This document shows positions 1-64,000 of a stretch of 64,000 bases of DNA, in pieces. Made by a program: the position numbers and the translations under genes. Numbering within the stretch: position 1 is the stretch's first letter; the number at the start of each line of letters is the position of its first letter. Below the pieces are notes generated by a model, which saw only the letters and a list, made by a program, of their open reading frames with translations, was not told the origin of the DNA and ran no database searches. The DNA is taken from positions 19,753-83,752 of the forward strand of contig VHCM01000001.1 in NCBI GenBank assembly GCA_016871685.1, in the 5' to 3' direction. Origin of the DNA: Verrucomicrobiota bacterium (GTDB taxonomy: Bacteria; Verrucomicrobiota; Verrucomicrobiia; Verrucomicrobiales; Akkermansiaceae).

Positions 1-52
1 CCGGGCCATCCCGGACCATCTTTTTTTCGATTTCCCGCTTGACCCGACAAAG

Positions 53-66
53 TGTTCATGAGAACA
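53..66. promoter_or_regulatory. Putative LexA (SOS) box, Verrucomicrobia type TGTTC-N4-GAACA
   Basis: Perfect palindrome TGTTC-ATGA-GAACA at 53-66; TTGACC hexamer at 39-44. Matches the LexA motif I recall for Verrucomicrobia. Regulated gene uncertain. Confidence 0.55.
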
Positions 67-74
67 AATTTCTC

Positions 75-230
75 ATGCGCCTCACCCGCCCCACCCTCCG
101 CTGCTTGCTCCACCGGGTGCGCCCGATGCTTTCGCGACGCCTGCGAGCAGTTTGGCCCGCACGCCCGGCCCGGCCGCAAATGGAAGTCCAGCTGGAATTT
201 CCACAGTGGTTCCGAACGCGGCGGTGGTAA
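75..230 (+). CDS. Possible small basic protein (51 aa)
   Basis: ATG at 75 in frame with track ORF 39..230; GC3-rich codons; starts 8 nt after the putative LexA box. No family recognised. Confidence 0.3.
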   Translation: MRLTRPTLRCLLHRVRPMLSRRLRAVWPARPARPQMEVQLEFPQWFRTRRW

Positions 231-302
231 GGATTTTCCGGATTTTGCACTTACCTAGCCGGGGCTAGGCCGCTACGGTGAGGTTCGGCAGAGCCGCGGA
301 CC

Positions 303-2708
303 ATGGAGATCTTCAGAGGAAACATCGCAGGCAGGTGGGCTGTGACCACATGGACTACACTCGCGCTGGCCGTGGGAAGCACCCACGCGGGACCCAGCAC
401 AGCGCCGAATCCGGCTGTGGCCAATGCGGATGCGGCCATCGTGGTCGATGAAGCGCGACTCTTCCTGGAGCGCGGCGATGCGGCCTATCGGGCGGATCGA
501 TTCGACGACGCGGCACATGCGTATCGCGGAGCGGTGGAGGCGCTCACGAATGCGAGCGGTTTTGAATCCCATCGCGAAGCGGCCATCGAGCGGTTGGTGC
601 AGGCGTCGGTGCAGCATGCTCGCAAACGTGCACAGGGCGGCGACCCCGCTGCAGCGCGGCTTGCACTCGATCAGGCGGTGGCGCTCGCCCCGGATCACCC
701 GTCGATCAAGCGCATGCTCGACGACCTCGACGATCCGATCCGCAACAATCCGGCGTCGAGCGCCGATCATGCGCGCGACATCGACGAGGTCCGCCGCCTG
801 CTCTATCAAGCCGACGGCGCCCATCAGCTCGGTGATTACGACAAATCGGATGCGTTTTTCGAAGAAGTGTTGCGCATCGATCCCACCAACCACGCCGCAA
901 GGCGCGGCATGGAACGCAACGCAGCGGCGAAAAGCGGTCATCGTGCGGCAGCCCACGACCACACCCGCGCCGAGATGTTGGCGCAGGTCGATGCCGCCTG
1001 GGAAAGCCAGACACCACCCGTCGGTGATGTCGCCGTGACGGGCCTCGATGACACACCGGCAACCGCCGATGAATCCGTGACGCTTGCCGCGCGGCTCGAC
1101 CAACTGGTGATTCCAAGAGTGGCGCTCGACCAAGCGAATCTCGAGGAAGCAATCGATTACCTGCGCGCCGTGACGCGCGACCTCACCGGCGGAGAGGGCG
1201 TCAATTTCAACATCAATCTCGCCGCCGGGGGCGAGGAGGCCGCGCGGCGCATCCGGGCCGCGCGCTTCGACCTGCAACTCACGAATGTCCCGCTGCGGCA
1301 GGTGCTGCGCATCATCGCCGACATGACGCGCACCGATTTCCGCAGCGACGGATTCGCGGTGATCTTCACTGCGGCAGGATCGGTTTCGGACGCGCTGGTC
1401 ACACGCACGTACCGCGTGCCGCCGGATTTCCTGACATCACTGGGCGCGACATCCGAAGCCGGCAGCGCTTCCGCCGATCCATTTGCCGAGTCGTCGGCAC
1501 AGACCGGACTGCTGGCCAAGCGCCTCACCGCCCGCGAAGTCCTGGAAGCCCAGGGCGTGGCATTCCCCGACGGAGCCGGCGCGAGCTACAATCCTTCCAC
1601 CAACACGCTGCGCATCACCAACACCGAGGCAAACCAGGAAATCATCGCGCAGATGATCGACACCGTGTCGCAAACCGAGCCGGTCATGGTCGCCGTGCGG
1701 GTGAAATTGATCCGCACGGAGCAACACAACCTCGAGGAACTCGGCTTCGACTGGCTGGTCTCGCCGTTCGGACTCAGCGCCAACCATCTCTTCGCCGCCG
1801 GCGGCACCATCGGCAACGGCCTCGCCAGAACCAACGCCGATTTCATCAACCCCGTCGGATCGACTTCAATCCCCGGCATCCCCACCGACCCGGGACAACA
1901 GGTGTCCAACATCGTCACCGGCGGACTGCGCTCCGGCGACGGCGCATCGACGGGCGATTCCATCGACTCGCTCATCGCCAGCCAGAGCGGGCGTCAGCAA
2001 AGCTCGGTCGCTCCGGGCGTGCTCGCCCTCACCGGATTATTCAGCGACGGCGAAGCGCAAATGATCCTGCGCGGACTCGATCAGAAGAAGGGCATCGACA
2101 TCATGGCCCAGCCGTCCACCGTCACCCGCAACGGTCAGGCATCGACCATCGAGATCATCCGCGAGTTCATCTACCCGACGGAATACGAACCGCCCGAACT
2201 GCCCAACAGCGTCGGCTCGACCAGCGGCGCGTTCCCCGTCACCCCCGCAACGCCCACCGCCTTCGAAACCAAGAACACCGGCATCACCCTCGAGGTGCTC
2301 CCCGTGGTCGATTCGTCGAAGCGGACGATCGACGTCACCATCAATCCGTCGTTCATCGAATTCGACGGGTTTGTGAACTACGGCAGCCCGATCAACACCA
2401 CCACGACCGACGCGCTCGGCAGGACGATCTCCGTGCCGATCACCGAGAATGCCATCCTCATGCCGGTCTTCAGCTCGCGGCGCGCCAACACCCAGGTGAC
2501 CATCGCCGACGGAGCGACCATCGCGATCGGCGGGCTGATGACCGACAGCATCCAGAACACGGAGGACAAGGTGCCGGTGCTCGGGGATGTTCCGCTGATG
2601 GGCCGGCTGTTCCGCTCCAAGGCAAAAAACCCGGTGACTTCCGCATTGGTGTTCCTGGTGCAGGTGGAGCTGCTCGATCCCACCGGCAGGCCGTATCGCG
2701 ACCGCTGA
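303..2708 (+). CDS. Secretin (GspD/PilQ family) with N-terminal TPR-like region, Amuc_1098-like
   Basis: Signal-peptide-like N-terminus; TPR-like helices; C-terminal secretin motifs (QPSTVTRNGQASTIEIIREF, TGITLEVLP, ATIAIGGLM, KVPVLGDVPLMGRLFRS). Confidence 0.85.
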   Translation: MEIFRGNIAGRWAVTTWTTLALAVGSTHAGPSTAPNPAVANADAAIVVDEARLFLERGDAAYRADRFDDAAHAYRGAVEALTNASGFESHREAAIERLVQASVQHARKRAQGGDPAAARLALDQAVALAPDHPSIKRMLDDLDDPIRNNPASSADHARDIDEVRRLLYQADGAHQLGDYDKSDAFFEEVLRIDPTNHAARRGMERNAAAKSGHRAAAHDHTRAEMLAQVDAAWESQTPPVGDVAVTGLDDTPATADESVTLAARLDQLVIPRVALDQANLEEAIDYLRAVTRDLTGGEGVNFNINLAAGGEEAARRIRAARFDLQLTNVPLRQVLRIIADMTRTDFRSDGFAVIFTAAGSVSDALVTRTYRVPPDFLTSLGATSEAGSASADPFAESSAQTGLLAKRLTAREVLEAQGVAFPDGAGASYNPSTNTLRITNTEANQEIIAQMIDTVSQTEPVMVAVRVKLIRTEQHNLEELGFDWLVSPFGLSANHLFAAGGTIGNGLARTNADFINPVGSTSIPGIPTDPGQQVSNIVTGGLRSGDGASTGDSIDSLIASQSGRQQSSVAPGVLALTGLFSDGEAQMILRGLDQKKGIDIMAQPSTVTRNGQASTIEIIREFIYPTEYEPPELPNSVGSTSGAFPVTPATPTAFETKNTGITLEVLPVVDSSKRTIDVTINPSFIEFDGFVNYGSPINTTTTDALGRTISVPITENAILMPVFSSRRANTQVTIADGATIAIGGLMTDSIQNTEDKVPVLGDVPLMGRLFRSKAKNPVTSALVFLVQVELLDPTGRPYRDR

Positions 2709-2738
2709 CGACCGCAAACCGCCTTCCTCCGGAATCCC

Positions 2739-4283
2739 ATGCCACCCTCTGATCATCAGCCCGACAGATACTCCATCGACGAGATGATGGAGCGGCTGAA
2801 GCACCAGCCATCACAGAGCGGCGGGCATCCCGAGCGCGAGCTGTTGACCCGCGACGACGGCAGCCAGGTGGTCCGCGTGCGCAAGCGCAAGCGCCGCTCA
2901 CAGCAACCGCATCGTGACGCGATCCGCCGTCGGCGCAGGGCACGCATGATCCAGGTGACCACCGCGGTGCTCGTCCTGTTGGCCTTGATGATCGGCGGCG
3001 GCGGCGCGCTGCTCTACAGCAACAGCAAGGCTTATCTCGACCGGCTCACCGGCATCATCACCCGAACGACCGGCGCGAAAGCCGAGATCACGCAGTTCCG
3101 CGTCAATCCCGTTGCGGCCAGCGCCCAATTGCTCAAACTCGAGTGGCCGGAAGGCTCCCGGCTGCGGCAGATGAACATCCGCGGCATCCAGGCCGACGTG
3201 TCGATCGGCACGCTGCTCAGCAAGTCCCTGATCGGCGAGGAACTCAAGGCTCAGGACGGAGTGCTCAACCTGCGCGAGCCCGTCGCCGGCACCTCCGCGA
3301 GATTCGAAAGTGATTCACTCGTGCCGGGCGTCATCGCCTTCGAGCGCAACACGATCAACAAGCTGAGGATCGTCTACGGCGAGCCGACCGCGCCGTCGCT
3401 TTGGCTCGACGGCACCGAGGTCAGCCTGCTGCCCCGCACCGACGCCCGCCCGTTCCAGATCATGCTCACGCGCGGCAGCTTCGGCATGCCGGGGAAATCC
3501 ATCCCGAAGCTGCGCCTCAACCGCGCGCTCATGGAGTGGACCAACGACCGACTGCGCATCATCAGCATGCGCCTGTTGCACGAAACCGACAACGTCGGTG
3601 AACTCAAACTGAGCGATGCCGACGGACCCGCCGGGCAGGATGAGGAGGGCTGGCATCGTCTGAACGTCGAGACCCAGTCGTTCCTGATGTCGGGCCTCGG
3701 CGGACCGGAGCTCGGCCAGTTGTTCCCGAACCGGATCAACACCGTTGGTTTGGAAAAACCGAGCACGCTGTCGTTCAAGCATTCCGAAACCATCCAGGGG
3801 GCGTTCACCATCCATTTCAATCAACCCGCGGGCGGCACATTCGAAGTCGTCGGTCTTCCTTTCCTTGGCACGATTTCGAGCATCCTCCAGGACGAGTGGT
3901 ACCAGGTTCCCGCGTTCCTCGAAGAAGTCGGCGGCACGCTGGAGTGCACTGCCGCGGGGGTGTCCCTGCGCGACCTTGATCTCAAGGAACGCTCGCGAAT
4001 GGCGATTCGCGGACAACTCGAATTCCAACGCAACCAGCGCCGCTTGTCGGGCGAACTCGAGGTAGGCCTACCCGAATCCGTGTTGGCAACCGCCAACTCA
4101 CCGCACTTCGAGTGCCTCTTCGGGCCCAGCGAGGATGGATTCCGCTGGGTCTCGCTCAAACTCGGCGGCACGATGAGCGCGCCGACCGATCATTTCTGGG
4201 AACTCTACCAGAATGCGAAAATCGCACCGAAACCGGATAACAACAGCGGCCCGTCATTCGAGGAGTTGACCAAGCCGGAATAA
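2739..4283 (+). CDS. Membrane-anchored hypothetical protein, possibly AsmA-like
   Basis: 514-aa ORF; basic cytoplasmic N-terminus, one TM helix, then a beta-rich periplasmic region. Confidence 0.6.
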   Translation: MPPSDHQPDRYSIDEMMERLKHQPSQSGGHPERELLTRDDGSQVVRVRKRKRRSQQPHRDAIRRRRRARMIQVTTAVLVLLALMIGGGGALLYSNSKAYLDRLTGIITRTTGAKAEITQFRVNPVAASAQLLKLEWPEGSRLRQMNIRGIQADVSIGTLLSKSLIGEELKAQDGVLNLREPVAGTSARFESDSLVPGVIAFERNTINKLRIVYGEPTAPSLWLDGTEVSLLPRTDARPFQIMLTRGSFGMPGKSIPKLRLNRALMEWTNDRLRIISMRLLHETDNVGELKLSDADGPAGQDEEGWHRLNVETQSFLMSGLGGPELGQLFPNRINTVGLEKPSTLSFKHSETIQGAFTIHFNQPAGGTFEVVGLPFLGTISSILQDEWYQVPAFLEEVGGTLECTAAGVSLRDLDLKERSRMAIRGQLEFQRNQRRLSGELEVGLPESVLATANSPHFECLFGPSEDGFRWVSLKLGGTMSAPTDHFWELYQNAKIAPKPDNNSGPSFEELTKPE

Positions 4284-4531
4284 AACGGAGATCCGGGAGG
4301 TGGGCGGAGAGGGACCGTGACGGTCCGCAAGAGGATTCATCTGCCATCCGCCGAAGCACGCTTTCCCGAGCACCCGCAGGCAGCCAACGCATGTACGACA
4401 TTTCACGCACTTTTCGAGTGGCAATCCGAACCAACCGGGTCCATGATCCGGGATAGAATGCTGAAGCGGGATGATCCCGCCCCCGGTAATCCAGGAACAC
4501 CAGAACCGAACCCCAGGAAGGAGCCCGATCC

Positions 4532-5128
4532 ATGCAGACCGCCAACGTCAACCCGCCGATCACCATCACCATGCGTCACGAGCACGTCACCGATGCGCTG
4601 CGCGACCACGCCCGCAGGAAAATCGAGGGATTGCATCTCGATTATCCGCGCATCATCGAGGCCAAGGTGATCCTCGACGTGCAGAAAAACCGCCACATCG
4701 CCGAGATCCTGCTGTTCTGCGCCAACCACATCACCATTGAGGCCCACACCGAGGGCAAGGACATGTACGCCGCGATCGACGAAACCGTCGAAAAGATCGC
4801 GCGCCGCATGCGCAAGCACAAGACCCGCCTGCTCAAGAAAAACCGACCGCACCGCAACGAATCGATCCGCCACCTGCAGGAAAGCTGGTTCAACGAGGAG
4901 GCCCTCGACCATCCCGAAGAATCCGTCACCGACCCCGTACCCTACATCATCCATGCCGACAAGTATGCGGTGCGCACGATGTTCAAGGAGGACGCGATCA
5001 TGGAACTGGAACTCTCGGACCGCCCGTTCGTCCTCTACCGCAGCGCGCGGCGCGGATGCCTGACGATCGTCTACCGGCGCAAGGACGGCGAGTACGCCTC
5101 GATCGACGTGCCCGACTCCGCAAGCTGA
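4532..5128 (+). CDS. hpf: Ribosome hibernation promoting factor (long HPF/RaiA)
   Basis: ITMRHEHVTDALRDHARRKI, DMYAAID, and C-terminal S30AE-type domain (EDAIMELELSDRPFVLY, IVYRRKDG). Confidence 0.9.
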   Translation: MQTANVNPPITITMRHEHVTDALRDHARRKIEGLHLDYPRIIEAKVILDVQKNRHIAEILLFCANHITIEAHTEGKDMYAAIDETVEKIARRMRKHKTRLLKKNRPHRNESIRHLQESWFNEEALDHPEESVTDPVPYIIHADKYAVRTMFKEDAIMELELSDRPFVLYRSARRGCLTIVYRRKDGEYASIDVPDSAS

Positions 5129-5203
5129 CCCCGTGCGCGGGTGCCATCGGCCCGCATTCGGGGATGGCGCGGCGTGACGGATGCGTTAGCCTGCCGACGG
5201 CCG

Positions 5204-7489
5204 ATGCCCAAGCGCCGCCCACAACACCCGGAACCAACACAGCGTCGATCCCGAGGCTTGGGAACGATGCTGCTCTTCTGGCCGTTCCTGGTCTTCGGAT
5301 TCCTCACCCGCTCCTTCGCCGGCGTCACGCGATTCATGCTGTGGATGATCGGCTACCCGCTCGTCGCCGCGCTCTATCTGTTCGGCGTGCTCTACCTTGT
5401 CTACGGCCTGCGCGCGGGCCGCTACGACCTCGCACGCATCCATGCGATGCCCGAACGCTCGATCGTCCTCGACCGCACCGGCACGGAAATCGGCCGCATC
5501 CACGGTGAGAAACGTTCGGTCGTGCCCCTGCGCCACGTCGCCGAAGATTTCCGCAAGGCGATCCTCGCACGCGAGGACGAGCGATTCTACCAGCACGGCG
5601 CGTTCGATACGATCGGCATCCTGCGCGCGGCCATCATGAACCTGCGCGGCAAACGCCAGGGAGCATCGACCATCAGCCAGCAGCTCGTCTCCGATGTCTT
5701 CGGCCTCAAACGCGGCGAATCGCGCGGCGACATCGTCCGGCAGATCGACCGCAAGCTTCTCGAAATCGCGATCGCGATTCGCGTCGAGTCGGTCTATGCC
5801 AAAGACGAAATTCTCGAGGCCTACATCAACCAGATCAACTGGGGACGCCAGATCCGCGGCATCGGCGAAGCCTCGCGCATCTATTTTGAAAAACATCCCG
5901 CCGAACTCGGCCTCGCCGAATCCGCGCTGCTCGCCGGCATCGTCCGCGGACCCGATTCGTTTAACCCGTTCCGCTCGATGGACGCGGCGACCCGCGAGCG
6001 CGACACCACACTCGACCGCATGACCGCGGCCGGAGTGATCAGTCGCGACCAGGCCGACGCCGCGAAACGCGAGCCGGTCGTGGTGCGGCCGGAATGGCGT
6101 CGCGCCGCGCGCGAGTCGTTCGCCATGGACGCGATCCGCCGGGATCTCGAAATCATTCTGGAAAAAGAGGACATCGCGCTGGGCGGACTCGAGATCACCA
6201 CAACCCTCGACCTGCGCGTCCAGGAGACGGCGGAAAAAGCAATCGACGCGAAGCTGCGGGAAATCGAGCGCATGCCCGGATACCGCCACACCACCCGCGA
6301 ACGCTGGAACAAGACGCGCAGGGAGGATCGCGGCGCGCCGGACTACCTCCAGGGCGCGGCCGTCGTCGTGGAAAACCGCACCGGCGGCATTCTCGCGGTG
6401 GTCGGCGGACGCGACGCGGGTGAGTCGCGCTTCAACCGCGCCAAGGACGCCAAACGCCAGATCGGCTCGATCTTCAAACCCTTCGTCTATCTCTCGGCGT
6501 TCGATGCCGGACTGCGGCCCGACTCGCCCGTCAGCGACGGGCCGATCGAGCCCGGCGAGATCCGGCGCGGCGGACGCTGGCGGCCGCAGAATTCCGACGG
6601 CACCTTCGGTGGTATCGAACCGGCGTCCTACGGCCTGATCCGCTCGCGCAACACGATGTCGGTGCGCGTCGGCAACCACGCGGGCATCGCGAATGTCAAA
6701 CAACTCGCCATGATGGCCGGATTCTCCACGCCGATGCCGGAAAACCCGTCGTCGTTCCTCGGTTCCTGGGAAGCCACCCCATGGGAAGTCGCCAGCGCCT
6801 ACACGATCTTTCCCAACGATGGCATCCGCTTCCGCACCTACCTGATCTCGCAAATCAAGGACCGCGATGGCAACGTGCTCTACACGACATTGCCGATGTC
6901 CTACCCCGCCGCCGACGGCGGATCGGCGCAATCGGTGTCTCGCATCCTCACCGAGGTCACCTCGCGCGGAACCGCTTCGTCGATCCCGCGGCTCGGATTC
7001 GACAAATCCTGCGGCGGCAAAACCGGCACCACCAACGATTTCAAAGACGCCTGGTTCGCCGGCTACACCTCATCGCTGTCGTGCGCGGTCTGGGTCGGCT
7101 TCGACAATCCGAAGACGATCATCCAGCGCGGCTTCGGATCGGTGCTCTCACTGCCGGTCTGGGTCGAGATCATGAAAACCGCCGACCGCCTCGGCTACAA
7201 GGCGGGCAAACTTCACAGCCGCGACCGGCGCGTTGCGGTGAACCTGTGCAGGCTTTCCGGTAAACGCGCCACCGCGGGATGCGAGGCCGCCGGCACCGCA
7301 TTCGCCGATGAGGTGCAGGCCGAAACCGCACCGGAGGAAACCGATCTGTGTCCGATCCACCCCGCGCGCGCCGCAGCGGTCGATCCGGTCGTCGCGGCAA
7401 CCGGGTCGTCTCCGTCCGCGCCGCTGCGCGCGATCCCGATTCAGGAAGAGGCGGACATCCCACTGCGCGCCGTTCCGGTCGAGGAGTGA
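5204..7489 (+). CDS. Class A penicillin-binding protein (PBP1A family)
   Basis: GT51 motifs EDERFYQH, GASTISQQL, RKLLE; transpeptidase SIFK, SRN, KTG. Start chosen at ATG 5204 within track ORF 5141..7489. Confidence 0.9.
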   Translation: MPKRRPQHPEPTQRRSRGLGTMLLFWPFLVFGFLTRSFAGVTRFMLWMIGYPLVAALYLFGVLYLVYGLRAGRYDLARIHAMPERSIVLDRTGTEIGRIHGEKRSVVPLRHVAEDFRKAILAREDERFYQHGAFDTIGILRAAIMNLRGKRQGASTISQQLVSDVFGLKRGESRGDIVRQIDRKLLEIAIAIRVESVYAKDEILEAYINQINWGRQIRGIGEASRIYFEKHPAELGLAESALLAGIVRGPDSFNPFRSMDAATRERDTTLDRMTAAGVISRDQADAAKREPVVVRPEWRRAARESFAMDAIRRDLEIILEKEDIALGGLEITTTLDLRVQETAEKAIDAKLREIERMPGYRHTTRERWNKTRREDRGAPDYLQGAAVVVENRTGGILAVVGGRDAGESRFNRAKDAKRQIGSIFKPFVYLSAFDAGLRPDSPVSDGPIEPGEIRRGGRWRPQNSDGTFGGIEPASYGLIRSRNTMSVRVGNHAGIANVKQLAMMAGFSTPMPENPSSFLGSWEATPWEVASAYTIFPNDGIRFRTYLISQIKDRDGNVLYTTLPMSYPAADGGSAQSVSRILTEVTSRGTASSIPRLGFDKSCGGKTGTTNDFKDAWFAGYTSSLSCAVWVGFDNPKTIIQRGFGSVLSLPVWVEIMKTADRLGYKAGKLHSRDRRVAVNLCRLSGKRATAGCEAAGTAFADEVQAETAPEETDLCPIHPARAAAVDPVVAATGSSPSAPLRAIPIQEEADIPLRAVPVEE

Positions 7490-7511
7490 ATCGCGACGCC
7501 AAGCCGCATCA

Positions 7512-8933
7512 TCAGACGCGCGCGTCCAGCCAGGTACCGCGGAAATGCAGCCGCGCAAACACGGCCGCCTGCACGATCTGGTCGATCGAAAACACGATCC
7601 ACACCCACACCAATGTCGGCGTGCCGAAGTGGGACATCAGCGAAAGCACGATCACGCGGTGGAAGAACATGCTGCCGAAGGACCAGCGCAACACGCTCCC
7701 GGTCGCACCCGCGCCGCGCATCGAGGTCTTGAGCACAATGCAGGTCGCGAAGAACGGCTGGGCGACCGCACAGACGACCAGCAACGGCGCGGCCATCGAA
7801 ATGTGCAAGCCGCTTCCCGGAGCCATCAAGCCGATCAACCATTCGTTGCAAGTCGCGAAGCACAGCCCGATGCCCGACATCAGCAGCACCGCCGCCAGCC
7901 AGCACAGGCGCACCGCTTTGACCGCCAGTTCGCGCGATCCGGCACCAAGGGATTGTCCGGCCAGCGTCGCCGCGGCCGTACCGATGGCAAACCCCGGAAG
8001 AAAACTCATCGATTCAATGCGAATCGCCAGGATATGCGACCCAAGCGACCCCTCGCCCTCGATCGCGGTGATCACACGCAGTCCGTACGAATGGATCAGC
8101 CACATGCAGCCGATCTCCACCGATTGCGGCACACCCACGCGCACGATGCGCCGCAAGGTCCCGGGGTGCGGCAGCACGCCGGCACGGGTCCACCTCAGCA
8201 CCGCCTCGGGACCGCGGCCCACCAGCAGCACCACCGCCGCCAACCCACAGATCCAGCCACCCACGGTGCCAACCGCGATGCCCGCGACACCATGACCACC
8301 CAGCGGCCCCGGACCGAAGACAAAGGCCCAGCTCAGCAACACGTTGGCCACATTCACCACGATCATCGCAAGAAAGGGCGTGCGCGTGTCGCCCGCACCA
8401 CGCAACGCCGCATTGATCGCCAGCATCACTCCGCTGAACGGGCCGGAAAGCGCCATCACCCGCAGATATTGTTCCGCTTCGACACAGGCCGCCGGGCTCA
8501 GGCCGACCCACCTGAGCAGCAGCGGCACACCGGCCAACAGCAGCACCATCGATCCGCAGCCGGCGGCCAGACCGAGCCACACCCCCTGACCGAGCCCGCG
8601 CTCCGCCAACGCGCGATCGCCTCCGCCGGTGGCGCGCGACACCAAGGCCAACACACCGGTGGCCACCGCACCCTGCAGGATATTGAAAAACCACGCCACG
8701 TAGCCGCTCAAGCCCATCGCATCGAGAATCGCGACACGCTCTGCCCCCTCGGCGATGCGCCCGGCCAGAAACAAATCCGTGAAGCTGACGAGGAAGGTCA
8801 TCACCTGCTCGAGCAGCGGCCACAGCGCCAGCACGAACACCTGACGACCGAGCGACAACCCGCCAAGACGACCGCCCAGCCGCAGGCCCGCCACCCCTCG
8901 CCTCACCTCTGATTCCTCCGTGCCCGCCGACAT
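7512..8933 (-). CDS. MATE family efflux transporter
   Basis: About 12 hydrophobic segments; duplicated motif LRGAGDTRTP / MRGAGATGS. Confidence 0.9.
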   Translation of the reverse strand: MSAGTEESEVRRGVAGLRLGGRLGGLSLGRQVFVLALWPLLEQVMTFLVSFTDLFLAGRIAEGAERVAILDAMGLSGYVAWFFNILQGAVATGVLALVSRATGGGDRALAERGLGQGVWLGLAAGCGSMVLLLAGVPLLLRWVGLSPAACVEAEQYLRVMALSGPFSGVMLAINAALRGAGDTRTPFLAMIVVNVANVLLSWAFVFGPGPLGGHGVAGIAVGTVGGWICGLAAVVLLVGRGPEAVLRWTRAGVLPHPGTLRRIVRVGVPQSVEIGCMWLIHSYGLRVITAIEGEGSLGSHILAIRIESMSFLPGFAIGTAAATLAGQSLGAGSRELAVKAVRLCWLAAVLLMSGIGLCFATCNEWLIGLMAPGSGLHISMAAPLLVVCAVAQPFFATCIVLKTSMRGAGATGSVLRWSFGSMFFHRVIVLSLMSHFGTPTLVWVWIVFSIDQIVQAAVFARLHFRGTWLDARV

Positions 8934-9022
8934 GCGCCCACAGGACTAGCCGCCCGGAAGGCCCACGACGAATGCAAATCCGCCCATCCCCGCCCAATCC
9001 ACGGCCCCGGCTGCACTACATG

Positions 9023-9191
9023 GCACTACATGGGGACAGACAAAATGTACGGCCGCGTGGACTTGCGGCTCGAAAGCCGCAGCTGCGATTCATGGCTGCC
9101 CGGAGGCAGCCAACCCATGTCTGGCGCTCGTCCGACTCCGCTCCGGGAAGAAGGAACAAAGCGCGCACTACATGGGGACAGACAAAATGTA
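9023..9191. repeat. 27-nt identical direct repeat GCACTACATGGGGACAGACAAAATGTA (9023-9049, 9165-9191)
   Basis: Two exact copies seen; an 11-nt partial copy at 9013-9023. Confidence 0.85.
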
Positions 9192-9448
9192 AGGAATGGC
9201 GGCTTTCCGGCCGTCGGCGTGCAGCAAGCCCGCTTGTCCGACTCCTCTCCTACTCCTCTCCCAAAGCAGAACCACGGAAGAACCACCACGGGAGGGACGA
9301 GCGGCCATACCCCAAAGGACAAGTGGCTTGTCGCCGCGTGGACTTGCGGCTCGAAAGCCGCAGCTGCGATTCATGGCTGCCCGGAGGCAGCCACTCCATT
9401 CCTAGTGCTCGTCCGAATCCGCTCCGGGAAGAATGAAAGAAGAGCGCG
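9052..9448. repeat. ~115-nt REP-like direct repeat (9052-9166, 9333-9448) with 61-nt identical core
   Basis: Cores 9052-9112 and 9333-9393 are identical and hold hairpins TGCGGCT-CGAA-AGCCGCA and TGGCTGCC-CGGA-GGCAGCCA. Confidence 0.85.
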
Positions 9449-9493
9449 TCAATCCTCGTTCCGGAGGACAGGCATCAGGCTCAAAACGCCCTC

Positions 9494-9526
9494 TTGACAG
9501 TCTTGCCGTAAACCTGTATTTACGGC
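9494..9526 (+). promoter_or_regulatory. vapBC promoter with inverted-repeat operator
   Basis: TTGACA at 9494-9499; perfect inverted repeat GCCGTAAA-N6-TTTACGGC at 9505-9526, ending 2 nt before the ATG. Confidence 0.65.
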
Positions 9527-9528
9527 TA

Positions 9529-9759
9529 ATGAAAACCACAGTTGAGCTGCCTGAGTCCGTTGTCCGGAAAGCCAAGTTGCTTGCTGCCGAACGTCAAACC
9601 ACATTGCGAGCACTGGTGCTCAAGGGATTGGAACATGTGCTCATGGAGGAGCAGGTGAACGCCAAGGACCGCGCCAAGCAACTCTTTGCCGCAATGGATC
9701 AGGCTCCGGGGATTAAAGCCGGAAAACGATTCAGCCGCACCGAAGCCAATGCACGCTGA
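9529..9759 (+). CDS. Antitoxin, ribbon-helix-helix (VapB/CopG-like)
   Basis: MKTTVELPESVVRKAKLLAAERQTTLRALV is an RHH pattern; overlaps the PIN gene. Confidence 0.8.
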   Translation: MKTTVELPESVVRKAKLLAAERQTTLRALVLKGLEHVLMEEQVNAKDRAKQLFAAMDQAPGIKAGKRFSRTEANAR

Positions 9760-10159
9760 CTTCTTTCTCGATACGAACATCCTTCTCTATGCGGCATCCA
9801 GCGCGAAGGCTGAACATGGCAAGCGGGTTAGGGCCAGGGAATTGCTGTCAATGGAGGGCGGCGGCTTGTCCGTTCAGGTGCAGGCGGAGTTTTATGTCAA
9901 TGCCACGGCGAAATTCAAACTCCCTCATGGGAAGGTCATCCGGATTCTGGAGTCGCTTGAATCCTATCCAGTCCTTGCAATCACCGAAGCCTTGTTTTGG
10001 GCGGCGATGCGGATCAAGGAGCGCTACGGGTTGTCCTATTGGGATTCCGCGATCATTGCTGCAGCATTGGAGTTGGGCTGCCACACGGTCTATACCGAAG
10101 ACCTGAACCATGGGCAAAGTTACGCCGGGATTCGCGTCATCAATCCCTTTGTCGCATGA
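9749..10159 (+). CDS. vapC: PIN-domain toxin (VapC family)
   Basis: FLDTNILLY, QAEF, YWDSAII, VYTEDL; start at ATG 9749 inside track ORF 9686..10159. Confidence 0.9.
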   Translation: MHADFFLDTNILLYAASSAKAEHGKRVRARELLSMEGGGLSVQVQAEFYVNATAKFKLPHGKVIRILESLESYPVLAITEALFWAAMRIKERYGLSYWDSAIIAAALELGCHTVYTEDLNHGQSYAGIRVINPFVA

Positions 10160-10328
10160 TGGACATTCGCATCCCGGCAGTTCGTCACGATCGACAAGAT
10201 CCGTGTTGCCGGCGCAGGCGGCGAAAGGCAGCCAACGATTTGTCTGCCCCGTTGTCTGTGTCCCACGTGCTGGCCGTAGCCGCTGGCCCAGAGTTCGAAT
10301 GCCCGGCACCCGGCCACGGGGGCCAGGA

Positions 10329-10358
10329 GTAGCGCGAAATCGACTTAGACTGCGCTAC
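10329..10358. repeat. Short REP-like inverted repeat GTAGCGC-N16-GCGCTAC
   Basis: 7-bp arms beginning with GTAG, intergenic between the two TA modules. Confidence 0.35.
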
Positions 10359-10402
10359 GAATCCCGTTGAAAGGCACCGTTTTGTCTCGGAGCCGGATCA
10401 GA

Positions 10403-10473
10403 TGTCGTCGTCGAACCACATTCAACCATGTTGCCGATCGGCCTCATTTTCTTCTTGTCGGCGTTCGCCAACA
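10403..10473. promoter_or_regulatory. Three 18-bp imperfect palindromes, putative HipB-like operators
   Basis: TGTCGTCGTCGAACCACA (10403), TGTTGCCGATCGGCCTCA (10429), TGTCGGCGTTCGCCAACA (10456); 26-27 bp period. Confidence 0.55.
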
Positions 10474-10489
10474 TTGGCAGCTTGCGGAT

Positions 10490-10777
10490 GTGCAGATACG
10501 AAACATGCGAGAATTGGCGAGTGCGGTCCGGGCGGAGCGAAAGAGGCTCGGCCTGAGTCAGTCTACCTTAGCCGAACGAGCCGGTGTGGGGCGGGAGTGG
10601 ATCATTGGATTGGAAAAAGGAAAGCCCACTGCGGAAATCGGTCTGGTGCTGCGCACCCTCCGGGCCCTAGGGCTGGGCGTTCAATTGGATTCAAAACCTG
10701 AAATGCCTGTATCCGGGCGGATCCATTTGGATGAGCTTTTAGGCACCCCTTCGGAAAAGCCATGGCAGACGCGTTGA
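10490..10777 (+). CDS. XRE-family HTH antitoxin, HipB-like
   Basis: [42 protein letters not shown]; GTG start at 10490; overlaps the hipA start. Confidence 0.85.
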
Positions 10778-11760
10778 TCTTATTGGCGTCGGGTCGGCGG
10801 CTTGGCACGGTGATCGGCTGACCCTCCGCTATGAGCCGGCCTGGCGGGAGTTTTCGGAGGCATTCCCGCTGTCCGTTTCGATGCCACTGGTCGTGGCGGA
10901 GCATTCGCATTCCCACATCGATGCCTTCATGCGCGGACTCCTACCAGACAACAGTCAGGTGTTGGATCAATGGGCAAAGCGGTTTCACGTGTCACCACGC
11001 AACCCGTTCAAACTCCTTGAGCATGTCGGGGAGGATTGTGCCGGGGCGATTCAGTGGATTCCTGTCGAACGGGAAAATACCCTGCCAGATACCCCATCGG
11101 CAGAAAGAGTGACGTGGCTCAGCGAAGAGGAACTCGCAGGGCGCATCCGAATGTTGGTCGAAAATCACGGCAGCACCCGAGCCAGTGCCGACACCGGGCA
11201 GTTCAGCTTGGCCGGGGCACAGCCCAAGACCGCACGGTATCGGGATCCTGAAAGTGGTCGATGGGGAGTGCCCGAAGGATCGACACCGACCACGCATATC
11301 CTCAAGCCCGCCACCGGAAACCTCGACGGATACTCCGAGAACGAGCACTTCTGTTTGAAGCTCGCACAAAGGCTTGGTCTGCGGGCGGCGATTTCCTCGG
11401 TGATCCATCCGGGTGGCCATCCGGTGATCGTGGTTCAACGATACGACCGGTTGTTTCGAGAGGGAAGCTGTCTGCGCATTCATCAGGAGGACATGTGCCA
11501 GGCATTGGCGATTCCTCCATCCCTCAAATATCAGAACGAAGGCGGGCCCTCGGTGAAGCAGATTGCGGATTTGCTTTGGGATGTTTCTTCCGATGCGAAT
11601 GCGGACGTCCGGCGCATGGCGGCACCGTGTGGATCATGGGATGGTGCAGCCGGGTGCGGGAGAACCCCGGATGATCCGCCCCGGAAGTTCCGAAGGCGGC
11701 CGGCGGGTTCCACCTCGCCCCGGCTGCACGACCAGCGTACACCTACCGAAGACCGCGGCA
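10762..11760 (+). pseudogene. hipA: HipA-family kinase toxin, frameshifted and decayed at the 3' end
   Basis: [17 protein letters not shown] then a frame change near 10810 to [12 protein letters not shown]...GLLPDN...FSLAGAQPK...ENEHFC...RYDR...HQEDMCQAL...KYQ. The DAHAKN and LAPLYD motifs survive only as out-of-frame remnants. 3' end approximate. Confidence 0.8.
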
Positions 11761-11947
11761 GGCAAGGCGGCGTCGCACACCATTCCGGTGCGCTGACCCG
11801 CCCCGCTGCCGTGTGCGGCGAACCGGCCGTCGGTCATCTGACCACGGCCGGTTTTTCGCATGCGGAAATCCGAAAAAGTTCATCCAGGGCGCGGACGCCT
11901 GGAGTTGACGGCGCGCGGCCGGCCACGCTCACTGGTGAGGCTGCTCC

Positions 11948-12526
11948 GTGAAACTGCACCGCACGATTTCCATCGACCGCCCGCTGCTGGTGGTCGCCCT
12001 CGAGGAAGAGGCCAGACACCTGCATGCGGCGGACCTGCCGGTGCTTGTCACTGGTGTTGGCAAGATCCGCGCCGCGTGGGCGCTCGCCGCGGTGCTCGCC
12101 AAGCAACGGCCGTCGTCGGTGATCAACCTCGGCACGGCCGGCGCGTTGGATGACAACCTGCGCGGCACGCACCTCGTCTCCCGTGTGATCCAGCACGATT
12201 ACGATCACCAGGGCATCAGCGGACTCACTGGCACGCCGTATGGCGGACCACCGATCGAACTGCGGCCGGAGGGCTTGGTGCTGGCTTCCGGCGACCGCTT
12301 TGTGGAGGGCGGACCCGAGCGCGACCGGTTGACCGCCGCAGGTGCGTCGCTTGTCGACATGGAGGGCTACGCGGTCGCGATGGTCGCCCGCGAATTCGGC
12401 CTGGAGGTCACCTTGGTCAAGGAGGTGAGCGACACGGCCGGGGCGGGTGCGGCATCCGACTGGAGGCGGACGCTCGACGCCTGCGCGGCCCGGTTGGGCG
12501 GATGGCTGAGCCAATATCGGGCTTGA
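11948..12526 (+). CDS. Small nucleoside phosphorylase/nucleosidase (PNP_UDP_1, MTAN-like)
   Basis: [42 protein letters not shown]. Confidence 0.85.
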
Positions 12527-12596
12527 TGCCCGACGAAGGGTGGGACTAAATCGGGTACACCCTGTGGCTTTCTGCGCGGGGAAACCTACGACTGTC

Positions 12597-13622
12597 ATGA
12601 GCACCCGACGCAAGCAAGGCCGGTCCACCAAACTCGACGAGCGGCAGGGCGTGACCCGTCGGCCGATGGCGAGGATCCACGAGATCCATGCGGCCATCCT
12701 CAAGGGCAAGTACCCGAATTGTTCGACGCTGGCAGAGCGGTTGGGCTACGAGCGCAAGACGATCCAGCGCGACATCACCTTCATGCGGGACGCCCTGCGC
12801 CTGCCGTTGGTCTACGACGACGAGCGGCACGGGTATCGTTATGACGCCGAGGTGGTGGATTTCCCGGTCTTCAAGACGACGCCCGAGGAGCTTGCGTCGA
12901 TGTTCCTCGCGCGCAACGCGTTGCGCGGGTTCGGCGGGACCCGTTATGCCGATGTGCTCGGCCGGGCCTTCGCCAAGCTCACCGCAGGCATGCTCGACGA
13001 GGTTCGCTTCTCTTGGACCGATCTCGACGAGGCGTTCTCCCGCAAATCCGTCGAGCAAAGCCCCGTTCAGGTGAAGCTCTTCGGCACCCTGGCCAAGGCG
13101 ATCCTCGACCGGCGTGAGGTGCGCTTTTCCTACCTCAAGCTCGGCGCGCGCAAGCGGGAGACGCGATCGGTGCGGCCGCTGCATCTCGGCGAGGTCGATG
13201 GCGGCTGGTATCTGATCGCGCACGACATCGATCGCGACGGGTTGCGCACGTTTTCATTGCCACGCATGGATGCGCTGCAAGTGACGAGAACCACCTTCGA
13301 GCGGCCCGCCGGATTCACTGGCAGTCGGCATCTGCGCCGCTCGTTCGGAATCTGGAACGTCACGGGAGACCAGACGAGGCATGTCGTACGCGTCGAACTC
13401 AAGGGTTACGCCGCCCGGCTTGCCCACGAGCGCCGCTGGCACCCAAGCCAGGAGGTGATCCCCCTCACCCGCAACGCCTCGCGCGTCGAGGTGCGGTTCG
13501 AGGTCGGTCGGCTCGAGGAAGTGCTGCGCTGGGTGCTGAGCTTCGGCAGTCAGGCCAAGGTGACCGCACCCCTGGCATTGTGCCGCATGCTGCGAAGCGA
13601 ACTGCGGGCGATGTCGCGCTGA
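12597..13622 (+). CDS. WYL-domain transcriptional regulator (HTH-WYL-WCX, YafY/PafB-like)
   Basis: HTH (LAERLGYERKTIQRDITFMRD), GGWYLIAHD, RTFSLPRM, EVLRWVLSFG. Confidence 0.9.
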   Translation: MSTRRKQGRSTKLDERQGVTRRPMARIHEIHAAILKGKYPNCSTLAERLGYERKTIQRDITFMRDALRLPLVYDDERHGYRYDAEVVDFPVFKTTPEELASMFLARNALRGFGGTRYADVLGRAFAKLTAGMLDEVRFSWTDLDEAFSRKSVEQSPVQVKLFGTLAKAILDRREVRFSYLKLGARKRETRSVRPLHLGEVDGGWYLIAHDIDRDGLRTFSLPRMDALQVTRTTFERPAGFTGSRHLRRSFGIWNVTGDQTRHVVRVELKGYAARLAHERRWHPSQEVIPLTRNASRVEVRFEVGRLEEVLRWVLSFGSQAKVTAPLALCRMLRSELRAMSR

Positions 13623-13674
13623 GGTTTAGAGCATGTTGCACTAGTGCGCAGTGATCACCGTCGCACGGCGCGGA

Positions 13675-16600
13675 TCAGTTGTCATTCACTGATTCCGCCC
13701 GCACCCGCAGGAACAACCGTGCGGCTCCGGCGTGGACGGTGGTGGAGAGATCGATGATCGCGGATGTGGCGGCACCCTGTGAGGACACCGCCGCGCGAAC
13801 CGGCACCCACGACTGGGCGTCGGCAGGATCCGCCGTCGCTTCCACCGTGTAGACCGCACCGGGTTTTGATTCCCAAGCCAAGGTGCAGACCGATCCGTCC
13901 ATCGAGATGGACGTGACGCGGAACGGCGGATGCCCCGTGGATTCGATCGTGAAGTCCTCGTTTTTCGAGCCGGTGAAGTTCGGGTCATTGATGACGGCCG
14001 TCACCGTGTAGGAACCCGCGTCCACGGGAGCCTCGGCACTGGGGCCGTAGTTCGTGCCATCGCGGCCGGAGTAGCTGTAGGTGAAACCGGCCACTCCATC
14101 GGCGGATGCGGTGTAGGCGTTGCCATTGCGCACCAGCGTGATCTCGGCGGCGGTCAACGCCTTGGGCAGGATCGTGAACACCGCTCCATTGTAGGTGACG
14201 GAGTAGTTTGCTCCGGCATCCAGCGATCCGATGCCAATCGCATAAGCACCGGCATTCTCACCGGGCTCGCGGGCGGGCGAACCCGTGATCGAATCCCCGC
14301 CGACCAATCCGACGGTGGTGATGGTCAGCGCGGGATCGGCCTCGCCATAGGTCTTGCTCTTCGCATCGGCGGAAATCGCGAGGGCCGCCGGGCTCACCGA
14401 TCCCGAGACGGCAACCGACTTCGAAACGGCAGCGCTGCTCGCCAGCGTGACGTTGCCCGCGTAATCGCCCGTGCCCGCATCGCTGCGAAGGCGCACGTAC
14501 ACGGTCGTCGCCGACAGGTTGCCGATCGCACCCGGCGCGACACTGGCACCGTAGCCGCTGCTTTGCGTCGCCGACACTTCGAACCCGGCGGGAGCGGTCA
14601 CCGTGATCGCCGCGTTCAGATTCGTTCCCGAGAGCGTGAACGAACCGGCGGACGAGGCATTGCCATAGGTCGCACTCATCACCGCGGGCGTGCCGGAGAT
14701 GATGATCGCCGGTTTCGCGAGCGGATTGCTTCCCGCATCGGCCTCGGCCTGATTGGTCACACCGTCACCGTCGAAGTCGCCGCCCGCCGTGAGAAGGTAC
14801 GCGGCCGAGGTGAATGCGGTCGGCGTGCTGCCGACGGACGTATCGTTCGGATTGACCGCCTCGACGCGCACCGAGACCTGGATGTCGGTGTTGGTTTGGT
14901 AGGTGAAAGCCGCGGCGGACACGATCTCGGTGGTGGTGGTCCCGCCGGCGACGACGGTGACTTTGTACAGTGGGGTCATGCCCTCGCTGTCGGCCGGCAC
15001 CGCGTTCCAGCTGAAGGTCGCCGAGGAACCGATCGCGTACGGACCGGTGATGCTGCTGGAGATGGTGCCGGTGACGGCGGCGGGCGGCGTGACGTCGAGC
15101 AGCTTGAGATACTGCGCTTCGAACGGCGCGGTGCCCCAGGTCGCGTCGGTGTTGGGCACGGCGTTGAGACCGACGTAGACGCCATTGCTTTTCACAACCG
15201 CGCCACTGCGTCCGCCTCCCCAGAGAAGCTGGGTGGCGCGCGAGGCGAGCGAGCCGTCGACGCCGGTGTAGGCGGCGAGGTTGCGGACGTTGTAGTTGCG
15301 ATTGTCCTTGATGCCGAGCCGGGTGGAGAGTGCCGCGGGGATGCCGAAGGTGTTCGACGCGGCGTTCGAGCGGTCGAGGTTGACGAAACCGAGCACCACG
15401 TCGCTCACCGCGGGCGAGGCGTTTTCGGTCTGGTACTTCGCCACGGCGAAGATGCGCTCGTCGGGGTTGTTGCTTCCCTGCGGGTTGAGGAACCAGCGGT
15501 TCGACGCGCGCAGCGCGGGGCTGGCTTCGCGCGCCTTGGCCGCGCCGGCGTAGGCCGGATACAGGTTGCGCGATCCCAAGCTGTTGGCGGCCCATGCGGT
15601 CCACTGCGGCTGCATTGAATTGTAGCGTTTGAAGTGCGGGATGGATTTGCCGAAGTTCAGCTCGTAATGGTTGAAGCTGAGATTCGCGGCCGTGCCGATT
15701 TCCTGGCCGTACATGACCATCGGCGCACCGTCGATCGTGCCGCCCACCGCGTAACGGATGAATGCCTGCCACGGGTCCGGATAGCCCGCCTCGTCGTGCG
15801 AGGTGTTGTTGAGCAGGACGAGTCCTTGGCCATACGCGTTGCGGCGCTCCTCGAACAAACTGCGATGCGCGCTGGTGGTCGTCGCCGCCTGCCACGGGAA
15901 GACGATGTTCTCATTGAGCACATCGAAGTGGCGGTTCGACCGGTAGGTGACCGCGCCGCCATCGAGCGACTCGCTCATGAACACGAAGCTCCATTTGTGT
16001 GCACGCGCCACGTTGATCGCGTACTCCCAGAATTGCGGCGGCATGCCTTGGCCGAAATCGGCGCGCAGTCCGTCGATGCCCTTGGACGCCTGCTCGTGCA
16101 GCGGACTGCCTGCGGGCAGACCGGTTTTCTCGAGCCAGTACGGCACGTAGCGTGCGAAATAACGCCAGACCGCGCGGGTCACCGCGCCATTGCTGCCGGG
16201 GCCGCCGCTGAGGTCGTCGAGATTGATCCATTCCTGGCTGGTCGCCACCGTCTGGCGGCTGCTTTCAGCATCCGGATAGCCGGTCACCAGCGTGGCATAG
16301 CGGCCGAAGAACACATCGAGAACGTCGCGCCACTTGCCGAAGTCGTTGCGGTCGGGGGCCACGGCGGCATTGGATGCCGAGCTGGCCGGACCGCTGTAGG
16401 CGAGGTTGCCATCGTTGCGGGAGAAAAAGCGGGCGTCCCGATCCTTGATCTTGTCCGTGGCCGACCAGCCGGAGACGTTGAGCCCGGCTTGGGCGAAGAG
16501 TTGCAACCCGACGCTCGACACCTCGACGTCGTAGGCCGTGTGATTGAACGGCGCATCGAGCATCACATGCACGCCCTTCTGGTCGGCCTGCTGCACAAAG

Positions 16601-19600
16601 CTCTGGAACGCCGTCATCGACGAGGCGCGGGAGTTGCCGTCGCTCATCTGTTCCATGACCTCGAAGAAATTCTTCACCGCGTACGGGCTGCCGGGATCAT
16701 ACGGGCCGGTTCCCGAATCCCATCCACCGCTCGGCTCGCGCCCCTCGATGCCGTTGGGATGGATCGGCTGGAACCACAGCGTGTTGGCACCGAGTCCGCG
16801 CAGGTAGTCGAGATTCCAGCGCGTGCCGTCGGTGAGGTCCTCGAAGGTGCTGCGTGTCGCGAATGTGTCGCCGGTGGCATCGACGTTGAGCACGTTGATC
16901 TCATACACGTTCATCTCGCGCGCGACCTTCGGTGCGACCGTCACGCAGTGGTCGCGGCGACCTTCCGAAGAGTACCAAATCCAATCCGACGATCCCTGCA
17001 GGCGATAGCGGGCGGTGAGCCGGTAGGCACCGGTCTTGGTCACCGGAATCGTCAGCGACCAACTGCCGCCCGATCCGTTCATCGGGCGGGCCTGGTAATA
17101 ACCGCCCGCCGGATAGACGGCACCGTTGTTGCCCGCGGGTTGGCCCGATGGTGGCGACGGCGGAAGGATGCCGTCGGGGACGCCGTCACTGTTGGCATCC
17201 GCGTCGGCGCGGTCGCGGTTGTTGAGGTTGGTCCAGATTTCGGCCTCGGCAAGCTGTGCGCCGGACACGGTGAGCACCGCCTGCAGCGGGATCGAATCAC
17301 CGGCCACCTCGTCGACATACAATTTGCTCGTCGTGTAATCCGCAGTGAGCGTGCCGGTCGTTGCCGTGGTGATCTGCAACACCGGCGGCGCGCCAGCGGG
17401 TGTGGTGAGCTGCAATACGGTCGACGGATCGGCCTCGGAGTATTTTTCCTCGCCGGTTGCCTCGTTCCAGAACGAGATGCGGTAGCGCAGCTGCGTGTTC
17501 GGTGCCAGCCCCTCGAGCACCGCGCGCCACAACATCGCGTCGCCCGCGTTGCTGGGATCGGATTCGATTCCGAGATATTCGAAGAACAAAACTTGGGTCG
17601 AGCCGTTGCCGGCATTGCCGAGCGTGCCGGTCGGCGTCACGCCATCGGTCGTGTAGTACAGCGCACCGTGCGTCGCGCCGCGGAACGAGAGATCGGCCGC
17701 GGCGTAGCCGACCTTCGCATTGAAGGTGACCGCGCCCGGCTGCACATCGGGTGACGGTGCAAACACCCACGAGACGCGGTCGCGCAGCGAAAACGGCTGG
17801 GACTGCGCCGCGGATTCGTCGGTGGTGACGGTGCTCGCGTTGTCCGACCCGTAGAGGAAGCAGGCCGGTGCAACGCCGGAATCGAAGGTGATGCGCACGT
17901 AGTACTGGACGACCCCGTTGGTCGCGCTGCCCGGCACGGTGGCTTTCCAAAACTGGTAGTCGCCGTTGTTGGCGTGCCATGAAAGCGCCGTCTGCGACCA
18001 GGTGCCGCTGGTGCCCGCACGGTAGTACAAGGTGCCGCCGGTCTGGTTGGCCGTGCCGTAGCCCGGGTTGTTGAATTTCCTGACGCCTTGATAGACGGTG
18101 AAGCTGGCGCCGGTGGCGATTTCATACGCCGGCGCGCGCATCGTGCTGTTGATGAGCCCTTCGTTGTACGACGGACGGTGCCAAGCGACGGGAAGCGCCG
18201 TGGGAACCTGCGTCGGGACGAGCTTCGAGAGATTGAGCCGGCCGCCCGTCACGCAGGTACCGCTCAAGGACGGCACCGCATCGACGCCGGCAAGCATCTT
18301 GGTCATCAACTGGCCGACCGAATCGCCCGGAAACGAAGCGCGCAACATGGCCAGCGCGCCGGAGGCTACCGGCGCGGCGAACGACGTGCCTTGGCCGGAC
18401 CCGTAGCTCGCGTTGCCACCGTTGGTCGTCGACCACATGCCGACACCCGGTGCCATCAAATCGACTTGCACATCGCCGTAGTTGGAAAACCCGGCCCGGT
18501 TGTCGTTGCGGTCGGTGGCACCCACCGCAAGGATGTTGTTGAGCGCGTAAGCACGGCGCGGAAACAGGCGTTCGACGTACTCGGTGTAGCTCGCGGGATA
18601 AAACGGCGTGACGTCGTTGTCATCACCGACGTAGTCCTCGCCGCCATTGCCGACGGCGGCGACCAGGATCACGCCCGCCTGCTGGGCGCGGTAGATCGCC
18701 GCCGCCTCGGAATTGCTGCCAATGTTGCTGATCGATGGGCTGCCATAACTGGCGTTGATCACCTTCGCGCCCTTGGCGATCGCATAGTCGATGCACTGGA
18801 TGTTGTCGGAGATCGATCCGGTCTGGTCGATGAATCGCAACGCCATGATCTTGATGCCGCTCCAGGCGATGCCGCACACGCCCTTCGCATTGTTGCCCAC
18901 CGCACCGATGATGCCCGCCACATGGGTGCCGTGACCCTGGCCGTCCATCGGATCACCGTCGTTGGCATAAGCGTCGATGCCATGCACATCGTCGATGTAG
19001 CCATTGCCGTCGTCATCGATCCCATTGCCCGCGGTTTCACCCGGATTGACCCACATGTTGCCCGCAAGATCCTCGTGGGTGTGGCGCACGCCGGTGTCGA
19101 CCACAGCGACGATCACCCCGCCTGCGTCGGTGCGGCTGTCCCACGCAACCGGCGCCCTGATGTCCTTGCCGATCTGGGTGTTGTTGTTGAGGTGCCAGAG
19201 GTTGTGGTTGGTGAAATTCGGGTCATTCGGCGTGGCGGCGGGCCGCATCAGGAAATCCGGTTCGCTGTATTCGACAAGTCCGCCGGACCCGTTGAGCAGC
19301 GCGAGCGCCTCCGGCACGGCATCGAGCTTGACCGGCAGCGACACCAGCCAGGTGTCGGGGGCGAAGGGGCAGTCCGCAAGACGGCCGCCCAGCGGATCGA
19401 GCGCTTGCTGCACGTCCTCCGGCCGCACGTCTTGCGCGAGTTTCACGATCACTTGGTCGCCGACCATTTCGCTGGCGCGGACCACACGCACCGCACCGGT
19501 CAATGGATCGGTCTCGATCTCTTGCTCGACGCGCACCCAAGGGTATTTGCCATCGGCTTCGAACAAGGCGGCGCGCAGGCGCGTGTTTGAGTCCGGACGC

Positions 19601-19950
19601 ATTTCCCCCAACGACCAATCCGCGAGTTTCCAATCCGGACTTTGCGAAGGCGGTGCCGGACGCAGGTCATCCGGCGGTTCGGTGCCTGTTGTGGCAGCGG
19701 CTTGACCAGACGAGACATCATCATCCCGCAAGGCAGTTGCTGCTTCGGCAACCATGGACGGCTTGTCGGCATCCGCGTGGGCAGCAATGGCCATCGCAGG
19801 AGGCACCGAGGCGGACTGCGGAGCGGCGGGTGCGTCATCCCGGCGTTGGACCAAGGCAAACAGGCCGAGAAGCACCAGTGCAACGCCGACCCACCGGATG
19901 GTGGCACGCGAAAACGGAAGGCGGGATTCGGGAGGGGTCATGGAGGACAT
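13675..19950 (-). CDS. Large exported multidomain protein: S8 subtilase + beta-sandwich modules + GH13 amylase-like domain + MBG-type domain + C-terminal domain
   Basis: S8 triad VDTG, HGTHVAG, GTSFAAP; GH13 regions LDAPFNH, GLRADFG, MSESLD, TSHDE; MBG-like SKTYGEADP...GAYAI; one open frame. Start set at ATG 19950 before the hydrophobic segment. Confidence 0.85.
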   Translation of the reverse strand: MSSMTPPESRLPFSRATIRWVGVALVLLGLFALVQRRDDAPAAPQSASVPPAMAIAAHADADKPSMVAEAATALRDDDVSSGQAAATTGTEPPDDLRPAPPSQSPDWKLADWSLGEMRPDSNTRLRAALFEADGKYPWVRVEQEIETDPLTGAVRVVRASEMVGDQVIVKLAQDVRPEDVQQALDPLGGRLADCPFAPDTWLVSLPVKLDAVPEALALLNGSGGLVEYSEPDFLMRPAATPNDPNFTNHNLWHLNNNTQIGKDIRAPVAWDSRTDAGGVIVAVVDTGVRHTHEDLAGNMWVNPGETAGNGIDDDGNGYIDDVHGIDAYANDGDPMDGQGHGTHVAGIIGAVGNNAKGVCGIAWSGIKIMALRFIDQTGSISDNIQCIDYAIAKGAKVINASYGSPSISNIGSNSEAAAIYRAQQAGVILVAAVGNGGEDYVGDDNDVTPFYPASYTEYVERLFPRRAYALNNILAVGATDRNDNRAGFSNYGDVQVDLMAPGVGMWSTTNGGNASYGSGQGTSFAAPVASGALAMLRASFPGDSVGQLMTKMLAGVDAVPSLSGTCVTGGRLNLSKLVPTQVPTALPVAWHRPSYNEGLINSTMRAPAYEIATGASFTVYQGVRKFNNPGYGTANQTGGTLYYRAGTSGTWSQTALSWHANNGDYQFWKATVPGSATNGVVQYYVRITFDSGVAPACFLYGSDNASTVTTDESAAQSQPFSLRDRVSWVFAPSPDVQPGAVTFNAKVGYAAADLSFRGATHGALYYTTDGVTPTGTLGNAGNGSTQVLFFEYLGIESDPSNAGDAMLWRAVLEGLAPNTQLRYRISFWNEATGEEKYSEADPSTVLQLTTPAGAPPVLQITTATTGTLTADYTTSKLYVDEVAGDSIPLQAVLTVSGAQLAEAEIWTNLNNRDRADADANSDGVPDGILPPSPPSGQPAGNNGAVYPAGGYYQARPMNGSGGSWSLTIPVTKTGAYRLTARYRLQGSSDWIWYSSEGRRDHCVTVAPKVAREMNVYEINVLNVDATGDTFATRSTFEDLTDGTRWNLDYLRGLGANTLWFQPIHPNGIEGREPSGGWDSGTGPYDPGSPYAVKNFFEVMEQMSDGNSRASSMTAFQSFVQQADQKGVHVMLDAPFNHTAYDVEVSSVGLQLFAQAGLNVSGWSATDKIKDRDARFFSRNDGNLAYSGPASSASNAAVAPDRNDFGKWRDVLDVFFGRYATLVTGYPDAESSRQTVATSQEWINLDDLSGGPGSNGAVTRAVWRYFARYVPYWLEKTGLPAGSPLHEQASKGIDGLRADFGQGMPPQFWEYAINVARAHKWSFVFMSESLDGGAVTYRSNRHFDVLNENIVFPWQAATTTSAHRSLFEERRNAYGQGLVLLNNTSHDEAGYPDPWQAFIRYAVGGTIDGAPMVMYGQEIGTAANLSFNHYELNFGKSIPHFKRYNSMQPQWTAWAANSLGSRNLYPAYAGAAKAREASPALRASNRWFLNPQGSNNPDERIFAVAKYQTENASPAVSDVVLGFVNLDRSNAASNTFGIPAALSTRLGIKDNRNYNVRNLAAYTGVDGSLASRATQLLWGGGRSGAVVKSNGVYVGLNAVPNTDATWGTAPFEAQYLKLLDVTPPAAVTGTISSSITGPYAIGSSATFSWNAVPADSEGMTPLYKVTVVAGGTTTTEIVSAAAFTYQTNTDIQVSVRVEAVNPNDTSVGSTPTAFTSAAYLLTAGGDFDGDGVTNQAEADAGSNPLAKPAIIISGTPAVMSATYGNASSAGSFTLSGTNLNAAITVTAPAGFEVSATQSSGYGASVAPGAIGNLSATTVYVRLRSDAGTGDYAGNVTLASSAAVSKSVAVSGSVSPAALAISADAKSKTYGEADPALTITTVGLVGGDSITGSPAREPGENAGAYAIGIGSLDAGANYSVTYNGAVFTILPKALTAAEITLVRNGNAYTASADGVAGFTYSYSGRDGTNYGPSAEAPVDAGSYTVTAVINDPNFTGSKNEDFTIESTGHPPFRVTSISMDGSVCTLAWESKPGAVYTVEATADPADAQSWVPVRAAVSSQGAATSAIIDLSTTVHAGAARLFLRVRAESVNDN

Positions 19951-20153
19951 GGATGGGTGAGGGTGCGGACTGGAAGTGGGAACAGCCAGGATGCGGAAAC
20001 GATCTATTTCAAATTCAACCCTACCCGGCCCGCCCACGGATTCCAGCCGAAAAGCAGAGCCATCCAGGAACGATACGGGCGGTCCGTCCTTGGTCGTTCC
20101 CAGACCTCACCCCACATGGCAAATCGTCTCCGCCCCGCCGCATTGGGCGCGGG

Positions 20154-21110
20154 TCATTGCTTCGCCTTCGGTTTTCCACGCAATTGATCGTCGAGCCACG
20201 CGAGCATGCGGTGCCGTCCGTCACCACCGGCGGCGAGCGCGTCGTTGTGACCGGCTCCGGGAATCTCCATCCACGTTTTCGGTTCGGCCGCTTTCGCGAA
20301 CAGTTCCCGTCCTTGTGAGACGGGCACCACCGCGTCGCGCGTGCCGTGCACGATCAGCAAGGGCAGCGGAGAAACGCGGTCCACGTGATCGATCGGAGCC
20401 AGCTCGTCGCTGGCAAGCTGCTCGCCCAAACGACCCGCGGCGACCCGCGCCATCGCACGATACGATGCGAACGCGCCGTCGACCACGACGGCACGCAGTC
20501 CCTGAGGCGCCTCATCGGCGATCGCTGCGATCGACTTCGCCCCGCCCATGCTGTGGCCGTAGGAGATCAGTCGTTGCGGATCGACCTGAGGCAGCCGTCG
20601 CGCACGCTCGAACGCCGCCCGCACGTCGCCGACCATGCCGCGCCGATCGACCTCACCGCCCGATTTGCCGAATCCGCGGTAATCATACATGAACACATGG
20701 TAGCCGGCATCGACCAGCCAGGTCACCAGCCCCAGATGGTAGCCGAGGGAGCCCGCGTTGCCGTGCGAAAAAACCACAGTGCCCTTCGGCTTCATCGACG
20801 CCTTGGTCTTGGCCGGCAAAAACCAGCCGTGCAGCGGCGTGCCGTCGGCCGAGGTGAAGCGCACCTCGTCAAAGCGGTAGCCACGATCGGCCGGTGTCGC
20901 TGGCTCGTCGCGCGTGGGCAGGTAAAACCACGCATCAACCCCGCCCGGGCCGAGCACCCCCTTGGCCAGACGGCCGAGTCCGCCATTCGGGTCGTCGAAC
21001 ACGCCGCGAACGGATTCAGGCAGCCACGATTCGTCGGTTGACCCCGACTGCGCGGACGCACTGGCGCAACAGCCCAAGACGATCGATGCGGTACAAACCA
21101 AGGACTTCAT
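20154..21110 (-). CDS. Alpha/beta hydrolase (YfhR/S33-like), exported
   Basis: HGNAG, GHSMGG nucleophile elbow, HGTRD, GHND; signal peptide from ATG 21110. Confidence 0.85.
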   Translation of the reverse strand: MKSLVCTASIVLGCCASASAQSGSTDESWLPESVRGVFDDPNGGLGRLAKGVLGPGGVDAWFYLPTRDEPATPADRGYRFDEVRFTSADGTPLHGWFLPAKTKASMKPKGTVVFSHGNAGSLGYHLGLVTWLVDAGYHVFMYDYRGFGKSGGEVDRRGMVGDVRAAFERARRLPQVDPQRLISYGHSMGGAKSIAAIADEAPQGLRAVVVDGAFASYRAMARVAAGRLGEQLASDELAPIDHVDRVSPLPLLIVHGTRDAVVPVSQGRELFAKAAEPKTWMEIPGAGHNDALAAGGDGRHRMLAWLDDQLRGKPKAKQ

Positions 21111-21243
21111 AAGGCGCACTTGCCAAATCGACATCCAGTGGGATTCTTGTCGAACAAAAGCCGATCTTGCCGATAAAAATCCGCGCGACGGCGACGCTTT
21201 TCCGGTGTTTCATCCCGACACCATTGCCTGTTGGCTCCATTCC

Positions 21244-22482
21244 ATGAAGACCCCATCCCTGATTCCCCTGATCGCGCTGGCCGTCGTTGCCGCCGCCGGT
21301 GGCTATCTCGCCGGACGCCTCGGCAAAACCGACGCCTCATCCCCCGCCGAGGAAGCGGCAACGAATGCCGCGACATCCGTCGCACGCGGCGACCGACGCG
21401 GTGGCGATGATGCCCAACGTCAGGAACGCGGCCAGCGAAGTGCCGCAGATCGCAAGGCGGACGCCCGCAAGCGGGTGGAAGCCATCGCGCGGCTGGCGGA
21501 TCCGCTCGAGCGCGGTCGTGCGCTGCTCGCCCTCGTCGATCAGCTCGGTCCCGAAGAATTCCAGCAGGCAGTCGATCACTTCCGCAGCCTTGGCCTCACC
21601 GAGGACCGCATGGCCGAATACGCCGTGCTGTTGTCCGCATGGGCGAAAGTCGATCCGATCGGCGCGCTCGACTACGCCAAGGCCAACACCACCCGCCCCT
21701 TCGCGATCAACACCATCCTCGGCAGTTGGGCATCGATCGACCCGGATGCGGCGATCCGCTGGGCCGAGTCGAACCACAGCGGCGAAGGCGCGAATCCGTA
21801 TCTCGCGGGCATCATCGGCAGCATCGCCGCCAGCGATCCGGACCGCGCCACCGCGCTGGTCACCGGCATGCCACGCAGCGTCGAGCGCGGACGAGCCCTC
21901 GACGCGTTTCTTCCGCAACTCGTCGCACAAGGAATGGAGGCCACGCGCGCGTGGATCGATGCACTGGGCGACGAAGCACTGCGCGACGGTGCCATCGCCC
22001 GCGCCGCGGAGCAGTTGGCGGCCACGGATCCGGCCGCAGCACTCGATTGGTTGGTATCCAATCCGGGCAGCGCCACCAACCGCAGCATCGATGATGTTTA
22101 CCGCAACTGGATGCGTGTGGACCGCGATGCCGCCGTTGCCTCGCTTGCGACCCTGCCGCAAGGAGAACCCCGCGCCAACGCGCTGCGCGGCGTGGTTTCC
22201 GACATCACGCGCGACGATCCGCAGGCCGCCATCGGCCTGATGGACCAATACGCAGGAGACGTCACCGACCGCGTTGTCCAGAACTTCATCTGGAACGCCT
22301 TCGGCACCGATCCCGCCAGCGCCATCTCCCAGATCGGACGCATCGCCGATGAGGGATCGCGCAACCGCATGTACGGCCGCACGCTGGGCGCCTGGCTCGA
22401 GCGCGACCCGGCCGGCGCAGGCGCGTGGATCGACAGCAATCCGCTGCCCGAACGCGTGCTCGAACGACTGGAGAACCGCTGA
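21244..22482 (+). CDS. Exported helical-repeat protein of unknown function
   Basis: N-terminal hydrophobic segment; about 8 repeats of the type W-x3-DP-x-AA-x2-W. Confidence 0.75.
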   Translation: MKTPSLIPLIALAVVAAAGGYLAGRLGKTDASSPAEEAATNAATSVARGDRRGGDDAQRQERGQRSAADRKADARKRVEAIARLADPLERGRALLALVDQLGPEEFQQAVDHFRSLGLTEDRMAEYAVLLSAWAKVDPIGALDYAKANTTRPFAINTILGSWASIDPDAAIRWAESNHSGEGANPYLAGIIGSIAASDPDRATALVTGMPRSVERGRALDAFLPQLVAQGMEATRAWIDALGDEALRDGAIARAAEQLAATDPAAALDWLVSNPGSATNRSIDDVYRNWMRVDRDAAVASLATLPQGEPRANALRGVVSDITRDDPQAAIGLMDQYAGDVTDRVVQNFIWNAFGTDPASAISQIGRIADEGSRNRMYGRTLGAWLERDPAGAGAWIDSNPLPERVLERLENR

Positions 22483-22496
22483 GCACCACGGCGGCC

Positions 22497-22727
<231 letters not shown>

Positions 22728-22868
22728 GGTGGTTTCAGGGGTTTTGTTTGGAATGCGGACCGCACCTGGCATCTGCCGGGACTTCTTCACGATCCGTGCT
22801 CTTCCTGAAGCATCACCTAGAGGATGGCAATCAAAATCGAATCACCATCCCGCGATCGCGGCAGCCCA

Positions 22869-23558
22869 TCACTTCGCAGGCTCCGGGGTGGACTCGCTGC
22901 CTGAAGCCGCGTCGGGAGCGGACGCCGGATAGGCCGGCAGCAGCTTCAGGATCTCATCCGGCGTCACCGCCCAGGCACCCGACCTGCCGGTGAGCCCGAA
23001 GCGCATCTCGGTGCGCGCGGTCGCTTCCACTGACGAAAAATCCGCGGGATACACCAGCGAGTAGGAACCATTCACCAGATTGTTGTCATAGATCCGGATC
23101 ACATGACTGCCGTCCGCTTTCCGGGCATAGGAATGCGCGACCACCGCGTGGTGGCCGTAGGCGATGGCGAGCGGCCCCGGCGAGTCCCTGACTTTCTCGA
23201 CCAGCTTGCGATGGGAGTCGGCCACACCCAGGTGCCGCCACTCCGCATCGAGATAGCGCTGGAACACTCCGACGTGGGCATTGCTCATGAAGTGCTGGAT
23301 GAACGCGGTGACGTTCGCCTTGCGCAACTCGAACACCGTTTGCGCGTCGGATTGGAAATCGGATGGCGAGAACTTGCCGGCTTTGAAGAGCACCGCGGTC
23401 ATCGAATAACCGACACAGCGGTTGTCGTTCACGAATGGATAGGTGTCGGTGAAGAACCGGATGCCCTGTTGCGCCCCGTGCAGGGGAGCGAAAGAACCCA
23501 AGCAAACCAGCAGGGCGCTGCAGCGTGCGATGCGTTGGATCTGGCGGAATGGATTCAT
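22869..23558 (-). CDS. Exported hypothetical protein, possible papain-like Cys-His-Asp fold
   Basis: Signal peptide; RCVGYSM, GHHAVVA, IRIYDNN in papain-like order. Confidence 0.5.
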   Translation of the reverse strand: MNPFRQIQRIARCSALLVCLGSFAPLHGAQQGIRFFTDTYPFVNDNRCVGYSMTAVLFKAGKFSPSDFQSDAQTVFELRKANVTAFIQHFMSNAHVGVFQRYLDAEWRHLGVADSHRKLVEKVRDSPGPLAIAYGHHAVVAHSYARKADGSHVIRIYDNNLVNGSYSLVYPADFSSVEATARTEMRFGLTGRSGAWAVTPDEILKLLPAYPASAPDAASGSESTPEPAK

Positions 23559-23728
23559 CGGGATGGACTTGCGTTGGATTCTTGGCATGGGTTGGTGGGA
23601 TGTGATTTCATCGCAGCGGCAGTATACCGGGCCGAAACGCATCGCGCCAGCATTCGTTCGAATGCCGCGGAATCGCCGAGGAACGGCTCCGCGTCTTCAT
23701 CCAAGCCTGGGCCAGAGGGGTGGAAGAT

Positions 23729-23865
23729 GCGCTCTCGCGAGAGCGCGTTGATGCTCCGTGCCGATTGTTCGCGTTGAAGAACACGGGCGGGCCACCCGTT
23801 CCCTCCTTTGTGCTCCGCGCATCTTCTTTCTCTTCCCCAATAACCATAACCGATAACCATAACCG
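23729..23865. repeat. Intergenic REP-like hairpin plus short tandem repeat
   Basis: GCGCTCTC-GC-GAGAGCGC at 23729-23746; (ATAACCATAACCG)x2 at 23840-23865. Confidence 0.55.
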
Positions 23866-23874
23866 ATCACCCCC

Positions 23875-24720
23875 TTACCTCCCCCGTTTGACGAGCAATC
23901 CGTATTTCGGGCTGAAGATCCAAGCGGCGAGGAAGAGCAGGCCGAGGACGAGGACGATGGCCGGGCCTTGTTCGAGGTTGAGCCACCAACCGAGGAGCAC
24001 GGCGGCGGCGGCGGCGAGTCCGCCGAGAAGCGCGCCGCCCCAGAACATCGCGTGGGTGGAATCGGTGAGCAGGTAAAGGGTGGCGGCGGGGGTGACGAGC
24101 AGGCCGACGGCGAGTATGCAGCCGACGGCTTGGAGCGACGAGATGAGGACGACGATGAGGATGGCGAGAAGCAGGTAGTGGAGGGCGCGCACCGGCACGC
24201 CGAGCGTGGCGGCGACTTCCGCGTCGAAGAGGGTCATGAGCAGCGGACGGTGGAGCGCGGTGAGCACGCCGAGCGAGGCGGCCGAAATCCAGAAGACGGT
24301 CCACAAATCGTGATCGCGCAGGCCCATGATGTTGCCGAAGAGCCAGTCGTCCATCTCACGGGTCACGCCGAGTCGGCGCAGCAGGATGATGCCACCGCTG
24401 AACGCCGCGGTGTAGAGGATGGCCAGTGCCGAATCCTGGTCGATGCGCGATCCGCGCGAGACGGCGAGCGATCCGAGGCCGATGAGCAGTGCGGCGAAGA
24501 GACTGCCGAGGAAGGCGCTCCAGTCGTTGAGACCGGCGACGAGGATGGCCACGGCGATGCCCGGCAGCAGCGCGTGCGACAGCGAGCCGACCTTGAGCGC
24601 GGATTTGCGCAGCACGACAAAGGCGCTGACGTATCCGTTGGTGCAGCCGATGAGCACGGCGGCGAGCAGCGCGCGCTGGTTGAACGGATGACGGAACGGT
24701 TCGATCAGCCAGTCGGGCAT
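23875..24720 (-). CDS. Metal (Zn/Mn) ABC transporter permease (ABC-3 family)
   Basis: SLSHALLPGIAVA, WLFGNIMG, SLQAVGCILAVGLLVTPAATL. Confidence 0.9.
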   Translation of the reverse strand: MPDWLIEPFRHPFNQRALLAAVLIGCTNGYVSAFVVLRKSALKVGSLSHALLPGIAVAILVAGLNDWSAFLGSLFAALLIGLGSLAVSRGSRIDQDSALAILYTAAFSGGIILLRRLGVTREMDDWLFGNIMGLRDHDLWTVFWISAASLGVLTALHRPLLMTLFDAEVAATLGVPVRALHYLLLAILIVVLISSLQAVGCILAVGLLVTPAATLYLLTDSTHAMFWGGALLGGLAAAAAVLLGWWLNLEQGPAIVLVLGLLFLAAWIFSPKYGLLVKRGR

Positions 24721-25475
24721 GCGGCCTCCTTCCTGCCGAAGGTTGCATCGAGCAGCGGATCGCGGAACACCTCATCGACCGGACCGAAGGCGATCGCGCG
24801 GCGGCGGAGCAGCAGCACTTCGTCGTAGAGCCCGCGCACGGTCTCGAGCTCGTGGTGGGCGGCGATCACCAGCCGCCCTTCGGTGGCGATGCGGCGCAGC
24901 GTTGCGGCGAGCGTCGCCTTGGCATTGCGGTCGAGACCGGTGAACGGCTCGTCGAGCAGAAACACGTGGGCTTCCTGTGCGAGCGCGCGGGCGAGGAACA
25001 CGCGCTGTTGCTGGCCGCCGCTCAGCTCGCTGATCTGGCGGCGGCGCAACGCACTGAGATCCATCAGCTCGATCGCGCGGTTGATCGCCGCTTCATCGGC
25101 GCGCGAGAACGGCCGCCACCACCCGGCCTGCGGGTAACGTCCCATGCGCACGACTCGCTCGACGGTGATCGGGAACCGCCAGTCGACCTCCTCGCGCTGC
25201 GGCAGATAGGCGATTTCGCGGCTCCAGCGCGCAACGCGCGTGCCGCGCCAGAGGATGCGTCCGCCCGTGACGGGCAGGAGTCCGGCGACCGCCTTGAGCA
25301 GCGTGCTCTTGCCCGCGCCATTCGGCCCGATCAACGCCACGCACGATCCACACGAGGTCGCGAAGGACACGCCATCGAGCGCGAACGTCTCGCGATAACG
25401 CACCCGCAGATCCTCCACGAGCAATTCGTGGTGATGGGCGTGGTGCGCGCAGCACGGATGGGAGGAAGCAGTCAT
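24705..25475 (-). CDS. Metal ABC transporter ATP-binding protein
   Basis: GPNGAGKS, LSGGQQQR, LLDEPFTG; His/Cys-rich N-terminus. Confidence 0.9.
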   Translation of the reverse strand: MTASSHPCCAHHAHHHELLVEDLRVRYRETFALDGVSFATSCGSCVALIGPNGAGKSTLLKAVAGLLPVTGGRILWRGTRVARWSREIAYLPQREEVDWRFPITVERVVRMGRYPQAGWWRPFSRADEAAINRAIELMDLSALRRRQISELSGGQQQRVFLARALAQEAHVFLLDEPFTGLDRNAKATLAATLRRIATEGRLVIAAHHELETVRGLYDEVLLLRRRAIAFGPVDEVFRDPLLDATFGRKEAACPTG

Positions 25476-25482
25476 GCGGGGA

Positions 25483-25926
25483 TCAATGGGCGCCCGGCCA
25501 CTCGAAACGCAGGGTTTCGACACACGCGCCCGATCCGGTCGCGTAGCGCGTGAGGTCCTCGCGCCCCTCGGGCAGCAGCGTGACGAACACCGCGGTTTCC
25601 TTGGCGGATTCGAACTCGATGGAAAGCAAGCCGACCCCGTCATCCCACGGGATCACCACATCGTGCTCGGATTCGCCCGCGGCGAACGGTGTCGACTGCA
25701 GCAGGATCCGGCCCTGCGCATCCGCCACCGCGAGACGCGCGAGCGGATCCACCGTCTTGACGCGTAGCACCGCGGCGACGGATCCGGCGGGCACCGATGG
25801 CGCGGCGGCAACGACGGCGGGTGTCGCGGGACGACTCGTCAGCCGCTGCAGCGGGATGGCGAGCAACGCGAGGCCGACCGCCACACCGGCGGTGCCAAGC
25901 AACGGGGAAAGCGGAAGGCGGCTCAT
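25483..25926 (-). CDS. Membrane-anchored hypothetical protein inside the metal ABC operon
   Basis: 147 aa from ATG 25926, overlapping the SBP stop; N-terminal TM. Confidence 0.65.
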   Translation of the reverse strand: MSRLPLSPLLGTAGVAVGLALLAIPLQRLTSRPATPAVVAAAPSVPAGSVAAVLRVKTVDPLARLAVADAQGRILLQSTPFAAGESEHDVVIPWDDGVGLLSIEFESAKETAVFVTLLPEGREDLTRYATGSGACVETLRFEWPGAH

Positions 25927-26825
25927 GGTGCGGCGAGGGCGCGGACGATGCAGCCGACGTTGTGACGGATCATCCCTTCGAAACCGGCGTTGGCACCCGT
26001 GCCGTTGCCATCGGCAATGAGCGCGGTGGAGATGCGGGTGCCGGTCGCTTTCGCGATCGACTGCAAGGCCTTGTCGCTCGCGTCTTCCTCGGGAAACACC
26101 GCACGCACTCCCGACGCCCGGACCGACCCGATCGTCTTCGCCAGATCCTTGGGTGTCGTGTTCTGCTCCTTGTTCAATCCGGCCACGGCGATCACTTCGA
26201 AGCCGAACTCCTTTGAAAAATACGCGAACGCATTGTGCGCGGTCACCAGCTTGCGTTGCGCGCGCGGCACCTTCGCCAATTCGTCTTTCGCCCAGCGCTT
26301 GAGTCCCTCCAGCCGCTTGCCATACGCCGCCGCGTTCGCGAGATACCCGTCGCGGCCCGTGGGATCGGCCTCTCCCAACGCTTGCGCCACCACGCGCGCC
26401 GCACGCCGCATCGACTCGATCCCGTGCCACCAGTGCGGGTCGATCGATCCCGGCGCATGCTGCGGACAGCAGGTGTACACCTCATCGGCACCGACCGCCA
26501 ACGAAGGGATCGTCCGTCCCACCTCGACCACCGTCACCCCGCCGAGCGAGGCCGACACGCGGTCGAGGTACGGTTCGAGCCCCTTGCCCGCCGCGAGCAC
26601 CAGCGACGCCGCGCGCATCTTCCGAAGATCCTCCGGCTGCGGCTCGTAGCGGTGCGGATTGCCACCCTCGCCCACCAAATCAAACACCTCGACGCGCTCG
26701 CCGCCCACTTGATGCGCCAGATCCGCCATCAGCGGATGCAGCGCCGCGACCCGGACCGCAGGACCCGCCCACGCCGACACAAGCGTCCAAGCTCCGGCAA
26801 CGACCGCGATCAGAATGCTGCGCAT
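25923..26825 (-). CDS. Metal ABC substrate-binding protein (ZnuA/TroA family)
   Basis: NPHRYEP, IDPHWW, VTAHNAFAYF, AVFPE. Confidence 0.9.
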   Translation of the reverse strand: MRSILIAVVAGAWTLVSAWAGPAVRVAALHPLMADLAHQVGGERVEVFDLVGEGGNPHRYEPQPEDLRKMRAASLVLAAGKGLEPYLDRVSASLGGVTVVEVGRTIPSLAVGADEVYTCCPQHAPGSIDPHWWHGIESMRRAARVVAQALGEADPTGRDGYLANAAAYGKRLEGLKRWAKDELAKVPRAQRKLVTAHNAFAYFSKEFGFEVIAVAGLNKEQNTTPKDLAKTIGSVRASGVRAVFPEEDASDKALQSIAKATGTRISTALIADGNGTGANAGFEGMIRHNVGCIVRALAAP

Positions 26826-26853
26826 GCACAAAGTCTCCACCCGGCCCCGCCTT

Positions 26854-26872
26854 AATGCAAGCGAATTGCGTT
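26854..26872. promoter_or_regulatory. Possible metalloregulator operator
   Basis: AATGCAA-N5-TTGCGTT near-palindrome about 30 nt upstream of the SBP start. Confidence 0.3.
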
Positions 26873-26890
26873 TTGAATCCTGCCCATCAG

Positions 26891-27142
26891 TTACAGGTCA
26901 TGGAACTCGTCTTCCGTGAGTTCCGCCTGCTTCAGAATGGAACGGAAAGTTCCTGTGGGCACATCCCCGGTGTGCATCGGCAGGTAGGTCTGCCGCCCGT
27001 CACGGTGGCGCAACACGAGATGCGATCCGCTTTGCCGACGTTCCTCGAAACCGGCACGCTTGAGAAGTTTGCGAAAAGGTGTAGCCGGTGGAGCGAGAAG
27101 ATGTTGGCCAGGGCAAGGCGTTGCGATGGAGTGGATTGACAT
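26891..27142 (-). CDS. hicA: HicA-family toxin, orphan, N-terminus possibly degenerate
   Basis: [49 protein letters not shown]. Confidence 0.7.
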
Positions 27143-27271
27143 CCATGACTGAGCAACAACGCAGCCATGGAGGAAAGATTCCGCTTCTCATACAAATCCG
27201 GCGAAGCCGCAAATGTCCCACACCCAACTCCAACCACCGGCTACAGATTTGAGCAAAATGCTCTACAGCTT

Positions 27272-27431
27272 GCGCAACACCTCTTTCGCCTAGTGAGGTA
27301 TGTCACGCGACCTCCATGAATGCAAGGATTGCCTCAGGCTGGACGACGATGGGCTCACCATGGACGCGTTTTTCCTCATTCCACAGATTGACCAGATCGG
27401 CAAGAACGTAGCCTCAACCGGCTGGTTCGGC
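27272..27431 (-). other. Degenerate attC (cassette 5)
   Basis: R'' GCCGAAC, L'' GGTTGAGG and L' CCTCACT present. No GTT at the expected R' position; GTTGCGC lies about 7 nt further on. Confidence 0.5.
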
Positions 27432-27437
27432 ATTTGA

Positions 27438-27737
27438 TCATGTTCCGTAAGTGTTGAATGCCCAAGAGACTCCAACATACAGCGACGCAAGGGAAGATAT
27501 GAGTATGAGCGAGAGAGCAAAGAGCTTTGCCGGTCGCCATCGGGGCTTTGACGTGAAGAGAGGAGATTGGCGAAGCGCCCAGAAATAGGCGGGAAACGCG
27601 AGAACGAGGGGAACAAGGAACACGCCGATCTCGTTTCGAGCGAAGGATGGAAGTGCCTGTGCGTGGCCGTATAGGAGGAATTGGCCCAGCACGTGGGTGC
27701 CGAAGATGCTTCCATAAGCAATGAGGAGTCTCTTCAT
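27438..27737 (-). CDS. Cassette 5: small membrane protein (99 aa)
   Basis: ATG 17 nt inside the cassette boundary; three hydrophobic segments; stop just before attC. Confidence 0.7.
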   Translation of the reverse strand: MKRLLIAYGSIFGTHVLGQFLLYGHAQALPSFARNEIGVFLVPLVLAFPAYFWALRQSPLFTSKPRWRPAKLFALSLILISSLASLYVGVSWAFNTYGT

Positions 27738-27747
27738 ATCATCTCTT

Positions 27748-27820
27748 GCCAAAACGATCAAGCTCACCGGCGGCAATGGAGCGCAGCGGAATTGCCGTCC
27801 GGTGTAGCGCCTTGTTAGGC
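27748..27820 (-). other. attC (cassette 4)
   Basis: GCCTAAC-AAGGC-GCTACACC...GGTGAGC-TTGATC-GTT(TTGGC); canonical box spacing with an extrahelical base. Confidence 0.9.
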
Positions 27821-27862
27821 TGTTCTTGGTATCCAAACGGCTGTCCGTTTTTGATTTCACAA

Positions 27863-29854
27863 CTATATTTTCAACATCCCCAGCCCAGCCAGATACTCAT
27901 AAGTCCTGTCATAATATTCCGACTTTCGCGTCACATCATTCTCCGACCCTTCCGGTACCAGCACCACCATGCCTTGCCGGGCGCGAGTTAAAAGGACGCG
28001 ATAGGCGTTCTTGAGATATGACTTTCTCTCAACCGCCCGTATTCTATTCCACCGCATGGCCTGCTGATTCGGAACCGCGCGAAACTCGTATGTTTCCCAG
28101 CTATTGCCCGCGAATCTGTAGTCAGCATCCCAAGCCACGCAGACCCAGTCGAGTTCAAGCCCCTGCACGTCAAATTCAGTGGCGACGTCTTCCATGAAGA
28201 AAGACGAGCGCACATCATCACGGCCATTAAGAAACCAATGCACTGGGCTGGCTTTGGCCTTTACATCAAGCGCCAGTGGTCTGAGTCGGGCTCCTTTGGA
28301 TGACGCGACTATGCCGTACCTTTCAGAACCATGCGCCTGTGCTCTCAGCCAAGCTTTTGCTTTATGGATGTCGCGTGTGAGCGCCAATGGATAATGCTCT
28401 GAAACTTCGCGCACCATATTGCGGGCAAGTTCGCCTTCCACATCGAGTATATGCTTCACAAGCGATGACACCTTCTCACTGCGGAATGATCGTATCGACG
28501 TCTTCAAATGCAATTCGGGCAAACGGATCACTGCGCTGTGCTGAGCCAACGATTTTTCGGTCTTCTCTGCCCCGAATTCCGCTTCTGCGAGTTGGTCAGA
28601 GACGTAGATCTTCCATTCCGGGAAAGATCGGTACACCGATTCAATCCATTCACCGATTCCAGCCTCGCCGGTGTTGATCTCCTGACCTCCGCCGACCAAG
28701 CAGACTACTACGGCCCAATCCTGGTGACGGTTCATACAAGAGATCAAGAACTCGGGTTCGGACATACGAAAGTTCGGCTGATTCTTCTTTCGCTTCATGA
28801 AATCGATGGTCATGTCGCGAGTCCAAGCCCTTTGGGCTTCATCAAATATTGCAACATGCTCAATGGGTGGATTGATGGGATCATGCAAACCTTCATCGCG
28901 GAAATGGTGAATGATTTGAACGAAAGCCTTCACTTCGCTGAGAGCCTCGCCCTTTCTGAACTTCGCACCCATCTCTCGAGTGCGCAGTACCTTGTCCCGG
29001 GCCAAAGCTTCCTGCAATACGGCGACCAAGGGGCCGTTGCCTGAAAGGTACACGCTATAAAGCTCGTCTTTGGCATCGATATGTTTTGTTGCGATATCCA
29101 GCCCGACAAGAGTCTTGCCAGCGCCGGGAACGCCGGTCACAAAGCAGACCGCCTTTTCGCCATTATCTCTGGTGGTTCGGATGATCTCAGAAACAGATGC
29201 AGAGGTCGTGGTCAGGTTGTCGCCAGCGTCGTTCTTTGTGATCTCCACTACCGAATGGCCGCGATAGAGCGCCAGAGTCGCTTCAATTATGGTCGGAGTC
29301 GGTTTGTACCGGCTCTGCTCCCACTCCAAGCCATTTAACGCCGGCCCTTTCGCCGCTGCCAGGCCCAGAGCGATGGCCTTGGAAAATGTTTTCTCGTTGG
29401 CTTTCAATGGCCTAAAAAGCCTGCCCCTGGCAAGAACTGCCTCTTTAGATGCATGTGTGTCTTGTGCTCCTGTGGCGACCAATACAGGAATGATGAATTT
29501 GTCGTGGCTACCTTCGTGGAAGTTGGAAAGATCTAGGCCATAGTCCATAACCTGATCCAGGTCTTGCGCGTTAAAGGCCTTCTCGCCCACTTTGAATTCA
29601 ATGACAAATATCACCGGCCCGATTAGCACGATTGCATCCACCCGGCGGCCCATGCGCGGGATGGAGTATTCGAAATAGATGTCTCCATCGTGGCCTGCCA
29701 AGCCGAGTTTCAGGCATTTCATCTGGTCGACCCAGGCGTCGCGTTGTTGGGGGGTGAGGTCAAAAGAGTTTACAGTTGCCATTTGGCCGAGGATGGCCGA
29801 TTGGTCAGCAGCGGCGAAGCGGGAGATCGTGGATTTGTAGAAGTAGCGGTTCAT
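27863..29854 (-). CDS. Cassette 4: PD-(D/E)XK-type nuclease fused to DUF2075 (SF1-like) helicase
   Basis: EYSIPRMGRRVDAIVL, IEFKVG, DQVMDY; Walker A GVPGAGKT; Walker B FDEAQR; QGLELDW; YRVLLTRARQG. Confidence 0.85.
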   Translation of the reverse strand: MNRYFYKSTISRFAAADQSAILGQMATVNSFDLTPQQRDAWVDQMKCLKLGLAGHDGDIYFEYSIPRMGRRVDAIVLIGPVIFVIEFKVGEKAFNAQDLDQVMDYGLDLSNFHEGSHDKFIIPVLVATGAQDTHASKEAVLARGRLFRPLKANEKTFSKAIALGLAAAKGPALNGLEWEQSRYKPTPTIIEATLALYRGHSVVEITKNDAGDNLTTTSASVSEIIRTTRDNGEKAVCFVTGVPGAGKTLVGLDIATKHIDAKDELYSVYLSGNGPLVAVLQEALARDKVLRTREMGAKFRKGEALSEVKAFVQIIHHFRDEGLHDPINPPIEHVAIFDEAQRAWTRDMTIDFMKRKKNQPNFRMSEPEFLISCMNRHQDWAVVVCLVGGGQEINTGEAGIGEWIESVYRSFPEWKIYVSDQLAEAEFGAEKTEKSLAQHSAVIRLPELHLKTSIRSFRSEKVSSLVKHILDVEGELARNMVREVSEHYPLALTRDIHKAKAWLRAQAHGSERYGIVASSKGARLRPLALDVKAKASPVHWFLNGRDDVRSSFFMEDVATEFDVQGLELDWVCVAWDADYRFAGNSWETYEFRAVPNQQAMRWNRIRAVERKSYLKNAYRVLLTRARQGMVVLVPEGSENDVTRKSEYYDRTYEYLAGLGMLKI

Positions 29855-29942
29855 CAGATCCTCTCGCCCTTTGGAAACCGCCTTAGAACTACCTCTGTCA
29901 CAAGCATTTTGTCTTCGCTATGCATCAGAATTACTATCAACA

Positions 29943-30070
29943 GCCTAAACGTCAAAGTTGAGCGACTGCCGCCAGAAACGCAAGGTCGAGCGTGAAGAGC
30001 GCGTCTAAATTGCCACAGCGCGTCGAGCGGAGAGGCTGGGCGGCAGTTCGTCTCCAGCGTCTGGTTCGGC
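29943..30070 (-). other. attC (cassette 3)
   Basis: GCCGAAC-CAGAC-GCTGGAGA-CGAACTGCCGCC...GGCGGCAGTC-GCTCAAC-TTTGAC-GTT(TAGGC). Confidence 0.85.
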
Positions 30071-30077
30071 AATGGTG

Positions 30078-30812
30078 TCATTGTAGGGAGCGAATCGAGA
30101 GACCAATAAACTGCCCATACATTAGCAAGGGCACGACTCCGAGGACAGGGCCAACGAACATGCCGACAAGCATCATGCCGCTCGACGGTTCCTGCCGATA
30201 GCGGTCGAGTAGATGCCCAACCGGGTCTCTCCGCTTTTTCACTTGGTCGGCGATCATCGCCACGCACATGAACGCTGCCCAACACAGCGCGAGGCCAATG
30301 AGGATGTAGCCCAAGCAATCCCAGAACGAGGGAAAAGCTGAATCAGGAAGTCGTGAACCGTCAGTGATAGCATAATACAGCTTCTTGGCGATCGGCTTGA
30401 GCATGAAGATGCCCTGAAGGAACACCGGCACACCCGGGGTGTCAGAAATCATCCGACCAACTATTGGGATAAAGCACAAGACCAGCACCAGGAGCATGGC
30501 GAGGAAGCCAGCTTTGAACACAGGCCAGAAGAGCGGACCAATCACCTCTCCAGGTGTGAACCCACCTCCGCCGATAATGGCCGGAAGGCAAAGAAGAACG
30601 AATCCGGATACAGCGATAGCCTGAATCAATGGTCCACCAACAATCACGAGAAAGCAGCCCGCCCCGATGCGTGCGCTCGATTCGCCGTCGCCCATAGTGA
30701 GTCCAGAGATCAGCGGATAAAGGATGGAGGCGATGCTGACTCCCGCCATGCCGACAAGGATATGCCAGTCGAGCAAGCTTGTGATTCCTGCACCTACAGA
30801 TTCCCAGAACAT
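30078..30812 (-). CDS. Cassette 3: multi-TM membrane protein of unknown function (244 aa)
   Basis: About 6 hydrophobic segments; fills the cassette between two attC sites. Confidence 0.75.
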   Translation of the reverse strand: MFWESVGAGITSLLDWHILVGMAGVSIASILYPLISGLTMGDGESSARIGAGCFLVIVGGPLIQAIAVSGFVLLCLPAIIGGGGFTPGEVIGPLFWPVFKAGFLAMLLVLVLCFIPIVGRMISDTPGVPVFLQGIFMLKPIAKKLYYAITDGSRLPDSAFPSFWDCLGYILIGLALCWAAFMCVAMIADQVKKRRDPVGHLLDRYRQEPSSGMMLVGMFVGPVLGVVPLLMYGQFIGLSIRSLQ

Positions 30813-30830
30813 AGTGAGCGCGATGTTGTT

Positions 30831-30890
30831 GCCGAACGCCCCGGTTCAGCGGCGGAACGGAGTGCCGTCCGCTGCAACCGATTGTTCGGC
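30831..30890 (-). other. attC (cassette 2), 60 bp
   Basis: GCCGAAC-AATCG-GTTGCAGC-GGACGG...CCGTTCCGCC-GCTGAAC-CGGGGC-GTTCGGC. Confidence 0.92.
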
Positions 30891-30938
30891 CGGCCTGAGT
30901 TTCCGACGCAATGTACGGCTTGGCTGTACCGTTGCCTA

Positions 30939-31328
30939 TTAGCCTTCCGGGTTCAACGATGAGTGGTGCTCTACGATCTTCCAATCATTCTCTGTCCATT
31001 GATAGACGAACGTGTATCGGGCCTCCACCGTGGCGCGTCCTTCGTCCTTGCTGTCGATCTTGAAGCTGTAGAGTCCGGAGTTGACGGCAACGCCACCCAG
31101 TACTCGTGTGTAGGCTTCCACGGCCGTACCAACGGGATGCTTCGGCAGAAACTCCCTCTCGAAGTACCCGCGTATCTTCCGATGTCCTTTCTTGACGTCG
31201 CCCTTGAGCGTCGAAAGCAAGATCGCATCTCTCGCATAGAGTGCGGTCACTTGAGCCGGGTCGCCGGTCTTCAAAGCTGCGAACCAGCGGTCCAGTTGCT
31301 TTTCGACGTCTTTGATGATGCTGCTCAT
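30939..31328 (-). CDS. Cassette 2: SnoaL/NTF2-like (DUF4440, SgcJ/EcaC-type) protein
   Basis: LDRWFAALKTGDPAQVTALYARDAILL, ARYTFVY, WKIVEHHSS; AGGAG RBS before ATG 31328. Confidence 0.85.
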   Translation of the reverse strand: MSSIIKDVEKQLDRWFAALKTGDPAQVTALYARDAILLSTLKGDVKKGHRKIRGYFEREFLPKHPVGTAVEAYTRVLGGVAVNSGLYSFKIDSKDEGRATVEARYTFVYQWTENDWKIVEHHSSLNPEG

Positions 31329-31370
31329 GAAGTCTCCTAGTCTCGTGTTTGGGAGCGTATGGTTTGTGGA

Positions 31371-31495
31371 GCCGAACGTCGAGGTGTGGCACCGACTACC
31401 GGGAGCGCCACTCCGCAACAGGGTTGAGGGTTGTAGTCAAGGGGGGCATTTAACTCGGGGCGGGTAGTCGGTTGTCCACCACCGCCTTGTTAGCC
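31371..31495 (-). other. attC (cassette 1), 125 bp
   Basis: GGCTAAC-AAGGC-GGTGGTGG-ACAACCGACTACC...GGTAGTCGGTG-CCACACC-TCGAC-GTTCGGC. R'' contains the MTase stop and is complementary to GTTAGCC at 33334-33340. Confidence 0.9.
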
Positions 31496-32725
31496 CTCTT
31501 TTTTCAGGATGACGATTCGATTACTGTTCGTGCCTTTCTTATTGTTGGACACCCCCCAGCAATTCGCGGTCTTCGTGAAGTCTTGGGAGTTAATCATGAT
31601 GCACTCTGGAATGAGACCCGCCTCAAAACCGGCCTTCACAACCTCATTCTCAAGGAGCAAAACACCACTGCGGATCTCACCGACTTCAAAGGCGACAATC
31701 CCGCCAGGCTGAAGGATTCTCTTAAGTTCCTTAAAAACATTGGTCATCCTTGCTACCCACTGATCCAACGACTTGATTTGCCAAATACTGTCTGGATCAA
31801 CCGACAACTCGCAGAACCACATTCTAAGCCAGTTGTCGCCGATGTAATCAACGGTGTCTAAGAACGGTGGTGAAGTCACTACAAGTCTTACTGAATCCGA
31901 GGGAATATCGGAGGTAGAATCGGCTGAGGAGCAGAGTATCTCGTGATCGTGTCGGGAATAATCATGTGGCAATGGATCGCGAAGCAGCTGCTTGGTCTTT
32001 TTGAGAATCAGCGCCTTAGTGTTACGGTATTCAGGAATTTGGTTGCGCTTCGCGTTAATGCGGCGTTGCGCCTCCAATGAAGTTGCTTGGTTTGGTGGCA
32101 GCGTATAGACTGAGAAGAATCCATTGGAATGCCCAGTTAGACGATTACAAGCGACCATCTGAATCCACGCATCAACCAAATCAAATGTGCCTTGTCTCTT
32201 GCGAATGCGAAAGTAAGTGCGCCAGCCATACAACTCGGCCAAGGTATCGGGCGCGAAGAATACAAGAAGATCGGAATCAACCTTGCTTGTCATCGACAGG
32301 GAAACCTCAGTCAAGCGTTCTTCAACCATCTTAAACGTTGGGGGATTCAGGCGGGGGCCTCCAAGAACACCTGAAAGAGGATTGGCATCGTTGCCCATCG
32401 CTCGGCATTGTCTTAATTGTGCTTCAATTAGTGTAGTCCCTCTGCCCATAAAGGGGTCATACACCACGTCTCCGGGGACGCAAAACCTCTCAATGAAGAA
32501 GCCGGGCAACTGTGGCTTGTAGCAGGCTCGGTAGGAGACTTCATGCAGGGAGTGCCCATCCCGTTGCTTGGAAGTCCAGAACTCGTTCTCATAGACTGAG
32601 ACTTTAAGATCAGCGAAATGCCTCTCTTCAGTCCCAGTGAAGCGATTGAACTCAAAGAATGAACGTAGCTCGAAATGAAGTTCGCTAGGATCGCGTAAGA
32701 TCAATCTCTTTTTAGTCTTTGGCAT
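31490..32725 (-). CDS. Cassette 1 gene 2: amino (N4C/N6A) DNA methyltransferase
   Basis: Motif I VYDPFMGRGTT precedes motif IV VTSPPF (alpha-type order). Confidence 0.85.
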   Translation of the reverse strand: MPKTKKRLILRDPSELHFELRSFFEFNRFTGTEERHFADLKVSVYENEFWTSKQRDGHSLHEVSYRACYKPQLPGFFIERFCVPGDVVYDPFMGRGTTLIEAQLRQCRAMGNDANPLSGVLGGPRLNPPTFKMVEERLTEVSLSMTSKVDSDLLVFFAPDTLAELYGWRTYFRIRKRQGTFDLVDAWIQMVACNRLTGHSNGFFSVYTLPPNQATSLEAQRRINAKRNQIPEYRNTKALILKKTKQLLRDPLPHDYSRHDHEILCSSADSTSDIPSDSVRLVVTSPPFLDTVDYIGDNWLRMWFCELSVDPDSIWQIKSLDQWVARMTNVFKELKRILQPGGIVAFEVGEIRSGVLLLENEVVKAGFEAGLIPECIMINSQDFTKTANCWGVSNNKKGTNSNRIVILKKEG

Positions 32726-32726
32726 C

Positions 32727-33317
32727 TTAGATGACTTTCGTGTAGTGAGGCCCGTTGGACAGGATTTTGTGATTCACTGACGCTTCTAGCCTAACGCTTA
32801 CGCTAGTGGAAGGCTCGATGAAGTCCAAGCGTATGGCATCGATTGTTGCGTGTGAGGCAGTTGGGGAATACAAAATCGTCATTAGAAGATGGTGGATGGG
32901 GGCTTTGAACTGGCTTCGCAATTTGGTAGAGGAAGAGGTCAATACTCGTCTATTGGAGTCAGAGGGGTTCCAATCACTCGTGGCCTTAACCTCCAAAGGC
33001 ATCTTAAGCCGTGTTGCGCGTTCCGTGAGGGTTTTGTCTGGGTAACCCGCGCCGGAGCACGGTCCTATCGTATAGACGGATGTATGCCGTTGAAGGAGCG
33101 AAATCGTGTATTCTTCTACTTGATTGCCGATCGATTGGTTTGTGCTCCCCGGTCGAATGGGGCAATTTGTTCCTTTGATGCCCGACGAGGCCACCGCAGC
33201 TACTATGTCCGCTTCAATCGATTGACGTAGTGGAATAGGCCAGGTGTGAATCAAAGGAATCGGGGTGACTCCTTCCCAATTGAGTAGATCGGTGTAGTAA
33301 TCGAAGAGGTTGGGCAT
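32727..33317 (-). CDS. Cassette 1 gene 1: putative type II restriction endonuclease
   Basis: SIGNQVEE helix, GYPD, LEVK form a PD-(D/E)XK pattern; stop is 1 nt from the MTase ATG. Confidence 0.6.
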   Translation of the reverse strand: MPNLFDYYTDLLNWEGVTPIPLIHTWPIPLRQSIEADIVAAVASSGIKGTNCPIRPGSTNQSIGNQVEEYTISLLQRHTSVYTIGPCSGAGYPDKTLTERATRLKMPLEVKATSDWNPSDSNRRVLTSSSTKLRSQFKAPIHHLLMTILYSPTASHATIDAIRLDFIEPSTSVSVRLEASVNHKILSNGPHYTKVI

Positions 33318-33333
33318 TGGATTATTTTTCTTG

Positions 33334-33390
33334 GGCTAACAGTGTTAATAAGTAGCGTGCGGCATTTGTCCTGTAACAACCGCGTGCGGC
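33334..33390 (-). other. Putative attI site
   Basis: Core GTTAGCC at 33340-33334 before the first cassette, with no attC arm upstream; 9-bp direct repeats GCCGCACGC at 33355-33363 and 33382-33390. Confidence 0.7.
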
Positions 33391-33520
33391 TCAACCGGTG
33401 CAAATACGGCACGGAAGGATACTTCTCCGGGAATTCCGTTCATGAAGCGGTTTTTAAACCGCCATGGAGGAACTGCCAAGCAAGAAACGCGGGGCGGTGG
33501 AGGAATGAAAATTTTTCGGC

Positions 33521-34921
33521 TCAGGAAAGATCCAGTGGACTTGGGCCGCCTGCACCGGGCCTTTTCATCACATGCAGGTAGATCATCGTTGTTTCCACAC
33601 TGGCATGTCCCATGAGACTTTGGACAGTGCGGATATCGGTGCCGGATTCGAGTAAATGCGTAGCGAACGAATGGCGCATCGTGTGGCATGTGGCGCGTTT
33701 TGGGATCCCGGCCTTTCGGACAGCGTCCTTGAGTTGGCGCTGCATGGAGGATTCGTGCAGGTGGTGGCGGGCGATCCTGCCGGTGCGCGGATGCGGGCAG
33801 AGGGTGGCGGATGCGAAAATGTATTGCCAGCACCACTCGCGACTGGCGTTTGGCCACTTTCGCAGCAGGGCTTCCGGCATGTGGACGTCACCCGCAGCGA
33901 CGGCAAGATCCTGGAGATGCTTCTCGCGAAGGCGCGACAGATGTTGCTTGAGCTGTTCCTCCAAAGCCCTTGGCAGGGTGACGACGCGGTGCTTGCCGCC
34001 CTTGCCGTCGTGGATGGTGATAGTTCCCTGGCCAAAATCCAGATCTTTGACACGCAGGCGCATGGCTTCCATGAGGCGGAGGCCGCTGCCGTACATGAGC
34101 TGGGCGGCGAGTTTCCATGGGGCTTCGAGGTGGGCGAGGACTGCCCGGACTTCCTCGCGAGTCATCACGACCGGCGGACGGCGCTGGCCGCGGGCGGGAG
34201 TGAGGTGGTCGAGGGTGAATTCCTCAATTCCGAGGACGTTTTTCATGAGAAAGGCCATGGCGTTGAGCGCCTGCTTCTGGGTCGTCGGGGCGACGTTACA
34301 TTCCAGTGCGAGGAAGTCGAGGTAGGCGGTGATGGCGGGCGGTCCGGCAACTTCCGGGGATTGGCCGAGCCTTTGAAAGCAGAAGCGGATGAACCGGCAG
34401 TTCCAATGGACATACGTCTCCTCGGTAGCCATCGCCATGTTCTTGATCCGGATGGTGCGGCGGAGCGAATCAGTGAGCCGCTTGAGTTCCGAATCGGCAT
34501 CGACGACCTGTTCCGGAGTCGGCGTGGGCGAAGGGGGCAAATTGGCCCTTACGCGGATCGATTCACGGGCAACAGTCCGGTGGTCCGGTTCCAAGGAGCG
34601 GGACTGATCAGACAATCCCCGCCAATCGAAAGAGGATGCCCATGCGATGGTGAGGACATCGCAGGCGAGAACACGGGCCGCATCGACCGCCTGGCGATAT
34701 TGCCAATCGGCCAAATGGGCGGAACGGCCAAGGGCATCAAAATACTCCTGGGTGCGTTCTGGTGATTGGTGACCGCGGGCCTTGGTCCACGATTCCGCCC
34801 AGTGGAGATAGTAATCGCGTGAGCCTGGCTTGATGGGCAAGGTGGCAATCCGATGGATGAATTTCATGCGAGCCGGGGAGATATTCCGGCCCGGCTGTTC
34901 ATGCGCAGAGAACAAAGACAT
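33521..34921 (-). CDS. intI: Integron integrase with N-terminal extension
   Basis: GLRLME, GKGGK, HTMRHSFATHLLESG, LMGH, TMIY catalytic set plus the IntI insertion (KWPNASREWCWQYIF...RHHLHE). Start may be 34867. Confidence 0.95.
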   Translation of the reverse strand: MSLFSAHEQPGRNISPARMKFIHRIATLPIKPGSRDYYLHWAESWTKARGHQSPERTQEYFDALGRSAHLADWQYRQAVDAARVLACDVLTIAWASSFDWRGLSDQSRSLEPDHRTVARESIRVRANLPPSPTPTPEQVVDADSELKRLTDSLRRTIRIKNMAMATEETYVHWNCRFIRFCFQRLGQSPEVAGPPAITAYLDFLALECNVAPTTQKQALNAMAFLMKNVLGIEEFTLDHLTPARGQRRPPVVMTREEVRAVLAHLEAPWKLAAQLMYGSGLRLMEAMRLRVKDLDFGQGTITIHDGKGGKHRVVTLPRALEEQLKQHLSRLREKHLQDLAVAAGDVHMPEALLRKWPNASREWCWQYIFASATLCPHPRTGRIARHHLHESSMQRQLKDAVRKAGIPKRATCHTMRHSFATHLLESGTDIRTVQSLMGHASVETTMIYLHVMKRPGAGGPSPLDLS

Positions 34922-34936
34922 GGAGCACCCATATAG

Positions 34937-34950
34937 TGTTCATAAGAACT
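34937..34950. promoter_or_regulatory. Putative LexA box in the intI promoter
   Basis: TGTTC-ATAA-GAACT, one mismatch from TGTTC-N4-GAACA, 16 nt upstream of ATG 34921. Confidence 0.6.
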
Positions 34951-34968
34951 GCACAAGTTCAATATTTA

Positions 34969-35231
34969 TGGCGGAGAGGATGGGATTGCCTGCGCTCCGC
35001 TCCGGCCAAGCGGGATGCGGCCTCCTCCTCCGGAGGCCGGAAGGAAAAGATTTCGCCGCTACGAGCGGCGATGGCGTTGACTTCGTTTCACTCCGTCCAA
35101 ACCCGTGTGACTCGCGTTGCTCGCACCCAGACGTCGCCGCTGCGAGCGGCTTCCTGTTTTCAAACCCACGGTGAGTTTTACCCCACGTCCGATTTCGAAT
35201 CGGGTGCCTTCAACCACTCAGCCACCTCTCC
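34969..35231 (-). tRNA. tRNA-Ser(CGA) interrupted in the T-loop
   Basis: 5' part GGAGAGG...anticodon loop TTCGAAA...long variable arm...GTGGGTT (35231-35163); 3' part AATCCCATCCTCTCCGCCA (34987-34969). Acceptor and T stems pair across the gap. Confidence 0.85.
34988..35160. mobile_element. ~170-nt palindromic REP/MITE-like insertion in the tRNA T-loop
   Basis: Hairpins at 35018-35039, 35053-35071 and 35136-35150; 17-nt near-identical direct repeat at 35053 and 35134. Boundaries uncertain by a few nt. Confidence 0.7.
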
Positions 35232-35353
35232 TTGGCGCTGCGACGCGGAACCGAATCATGGGCGGTCGGCTGCGGTTTGGTTTGTAAAGCAGGGAATGGC
35301 GGCGGAAACTGGGCGGATTCCACGCGGATCGGCATTGTGCGGCGGGCGGGAGC

Positions 35354-36166
35354 GTGGAGACTGCGCGCGTGAAACCGTTGCCGCCGCCCGAGACGCCCGC
35401 CGCCGTGCTGTCGTTCGATTTCGACGGCACGCTGCATGATCCGGCATCGGATCCGCCGGTGCCGTCCGCATTCTTCGACAAGATCCGGCGATTGCGCGAA
35501 AGCCACCGGATCGTCTGGGGCATCAACACCGGACGCACGATGGAGCATTTGCTCGAAGGCTTTGCGGAAAGCGCCTTCCCATTCCTGCCGGACTGGGTGG
35601 TCGCCTGCGAGCGCGAGGTGCACCTGCCCGATGTGGACGGCCGCTGGCGCGAGCATGAATCGTGGAACCAGCGCTGCCGCCGCGAGATCGCCACGCTGTT
35701 CGAGCGTGCCAGCGGCCTGCTCGCGCGCATTCGCCGCGACATCGAGCAACGCACCGGTGCCGAGTGGTTCGAACTCAGCCACGATCCGGCATGCATCGTC
35801 GCACGCACGATCGAGGAAATGGATTGGATCGTCGGTCACATCACGCAGATCGCCGCGGAAGCGCCCGATCTCGGATGGCAACGCAGCTCGATCTACCTGC
35901 GGTTCGGCCACCGCGAATTCCAGAAGGGCAGCAGCCTCGGCGAGGTCGCGCGGATCCATGGATTGGATGCCGCCGCCTGCTTCGCGATGGGCGACAGCCA
36001 CAACGACCTGGAAATGCTCGATGCCGCCCATGCCGCGATGGCCGCCTGTCCGGCCAATGCCGTGGCGGACATCATCGCCAAGGTGGAATCCGGCGGCGGT
36101 CTCGTCACGCGACAAGCCCACGGAGACGGCGTGGTCGAGGCGCTGCGACACTATTTCCCGGATTGA
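35354..36166 (+). CDS. HAD-IIB family hydrolase
   Basis: DFDGTL, NTGR, KGSSL, GDSHND. Confidence 0.9.
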   Translation: METARVKPLPPPETPAAVLSFDFDGTLHDPASDPPVPSAFFDKIRRLRESHRIVWGINTGRTMEHLLEGFAESAFPFLPDWVVACEREVHLPDVDGRWREHESWNQRCRREIATLFERASGLLARIRRDIEQRTGAEWFELSHDPACIVARTIEEMDWIVGHITQIAAEAPDLGWQRSSIYLRFGHREFQKGSSLGEVARIHGLDAAACFAMGDSHNDLEMLDAAHAAMAACPANAVADIIAKVESGGGLVTRQAHGDGVVEALRHYFPD

Positions 36167-36230
36167 GCGCACCTGCGCGCACGGCGGATTCCTGCTTTTC
36201 ATCGTCGGCCATCACCGATAGAAGGAACGG

Positions 36231-37442
36231 ATGATCGGAATCCTCGGACTGGCCGTGTTCCTCGCCATCGCCTGGGCCATGTGTGATGCGCGGGCGTCGG
36301 TGCGCTGGCGCACGGTGGCGCTCGCGTTCGCGTTGCAGGTCGGCATCGGTCTGCTCGTCTTCGGCGTGCCCGCCGGTCGCGACGCGCTCGACTGGCTGAG
36401 CAATCTGGTCGCGCGCGCGATCGGCGCGGGCAAGGCCGGTGTCGATTTCCTGTTCGGTCCGCTCTCGGCGGACGATGGCAACATCGGCTTCGTCTTCGCA
36501 CTGCGCGTGCTGCCGATGATCATCTTTTTCTCGTCGTTGATCGCTGTGCTCTACCATCTCGGCATCATGCAGCGGATCATCCGCCTGATCGGTGGCGGAC
36601 TGCGGCGCGTGCTGGGAACGAGCAGCGCCGAATCGATGTCGGCTGCGGCCAACATCTTCGTCGGGCAAACCGAGGCGCCGCTGGTGGTGAAGCCCTACAT
36701 TCCGGCGATGACGCCTTCCGAGTTGTTCGCGGTGATGGTCGGCGGCTTGGCGAGCGTCGCCGGATCGGTGTTGGCAGGCTATGCGGCGATGGGAGTGGAA
36801 ATGAAGTACCTGCTCGCCGCGTCGTTCATGGCGGCACCGGGCGGATTGCTCTTCGCCAAGTTGATGAAACCCGAGACGGCGACGCCACACGAGGGCGACC
36901 TGCAGTTTGCCGAGGGCGACGACAAGCCGGCCAACGTGCTCGATGCCGCCGCGCTGGGTGCGTCCACCGGACTGAAGCTCGCGCTCAACGTTGGCGCGAT
37001 GCTGCTCGCGTTCATCGGCCTCATCGCATTGATCAACCTGGTGTTGTCGGGCATCGGCGGATGGTTCGGCCATGCCGGGTTGAGCCTGCAATGGCTGCTT
37101 GGCCACGTGTTTTCCCCGGTCGCCTGGCTCGCCGGCATTCCCGCGGCCGAGATGCACGCCGGCGGCAGCCTGATCGGGCAGAAGATTGTCCTCAACGAAT
37201 TCGTCGCCTACGGCGCGCTGACCGAGATGCAGGCGTCGATGAGCGAGCGCACACGCGCGATTTGCTCGGTCGCGCTGTGCGGCTTCGCCAACTTGTCGTC
37301 GATTGCGATCCTGCTCGGCGGACTCGGCGGGATGGCACCCAAGCGCCGACCGGAGATCGCGCGGCTCGGGCTGAAGGCAGTGGCCGCAGGCACGCTGTCG
37401 AACCTGGCCAGCGCGACGATCGTCGGCATCTTCATTTCCTGA
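36231..37442 (+). CDS. Concentrative nucleoside transporter (NupC/CNT)
   Basis: [32 protein letters not shown]. Confidence 0.92.
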
Positions 37443-37472
37443 CGGCGGCATCCGACCGCACCACACGCACCC

Positions 37473-38273
37473 TCACAGCGGCCGCGCGTAAGTCGCGCAG
37501 CGCCGGTGCCATCCTTGCTCCCAGCGTCGCTCGCCGCGCTCCGGTGGTGCATTCGCGATGCGCCGCGACAGGACCCGCTTGGCGGCGGCGGAAAACTCCA
37601 CGGCGGCTGCCGGACCGGCCGACACGTCTTTCATTTCGCCGAGCACTTGGAGCAACCCCCATCCCCTTCCCTGGTAGCGCTCCGAGACCCGGGTGCCCTC
37701 GCCCTTGAAGTTGACATAGTCGATGAGCGCGTAGACCCCTTGCGGTGTGGCCGACACCTTGCGGTGGTTCGCCTCGATGCGCTTGCGTTCACTCGCCGGT
37801 GCCGCAGCGAGGATCCTGGGCAACGCCGCCTTCGAGCGGGCGATGATGAACTCGGTCTGCAGCGAAATCGTCGATGCCAGCCAACGCCGCAGCGCGGACA
37901 TGCGCGCGCTGGAAAACTCGCTCTGGAACTTGGCGCGCGATGTCCACGGGCTGTGGCGTGAGAGCGCAACCTCCGGCGGCGTGGCACCACGCTTGCGCGC
38001 GAAGGCGACGAACGACGGCCAGCTTTCCTCGAAGCGTCCGGCGAATCCGGCAGGATACCAGATGAAATGACCGATACCGAGGGATGGGAATTCCTCGCCG
38101 GCATTCCATGTGGTGAGGCCATCGACACTGCCGCCGCATTCGTTGTGCCAGATCATGCGGCCGATCGCCGCTTTCTGCGAGGCGTTCAAGTCGAAGGCGG
38201 CGGCTGCGGGAGCAGCGAGCAGGATCAGCCAACACAACCCAAGCAACAGACGGCGGATCCGACGCATCTTCAT
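37473..38273 (-). CDS. Exported conserved hypothetical protein, possibly lysozyme-like
   Basis: Signal peptide; IWHNECGG...SLGIGHFIW; DYVNFKGEG; WGLLQVL. Confidence 0.6.
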   Translation of the reverse strand: MKMRRIRRLLLGLCWLILLAAPAAAAFDLNASQKAAIGRMIWHNECGGSVDGLTTWNAGEEFPSLGIGHFIWYPAGFAGRFEESWPSFVAFARKRGATPPEVALSRHSPWTSRAKFQSEFSSARMSALRRWLASTISLQTEFIIARSKAALPRILAAAPASERKRIEANHRKVSATPQGVYALIDYVNFKGEGTRVSERYQGRGWGLLQVLGEMKDVSAGPAAAVEFSAAAKRVLSRRIANAPPERGERRWEQGWHRRCATYARPL

Positions 38274-38315
38274 GCCCGCGATCGAAGCGTCGGAACCGCG
38301 GCACATCAAGCCTGC

Positions 38316-39347
38316 TCAACTTCCGGGAACGGGCGGAAGATCCAGCCGCTGCGGAAACACGAGAACCCGGCCGTCGGCGTCGTGACGCAGCCGGTCGCGG
38401 AGGATTGCGGCCGCATGGTGCCGCTTATCCGCGACGAGCGCCGCCACCACCTCGTCACGGGCTTGTTCGAAGGATCGCTGCTCGCGCGGCAAGCGCGCGG
38501 TCACTTCGGCGAGATGCCAGCCGATGCGCGTGCGCACCAACGCAGGTGCACCGATCGGCAGTGCGAACACCGCATCGGCGAAATCGGCGGGGAGACGGTG
38601 ACGCGTCATCCACCCCAGCTCGCCGCCGCGGTCCTTCGTCGCCGGATCGTCGCTGTGCTTCGCGGCGAGGCTGGCAAAGTCCGCGAGACCGGCATCAAGA
38701 TCACGCTTGGCCGCCTCCAGTTTTTTCCGGGCCGAATCGGATAAAGCCTCGCGCGTTGCGGCAAAGACATGACGCACCCGGACGCGTTCGGGAGTCGTCA
38801 GTGCGTCGAGATGCCCGTTGTAAAACGCGATCGCCTCGTCGTCGCCGACCACCGCTTGTGCATCGGCCAATTCCGCGGCGCGCGCTTCGATGCGCAGTTG
38901 CGCGGCCAGCAGGCGGCGAAGCTCCGATTCGTCGCGAATCCCCTGCTCGCGCAGCGCGCCGCCCATCGCACTTGGCGTTTCGAATCTCAACGCGAACCGC
39001 CGCAGCCGCTCGTCGACAACGGCTTCGGCGACCTCCACACCGGCGCGATCCGCATCAACGAGCAGCAGTTCATCATCAATGCATCGGTCCAATGCCGTGC
39101 GCCGCGCCGCGGCGAGCTGGCCGGCATCGAAGGATCGCGGATCGCGTCCCTCGAGCCAGCATTGCTCGTGCATGATGCGCTCGACCTGCGCGCGCGTGAT
39201 CGCCGTGCGGCCGACCCATGCGACGATGTCCGGACGCAGCGACACCACTCGTCGCAGGATCCGCCCCTCGCCGGTCCAGGCCTCGATGAGCACGACGATC
39301 GCCGCGACGCCAAGCATGCACCAAATAACCCGTTGCAGGCGCTTCAT
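38316..39347 (-). CDS. PpiC/parvulin-type peptidyl-prolyl isomerase (SurA-like)
   Basis: VRVRHVF, FASLAAKHSDDPATKDRGGELGW, RTRIGWHL. Confidence 0.9.
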   Translation of the reverse strand: MKRLQRVIWCMLGVAAIVVLIEAWTGEGRILRRVVSLRPDIVAWVGRTAITRAQVERIMHEQCWLEGRDPRSFDAGQLAAARRTALDRCIDDELLLVDADRAGVEVAEAVVDERLRRFALRFETPSAMGGALREQGIRDESELRRLLAAQLRIEARAAELADAQAVVGDDEAIAFYNGHLDALTTPERVRVRHVFAATREALSDSARKKLEAAKRDLDAGLADFASLAAKHSDDPATKDRGGELGWMTRHRLPADFADAVFALPIGAPALVRTRIGWHLAEVTARLPREQRSFEQARDEVVAALVADKRHHAAAILRDRLRHDADGRVLVFPQRLDLPPVPGS

Positions 39348-39390
39348 CGATGCCAGCGTGAACCACGCCGGAGGTCGTCGTCGAGCGAAC

Positions 39391-40449
39391 TCAGCGGATC
39401 TCGACCGTCGCGCCCGGACGGATCAACGAGGGCAGCCGCACCGCGTCCCAATTGGCCAGGCGGATGCATCCCGCGCTGCGCGCGCGGCCGATCGTCTCGG
39501 GATCGGAGGTTCCATGCAGACCGATGCCCGACCGGCTGGTGCCGTTCCAAATCACGCCGACCGGACTGTTCGGCCCGGGAGGAATCTGGATGGCGGACCC
39601 GCTGCGCCGCCCGGTCTTGAGAAACTGCGGATCGTACCCCCACCACGGCAGCTCGATCATGTTGCGCAGCTCCCAGGTGCCGAGGCGGATGAACTGCGGT
39701 TGGCCGGGCGTGATCGGAAACGAGGCGATCAACCCGCGGTTGGCACGCGGCGCGACTTGGTCGGCACCCCCCGCGCCGTCGACGGGCTCGACCACCAATG
39801 CGACGGGCGCGGCTTCAAAGATGCGCATCTGGTTGATCTTGGTATCCACCACCACATGCCGCTGGCTCAAGCCGTCGGCCGCCTCGTGCCGGGCACCGGT
39901 GAGGTTTTCGATGAGGAAGGGCGCGACATTGGGCACCGTCACCGAATCACCCGGCTTGAGCTTGCGCACCACGGCCTCGCCATTCAATTCGATCAGGAAC
40001 GGCACGTCGGTGTGATGCCGCTCGGCCATGAATTCGGCAAAGCTGCGGTAAGACACCCGCTTCAATCCGGCGAGCGCGGATCGTTTGTGCGGCACTTTTG
40101 GATTCACCCACTCGGTGGCGGCGTCGGGTACGGTCACCACCGTGCGCACCTCGCGAACCGCCTCGCTCGCCACTTTCATCACGGCGACGAGGTCGCCCAC
40201 CGGATGACCGTTCACTTCATTCCATGACATCACCGCCAGCTCGGTGAAGCGCCCGGCCTTGCCGTCGATCACGCCTGGCCCGAAATTCGATTGATCCAAA
40301 AACAACTGAAGGCGCAGCGCGGCGTCACCGTCCGGGATTTGCTTTTCCGAAGCGACGGACGCCGCGGCGGCAGGCACGGTGGTGGCGGTGGCCGGAAACA
40401 CCAGCGGCAACAGAGAGCAACCCAGGGCGGCGAGGATCAATCGGTTCAT
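39391..40449 (-). CDS. L,D-transpeptidase (YkuD family) with PG-binding-like N-terminal region
   Basis: PGVIDGKAG; PPGPNSPVG; IGLHGT...SAGCIRL. Confidence 0.9.
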   Translation of the reverse strand: MNRLILAALGCSLLPLVFPATATTVPAAAASVASEKQIPDGDAALRLQLFLDQSNFGPGVIDGKAGRFTELAVMSWNEVNGHPVGDLVAVMKVASEAVREVRTVVTVPDAATEWVNPKVPHKRSALAGLKRVSYRSFAEFMAERHHTDVPFLIELNGEAVVRKLKPGDSVTVPNVAPFLIENLTGARHEAADGLSQRHVVVDTKINQMRIFEAAPVALVVEPVDGAGGADQVAPRANRGLIASFPITPGQPQFIRLGTWELRNMIELPWWGYDPQFLKTGRRSGSAIQIPPGPNSPVGVIWNGTSRSGIGLHGTSDPETIGRARSAGCIRLANWDAVRLPSLIRPGATVEIR

Positions 40450-41780
40450 GGCAACTGCGGATCGGATGCGTCGGCTTGGTGGAGCGGAGCGTCGCACGCA
40501 TAAGCGCGGATCCGCCCGGCCAGCGGTTGCGGCACCACAGCGCGCACGAGGATATCGTCGCCCTCGTATTCCGTCGAGAGCACTTTGGCCTCGCGATGCA
40601 GCCAACCCAGCAATTCGCCGCGGCTCTGCGGAATCCGGTAGTCGCGACAACTCACCCGCCCCGCGAGCATCCGGCTGCACGCCTTGAGCAACTCGTCGAG
40701 ACCGGCACCGGTGAGTGCCGAAACGCGCAGCGCGCCGGGAAATTCACGCTCCAGCAGCGCGAGCCGCGCAGGGTCGTCCACCCGATCGATCTTGTTGAGC
40801 ACCACCAACACCGGTTTGTCGCCGGCGCCCAGCTCGTCGATCACCTTGAGCGTGGTCGCGTGGAGACTCGTGATCTCCGGCGACGACGCATCGAGCACGT
40901 GAATCAGGAAATCGGCGAGCAGCGCCTCCTCGAGCGTCGCCTTGAACGCCTCGACGAGCCGGTGCGGCAGATCGCGCACGAAGCCGACCGTATCGGTGAG
41001 CAACAACGGCTGACCGTCGGGCAGCTCGATGCGCCGGGTCGTGGTGTCGAGCGTGGCGAAGAGCATGTCCTTGGCCATCACCTCCGCGCCCGACAGCGCG
41101 TTGAGCAGCGACGACTTGCCGGCGTTGGTGTAGCCAACGATCGCGGCGTGGGGCGTCTCGAGCCGCTCGCGTTCCTTGCGCTGCGTGCGGCGCTGCCTGC
41201 GCACGGCCTCCAGCTCGCGCTTGCATCGGTCGATGTTCAGATTGGCCAGCCGTCGGTCCACCTCGATCTGCTTTTCCCCCATCCCGCGCGCGGCACCACC
41301 ACCCATGCCGCCACCCGAGCCGCCCTCGCGGTCGAGGTGGCCCCACATCCGCGTGAGCCGGGGCAGCGCGTACTGCATCCGCGCCAACTGCACCTGCAGC
41401 CGTGCCTCGCGCGTTTGCGCGCGCTTCGCAAAAATGTCGAGGATCACCTCCTCGCGGTCGATCACACACAGGCCCGACAGTTTTTCCCACTCGCGCTGCT
41501 GCGAGGGTGCCAACCCGTTGTCGATCACGATCACATCGCACTCGTGCGCCTTGGCCAGCGCGACCACCTCATCCGCCTTGCCGGTGCCGCAGAGGAACTT
41601 CTTGTGCATCGACCGGCAGCGCGCGAGCACCGGCTCTCCCACCGCGATGCCGAGCGTGCGCACCAGCTCGCCCAGCTCGTCGAGCAGCGCCACGGCCTCG
41701 TCGGCCTCGCGCGGATCGAAGCAGAACCGCACCAACAGCGCGCGCTCGACCGACTCCGGCTTCTCCCTCACCTCGAACAT
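40446..41780 (-). CDS. hflX: GTPase HflX
   Basis: LGHLDREGG...GMGEKQIEVDRR, GYTNAGKS, FATLDTT, DTVGF, NKID. Confidence 0.95.
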   Translation of the reverse strand: MFEVREKPESVERALLVRFCFDPREADEAVALLDELGELVRTLGIAVGEPVLARCRSMHKKFLCGTGKADEVVALAKAHECDVIVIDNGLAPSQQREWEKLSGLCVIDREEVILDIFAKRAQTREARLQVQLARMQYALPRLTRMWGHLDREGGSGGGMGGGAARGMGEKQIEVDRRLANLNIDRCKRELEAVRRQRRTQRKERERLETPHAAIVGYTNAGKSSLLNALSGAEVMAKDMLFATLDTTTRRIELPDGQPLLLTDTVGFVRDLPHRLVEAFKATLEEALLADFLIHVLDASSPEITSLHATTLKVIDELGAGDKPVLVVLNKIDRVDDPARLALLEREFPGALRVSALTGAGLDELLKACSRMLAGRVSCRDYRIPQSRGELLGWLHREAKVLSTEYEGDDILVRAVVPQPLAGRIRAYACDAPLHQADASDPQLP

Positions 41781-41941
41781 CCGGCGCAGCACTAGCACCG
41801 GACCCGCCCTGCGGCGAACGGAAAGTTGCCGCCAGGCCAGGATCCGGCACGGCGCGGGACGCCACCGACCGGCGCATTTCCAACCGGGCGTGGCTTTCGA
41901 TTCTTGCCGCACACCGCCACGCGGCCTAATCCATCGGCGAC

Positions 41942-43426
41942 ATGTCCGACGCCGCCACGCCGCCCGCCACCCAATCGACCGAGGCCGAACTCATCGCCAT
42001 CCGCCGCGAGAAACTCGCCCGTCTGCGCGAACTCGGCATCGACCCGTACGGCGGGCGCTTCGACGTCACCACCACCCCGGCACAACTGCGCGCGGCATTC
42101 GCCGAAGGTCAACAAGCCACCATCGCCGGACGCCTGCTCGCCGTGCGCGACATGGGCAGGTCCGTCTTCTTCCAGATCGGCGATGTGCACGGATCGATCC
42201 AAGGATACCTCAATACCAAGGAGTTGTCCGAACCACAGCTCGCCGCATGGAAATGCCTCGACCGCGGCGACTGGATCGGCATCAGCGGTGAAACGTTTCT
42301 CACCAAGACCGGCGAGCCCACCGTGAAGGTCACGTCATTCACCGTGCTCTCCAAGGCGCTGCGGCCGATGCCCGACAAGTTCCACGGCCTCGCCGACCGC
42401 GAGACGAAGTACCGCAAGCGCCATCTCGACCTGATGGGCAATCCCGACAGCGCGGCGCTGTTCGTGACCCGCTCGCTGATCGTCGCGGAGATCCGCCGCT
42501 TCCTCCAGGAGCGCGGTTTCCTCGAGGTGGAAACCCCGATGCTCCAGGACGTGGCCGGCGGCGCGGCGGCGCGCCCGTTCGAGACACACCACAACGCGCT
42601 GGGCATGCCGCTCACCCTGCGCATCGCCCCCGAGTTGTTCCTCAAGCGCCTGCTGGTGGGCGGCTTCACGAAGATCTTCGAACTCAACCGCAACTTCCGC
42701 AACGAGGGCATCTCGCGCCGACACAATCCCGAATTCACCATGCTCGAGGCGTACTGGGCATTTTCGGATTTCGAACAAATGGCCGAACTCGTCGAGGAAA
42801 TGACCTGCCACCTCGCGCAAACCTTCTGCGGCGGACTGCGCATCGAGCACCGGGACGAGGACGGCAACGTCACGCGCAGCATCGACCTCACCCGGCCGTG
42901 GCGGCGCGCGGATTACCACGACCTCGTCCGCCAAGCCGCGGGCGACGACTTCTTCGACATCGGGCCCGCGGAACGCCGGCAACGCTGCGAATCACTCGGC
43001 GTGCAGATCTCCCCTGAAATGGAGGACTACGAGGTCATCCAGCAGGTCTTCGAAAAGAAAGTCGAGGAACACACGTTCGATCCCTGTTTCGTCACCCGCG
43101 TCGCCAAGGAACTCATCCCGCTCGCGCGACTCTCTCCCGGCGGGCGCACCGTCGAAGTCTACGAACTCATCATCAACGGTCAGGAAATCTCGCCGGGCTA
43201 CTCGGAACTCAACGACCCCGACGTTCAGCGCGAACGACTCGAACACCAGGCCGGCGGCGGCGAGGAACAACAGGTCGACTATGATTTCATCGAAACCCTC
43301 GAACACGGCATGCCCCCCGCCGGTGGCATCGGCATCGGCATCGACCGCCTGGTCATGATGCTCACCGGTGCACCGACCATTCGCGACGTCGTTCTCTTCC
43401 CGCTGCTCAAACGAAGGGACGGTTGA
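41942..43426 (+). CDS. lysS: Lysine-tRNA ligase (class II)
   Basis: OB fold; FLEVETPML, RIAPELFLKRL, FRNEG, HNPEFTMLE, GMPPAGGIGIGIDRL. Confidence 0.97.
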   Translation: MSDAATPPATQSTEAELIAIRREKLARLRELGIDPYGGRFDVTTTPAQLRAAFAEGQQATIAGRLLAVRDMGRSVFFQIGDVHGSIQGYLNTKELSEPQLAAWKCLDRGDWIGISGETFLTKTGEPTVKVTSFTVLSKALRPMPDKFHGLADRETKYRKRHLDLMGNPDSAALFVTRSLIVAEIRRFLQERGFLEVETPMLQDVAGGAAARPFETHHNALGMPLTLRIAPELFLKRLLVGGFTKIFELNRNFRNEGISRRHNPEFTMLEAYWAFSDFEQMAELVEEMTCHLAQTFCGGLRIEHRDEDGNVTRSIDLTRPWRRADYHDLVRQAAGDDFFDIGPAERRQRCESLGVQISPEMEDYEVIQQVFEKKVEEHTFDPCFVTRVAKELIPLARLSPGGRTVEVYELIINGQEISPGYSELNDPDVQRERLEHQAGGGEEQQVDYDFIETLEHGMPPAGGIGIGIDRLVMMLTGAPTIRDVVLFPLLKRRDG

Positions 43427-43522
43427 TCCAACCGGAAGCCCGGGCGCCGCGCCGGTGGTGTTCCGCCAGTCGCGTGACGCCCACGGGTGGAACGAGTCTC
43501 GGGCGAGATCACGAGTCCGCGC

Positions 43523-44383
43523 TCACCAAGCCGTCTCGTTCAGCCCAAGGAACGCCGCGACCGCACGGGTTACCGGATCTCCGGCCTTGCCGCAATCGCG
43601 GTTGATTTCCATGTGGTTCTTGCCCGCGATTGCCTTCACCGCGGCCTCGCCCCCGCCCTTGCGCAAAGCCTCCGCGAGCAATTCCGCCTGCTGTCGCGCA
43701 TCCGCCCGACCCGCGACATGCAGGATCAAAAACGGAGGTGGGTTGCGGATCGTCTTGCATGCCGGCGAAGCGTCACGCTGCACCACGGGATCTTCGGTGA
43801 AGGCGTTGCGATACATCCGGCCCGTGAGAACCGACCGGGTGGCGATCGCATACTGCCTCGGGATATCGTAACCGGCGCCATCGAGCAGTATCACGCCGCG
43901 GATGGCACCCGGGTCGGCGCCGGCGTGGCGCAGCCGTTCCTGATCGACCGCCGCCAACGCCGCGAGATGAGCCCCGGCCGAATGCCCCAGCAGGTAGATC
44001 CGCTGAGGATCCCCGCCGTACCGCCCGACGTTCTTCTGCAGCCATGCGAGCGCTGCAGCGACATCATCGATGTGCGCCGGATGCCTCACGGCGGGTGACA
44101 GCCGGTAGTTCACCGATGCGACCAGACAGCCGTGCCGGTTGAGCCACGAGGTCTTCGGCTGCAGGAATCCGTCACGCGCCTTGTCACCGGCGGACCACCC
44201 GCCGCCGTGCAGCAACACGATGACCGGAGACGCTTGTTTGCCCCGGACGCCCGGAGGATGCAGGTCGAGCGAGGTGAGGCCCGCAGCAAACCCCGGTCGC
44301 TCAATGTAGCGGATGTCGCGCTCAACCGCGGACACGGACATGCCGAGGAGGAGCCATAGCATTCCGATCCAGCGAGGCGCCAT
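43523..44383 (-). CDS. Alpha/beta hydrolase (carboxylesterase-like), exported
   Basis: HGGGW, VNYRL, GHSAG; signal peptide from ATG 44383. Confidence 0.88.
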   Translation of the reverse strand: MAPRWIGMLWLLLGMSVSAVERDIRYIERPGFAAGLTSLDLHPPGVRGKQASPVIVLLHGGGWSAGDKARDGFLQPKTSWLNRHGCLVASVNYRLSPAVRHPAHIDDVAAALAWLQKNVGRYGGDPQRIYLLGHSAGAHLAALAAVDQERLRHAGADPGAIRGVILLDGAGYDIPRQYAIATRSVLTGRMYRNAFTEDPVVQRDASPACKTIRNPPPFLILHVAGRADARQQAELLAEALRKGGGEAAVKAIAGKNHMEINRDCGKAGDPVTRAVAAFLGLNETAW

Positions 44384-44542
44384 GGAGGGGAAACCCCCGC
44401 GGCAACGAAAAGTCGCGCCGGCAGCGGAAAAAAAAACGCGCCGCACCGACGGCCACGGCATCCCAAGTCCGTGCGATTCCCGCCGTGATCGATGGCGGAT
44501 TTCAGGATTTGACCTGAACCCGGAATCGGTCAGGAATCCGCC

Positions 44543-46006
44543 ATGCGGATTTTCGATCTGTCGCACGAACTCGCCCTGATCCAATCGACCAGCGCCACGC
44601 TGGGCTGGGACCAGCAGACTTACCTGCCACCCGCGGGCGCGGCCTATCGCGCGAAGCAACTCGCGTGGCTCGCGGGCAAGGCGCACGCGATGGCGACTTC
44701 CGACGACTGGCAACGCGCATTGGAAGAAGCCGAGCAAGCCGATGACGGATCGGACGCCGGGCGTTCCGCCAACCTGCGCGAGCTTCGTCGGCGCTTCGAA
44801 CGCTCGCGCAAGCTGCCGGTCGAGTGGGTCGCTCGCGAGAGTGCTGCCGCCTCACTCGCAAAGCAGGCGTGGGTCGACGCGCGCCAGCGGTCGGACTTCG
44901 CCGCGTTCGCGCCGCACCTGGAAACCCTGCTCGGACTGGCGCGGGAAAAAGCCGATTTCTGGGGCTACGACGGCGAACCCTACGACGCGTTGCTCGAAGA
45001 ATATGAACGCGGCACATCCACGGCCGAGGTTGTGGCCTTGTTCGATTCGATCCGCGACGATCTCGCATCGATCGCGGCCGAGGCTGTCGAACGCTCGGCG
45101 GCGCGAGGCGCGACGCTGCCTGCGGGTCCTTACCCGATCGAGGGTCAGATGCGCTTCAACGCGATGGTTGCCGAATCGATGGGCTACGAGTTCGAAGCCG
45201 GACGCATCGACACCACCGCCCATCCGTTCTGCACGAAGCTCGGTCCGCGCGACGTGCGGCTCACGACGCGCTATTACGAAAACGATTTCACTCCCTCGTT
45301 GTTCGGCGTGCTTCACGAGGCCGGCCACGGTCTCTACGAACAAGGGCTGCCCGCCGCCGACTACGGCCTGCCCTCCGGCCGCGCCGTCTCGCTGGGCATC
45401 CACGAATCGCAATCGCGGCTGTGGGAAAACCACCTCGGACGCTCGGCGGAGTTCTGGGCGAAATGGCATCCGGTCGCCGCCGAGGTGTTTCCGCAACTCG
45501 CGTCGTGCACGACCGAGTCGTTGATCGCCTACGTGCGGCGCTCCGCCTACTCGCCGATCCGTGTCGAGTCCGACGAGGCCACCTACGACCTGCACATCCT
45601 GCTGCGCTTCGGACTCGAGCGCCGGATGCTGCGCGGCGAACTCGCGGTGAAGGACGTGCCCGCCGCATGGAACGACGAGTTCCGCGCGCTGTTCGGATTC
45701 ACTCCGGCAAACGACCGCGACGGCTGCCTGCAGGACATCCACTGGTCGATGTGCGGGCTCGGTTATTTTCCGACCTACTCGCTTGGCAACATCCACGCCG
45801 CGCGGTTGTTCGCGGCCGCTTGCAGGGACGAGGAGATCCGCGGTTCGGTCGCGCGCGCCGACTACCTCCCGCTGCTCGGCTGGATGCGCGAGCGCGTTCA
45901 TGCGCTGGGCAGCACGATGGTTTCCGCCGAGGTCATCCACCACGCCACCGGCGGCGAGCCGTCCACCGACGATTATCTCGCCCATCTGCGCGCGCGCTAC
46001 CTTTGA
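44543..46006 (+). CDS. Carboxypeptidase Taq (M32)
   Basis: HPF, HEAGH, HESQS, DIHW, GYFPTY. Confidence 0.95.
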   Translation: MRIFDLSHELALIQSTSATLGWDQQTYLPPAGAAYRAKQLAWLAGKAHAMATSDDWQRALEEAEQADDGSDAGRSANLRELRRRFERSRKLPVEWVARESAAASLAKQAWVDARQRSDFAAFAPHLETLLGLAREKADFWGYDGEPYDALLEEYERGTSTAEVVALFDSIRDDLASIAAEAVERSAARGATLPAGPYPIEGQMRFNAMVAESMGYEFEAGRIDTTAHPFCTKLGPRDVRLTTRYYENDFTPSLFGVLHEAGHGLYEQGLPAADYGLPSGRAVSLGIHESQSRLWENHLGRSAEFWAKWHPVAAEVFPQLASCTTESLIAYVRRSAYSPIRVESDEATYDLHILLRFGLERRMLRGELAVKDVPAAWNDEFRALFGFTPANDRDGCLQDIHWSMCGLGYFPTYSLGNIHAARLFAAACRDEEIRGSVARADYLPLLGWMRERVHALGSTMVSAEVIHHATGGEPSTDDYLAHLRARYL

Positions 46007-46015
46007 TCCGCCGTC

Positions 46016-46609
46016 ATGCCGCAGGGACTGCTCATCGTGTTCGAGGGGATCGACGGCACGGGCAAATCCACCCAGGCCCGCAGACTCGGCGATTGGTTCG
46101 CGGAACAAGGGCGCGAGGTCGTGCTGGGCCGCGAGCCAACCAACGGGCCGTGGGGCCGCAGGCTGCGCGAGTCGGCCGAGCGCGGGCGCCTGCCGCCAGA
46201 CGAGGAACTCGAATGCTTCCTCAACGACCGGCGCGAGCACGTATCGGGCACGATCGCGCCCGCGCTCGCGGCGGGCAAGGTCGTGATCCTCGACCGCTAC
46301 TACTTCTCATCGATGGCTTATCAGGGCAGCCGCGGATTCGATCCCGGCGAGATCCGCCGTCTCAACGAGGCGTTCGCCCCGGTGCCCGACCTGCTGATCC
46401 TGCTCGACATCGACACCGACACCGCGCTCTCGCGCATCGGGGTGCGCGACGGCAGCGCCAACGAGTTTGAGCAGCGGCCGGCGCTGGAGTCCTGCCGCCG
46501 CATCTTTCTCTCGCTGCGCGACGATCCCTTCGTCCGCGTCATCGACGCCTCGGGTCCCGTCGAGCGGGTGGCGCGCCAGGTGCTCGACGCCGTTGGCCAT
46601 CCGGGTTGA
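46016..46609 (+). CDS. tmk: Thymidylate kinase
   Basis: EGIDGTGKST, REP, LDRY. Confidence 0.95.
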   Translation: MPQGLLIVFEGIDGTGKSTQARRLGDWFAEQGREVVLGREPTNGPWGRRLRESAERGRLPPDEELECFLNDRREHVSGTIAPALAAGKVVILDRYYFSSMAYQGSRGFDPGEIRRLNEAFAPVPDLLILLDIDTDTALSRIGVRDGSANEFEQRPALESCRRIFLSLRDDPFVRVIDASGPVERVARQVLDAVGHPG

Positions 46610-46711
46610 CCCATCCCCTTCCCTCGCGGCGATCGCGTTCGCCGCGCTCAGCCTTTGACAATCCCGTGCTGGAACGACAGGTTTCCGCCTTCCACCCCCA
46701 CCTCACCCCCC

Positions 46712-48094
<1,383 letters not shown>

Positions 48095-48194
48095 TGCGCT
48101 GTCGGAAAAGCGACCCAAGGTGCCGAGGTGGCACGGTCTCTCCGAGAGCGCATCTGCAGGGCACACGCAACCACGGGCGGCCGCCCGTGTCCGG

Positions 48195-50354
48195 TCATTT
48201 CCCCGCGATCTGGGCGGACCAGTCGGCGGCGATGCGCAGGGCTTCGCGCAGTTGGATGTCGTATTCCGGCCAGTCTTCGCCTTCGATCGGCAGGCGGATG
48301 CGCGAGAAGCGGCGGGTGAACTTGATCCAATCGGCATCGGCCTCCTTGTCTTTGGCGATCGCTGCGTCGAGTTTGATCTCGCGATTCGGGTAATCTCGAG
48401 CGGCGAAGGATTCGAGCGAATTGCGTACCTCGTCGCGGAGCTTGTCGTCGAGGAGGCGCTCCTGCACGCGTTCGCCGAGCGACACCGGCTCCTCCTTGCG
48501 CTGCATGCGGGCAGAGGTCCAGTCGAGCACGGTGCGGTGCACGGCAAATTCGGGTGACGACTTTTGCCGTTGCGCGGTGGCCTTGGCTAGTTGGTCGACC
48601 AGGGCAGTGGTGACCGGCGCCTTGGGCGACGCGCCGAAGTCCGCCTTGGTGAGCACCGGATCGACCTCGTCCCAGGGCATCGGGCGCTCGAGATCGGATT
48701 CCGCCACGGGCATGACGGAAAACACCGAGGGCAGCAGGATGTCGGAGGGCACACCCTTGAGCTGGATCGACGATCCGCTGGGGGCATACCACTTCTGGAT
48801 GGTGAATTTTACCGTCGCCTTGAGCTGCGGGTTCACCCGGCTCAGCTCCATGAGGTTCTGCACCGTGCCTTTGCCGTGGGTGGTGACGTCACCCACGATG
48901 AGCGCGCGGCGGTGGTCGCGCAGCGCACCCGCAACGATTTCGGAGGCAGAGGCGGACGCTTTGGATGTGAGCACAACCAGCGGGCCGTCCCAGGCGACCT
49001 TCGGGTCATCGTCGGGGAGCGTGCTGCGATGATCGGCTCCGTCGCGCACCTGCATCACCGGCCCTTTCGGAATGAACAATCCGGCGATGCCGACCGCTTC
49101 ACCGAGCACTCCGCCGCCGTTGCGTCGGAGATCGAGCACCAGCGAATCCATGCCGAGGGCGCGGAGTTTGCCGATGAGCTCCTCGACGTGCTTGGTGGGG
49201 CCGCCGTTGACTTCATCCGCCATGTAGAATGCCGGCAGGTCGATCAGGCCGATGGTGTGGGTGCTGTCGCCCGAGGGAACTTCAAAGCAGCGGGCCGAGG
49301 CGAGTTGGCCGAGGATCTTCAGTTCGTCGCGCACGAGCCGCAGGTCTTTGCGGGGTCCGCCGGCACCGGGCTCGAGGATGAGGCGCACGGGCGTGTCCTT
49401 CACACCGCGCAGTTTGCGGGTCACCTTGTTGAGCCGCATGCCGACGACGTCCTCCGGCTCCGCTTCGGCATCAATACTCACGGCGATAATGCGGTCGCCT
49501 GGTTTCGCACGACCGTCGAGCGCGAGCGGTCCACCGGGCATGATCTCCTTGATGACGCAATAGCCGTCCTCGTCCTGCAGCGACGCGCCGATACCGCAGA
49601 GCTTGTTCTTCATCTGGATTTCGAACTCCTCGAGTGACTGTCGGCTCATGAAGTTCGAATGCGGATCGTACTGGCGGGTGAGCGCGTTGAGGAACATCTC
49701 CTGCAACTCATGCCGTTCATAGCTCAGCAACTCGACCAGCCTGCCGTAGCGTTTGCGCAACGTCTCCTTGGCTTCGGCGAGGCGCTCCGGAGTGACCTCC
49801 GGGGATGCGGCCTCTTTTGCGGCCGCTCCCTTCTCCTCTGACCCGTCCTTGCCGAGCAGTTCGCCGAGCAAGTCGAGCTGCACGCGTTTTCGCCAGAGTT
49901 CGTCGGATTCGGCCGGATCGGCGGGCCACGATGCCTTGCGACGATCCGTGGGAAACACCCCGCCGCGGTTGAGGTCGAGCAGCGGATCCATCAGCACGCC
50001 GAGTGCGAATTCCGAGCATGCCTTCACCTTGGCGGTGAACCCGTTGTAGATCTGCAGCGCCGGCGTGAGATTGCCTTGGCGATAGGCTGCTTCGAGAGTC
50101 GGCACGAAGTGCGACTTCACGTAATCGATTTCTGGCTGGGTGAAGTACAGCTTCGCCGGGTCGAGGCTCTTGCAGAACTCGAGCGCGACCTCGTTGAAAT
50201 CCACCTTGCCCACCGGCATCCGGCTGTAGTGATTCTGCTCGATGAGCGCGGTGGTCAGCCCGGTTTCGTAAACGACAGCCGGGATGGTGGTGGTGCCGGA
50301 CTCCTGGGCAACGAGCGGGCCGACGGCGAGGAGCGGGAATAGAATGGAACGCAT
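48195..50354 (-). CDS. prc: Carboxy-terminal processing protease (Prc/Tsp, S41A)
   Basis: YDPHS, PDZ region, LDLRRNGGG, SASASEI, THGKGTVQ; start at ATG 50354. Confidence 0.92.
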   Translation of the reverse strand: MRSILFPLLAVGPLVAQESGTTTIPAVVYETGLTTALIEQNHYSRMPVGKVDFNEVALEFCKSLDPAKLYFTQPEIDYVKSHFVPTLEAAYRQGNLTPALQIYNGFTAKVKACSEFALGVLMDPLLDLNRGGVFPTDRRKASWPADPAESDELWRKRVQLDLLGELLGKDGSEEKGAAAKEAASPEVTPERLAEAKETLRKRYGRLVELLSYERHELQEMFLNALTRQYDPHSNFMSRQSLEEFEIQMKNKLCGIGASLQDEDGYCVIKEIMPGGPLALDGRAKPGDRIIAVSIDAEAEPEDVVGMRLNKVTRKLRGVKDTPVRLILEPGAGGPRKDLRLVRDELKILGQLASARCFEVPSGDSTHTIGLIDLPAFYMADEVNGGPTKHVEELIGKLRALGMDSLVLDLRRNGGGVLGEAVGIAGLFIPKGPVMQVRDGADHRSTLPDDDPKVAWDGPLVVLTSKASASASEIVAGALRDHRRALIVGDVTTHGKGTVQNLMELSRVNPQLKATVKFTIQKWYAPSGSSIQLKGVPSDILLPSVFSVMPVAESDLERPMPWDEVDPVLTKADFGASPKAPVTTALVDQLAKATAQRQKSSPEFAVHRTVLDWTSARMQRKEEPVSLGERVQERLLDDKLRDEVRNSLESFAARDYPNREIKLDAAIAKDKEADADWIKFTRRFSRIRLPIEGEDWPEYDIQLREALRIAADWSAQIAGK

Positions 50355-50425
50355 GGTGGTGGAGCGGGGCGAAGGGACGGATTTGTCCCGGGGACTTGCA
50401 AATGAATGAAATCCCGAGGCGGCAA

Positions 50426-50533
50426 TCAGAACAAACCGAGCATGACGGCGACCTTCGAAAGCACCCAGAAGAAGGTGGCGACGAGGGCAACGAGGAAGAT
50501 TCGGATCCAGAATTCGATGGAAACGCGGGTCAT
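50426..50533 (-). CDS. Possible 35-aa single-TM peptide
   Basis: MTRVSIEFWIRIFLVALVATFFWVLSKVAVMLGLF in the prc-menD intergenic gap. Confidence 0.35.
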   Translation of the reverse strand: MTRVSIEFWIRIFLVALVATFFWVLSKVAVMLGLF

Positions 50534-50637
50534 GCCCGGTGACGGTAGCGCCCCCACCCGCCTGCGCCAAGGGAAATGCGGGGCGTGCGGCAAGCCGGGC
50601 AGTGGACATCGGTGGGCTGATCCCGTATCCATCGGGC

Positions 50638-52212
50638 GTGGACTCGTGGTCGTTGGCGATCGATGCGGTGGAGCGCTGCCTGCGGGCGGGGATCCGCGAA
50701 TTCGTGATCTGCGGCGGCGCGCGCAACGCGGCGCTCATCGAGGCGCTGGCAAGGGCAGAAGCCGCCGGACACGCGCGATTGTGGAGGCATTTCGAGGAGC
50801 GCGGGGCCGGGTTCTTCGCGCTCGGGCGAACTCTGGCCACCGGACTGCCATGCGCGGTTGCGACAACCAGCGGCACCGCCGCGGCCGAGTTGCTGCCCGC
50901 GATGATCGAGGCGCGCTACCAGTCACGGCCGCTGGTCGCGCTCACCGCCGATCGGCCCGCGACGCATCGCGGACGCGGCACGCCGCAGGCGATCGACCAG
51001 CTTCATCTGTTCGGTGGCTGCGCATTCGATGGCGGACTGGACGCATGGGACGGGCTCGGACCACTGCATTGGAACCTCGGGTTCGAGGAAACCTTTGAAA
51101 CTGGAAACGAATTTTTCCAAGACCTGCGGCCCGGTGTGTTTGATGCCGGATGGGGTGCGCCGGATGTGGCCGCGCTCGCGCGCTGGTTGCGTGGCGGTCC
51201 TGCCGAAGGGATTGCCGTGATGCTCGGCGGGCTCGAGCCGTCCGAACGCGAAGAAGTCTTTCATTTTTGCCGGGAACTTGGCGCGCCGGTGGCGGCCGAG
51301 GCAACCAGCGGATTGCGTGAAGCCCTGCAGGGGTTGGTGTTGCACGATGCCGACCGCGTGCTGCGCGCCCATGCACCGCGCAAGATCCTGCGCCTCGGCG
51401 ACGTGCCGAGCGGCAGGTTCTGGAGGGATCTGGAAACCATGACCGGGACCGAGGTGTGGTCGGTCTGCCGCAACGGACTGCCCGGCCTCGCGCGCGAAGC
51501 CAAGGTGACCCGCGGTCCGGCCGACCGCGTGATCCGCGCGCTCGGCGCGATCGATCCCGCGGGCGACGCGCTCGACCTGCTCGAGTCGAACGCCACGCGG
51601 GCGGACCGCATCACCGAACTGCTGGAGCGTCATCCCGACAGCGAGGCGTCGATGGTGCGGATGCTCTCGAACTACGCATCGCTGGGAAGCGGCGTCTTTC
51701 TCGGCAACAGCCTGCCGATCCGCGAATGGAACTTGTTTGCCCAATCGCGTCGGCCGGTGATGAACGTGCGCGCCAACCGCGGTGCCAACGGGATCGACGG
51801 ACAACTCGCGACCTGGCTCGGGTGGTCGGCCGACAGCGCCGCAAGCTGGGCGGTGGTCGGCGACCTCACCGCGCTCTACGACATCGCCTCGCCGCTGATG
51901 CTGCACCAGATCGTCGCCGAGGGCCGGGTCCTGGTGGTGATCCACAACCGCGGCGGCCGGATCTTCGATCGGCTGCCACGACTGCGCGGCATGAGCCCGC
52001 GTGCAATTGAATGCCTGACCCAGCCGCACGACGCCGATCTGTCGGTGCTTGCGCGGTTCTGGGGGATGGATCATCTGCGGGTGGCCACGGCCGACGAGTT
52101 CGACCGCTTCGATCCGGCAGCCGCGGGAGCGGTGCTGCTCGAACTGGCACCCGACGCCGATCAAACCGCGGCGTTTTGGTCGGATTGGGACCGGATGGAT
52201 GACGGTGCCTGA
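50638..52212 (+). CDS. menD: SEPHCHC synthase (menaquinone biosynthesis)
   Basis: ICGGARNA, FEERGAGFFALG, TSGTAAAE, TADRP, NRGANGIDG, GDL...HNRGG. Start approximate (GTG 50638). Confidence 0.9.
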   Translation: MDSWSLAIDAVERCLRAGIREFVICGGARNAALIEALARAEAAGHARLWRHFEERGAGFFALGRTLATGLPCAVATTSGTAAAELLPAMIEARYQSRPLVALTADRPATHRGRGTPQAIDQLHLFGGCAFDGGLDAWDGLGPLHWNLGFEETFETGNEFFQDLRPGVFDAGWGAPDVAALARWLRGGPAEGIAVMLGGLEPSEREEVFHFCRELGAPVAAEATSGLREALQGLVLHDADRVLRAHAPRKILRLGDVPSGRFWRDLETMTGTEVWSVCRNGLPGLAREAKVTRGPADRVIRALGAIDPAGDALDLLESNATRADRITELLERHPDSEASMVRMLSNYASLGSGVFLGNSLPIREWNLFAQSRRPVMNVRANRGANGIDGQLATWLGWSADSAASWAVVGDLTALYDIASPLMLHQIVAEGRVLVVIHNRGGRIFDRLPRLRGMSPRAIECLTQPHDADLSVLARFWGMDHLRVATADEFDRFDPAAAGAVLLELAPDADQTAAFWSDWDRMDDGA

Positions 52213-52283
52213 CGCGGCAATCCGCCACCGCGCCGGGATTTTGCTTTTCCACGCGAGCGGCGGCGGGTTCCAATCCGCCTGCC

Positions 52284-53636
52284 ATGTGGAAAGGCCGCTT
52301 CACCCGCGACACCTCGTCGCTCGTCCAACAGTACGGCGAGTCGGTCTCGCACGACTGGCGACTCTACGCCCACGACATCGCCGGCTCGATCGCGCATGCG
52401 CGCGCGCAGCTGCATGCGGGCCTGCTCGATGCGGATGAATTCCGCAGCATCGAGAATGGGCTACAAGAAATCGGTCGCGACATCGCCGAAGGGCGCTTCG
52501 AGTTCAAAACCTCGCTCGAGGACATCCACATGAACATCGAGGCGGAACTCACGCGGCGGATCGGACCCGTCGGCGCGAAACTCCACGCCGCACGCTCGCG
52601 CAACGATCAGGTCGCCACCGACATGCGCCTGTACTGCCGCGAACAATGCGACAAGCTCGCCACTGCCGTCACCGGCCTACAGCGCGCGCTGGTCGATCGC
52701 GCCACCACCGCCGCCGACATTCCCGTTCCCGGCTACACCCATCTGCAGCGCGGTCAGCCGGTGACCGTCGGCCACCACCTGCTCGCCTATGTCGAAATGC
52801 TCGAACGCGACAAGTCGCGCCTCGCAGACTGCCGCACGCGCCTCAACCTCTCGCCGCTCGGGTCCGGCGCGCTCGCCGGATCGACCCTCGCGCTCGACCG
52901 CGAGGCCGTCGCGCGCGAACTCGGCTTCGACGGCGTGACGCACAACTCGATGGACGCGATCGCCGACCGCGACCACATTGCCGAACTCCTCTTCGCCATT
53001 ACCCTCTGTGGCGTGCACCTCTCGCGCCTGAGCGAGGATCTCGTCCTCTGGTGCACGTCCGAATTTGCCTTCGTCACCTTGTCCGACGAACACACGACCG
53101 GATCATCGCTGATGCCGCAAAAGAAAAATCCCGACGTCTGCGAACTGACACGCGGCAAAACCGGCCGACTCATTGGCAACCTGGTCAACCTGCTCGCCAA
53201 CCTCAAAGGGCTGCCCCTCACCTACAACCGCGACCTGCAGGAGGACAAGCCGCCGCTGTTCGACTCGGTCGACACCCTGTCGCTCGCGCTCGCGGTGAAC
53301 ACCGAGATGATCGCCGCCATGGAGATCCGCGCCGACCGCTGCCGCGCCGCCGCGTCCGATCCGATGCTGCTCGCCACCGATCTCGCCGACCACCTCGTGC
53401 GCACCGGCGTGCCGTTCCGTCATGCCCACGAACTCGTCGGCAAGGCGGTCGGCGAGGCGATCCGCACCGCCACACCGCTCGACCAGCTCGATTTCGCATC
53501 CGTCGATCCCGCGTTCGCCGATGTTCCGCGCGAGTTGTTCTCACTCGATCACGCACTGGCCGCGCGCACGACCACCGGATCGCCTTCGCCAGAACGGGTG
53601 AAAGCGGAAATCACCAGGTGGAACTCGCGACTCTGA
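52284..53636 (+). CDS. argH: Argininosuccinate lyase
   Basis: HAARSRNDQ, GYTHLQ, GSSLMPQKKNPD, YNRDLQEDK. Confidence 0.97.
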   Translation: MWKGRFTRDTSSLVQQYGESVSHDWRLYAHDIAGSIAHARAQLHAGLLDADEFRSIENGLQEIGRDIAEGRFEFKTSLEDIHMNIEAELTRRIGPVGAKLHAARSRNDQVATDMRLYCREQCDKLATAVTGLQRALVDRATTAADIPVPGYTHLQRGQPVTVGHHLLAYVEMLERDKSRLADCRTRLNLSPLGSGALAGSTLALDREAVARELGFDGVTHNSMDAIADRDHIAELLFAITLCGVHLSRLSEDLVLWCTSEFAFVTLSDEHTTGSSLMPQKKNPDVCELTRGKTGRLIGNLVNLLANLKGLPLTYNRDLQEDKPPLFDSVDTLSLALAVNTEMIAAMEIRADRCRAAASDPMLLATDLADHLVRTGVPFRHAHELVGKAVGEAIRTATPLDQLDFASVDPAFADVPRELFSLDHALAARTTTGSPSPERVKAEITRWNSRL

Positions 53637-53816
53637 CCGGCGCTGCGGCTGCGATTTCGTCGTTGCGCGCTGCTGCGGATGCGGCATCCTGCGGGTGCCG
53701 TCAGGGGCCGTGGAGGTCCGGCAGGCGAACCCCGCCAGGCCTTGATTGGAGCAACGGTAGTTTGTCCGGGCTTGCCGCGGATTCCCTGGCGGCGCTTTTT
53801 TTCCGCGCGTCCACCT

Positions 53817-55763
53817 TTACGGCTGCGGTGCCACGATTTCCCACACCTTCATGCCCGAGGCAGGCACGGGCAACAGCAACGGGGCATCGGCAGCCACCGG
53901 TGCGACGGAGTCATTCGGTGACGCACCGATTTCGAACACCGGCCGCAGCAGACGACCGGCGGGTTTCAATGTTGCGGGGAGTCGCATCGACAGGCCGCCG
54001 GCACCCGTGACGCGCGGTTGAGCGGAAGCATTGAATGCGACGACCACCACGGATCGCGCGTCCTGGTCGGCCCTGGCAAACGCAAACACGCCATCATCCT
54101 CAACCCCGGCGCCGCCGTCGGACCACAACGGCACAAACCCGCCGCCACGCAGCACGGGAAACCGCGCGCGCAACGCGGTGAGCCGCGCGATGCCCGTGAA
54201 CGATTCGGTGCGCCGCACGTTGCGCGCCACCGGCCCGCCAGTGCGACGATAGAACATCATGCGGCCGGTTTCGCTGTCCGGACCGATGCGCCCGTCCTCA
54301 TCCGCCAGCCCGGCCTCGGTGCCGTAGTAGAGGCACGGGATGCCGGGCATCGTCAGTACCAACGCCTGGGCAAGCAGGTTGCGCCGCTCGGTGATGCCCG
54401 CGACGCGGAAGCGGTTGATCCCGTCGTGATTCTCGATGAAGGTGATCATCTTCTGCACCGCGTTGAGTCCGTCGGGTCCCGGATTCGGATTGTAGAACGG
54501 CCTTCCCGCCGCATCCCCCGTCTTGCGATTGCCGAGCGCGCGCTCGAGCTGCGCGGAGCTGCCGAACTGATCGCCGCTGTGGCGCAGGTAATCCCGCGCC
54601 GCGAAACAGAAATTGAAATCGAGCACCGAGTCGAGCGACGGGCCGGGATTCGAGTTCCAATCCTCGCGCCAAGTGTAGCGGCCGAGCACCGCGGGATCGC
54701 CGTCGTACACCTCGCCGAACAGGAGTTTTTCCGCGGCCGCAGCACCGAGCCGATGTCGCAGCCTGCCGGTGAAAGCGTCCCAAAACCCGTGGTGCACATG
54801 CTTCACCGTGTCGACCCGCAGGCCGTCCACGCCGACCTCCTCCAGATAAAAACGGAAGATTTCGACGAACTCATCGACGAGTTCGCGGAAGTGCGGGCTG
54901 TCCGGGGCGGTGTCGAGGTCGCGCAGCGAGAAGAAATCACAAAGCATTTCCTCGCCGTCGCGCTTGCCGAGGCTGTCCCATGAGAACCCCTTGCGCGTGT
55001 ACACATCGAGCCGCGACAACGTGCCCTTGAGTGGGACGCGCCGACCGAGCAACTCGATCGGCCCGGCGGGCATGGTCCGCGCCGCATTCCATTCCGGCAC
55101 GTCGGTCCACACCACGTCCTCATACCGGCCCTCCCGGCGGAACGGACGCACCCATTCCTTCTCCTCCTGCACATCGAAGACGCCATCGCCGTCCGCATCG
55201 TAGAAGAAGACCGGTCCGGCGTGGTTGAGAACCACATCCTGGATGATGCGGACGCCCTTCGACCGGGCGAGCTTCACGAAGTCGCGGTAATGCGACATCC
55301 GGCCATCGGCGTCATCGGTGTAAGGCCTGCCGTCCAGCGCCGTGCGACTGGCGAGGTGCGGGTCGATGTCGAGCCAGTCCTGCGTCCAGTACCCGTGGTA
55401 GCCCGACTTCCAACCGCCGAGGTCGTAGCCCGAGCGCCAGACGTTGCGCACCACCGGGGTGAGCCACAGCGCGGTGACCCCGAGATCGTTGAAATACCCG
55501 GATTCCAAGGCTTTTTCGAGGCCCCGCAGATCACCGCCGAAGTATCGGCGGATGTCGCGCTGCTCGGGATCATGAAGCGCCGGATCGCTGCCGGCCGGAC
55601 GGTTGTTCTCGGAATCGGCATCGTGAAACCGATCGGTCATCACAAAGTAGATCACCTCGTCGGACCACGGGCGAGCGACGGCCGACGCGACGGTCGCGAG
55701 GAGCAAGAGGAGGCATCGAAGGGCATTCACGGAGGTGGGCCTGCGGCGTTGGACTGATGCCAT
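53817..55763 (-). CDS. Exported GH13 alpha-amylase family protein
   Basis: IYFVMTDRF, DVVLNH, GLRVDTVKH, GEVYD, ENHD, PCLYYG. Start 55763 or GTG 55730. Confidence 0.9.
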   Translation of the reverse strand: MASVQRRRPTSVNALRCLLLLLATVASAVARPWSDEVIYFVMTDRFHDADSENNRPAGSDPALHDPEQRDIRRYFGGDLRGLEKALESGYFNDLGVTALWLTPVVRNVWRSGYDLGGWKSGYHGYWTQDWLDIDPHLASRTALDGRPYTDDADGRMSHYRDFVKLARSKGVRIIQDVVLNHAGPVFFYDADGDGVFDVQEEKEWVRPFRREGRYEDVVWTDVPEWNAARTMPAGPIELLGRRVPLKGTLSRLDVYTRKGFSWDSLGKRDGEEMLCDFFSLRDLDTAPDSPHFRELVDEFVEIFRFYLEEVGVDGLRVDTVKHVHHGFWDAFTGRLRHRLGAAAAEKLLFGEVYDGDPAVLGRYTWREDWNSNPGPSLDSVLDFNFCFAARDYLRHSGDQFGSSAQLERALGNRKTGDAAGRPFYNPNPGPDGLNAVQKMITFIENHDGINRFRVAGITERRNLLAQALVLTMPGIPCLYYGTEAGLADEDGRIGPDSETGRMMFYRRTGGPVARNVRRTESFTGIARLTALRARFPVLRGGGFVPLWSDGGAGVEDDGVFAFARADQDARSVVVVAFNASAQPRVTGAGGLSMRLPATLKPAGRLLRPVFEIGASPNDSVAPVAADAPLLLPVPASGMKVWEIVAPQP

Positions 55764-55857
55764 CCAAGGTCGCGGGTGGCGAGACGAATCGGAAAATTTC
55801 CCCGTGTTTTTCAGCATGGAGTCTTGACATCGGCCACCCATTTCTTGAACTCCCCGC

Positions 55858-56187
55858 ATGGCCAAGAAACTTGCCCCCATCAAAGAGAAATCCTCCAAGA
55901 GCCAAATCCTGGAGATCATCGCGAACCAAACCGGACTGAGCCGCAAGCAATGCGGTGCGGTCGTCGACAGCCTCACCGAAGTGATCGAAGCCCACGTCCG
56001 CAAGAACGCGGTGGGTCAGTTCGTGCTTCCCGGCATGCTCAAGATCACCACCGTGCGCAAGCCGGCGGTCAAGGCACGCAAGGGCATCAACCCCTTCACC
56101 GGGGAAGAAACGACCTTCAAGGCGAAGCCGGCGACGACGGTCGTCAAGGTCCGCGCGCTCAAGAAACTCAAGGACATGGTGAACTGA
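55858..56187 (+). CDS. HU family DNA-binding protein
   Basis: SKSQILEIIANQTGLSRKQ, ARKGINPFTGE. Confidence 0.92.
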   Translation: MAKKLAPIKEKSSKSQILEIIANQTGLSRKQCGAVVDSLTEVIEAHVRKNAVGQFVLPGMLKITTVRKPAVKARKGINPFTGEETTFKAKPATTVVKVRALKKLKDMVN

Positions 56188-56234
56188 GGGGTTTCTCCGC
56201 GGCATGCGCCGCGGATGGATTCACAGCGCACTCC

Positions 56235-56277
56235 AAACAAAAAGCCTTTCCGCTCCACGCGGAAAGGCTTTTTGTTT
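56235..56277. terminator. Bidirectional rho-independent terminator
   Basis: 19-bp perfect stem with A and T tails between the convergent HU and engB genes. Confidence 0.88.
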
Positions 56278-56306
56278 TGGAAGGGATGCACGAAGCATCG
56301 TCGGCA

Positions 56307-56903
56307 CTATGCTGATTCCAACGCGCGGCCGACGTGCGCAAGCAACGCATCCCTGCCGCCGCGCTTCGCCGCCGAGCAGGCGAGACATTCGGGAATCCCG
56401 CCCAACATCGGATGCACCGCTTCCTGGAACAGCGCGATCGAGGCACCCGTCTTCGCCGGTGATTGTTTGTCGGCCTTGGTGAACACAAAGCTGAACGCGG
56501 CACCGGTCGTCGCGAGCCACGCGCTGAAGTCGAGGTCGATGCGTTGCGGCGGCAGGCGCGAATCGATGAGCACAAGCACGTGCCGCAAGTTGTCGCGACG
56601 CTCCAGATAGTCGCCGACGAGTTCGTTGAAGAGCGATTTCTCGGCACGCGACGCTTTGGCGTATCCATAACCCGGAAGATCGGCGAGAACCCATGCGTCA
56701 TCGACGAGAAAAAAATTCAGTTCGCGCGTCTTGCCGGGCGTGGCGGAAACCTTGGCGAGCCCGCGCTGGTTGAGCAGGAAGTTGACCAGCGACGACTTGC
56801 CGACGTTCGACCTGCCGATGAGCGCGATCTCGGGATACGGCCAAGCCGGACACTCGCGCAACGAACGCGCGCCGCCTGCGAACCTCGCCGAACGGATCTT
56901 CAT
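56307..56903 (-). CDS. engB: Ribosome biogenesis GTPase YihA/YsxC
   Basis: GRSNVGKSS, PGKT, DLPGYGY, TKAD. Confidence 0.95.
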   Translation of the reverse strand: MKIRSARFAGGARSLRECPAWPYPEIALIGRSNVGKSSLVNFLLNQRGLAKVSATPGKTRELNFFLVDDAWVLADLPGYGYAKASRAEKSLFNELVGDYLERRDNLRHVLVLIDSRLPPQRIDLDFSAWLATTGAAFSFVFTKADKQSPAKTGASIALFQEAVHPMLGGIPECLACSAAKRGGRDALLAHVGRALESA

Positions 56904-56967
56904 GACGGAAAGCATCGGCGGCGACCCGCACCGCGGCAACCACCGAGTCCGCGAATCATCCGCATCG

Positions 56968-57945
56968 TCATGCGGCACGACGCGGATCACGGAAGCGCCG
57001 CAGCCAAGGCACGCAGACCAGCGCCGTGAGCGCCAACACGAGCATCGGCAGGATGCCGGACCGCAGCGTGTCGCCGACCCACCACAGCCGCAGCGGATGA
57101 CCCGGCACCGCCTCGCACAGCAGTCCGCAGAGTTTGAACCCGAAGATCCATCCGGCGTGCAGGCCCACCGCCATCCACAGCGCTCCGGTCCGCCATCTCG
57201 ACCAGGCGAGAATGAGGCCCACAACGACGAGCGTCGCGAAGTCGGTGATGAAAAAGCGTGGGTCACCGAGGTGGCCGAGCATCGCGCCGAGCAACTGGAA
57301 GCCCGCCAGCGGATCGGCCTCGTTGGCGAACACCGTGCCGGGAGGAGGATCGAGGAAATGCAGCAATGAGAACATCAACGCGGACCCGAGAAAGGCGGCA
57401 GCGGGTCGGACCAAGCGCAGCCACAGACCGAGCAGCAGTCCGCGGAACAACCATTCTTCGACGAATGCCGCGCCGATGGCGGGCACCACTGCTTTGGAAA
57501 AGATCCGTCCGAGGTCCGGCATCGACGACCGCCACTCGAGTGCGCCAGCCCACACCAGGGCGAGGGACAAGGCCCAGAGCCATCCCGCCGACCAGACCAG
57601 GCCCGTTGCCAGTTGGGCCGATGCTTCACGCCAGGGGATGCGACGCAGGTGGAACGCATCGTCCGTGCCATCCTCCGCGCGGATGCGGCGGATCCTCCGC
57701 ATCAGCAAGGGAAGCAGCACCAACGCCGAGGCCAGCAGGCAGCGGTCGAAGTAGCGGTCGAGCTTGGCGCGACGGCACGAGCCGGCCAGGGACTCGACCA
57801 GTGCGGGCCAGTCGCGCGTCTCGGCCATCGCCGCAAGCCATTTTCCTCCTTGGTAAGCCCACGGTGCCAACGCCGCCGCCAATGCCAGCGATGCGGTCAC
57901 CCAGAGTACCGCCGCGCCCAACTCCGATCGGAAAAACCATCGCAC
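56968..57945 (-). CDS. CPBP (Abi/CAAX) intramembrane metalloprotease
   Basis: EEWLFRG, FSLLHF, HAGW. Confidence 0.88.
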   Translation of the reverse strand: MRWFFRSELGAAVLWVTASLALAAALAPWAYQGGKWLAAMAETRDWPALVESLAGSCRRAKLDRYFDRCLLASALVLLPLLMRRIRRIRAEDGTDDAFHLRRIPWREASAQLATGLVWSAGWLWALSLALVWAGALEWRSSMPDLGRIFSKAVVPAIGAAFVEEWLFRGLLLGLWLRLVRPAAAFLGSALMFSLLHFLDPPPGTVFANEADPLAGFQLLGAMLGHLGDPRFFITDFATLVVVGLILAWSRWRTGALWMAVGLHAGWIFGFKLCGLLCEAVPGHPLRLWWVGDTLRSGILPMLVLALTALVCVPWLRRFRDPRRAA

Positions 57946-58015
57946 GCCGGATGGTTAGCAACCGTGCGCCTCGGATGTCGAGCCCGCGCTGTCCGCGCAC
58001 ACCCGATCCGGCGGA

Positions 58016-59815
<1,800 letters not shown>

Positions 59816-60027
59816 GCGGACGAAGCGGAAGCGGCGGCGCGGGAACAAAGCAGGAAACCGGCGGGCTGGCACGTCAAATTCCGATCGCAGTGGACGATCG
59901 GCCGGACCCCACGCCGCACCGGAGGTGGCCCGGCCGACCTGAAATCGGCGGATTTTTCGCAATCCGACGTTTCCCCCGCGGCTTTCATGATTTAAAGACG
60001 CCTGTGAATTCGACGTCCGTACCCCGA

Positions 60028-60861
60028 ATGCCGCAGCCCAACGGCACGCTGCCGATCACCGAACAGGAAATCCGTGAACAAGAGCTGTTCGAGTTGGAGA
60101 GCGCCGACCGCTCGCTCCTCTCCGGCCCGAAATCGCGCCTGCATGACCTGATCACCCTCTTCCGCGTGGGCAAGGACCTGCTCAAGGCCTTCCGCGCGCT
60201 GCATTTCGCCGGACCCTGCGTGACGATCTTCGGCTCCGCGCGGATCCGGCCGGGCACGGAACACTACGAACTGGCGCGACGGATGGGCGCGGCCTGCGCG
60301 CGGTTGGGATTCACCGTGATGACCGGTGGCGGTCCCGGCATCATGCAGGCCGGCAATCAAGGGGCGTTCGAAATCGGCGGGCGCTCTCTCGGTGGGAACA
60401 GCGAGCTGCCCTTCGAGCAGCAGCTCAACCCGCACGTGCAACGCTCGGTGACGATGCGCTACTTCTTCACGCGCAAAGTCGTGCTGGTGAAGTACTCGTA
60501 CGCGTTCATCGTGATGCCCGGCGGCGCAGGCACTCTCGATGAGATGTTCGAGACGATGACGCTCATCCAGACCGGCAAGCTCAAGGGCTTCCCGATCATC
60601 CTGATGGGCAAGGATTACTGGCGCCCGCTCATGGATTTCGTCTACCGCATGGCCGAGGAAGGCATGATTAGCCCGGACGACCCCGAACTGATCTTCTTCA
60701 CCGACGACGTCGACGACGCTGTCGCGCACTTGCAGCGGCATGCCGTGCGCCAGTTCGGCCTGCGCCGCAAGAAACTACCCAGACCCCTGCGCGTCCTCGG
60801 TGAAAAGCCGATTGGTGCCGGTCTCCGTAACACCACATCCGACCTGATGCAGCGGCCATGA
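60028..60861 (+). CDS. LOG family (TIGR00730-type) nucleotide-binding protein
   Basis: IFGSAR, TGGGPGIM, RKVVLV, PGGAGTLDE. Confidence 0.92.
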   Translation: MPQPNGTLPITEQEIREQELFELESADRSLLSGPKSRLHDLITLFRVGKDLLKAFRALHFAGPCVTIFGSARIRPGTEHYELARRMGAACARLGFTVMTGGGPGIMQAGNQGAFEIGGRSLGGNSELPFEQQLNPHVQRSVTMRYFFTRKVVLVKYSYAFIVMPGGAGTLDEMFETMTLIQTGKLKGFPIILMGKDYWRPLMDFVYRMAEEGMISPDDPELIFFTDDVDDAVAHLQRHAVRQFGLRRKKLPRPLRVLGEKPIGAGLRNTTSDLMQRP

Positions 60862-61006
60862 GCGGAGCAAGTGACGGGGGTGATCCTTCGCATGGCAAGC
60901 GCATGGCGCAGACAAGGATGCCTTCGTTCCCTGACAAGCCGGACGCCTGTCCTCCGGTGTTCGACTGTTTCTTTCTCTTTGCCATCCCGCGCCCCTCATT
61001 TCCGCC

Positions 61007-63016
61007 ATGCCCAACGCCCTGATCCGCGAGACCTCGCCCTACCTGCTTCAGCACGCACACAATCCTGTCGACTGGCTGCCGTGGGGTGATGAGGCCTTCG
61101 CAAAAGCGCGCGCCACGGACAAGCTGGTCTTTCTCTCGGTCGGCTACTCGACCTGCCATTGGTGTCACGTGATGGAACGCGAATGCTTTGAAAACGAGCG
61201 CATCGCGCAGGTGATGAACCATCATTTCATCAATGTGAAGGTGGACCGCGAGGAGCGTCCGGACATTGATGCGACCTACATGGCCTACGTGCAGGCGACG
61301 ACCGGCCAGGGCGGCTGGCCGATGAGCGTGTGGCTCACGCCCGACGGCGGCCCGGTCTTCGGCGGCACGTATTTTCCGCCCGGGGACCGGCATGGCCGAC
61401 CGGGATTCGACCGGGTCTGTCACGAGTTGGCCCGTGTCTGGCGGGACGACCGCGGGCATCTTGAGGAGATCGCCGCGCGCGCGATCGGCCACCTGCGGCA
61501 CGAGGCGGCTTCCGCACAACCAGTCCGCGGCCTGCCGGGTGGCAAGGTGTTCGGCGATTTTCTCGACCGCTGCGACGCGATGTTCGACAGCGGCACCGGT
61601 GGTTTTGGGGATGCGCCGAAATTTCCGCGACCGGTGGTGCTGCGTGCGCTGATGCAGATCAGCGAGCGCTTCGGTCGCGACAGCGACGAAGGAGGTCAGG
61701 CCTGGCGGATGGCGGAACGCACGCTGCTCGCCATGGCCAGCGGCGGCATGCACGACCAACTCGGCGGCGGATTTCATCGGTATTCGGTCGACCGCCGGTG
61801 GCATGTGCCGCATTTCGAAAAAATGCTCTATGACCAGGCACAGCTGGCGATGGCGTACATCGATGGCTGGCAGATCTCGGGAAACTCTGTGCTGCGTGAG
61901 ACCGCGGAAGGAATCTTCCGCTACCTCACCGGGACCATGCGCGACGCAGGCGGCGCGTTTCACGCGGCCGAGGATGCCGACAGCCTGCCAACGGAGGATG
62001 CGTCGCGCCCGCTCGAAGGGGCCTACTGGACTTGGGAGGCCGACGAGATCCACCGACTGCTTGATCCGCGCGACGCCGCGATTTTCTGCACCGCCTACGG
62101 TGTCGAGGCGCAAGGCAATGCCAGCCATGAAAGCGATCCGCATGGCGAGTTGCACGGACGCAACACGCTGTATCGCGCGACCCGCCGTGACGATCTCGCG
62201 ATGAGGTTCGACACGTCTGTGGAGGAAATCGACGAACGCCTCGTCGCCGCCAGAGCCGTGCTGCTCGATGCGCGCGCATGCCGACCGCGGCCGCACCGTG
62301 ACGACAAGATCCTCACCGCGTGGAACGGGCTGGCGATCGCCGCGCTCGCGCGCGGCGCGCGGGTGCTGGACCGTCCCGACCTCGCTGCGGCCGCGCGCGA
62401 CGCCGCCACATTCCTGCGGCGCGAGCTTTGGGACAGCGACCGCTTGTTCCGCACGTTCCGCGGCCGTTGTGGGGATGCCCGCGGGTATCCCGCCGATCAC
62501 GCCTGCCTCATCGCCGGATTGATCGAACTGCACGCGGTGGATCGGACGCAGGAATGGCTCGGCTTTGCGATCGAAATCCAACGTGCGCTCGACCGCGACT
62601 GCTGGGACGAGGAACGTGCGGGCTATGTGATGCGACCGCAGCTCGGCGAGCGCACGCTGATGGTGATCCGCGAAGATCACGACGGAGCCGAGCCATCGCC
62701 CAACCATCTTGCGGCGGAAACCCTGCTGAAACTCGCCGCGCTCACTGGAGAGCATGGCTACACGCTCCGCGCGGAGGCGTTGCTGCGCGCCGGAGCGTCG
62801 ATGCTCGAAGCGCATCCCTTCGCGATGCCGCAACTGCTGGCGGCACTCGACCTGCACAAGCGCGGCGTGATGGCGTTCCATGTGCCACGGAATGCGGCGG
62901 GACCGCGGATGGACCGGTTGCGGCGGACGCATCATCCGCGCGCGGTATTCACCCATACCGAAGGAGAAGAACTCCTGCTCTGTGAGGGAACGGTCTGCCG
63001 GATTTACACCGGTTGA
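61007..63016 (+). CDS. Thioredoxin-domain protein (YyaL/SSP411 family)
   Basis: [45 protein letters not shown]. Confidence 0.92.
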
Positions 63017-63080
63017 ACACGTGCTGCAGGGCGGCAATGCACGCCTGGACTCTCACCGTTCGAACGCCGTAGACCATCTC

Positions 63081-63845
63081 TCACCCTGCCGGAGCGAATC
63101 GCGTCGAGACACCACCGCCGGCCAGAATCGCAGCGAGGCGTTCGGGGTGGCGGCCATGGGCGATGTGGGTCTCGATGCCGGCATCGACCGCAAATCGCAC
63201 GGCTGCGAGCTTGGACGCCATGCCGCCCATCGAGAAACGTCCTTTGTCGTCGCGCACCATGCGCAGCACCGAGTCAATGTCGCCGACCTCGGGAACGAGC
63301 GATCCGGTGTCCGGATCGAGCAGTCCGTCGACGCTGGTGAGCAGGACGACGCGGCGTGCGCCGACGAGCCGTGCGACGCGCACCGAAAGCATGTCATTGT
63401 CGCCGAACTTGAGTTCCTCGACCGCGACGGAATCGTTCTCATTGATGATGGGAAGCACCCGCGGCTCCGCCAGCAGGCGGCCCAGCGTGTCGGAGACGAG
63501 CGATGCGCGATCGGGTGTGGCGAGATCGGCTGCGGTGAGGAGCACTTGCGCCACCGTCACACCCGCGGCGGCGAACCAGCCGCTGTACGTCTGCATCAGT
63601 CGCGCCTGACCCACCGCGGCACAGGCCTGGCGCGTCGCGGTGTCGGTCGGATATTCCGCAAGCCCGAAAGCCGACACGCCGGATCCCACGGCACCGGATG
63701 ACACGAGCAAACAGCGGTGACCGTGGTCGATGAGCCCGGCAATGGCGTTGGCGAGCGATGCGATGGCATCGGCATCCAGTGTGCCGTCGGCCGAGCGGGT
63801 GAGCACGCCGGTGCCGGCCTTGATGACGGTGAGGTCGGAATTCAT
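63081..63845 (-). CDS. proB: Glutamate 5-kinase (no PUA domain)
   Basis: IKAGT, VSSGAV, AAVGQ, INENDSV, FGDND, GGMASK. Confidence 0.92.
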   Translation of the reverse strand: MNSDLTVIKAGTGVLTRSADGTLDADAIASLANAIAGLIDHGHRCLLVSSGAVGSGVSAFGLAEYPTDTATRQACAAVGQARLMQTYSGWFAAAGVTVAQVLLTAADLATPDRASLVSDTLGRLLAEPRVLPIINENDSVAVEELKFGDNDMLSVRVARLVGARRVVLLTSVDGLLDPDTGSLVPEVGDIDSVLRMVRDDKGRFSMGGMASKLAAVRFAVDAGIETHIAHGRHPERLAAILAGGGVSTRFAPAG

Positions 63846-63937
63846 CTGCGGAGTCGCGCGGGGCAAGCCCGGTTGATAGCGGGTCGGCCCGGGTCACTCC
63901 ACTGCAAATTGCGCGCCCAGCCGGGACCGACATGCCT

Positions 63938-64000
63938 TCATCGCGCGATGAGCGCCCGGCGCACGGCGTCGAGCGCGGCCTGGCTGGCGGCGAGTTTGAA
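63938..64000 (-). CDS. 3' end of a gene running off the window, possibly CinA C-terminus
   Basis: FKLAASQAALDAVRRALIAR-stop. Confidence 0.4.
   Translation of the reverse strand, partial: FKLAASQAALDAVRRALIAR

Follow-up and report, generated by a model that had tools for sequence, protein, structure and literature searches.

RsaI of Rhodobacter blasticus 28/5, which cleaves its target as GT^AC, is one of the described restriction-modification (R-M) systems closest to the locus analyzed here. Its methylase, M.RsaI (locus 04320 in PMC6256690), makes GTA(m4C) (PMC3287169, PMC6256690) and is encoded by a gene of ~1,230 bp (~409 aa), a size that we calculated from those of the plasmids listed in Table 1 of PMC3287169. 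The RsaI nuclease family is predicted, with low reliability, to be of the PD-(D/E)XK type (PMC2441816). MjaV of Methanocaldococcus jannaschii also has GTAC as its target and m4C as its modified base (PMC2588503). Two-gene cassettes and small defence systems have been documented in integrons, and R-M cassettes are among those already described (PMC10661359; bioRxiv 10.1101/2024.07.02.601686).

The window that we analyzed, 64,000 nucleotides from a verrucomicrobial genome, contains adjacent genes for a candidate restriction endonuclease (R, 196 aa) and a predicted DNA methyltransferase (M, 411 aa) next to an integron integrase. All of the features described below are on the minus strand. We are fairly confident that the gene pair is an orthodox type IIP R-M system carried as a single cassette of a chromosomal integron. 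It is a known kind of system and a well-supported annotation, not a new mechanism.

The R-M gene pair is a complete two-gene system within one attC-bounded cassette (31375..33340) at the first, attI-proximal position of the array. The cassette start, GTTAGCCC at 33340, coincides with the attI crossover (G|TT), and the core sites at the cassette boundaries are of the G|TT type. The attI region (33341..33520) contains a simple site, TTAAC-ACT-GTTAG, that can be read from the sequence. The integrase gene intI (466-aa ORF, 33521..34921) is directly upstream and, at this integron, is co-oriented with the cassettes. Its product matches the integron-integrase model TIGR02249 (1.2e-115, 386 bits, cut-off 265) through residues 151-464, leaving an N-terminal extension of ~150 aa, and also matches PF00589 and PF13495. 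The other end of the cassette is a 126-nt attC (31371..31496) in which R'' (GGGCTAAC, 31496) overlaps the M stop codon and is the exact reverse complement of the cassette start, and R' (GTTCGGC) is at 31377..31371. The definition of the cassette ends is better than expected by chance, and the same complementarity is found in the next three cassettes; the fourth starts with one extra T. The two ORFs are 1 nt apart (R stop TAA, 32729..32727; M start ATG, 32725), which makes an attC between them impossible. Thus, the claim of an earlier note on this DNA, that both genes lie in one cassette with no internal attC, holds.

The gene pair moves as one cassette. A contig from another metagenome sample (L074) carries a copy that is 95.5% identical over 1,967 nt (blastn) and corresponds exactly to window positions 33340..31375, with homology beginning at exactly 33340 and with flanks unrelated to those in the window. 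The cassette is also present behind a different attC in L077-L080. Relative to the L074 copy, dN/dS is 0.14 for R and 0.06 for M, indicating purifying selection on both genes. The attC structure was settled by comparative folding and not by single-sequence folds. The consensus fold of three diverged orthologous copies has an R box, spacer, L stem and bulged bases, and 13 of its 38 pairs are kept despite changes on both sides; folded singly as DNA, attC1-3 did not surpass shuffled sequence, and no attC model fired in an Rfam scan. Like the XbaI system and other R-M systems and defence genes carried as cassettes, including those of the sedentary chromosomal integrons of Vibrio, this compact type II system lies in one attC-bounded cassette. 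In contrast to those cassettes, it resides in a verrucomicrobial integron with a co-oriented integrase, and its nuclease belongs to a family that PADLOC models do not recognize.

That the first cassette of an integron is usually the best expressed is, for this array with its co-oriented intI, a textbook expectation. The A-rich leader reported upstream of the nuclease, GTTAGCCCAAGAAAAATAATCCAATG, is present at 33340..33315 (-). A promoter-like sequence (TTAACA-16 nt-AATAAT, 33321..33348) spans the attI/cassette junction, and its -10 element ends 3 nt ahead of the R start codon. Its role is speculative: it is a match to the consensus only, and our promoter scan returned as many consensus matches as chance predicts, with the terminator scan likewise at chance level. 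The absence of a controller gene ahead of the nuclease, another claim of the earlier note, was borne out, as the 203 nt that separate the intI stop from the R start contain no helix-turn-helix or controller ORF and the two small ORFs found there have no Pfam match. With no helix-turn-helix gene upstream of R, the system falls outside the class of R-M systems regulated by a controller (C) protein. It had also been proposed that establishment of the system relies on weak translation of R, since the leader lacks a Shine-Dalgarno (SD) sequence. We find no support for this. By a count that rests on a crude set of start sites, the SD core is found at only ~8-9% of gene-like ORF starts in the host genome, compared to ~11% of random positions. 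Absence of an SD is therefore the norm in this host, and the SD-less leader of R is uninformative about the strength of its translation.

R (32727..33317) is, by in silico evidence, a PD-(D/E)XK nuclease of the EcoRV structural branch in which D94, E109 and K111 are the predicted metal-binding and catalytic residues, in agreement with what had been read from its motif. P93-D94 are encoded at 33041..33036 and E109-V110-K111 at 32993..32985. Among 73 diverse homologues, G64, G91, P93, D94, E109, K111, R123 and E178 are invariant, including the family motif GYPD...ExK. A profile of the family matches EcoRV in the PDB (E=9e-4), aligning YPD to D74 and ExK to D90-x-K92. The AlphaFold model of R (pLDDT 95.6) has its best Foldseek matches in EcoRV, SwaI, SfiI, HincII and NlaIV, with modest TM-scores of 0.41-0.56. 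R differs from these enzymes in being only 12-17% identical to them and ~50 residues shorter, and from EcoRV in having ExK in place of DxK. Membership in the Pfam Endonuc-EcoRV family does not extend to R, and the likeness is at the level of fold or superfamily only: a Pfam scan of the 73 homologues gave only sub-threshold matches to PDDEXK_9, Mrr_cat and NgoMIV, and none matched the EcoRV model. R alone had no matches in Pfam, NCBIfam, PADLOC, PHROGs or a single-sequence search of the PDB, and tblastn with R found nothing in plasmid and phage collections.

M (31490..32725) has the sequence features of an alpha-class N4-cytosine methyltransferase. It matches PF01555 (1.1e-14, 55 bits, cut-off 26.7) and the PADLOC MTase_II model PDLC03325 (6e-147), and its motifs are in the order I-TRD-IV, with motif I (DPFMGRGTT, residues 90-98, 32458..32432) ~190 residues before the SPP[YF]-type motif IV (TSPPFL, residues 284-289, 31876..31859). 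Alignments of M to Pfam and PDB entries are circularly permuted relative to beta-class enzymes, and both DPFxGRGTT and TSPPFL are invariant in all 56 partner methylases compared. The alpha order and SPPF motif noted previously are thus as described, and the assignment to a DNA N6/N4 family (PF01555, MTase_II, invariant motifs) indicates that M acts on DNA and not, as had been raised, on RNA. The SPPF type of M is a further difference from the EcoRV system, as M.EcoRV is a Dam-like DPPY adenine methylase. We predict that the product of M is N4-methylcytosine, because SPPY and SPPF motifs are associated with m4C enzymes (PMC10406627) and M matches N4CMT. M shares a presumed target and type of modified base with MjaV; we looked for close kinship with M.MjaV and rejected it, as the PADLOC methylase family that M matches has no hit in M. 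jannaschii at E<=1e-30.

The two genes are also linked in other genomes. An M homologue is adjacent to R in 57 of 62 homologous loci, directly downstream and on the same strand in 55, and the three genomes tested among those with M not beside R all encode M elsewhere. The locus shows two traits of type II systems: nuclease and methyltransferase are encoded by distinct neighboring genes that are found together in different genomes, and the nuclease has a recognized catalytic fold and motif. The system is accessory and patchy in its distribution, since R is found in only two of 41 relatives of the host genome (once as a pseudogene) and integron integrases are found in 22 of them.

We favor, with moderate confidence, GTAC as the recognition sequence, with RsaI-type GTA-m4C methylation and a dimeric nuclease that cuts GT^AC to leave blunt ends. 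GTAC does not occur in the 1,966-nt cassette, in which all other 4-mer palindromes are present at 1-11 copies each, and it is the most depleted palindrome inside the R-M genes of the 62 loci (observed/expected 0.32). In 20-kb regions far from the R-M locus, the median observed/expected for GTAC was 0.05 in 15 genomes with an intact R and was <0.2 in 11 of them; the next lowest palindrome was CTAG (0.26), and all others were at 0.8-1.07. In four genomes where R survives only as remnants, the values were 0.61-1.13. A carrier from the Abditibacterium family had a value of 0.05, compared to 0.56 in 14 non-carriers of that family, and a carrier from the Pyrinomonadaceae family had 0.04, compared to 0.70 in 13 non-carriers. 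The depletion of GTAC in carriers and its absence from the cassette point to an RsaI-like GTAC/m4C system. The purging of GTAC from carrier genomes is also the one indirect sign of sequence-specific cleavage that methylation by M would block.

It is possible, though we consider it unlikely, that this is a real R-M cassette with a specificity other than GTAC and that other GTAC systems or lineage composition caused the depletion in carriers. Most relatives of the host genome that lack R, and mostly also M, still have GTAC at 0.10-0.36 of expectation, so the signal in Verrucomicrobia may be in part a lineage trait or the result of other GTAC systems. GTAC is also not depleted in Poribacteria and Latescibacterota with an intact R (0.6-0.9), nor strongly in the host genome (0.68), in which palindrome avoidance singles out no one site (CTAG, CAGCTG, GGCGCC, GAGCTC and GTAC are all low). 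The weak depletion in the host is consistent with, but no proof of, a recent acquisition. Against a different specificity, carriers of three phyla share the depletion of only one palindrome, GTAC, apart from CTAG, which is avoided universally; non-carriers matched by family in two other phyla retain GTAC, and no sequence in the set is poorer in it than the R-M genes. An m4C-type motif and a fold like that of blunt cutters also suit the RsaI type.

The resemblance of a GTAC-specific system at this locus to RsaI would be in the target (deduced from avoidance), the SPPF m4C-type motif, the length of the methylase (411 versus ~409 aa) and the nuclease, which is PD-(D/E)XK as predicted for the RsaI family and has an EcoRV-like fold that suits a blunt cutter. 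The differences are the host phylum and the location in an integron cassette. The earlier suggestion that R is possibly a new type II endonuclease needs qualifying. Pfam, NCBIfam, PADLOC and PHROGs all lack the family, but it is large (>500 sequences that form 151 clusters at 50% identity), and GTAC depletion, an m4C-type methylase of ~410 aa and a blunt-cutter-like fold point to a known type, that of RsaI. A bolder view, which we regard as doubtful, is that R founds an uncharacterized, widespread family of EcoRV-fold endonucleases separate from RsaI (an independent GTAC cutter, or one of undescribed specificity), with a rare alpha-class m4C methylase as its partner in a self-contained cassette that is mobile between integrons, and that a -10 in the cassette joined to an attI-borne -35 could produce a nearly leaderless R transcript.

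In ~10 of the loci with adjacent genes, an intact M is next to a remnant of R, as is usual when a toxic nuclease decays, and seven relatives of the host have an M homologue without R. These cases raise the possibility that R in the window is also inactive, a passenger ORF beside what is in effect an orphan methylase. We think this improbable, as R is full length and keeps every invariant residue of the family, its model is confidently folded, and its dN/dS relative to the 95.5%-identical cassette copy is low. That R is some other methylase-associated nuclease (for repair, nicking or methyl-directed cleavage) is highly improbable: PD-(D/E)XK folds have many functions, no curated restriction-enzyme family is matched and a few members weakly match PDDEXK_9 or Mrr_cat, but the top structural neighbors are all type IIP restriction enzymes, R and M are strictly linked and co-occur in genomes, R decays asymmetrically, carriers purge one palindrome genome-wide, and a methyl-directed nuclease would not adjoin a methylase that produces its own substrate.

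As an orthodox type IIP system, the cassette could work as follows. M would protect the ~2,700 GTAC sites of the host, and R would cut unmethylated incoming DNA. Translation of M may be coupled to that of R through the TAAGATG junction. We postulate that the pair would also be an addictive module that stabilizes the array.

The general understanding of R-M systems and integrons is unchanged by this cassette. It does document, with base-exact breakpoints, a two-gene R-M unit that moves between integron arrays, in a phylum whose integrons have been little studied. R could be of use as a compact RsaI-type isoschizomer. Because the R family is absent from Pfam, NCBIfam, PADLOC and PHROGs, automated defence scans would call these loci orphan methylases; the present predictions would supply more than 500 "hypothetical proteins" with a function and a fold, and also with catalytic residues and a probable site of recognition. 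The near purging of one tetranucleotide from carriers in three phyla strongly illustrates how restriction shapes the composition of genomes.

The 196-aa nuclease candidate R (33317..32727, minus strand) and the 411-aa methyltransferase M (32725..31490, minus strand) are separated by 1 nt (TAAGATG junction) and, with the 126-nt attC that follows (31496..31371, minus strand), make up one integron cassette. A copy in a Logan contig that comes from a different sample (L074) is 95.5% identical and aligns over exactly 33340..31375 of the window, and both of its flanks are unrelated to the window: the end of another attC lies upstream and a different cassette downstream. A more diverged copy (L077-L080; 72% nucleotide identity, 83% for the nuclease protein) is preceded by yet another attC, starts with GTTAGCC and has a terminal attC that opens with GGCTAAC. 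The consensus fold of three orthologous attCs has a helix at the R box, a spacer left unpaired, a long L stem containing bulged bases and a tip that varies, and 13 of its 38 pairs have changed on both sides yet kept pairing. Base-exact breakpoints, unrelated flanks and attC covariation thus bear out the proposal of the earlier note that the two genes form a unit within a single cassette. The attC in the window opens with GGGCTAAC, eight bases that exactly match the reverse complement of the first eight of the cassette; this complementarity is repeated in the following three cassettes, the start of the fourth cassette having one additional T.

The integron integrase gene, intI (466 aa; 34921..33521, minus strand), scores 386 bits against TIGR02249 (cut-off 265). 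The 181-nt attI region 3' of it, read from the sequence on the minus strand, ends in the simple site TTAAC-ACT-G/TTAGCCC at 33340. intI has the same orientation as the cassettes, and such a co-oriented, "inverted" arrangement is known in Treponema and other non-proteobacterial integrons. The integrase has an N-terminal extension of ~150 aa (34472-34921, minus strand) that by eye resembles a second SAM-like/core-binding module. Because many integron integrases of related genomes (G002-G040) likewise lie within 430-480-aa open frames, the extension seems to be a trait of the lineage. The second cassette encodes a SnoaL/SgcJ-like protein and the third a 244-aa ORF, membrane-protein-like by eye, with no family match. 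The fourth encodes a 663-aa Schlafen-group-3/DUF2075-type helicase (27863-29854, minus strand) that matches PDC-S41, a PADLOC candidate defence family, end to end (4e-270), so the array has at least two defence-type cassettes. The array is a low-GC island (~26900 to 33500; GC 0.50-0.57 vs ~0.65 for the host), at whose distal end an 83-aa HicA toxin is encoded (26891-27142, minus strand; PF07927, 3.4e-16).

Homologues also occur outside integrons (L001, L003, L011 and L075), and the cassette is therefore an ordinary restriction-modification operon that was captured. Among 41 genomes (the host and 40 relatives), integron integrases occur in 22 and M homologues in 9; R is found in the host only, plus a pseudogene in one relative, which makes the cassette an accessory element, probably of recent arrival. 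In the non-integron locus L003, R is directly preceded by an additional beta-class PF01555 methylase of 298 aa (5041-5937), giving the order M-R-M. In L075 (2915-3487) and L076, a non-integron system with 87% R identity, a third gene (190 aa, no Pfam match) shares 4 nt with the end of M.

R itself has no match in Pfam, NCBIfam, PADLOC, PHROGs or a single-sequence PDB search. A word-indexed search collects 536 proteins of its family and an exhaustive one 151 clusters at 50% identity, and all members with a name are labelled "hypothetical". The earlier note had read R as a PD..EVK nuclease, and predictions of several kinds point the same way. Eight residues (G64, G91, P93, D94, E109, K111, R123 and E178) are invariant across 73 diverse members. 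The family profile matches EcoRV in the PDB (E=9e-4), placing YPD on D74 and ExK on D90-I-K92. The AlphaFold2 model is confident (pLDDT 95.6, pTM 0.90), and the Foldseek neighbours that reach significance are almost all EcoRV-branch type IIP restriction enzymes (EcoRV, SwaI, SfiI, HincII and NlaIV; TM-scores 0.41-0.56). M is a PF01555 protein and also scores 6e-147 against a PADLOC type II methylase model. Its motif I (DPFMGRGTT, residues 90-98) precedes motif IV (TSPPFL, 284-289) by ~190 residues, beta-class enzymes in the PDB align with it in circularly permuted fashion as this order implies, and neither motif varies among the 56 methylases paired with an R homologue. M is an alpha-order SPPF methyltransferase, as had been suggested; SPP[YF] is an m4C-type motif (PMC10406627), and M is predicted to make m4C.

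Genetically, the pair behaves as expected of a toxic nuclease and a methylase that protects against it. Across 62 loci in species-representative genomes (Verrucomicrobiota, Poribacteria, Acidobacteriota, Omnitrophota, Abditibacteriota, Latescibacterota and Sumerlaeota), a methylase adjoins R in 57, directly downstream on the same strand in 55. About 10 of the 57 have an intact M next to a mere C-terminal remnant of R. Three genomes without M found beside R encode it elsewhere, and in two of these the contig stops just beyond R. Another of the three, the cultured Geminisphaera colitermitum TAV2, has an intact R homologue (L044, 4905-5603; 54% identity, catalytic residues kept) that lies between a solute symporter and an oxidoreductase and has no methylase close by; its M homologue (51% identity) is on a separate contig, and R and M are therefore unlinked there. 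When the window is compared with L074, R has a dN/dS of 0.14 and M one of 0.06. The short C-terminal nuclease-gene remnants adjoining intact methylase genes in L063-L073, mostly Poribacteria, represent repeated, independent decay of R to leave orphan methylases. Methylase homologues with 52-55% identity also lie within open frames of 1087, 709 and 581 aa (G027:C43, G040:C23 and G037:C35; L139-L141), which may be fused restriction-modification or otherwise extended enzymes.

We consider it reasonably probable that the system is specific for GTAC. The cassette has no GTAC site, and each other 4-mer palindrome is present 1-11 times. GTAC is the most depleted palindrome in the restriction-modification genes of the 62 loci (observed/expected 0.32) and second to CTAG in their flanks (0.51). 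In 20-kb stretches well away from the locus, sampled from 15 genomes with intact R, its median observed/expected ratio is 0.05 (below 0.2 in 11 of the 15); CTAG is next lowest at 0.26, and the remaining palindromes lie at 0.8 to 1.07. Seven of 16 sampled carriers lack GTAC in the 20 kb, and an eighth lacks it in a 4.4-kb contig. Four genomes with only R remnants have ratios of 0.61-1.13. Controls matched by family point the same way: the Abditibacterium-family carrier has 3 sites vs 65 expected (0.05; 0.56 in 14 non-carriers), and the Pyrinomonadaceae-family carrier has 2 vs 54 (0.04; 0.70 in 13 non-carriers). However, GTAC is not depleted in intact-R Poribacteria and Latescibacterota (0.6-0.9), and the host genome itself stands at 0.68. 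Also counter to GTAC specificity, relatives in the host's genus or order (G001-G035; L112-L131) mostly lack R, and most of these lack M too, yet the majority of those without R are strongly depleted, with ratios of 0.10-0.36; this could reflect past exposure to GTAC systems, some other enzyme that targets GTAC or a history of the host that differs from theirs. In the Pyrinomonadaceae-family carrier (G052; L111, L164-L166), GGCC (0.00), GATC (0.06) and CATG (0.14) are also almost purged, a pattern suggesting that several restriction systems with 4-base sites are active in this genome.

No controller gene was found for the cassette, as had been noted. The R leader lacks a Shine-Dalgarno sequence, and establishment had been attributed to weak translation of R. 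This is unsupported, because ~91% of gene-like ORF starts in the host lack one too and random positions score about equal. In several phyla, R homologues likewise have A-rich leaders without a Shine-Dalgarno sequence. Across the attI/cassette junction lies a sigma-70-like TTAACA-16 nt-AATAAT whose end is 3 nt from the R ATG, but it is only a lead because such matches are as numerous as expected by chance. No minus-strand terminator was found between intI and R, so read-through from intI is possible.

RsaI cuts GT^AC to leave blunt ends, and blunt cutting fits the EcoRV-type fold predicted for R. The product of M.RsaI is GTA(m4C) (PMC3287169, PMC6256690), and its gene is ~1,230 bp (~409 aa, vs 411 for M), as deduced from the Table 1 plasmid sizes minus vector (PMC3287169). 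An RsaI nuclease family was predicted, with low reliability, to be PD-(D/E)XK (PMC2441816), and GTAC avoidance was noted earlier in RsaI and MjaV hosts (PMC2588503). The XbaI system, an enrichment of restriction-modification COGs, and compact systems of types II and IV from sedentary integrons are documented (PMC10661359; bioRxiv 10.1101/2024.07.02.601686). Restriction-modification systems as integron cassettes are thus already known, and the window's cassette is a further member. What is new is an unannotated nuclease family, a cassette whose movement is documented with base precision, and a likely target revealed by the carrier genomes.

Follow-up and report, generated by a model that had tools for sequence, protein, structure and literature searches.

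The REP, BIME and REPIN elements of the Proteobacteria are short, non-coding, hairpin-bearing intergenic repeats, often found as tandem or inverted pairs, which vary greatly in copy number between relatives and are rare between divergent genes (PMC3733652 and general background). In these traits they resemble a repeat of the Verrucomicrobiales, two units of which were found here in the T-loop of a tRNA-Ser(CGA) gene copy. The Verrucomicrobiales units differ from REPs in being longer (75-95 nt), in not forming a simple palindrome with a GTAG/CGTC head and in strongly preferring the sequence of the tRNA T-loop, which is not known as a REP trait. The many dispersed intergenic copies expected of a REP/RAYT system are present; a RAYT gene flanked by, and co-occurring with, the repeats was not found.

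The miniature elements derived from IS200/IS605 (PATEs), which depend on HUH Y1 transposases, are similar in part. The units appear to resemble them in having a hairpin near the 3′ end followed by a fixed short tail (..GGAGTCAA in the units), in joining after a short target word (..NAA) and in lacking terminal inverted repeats, and the DNA-type mini-hairpins of the units suggest a single-stranded intermediate. Unlike IS200/IS605 elements, the units have no orientation bias with respect to GC skew, and Y1_Tnp genes are equally present in unit-free genomes and do not lie beside units. The local direct and inverted duplication of the target is not known as a trait of that family.

CIMEs are non-autonomous derivatives of islands that target tRNA genes and leave direct repeats of the tRNA 3′ end. 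The arrangement described here is comparable in that a repeat of the tRNA 3′ end flanks a small element, islands are stacked behind it and, at this locus, an integrase gene is adjacent. Unlike in CIMEs, both repeat copies are local (they share bases specific to the isoacceptor and as much as 39 nt of its trailer) and do not come from a foreign attP; the repeat always starts at A58 and its end varies, and there are units with neither a tRNA nor an integrase anywhere near. Interrupted and split tRNA genes (bacterial group I introns in anticodon loops, archaeal introns at non-canonical positions, split tRNAs of Nanoarchaeum) likewise have tRNA parts separated by extra sequence. The present locus is unlike them in that the interruption is in a bacterial T-loop, no intron core was detected, the tRNA carries damaging changes and there is an intact copy elsewhere.

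The best explanation, to which we assign a probability of about 0.6, is that the locus is a redundant, inactivated tRNA-Ser(CGA) copy, the T-loop of which holds two tandem units of a 75-95 nt Verrucomicrobiales repeat, and which lies beside an integron-type island. For the locus itself this result is deflationary, a probably dead spare tRNA copy at an island edge and no new kind of tRNA intron. The repeat family, and the stereotyped duplication of tRNA 3′ ends (Ser, Lys, Pro), are the more interesting by-product.

The split tRNA-Ser(CGA) copy and its intact paralogue

The window, that is the whole stretch of 64,000 nucleotides that was analysed, corresponds to positions 19753-83752 of contig C1 in a metagenome-assembled genome (MAG) of 2.27 Mb and 189 contigs, which is 95.6% complete with a contamination of 0.19%. 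The host is a bacterium, as indicated by a bacterial SRP RNA and by its relatives in the Verrucomicrobiales. The tRNA-Ser(CGA) copy is on the minus strand in two halves, with 171 nt between them in the T-loop (Table 1). The 5′ part contains, in order, the acceptor 5′ strand GGAGAGG, the D-arm, the CGA anticodon arm, the variable arm (GUGGG/CUCAC), the T-stem 5′ strand GTGGG and TTTGAA. In the 3′ piece, CCCAT is the T-stem 3′ strand, with a C to T change relative to the functional gene, and CCTCTCC is the acceptor 3′ strand.

Table 1 Features of the split tRNA-Ser(CGA) locus and its surroundings, numbered from the first nucleotide of the window.
Feature	Position	Strand	Remarks
Low-GC island: integrase and cassette-like genes	26890-34968	-	GC 0.48-0.58, against 0.64-0.69 in the flanks
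Integron-type tyrosine integrase, 466 aa, with an N-terminal extension of ~148 aa	33521-34921	-	Pfam Phage_integrase 2e-37, Phage_int_SAM_4 5e-19
Spacer from CCA to integrase, 47 nt	34922-34968	-	Conserved TTGAAC..GTTC-N4-GAAC box, as upstream of homologous integrase genes
tRNA 3′ piece: AAT (T-loop 58-60), CCCAT, CCTCTCC, G, CCA	34969-34987	-	
Repeat unit 2 (~90 nt)	34986-35076	-	Final AA overlaps the AA of the T-loop
Insert between the tRNA halves (171 nt)	34988-35158	-	
Repeat unit 1 (82 nt)	35077-35158	-	86-90% identical to the units after tRNA-Ser(GGA) (C39) and tRNA-Ser(UGA) (C42)
tRNA-Ser(CGA) 5′ part (first 73 nt)	35159-35231	-	Compared with the C100 copy; flanks joined in silico
Upstream (promoter) region, also at the C100 locus	35232-35332	-	Block of ~94% identity spans 35159-35332

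Across the window ARAGORN called no tRNA gene, nor did it call one on the 263 nt of the split copy with its intron option switched on; the Rfam tRNA model scored 18.8 bits on the locus against a gathering score of 29. With the flanks joined in silico, ARAGORN called tRNA-Ser(CGA) whichever junction was chosen. As the tRNA is called only without the insert, both halves are really present, in agreement with the first-pass annotation, which had proposed a tRNA-Ser(CGA) split in the T-loop. The stems that it had named as pairing do so, although GTGGG/CCCAT includes a G49·U65 wobble (G·T in the DNA). In addition, the 5′ part of the T-loop is TTTGAA, with T in place of the universally conserved C56. 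Neither cloverleaf detection nor the conserved T-loop with a Watson-Crick T-stem, by which a functional canonical tRNA gene is recognised, was found for this copy. To judge from the sequence, T56 and G·U65 speak against a healthy tRNA gene. There was no sign that the insert is taken out of the RNA or the DNA, as had been suggested, and the copy carries both changes.

Over the whole genome ARAGORN found 44 tRNAs and a tmRNA, including an intact tRNA-Ser(CGA) on contig C100 (positions 97-186). The first-pass annotation had said that an intact Ser(CGA) gene elsewhere, together with the lack of a processed product, would reduce the locus to a tRNA pseudogene, and the C100 gene is the first of these two findings. 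It had also suggested wobble by Ser(UGA) as the backup for the split gene; given the C100 gene, which is intact and shares the promoter region, wobble is not the sole backup. The first 69 nt of the two copies are identical, and the C100 copy has the T-loop TTCGAAT and a G-C pair at 49:65. The block common to C1 and C100 is 175 nt long and ~94% identical, including ~100 nt upstream of the tRNA, and the flanks beyond it are unrelated. No other near-identical counterpart of C100 was found within the assembly; since C100 is otherwise unique there, it probably represents a second locus and not a strain variant. In principle, C1 and C100 of this MAG could stem from different strains. The 69 nt of the 5′ part in C1 have no substitution, whereas the adjoining ~100 nt upstream have four mismatches and a 5-nt indel. 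A 5′ part with no substitution next to a promoter region diverged by ~5% is marginally unexpected (roughly P ~ 0.06); it fits none of the readings considered here well and could mean gene conversion or residual function. In 29 congeners, neither the C1 nor the C100 flanks adjoin tRNA-Ser(CGA), and the nucleoside-transporter neighbourhood is not conserved either, such that synteny picked out no ancestral Ser(CGA) locus. We infer that the C1 copy has lost its function.

The insert consists of two repeat units in tandem. Unit 1 is made up of AACAGG, the hairpin GCCGCT-CGC-AGCGGC, GCGAGCAACGCGAG and the 3′ motif GACGGA-GTGAAAC-GAAGTCAA. Unit 2 is made up of hairpin A (35053-35069), an A/T-rich spacer, hairpin B (GGCCTCC-GGAGGA-GGAGGCC, 35019-35038) and the 3′ motif GCCGGA-GCGGAGC-GCAGGCAA. 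Modules of the unit 2 type are also present in four other genomes, G008 (loci L002 and L014), G011 (L003), G136 (L113) and G232 (L137). Hairpin B has a conserved loop, GGAGGA, and an outer stem that covaries (GGCC/GGCC, GGAA/TTCC, CAAAA/TTTTG and CAGCC/GGCTG). The 17-nt direct repeat recognised at first pass is one hairpin in two copies (GCCGCTCGCAGCGGCGA at 35134-35150 and GCCGCTCGTAGCGGCGA at 35053-35069, 16 of 17 positions identical), and hairpin B is the last of the three hairpins that it had counted. The second GGGTTTG (35098-35104) is real, but it is not a copy of the junction as had been thought; it falls within a conserved motif of the unit (..GCTTGG/GGTTTGG-ACGGAG..) and the heptamer occurs seven times in the window. 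The earlier idea of a tandem or nested insertion is borne out in its tandem form by the two units, although not by the duplicated GGGTTTG, which is no evidence for it. As a whole, the insert folds no better than shuffled sequences (DNA z = -1.57).

A group I or group II intron requires a recognisable catalytic core and a length of at least 200 nt, and usually lies in the anticodon loop. The insert, of 171 nt in a T-loop, is too short, as already noted at first pass; no Rfam family was significant on it and no intron family was among the Rfam matches up to E = 10. A resemblance to a hammerhead ribozyme seen by eye (GAUGAG..GAAA..GUC, with cleavage after GUC) was also rejected; C3 and U4 are absent, the variants break the core and there was no Rfam ribozyme match.

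A repeat family of the Verrucomicrobiales

Of 301 Verrucomicrobiales genomes searched for the 3′ motif GACGRARNGRARCGNAGTCAA with at most one mismatch, 63 contain it; they represent 22 of the 57 genera, and a single genome has as many as 38 copies. A control with the reversed pattern gave at most one match per genome, in 15 of the 301. Among congeners the copy number ranges from 0 to 38. The whole module of contig C39 (see below) had no full-length match in 40 relatives; its 3′ part recurs. The units, of which 74 copies were read in context, are 75-95 nt long and fall into several subtypes. The family is non-coding and intergenic; all 23 copies examined in 20-kb contexts lie between genes. Tandem units were found in this window (two), in L002, L110 and L122 (two each) and in L132 (three at 74-nt spacing). 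Dispersed copies often lie within or beside 7-nt microsatellites, and most of them are far from any integrase or tRNA.

In general form, a unit is joined after ..(G/C)AA and ends with GACGGA, a mini-hairpin (N1N2-GNA-N2′N1′) and GGAGTCAA. The left flanks end in ..GAA or ..CAA and the units in ..GGAGTCAA (..GTCAA), and the AA at the junction, common to the flank and the unit end, could be a 2-nt duplication or part of the element. The 3′ mini-hairpin is present in the units, with a clear 5′ hairpin in some subtypes only. Watson-Crick pairing holds for the two base pairs of the mini-hairpin in 62/74 and 69/74 units; none of 10000 shuffles reached this, with the usual caution that applies to related sequences. 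The stem covaries (GCGAAGC, GTGAAAC, ACGAAGT and ATGAAAT), and extra copies of GCGAAGC are found elsewhere in the modules. The commonest type, GCGNAGC, has been described as an ultra-stable mini-hairpin in DNA (PMC13037366).

Rfam searches of the locus and 12 related loci gave true tRNAs and chance matches only, with no family for the unit, and no description of the repeat was found in full-text searches of the literature. The first-pass annotation had known of no named family for the insert, and the repeat, with copies in the Akkermansiaceae and at least one further family of the Verrucomicrobiales, appears to be undescribed. Its proposal of a non-autonomous, REP- or MITE-like element directed to the T-loop is upheld by the census above and by the flanks of the units. 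Of the 74 sampled units, 28 (~38%) are followed by a T-stem-like TCCC, TCCA or CCCC, against ~2% expected. The site has the form TTCGAA, unit, AATCCC and is about twenty times above chance. T-loops (TTCGAA before the unit and T after it) are by far the commonest recognisable target.

Units are more alike within one genome than at the same tRNA across species, and the subtypes at orthologous tRNAs differ. Together with the variation in copy number, this distribution suggests that the units are mobile; no insertion event was observed and no fresh insertion polymorphism was seen between near-identical strains.

An HUH or RAYT transposase gene flanked by the same hairpins, as envisaged at first pass, was not found. 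Matches to PF01797 (Y1 HUH) are present in all 18 genomes tested, unit-rich and unit-free alike, and at the 12 best of these loci the flanking sequence examined, which reaches up to ~1.5 kb, contains no unit. There is no replication-strand bias of the units (positive GC skew on the unit strand in 12/23, with local skews up to 0.19), which argues against an IS200/IS605-type mechanism. The orientation of units to their neighbours shows no preference for sense (14 sense against 10 antisense in tandem contexts), and units are scarce between divergent genes (4/39). A MITE of the DDE type was rejected, as the unit ends (AGCAG.. and ..GGAGTCAA) are not inverted repeats and the flanking repeats are 17-58 nt long and variable. 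Genes for IntI-like integrases are found in 14 of 16 unit-bearing and 5 of 12 unit-free genomes. In one genome (G003) units lie just after intI, and at locus L099 an intI fragment abuts a module. Units also lie beside genes for the PF05635 '23S rRNA intervening-sequence protein', a four-helix bundle, in G003 and G232. The links of the units to intI and to PF05635 genes are loose.

tRNA-linked modules and the integron-type island

A BLAST search of the insert against the genome gave just two matches, directly after tRNA-Ser(GGA) on contig C39 and tRNA-Ser(UGA) on contig C42, and no units beyond the C1, C39 and C42 loci. These tRNAs are the genome's other tRNA-Ser genes with the same T-arm, and both are intact. 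At C39 and C42 the intact tRNA is followed by an antisense T-arm copy (GGGTGGGAT-GAGAA-CCCAC) and then by GGA, GTGGGTTTGAA, one unit and a perfect 18-19-nt repeat of the tRNA's own 3′ end (AATCCCACCCTGTCCGCCA or AATCCCACCCCCTCCGCC). The DNA that follows the 3′ copy looks foreign in all three modules, being the integron at C1, a GCAGGCGGGATT element at C39 and an AT-rich stretch at C42. This usual arrangement with an intact tRNA, and the homologous units of C39 and C42, were missed at first pass.

Across the genomes, 30 tRNA-linked cases were found, in which an intact tRNA lies 80-500 nt upstream of the unit on the same strand; the tRNAs are Ser (GGA, UGA, CGA and GCU), Lys (UUU) and Pro (CGG and UGG). 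The order of the module is the tRNA, an antisense T-arm with the loop YGAGAA, a small hairpin, the T-stem 5′ strand with TTYGAA, the unit or units, and AAT with the T-stem 3′ strand, the acceptor 3′ strand and CCA, co-oriented with the tRNA in every case. The sequence after the unit is the local tRNA's own 3′ part from A58, often 100% identical, and runs 0-39 nt into the trailer; the repeats flanking these copies vary between 17 and 58 nt. In its stems the antisense piece matches the local tRNA, including acceptor-specific bases (L116, L137, L013, L103 and L107). Its YGAGAA loop is conserved across tRNAs and genera and is not the complement of the local T-loop. As both copies are local and the repeat is variable in length, a foreign attP cannot be their source. 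The pattern resembles a direct-inverted-direct copy made from a local template, a duplication of the tRNA 3′ end that the usual integrase, REP or MITE models do not explain. A search for 'empty' modules, with inverted and direct T-arm copies and no unit, gave eight matches among the 301 genomes, all of them outside the genus; judged by eye, they are probably ordinary class II tRNAs. At least 5 of the 29 tRNA-Ser(CGA) loci in the genus have a module and others have unrelated islands. In G008, two split copies of tRNA-Ser(UGA), with their own promoters and without the full acceptor 3′ strand, stand in tandem before the intact gene.

The C1 copy differs from those of C39 and C42 in having two units and in having no 'CGAATCCCACCCTCTCCGCCA + antisense piece + GTGGGTT'. 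When C1 is compared with the C39 pattern, the difference is exactly the segment between two GTGGGTT repeats. C1 and the downstream pseudo-copies of C39 and C42 have the T56 variant GTGGGTTTGAA in common; C56 is found in the true genes. As T56 is as in the pseudo-copies and the gap is bounded by GTGGGTT repeats, a deletion of ~51 nt is favoured; the C1 state would most likely have arisen from a C39-like ancestor that lost its true 3′ part and antisense piece by deletion between two GTGGGTT repeats. Sequence alone does not separate this from the reverse direction, in which 51 nt would have been inserted into a C1-like state. Under the preferred reading of a redundant, inactivated copy, the unit would be found, wherever the tRNA is needed, in an additional 3′ part of local origin that lies just downstream of the tRNA. 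The ~51-nt deletion would have removed the true 3′ part and the antisense piece in C1, tolerated because of the intact tRNA-Ser(CGA) on C100, and the integron-type island would then abut the leftover CCA.

The integrase gene of this island is on the same strand as the tRNA copy, its start lying 47 nt after the CCA; it was missed at first pass. Residues 148-464 of the protein match IntI-like proteins of Methylobacter and others, and homologues are found across Verrucomicrobiales MAGs (Akkermansiaceae, Luteolibacter and Prosthecobacter). Cassette boundaries of the GGCTAAC/GTTAGCC type were found inside the island, where GC falls from 0.66 to about 0.5 over ~26890-34960, and its far end is a HicA-like ORF beside the gene for a metal ABC transporter. 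A near-identical stretch leading into an intI homologue starts, in three other species, right after the CCA of an intact tRNA-Ser, (CGA), (GGA) or (UGA), with no module (L025, L048 and L059). As the intI stretches directly follow the CCA, the 3′ ends of tRNA-Ser genes are a landing place for this element family. A match to a far-end att site at 25835-25872 of the window was discarded as a chance match within a coding region. The unit was also rejected as an integron attC, since on inspection none of 74 units had the RYYYAAC...GTTRRRY layout.

Alternative readings of the locus and its modules

The position of the integrase raises the question of whether the 171 nt and the 3′ tRNA piece are themselves island DNA, forming the attL arm of an island integrated at GTGGGTT in the T-arm. 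tRNA 3′ regions are, as Williams is said to have set out in 2002, classic targets of integrases, and both the 47-nt distance and the intI elements abutting tRNA-Ser genes in other species would agree with this. Although the integrase lies next to the tRNA junction, neither an element-borne 3′ part nor a far-end repeat was found; the 98-kb contig has no far-end att repeat of the island and no matching attR, which would consist of the antisense piece and an intact 3′ part. Moreover, C39 and C42 carry the same units without this integrase, the 3′ piece has the CGA-specific acceptor strand (its equivalents in C39 and C42 each match the local tRNA) and, upstream of the promoter box of ~40 nt, the sequence before intI homologues elsewhere is unrelated. 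An attL arm is very unlikely. A functional split gene, in which the insert would be cut from the transcript in the manner of rRNA intervening sequences to give a ligated or two-piece tRNA-Ser(CGA), is most improbable. It would account for the stems that still pair, the retained promoter region, the 5′ part 100% identical to the functional gene beside an upstream region of ~94-95% identity, and the association of units with PF05635 genes (G003, G232). It is at odds with the loss of C56 and the G·U at 49:65, with the intact paralogue, with the analogous copies in G008, which do not have a complete acceptor 3′ strand, and with the normal arrangement, in which the unit is outside the functional tRNA. 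Nor is there a strong closing helix in the insert by which the two cut sites could be brought together. That the locus is an assembly or binning artefact, a chimeric join of repeats, is scarcely credible; the MAG has 189 contigs and related repeats broke the assembly at C39, C94 and C100, but the locus is ~43 kb from the nearest end of its 98-kb contig and the same architecture, split copies included, is found in many independent assemblies, some with megabase-scale contigs.

Other readings concern what the module is. Rather than debris, it could be the product or the working site of an undescribed system that reads the T-arm as a structure, which we put forward tentatively and hold to be possible at best. 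In one form of such a system, insertion of the element would copy the local tRNA 3′ end in the direct-inverted-direct manner, such that the essential gene survives. In the other, the module would be a folded, single-stranded recombination site that mimics the 3′ end of a tRNA gene and serves IntI-like integrases, placing or accreting elements at tRNA 3′ ends, and would not be a transposon scar. The antisense T-arm would pair with the split T-arm copy, giving a duplex image of the tRNA gene 3′ end with the unit looped out and a central bubble of 2 nt (TTCGAAT against ATGAGAA), comparable to the hairpins of integron attC and CTX-phage attP. Such a site would explain why the antisense stems follow the local tRNA while the YGAGAA loop is conserved across tRNAs and genera, the lack of 'empty' unit-less copies in the genus, the foreign-looking DNA directly after the 3′ copy in all three modules of this genome and the more frequent IntI-like genes in unit-bearing genomes, as well as the units after intI in G003 and the intI fragment at L099. 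It is nevertheless unlikely, as the unit has no attC-like R″/R′ boxes or overall palindrome, two genomes with units (G271, which has 12, and G262) have no close IntI homologue, most dispersed units are nowhere near an integrase or tRNA, and intI elements join intact tRNA-Ser genes directly, free of modules, in L025, L048 and L059. Decidedly unlikely is a role as RNA, in which transcription from the tRNA promoter would run on through the module and yield a small RNA with its ends closed by a tRNA-like minihelix of acceptor and T-stem. The helix of antisense piece and 3′ copy would be processed by tRNA enzymes and the GGA-rich unit would be the functional part. The long-range helix, a 12-bp stack of acceptor and T-stem with NCCA at the 3′ end in young copies, the hairpin B with its covarying stem and conserved loop, and the constant co-orientation with the tRNA are consistent with this. 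Against it, older copies (L014, L099, L170, L182 and L137) keep the T-stem part while their NCCA and acceptor part have decayed, a terminator-like hairpin lies between the tRNA and many modules, dispersed units have no orientation preference relative to neighbouring genes, the mini-hairpin with its 2-bp stem and GNA loop is a motif of DNA rather than of RNA, and there is no Rfam match.

If the T-arm were indeed read as a structure, mobile DNA would here be exploiting tRNA genes in a new manner, one conserved across a bacterial order. The modules mark places where islands, integrons included, pile up. They also yield pseudo-tRNA fragments and contig breaks beside tRNA genes in MAGs, which affects annotation.

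A third element behind tRNA 3' ends, and a tRNA-Met scar

A third element, which starts with GCAGGCGGGATT(C/T)ATTCCCTAA.., is found in the genome outside the window. On C100 its junction lies exactly behind the CCA of the intact tRNA-Ser(CGA), on C39 exactly behind the 3' copy (the second, local copy of the tRNA 3' part) that trails tRNA-Ser(GGA), and on C94 exactly behind tRNA-Pro(CGG). The assembly is broken by the element at two of its three tRNA-linked sites. On C94 the sequence common to the copies extends into ..ATGACCCGGAAACGCAAACGCCGCAGTG, and a congener's homologous stretch (locus L190) contains an ORF, read by eye, with the start MTKKRKRRS.., which is possibly an integrase gene.

On C64, a direct repeat of ~48 nt begins 28 nt past a tRNA-Met, the copy spanning the anticodon loop to the tRNA 3' end. 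This is a classic integrase scar, and hardly any sequence separates its repeats.

Features and their coordinates
Feature	Contig or locus	Position	Strand	Location
Third element	C100	1-126		Outside window
Third element	C39	1-141		Outside window
Third element	C94	5623-5774		Outside window
tRNA-Met and direct repeat	C64	479-622
Conserved stretch upstream of intI	C1	34922-34968 (window numbering)		Window
Small SRP RNA	C1	53700-53793 (window numbering)	+	Window
Group II intron domain	L121 (G314)	2657-2731

The integron-type integrase gene intI

Upstream of the intI start, conservation across species is limited to ~40 nt, in the window and in L021-L037 alike, and beyond this the sequence differs from species to species. 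The conserved stretch carries a CTTGAA-TGTTC-N4-GAAC-like box, a pattern compatible with a LexA box.

In the relative G003, repeat units occur inside or beside intI. In L004 (contig C189), an intI-like gene leads into a repeat unit, behind which come a PF05635 four-helix-bundle gene and then a second copy of the intI 3' end, accompanied by another unit. In L017 (contig C61), an inverted unit and the four-helix-bundle gene known from L004 replace the middle of an intI gene.

tRNA-Ser trailers, Rfam matches and GC skew

A conserved terminator-like hairpin, N-CACCCCA..TGGGGTG-N, recurs behind the tRNA in many of the genus's tRNA-Ser trailers (L170, L176, L180, L182, L185, L099 and L014). Behind the hairpin comes TGGCGTTT, so the stem can extend, pairing with the tRNA-Ser's own CGCCA 3' end.

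The window's sole Rfam match at the gathering score is the bacterial small SRP RNA (RF00169, 50.5 bits). A group II intron domain (RF00029, 45 bits) lies ~1.2 kb from the tRNA-Ser module in L121. The congeners G289 and G271 (20-kb stretches, L225-L244) exhibit unusually strong local GC skew, up to ±0.19 over 20 kb.
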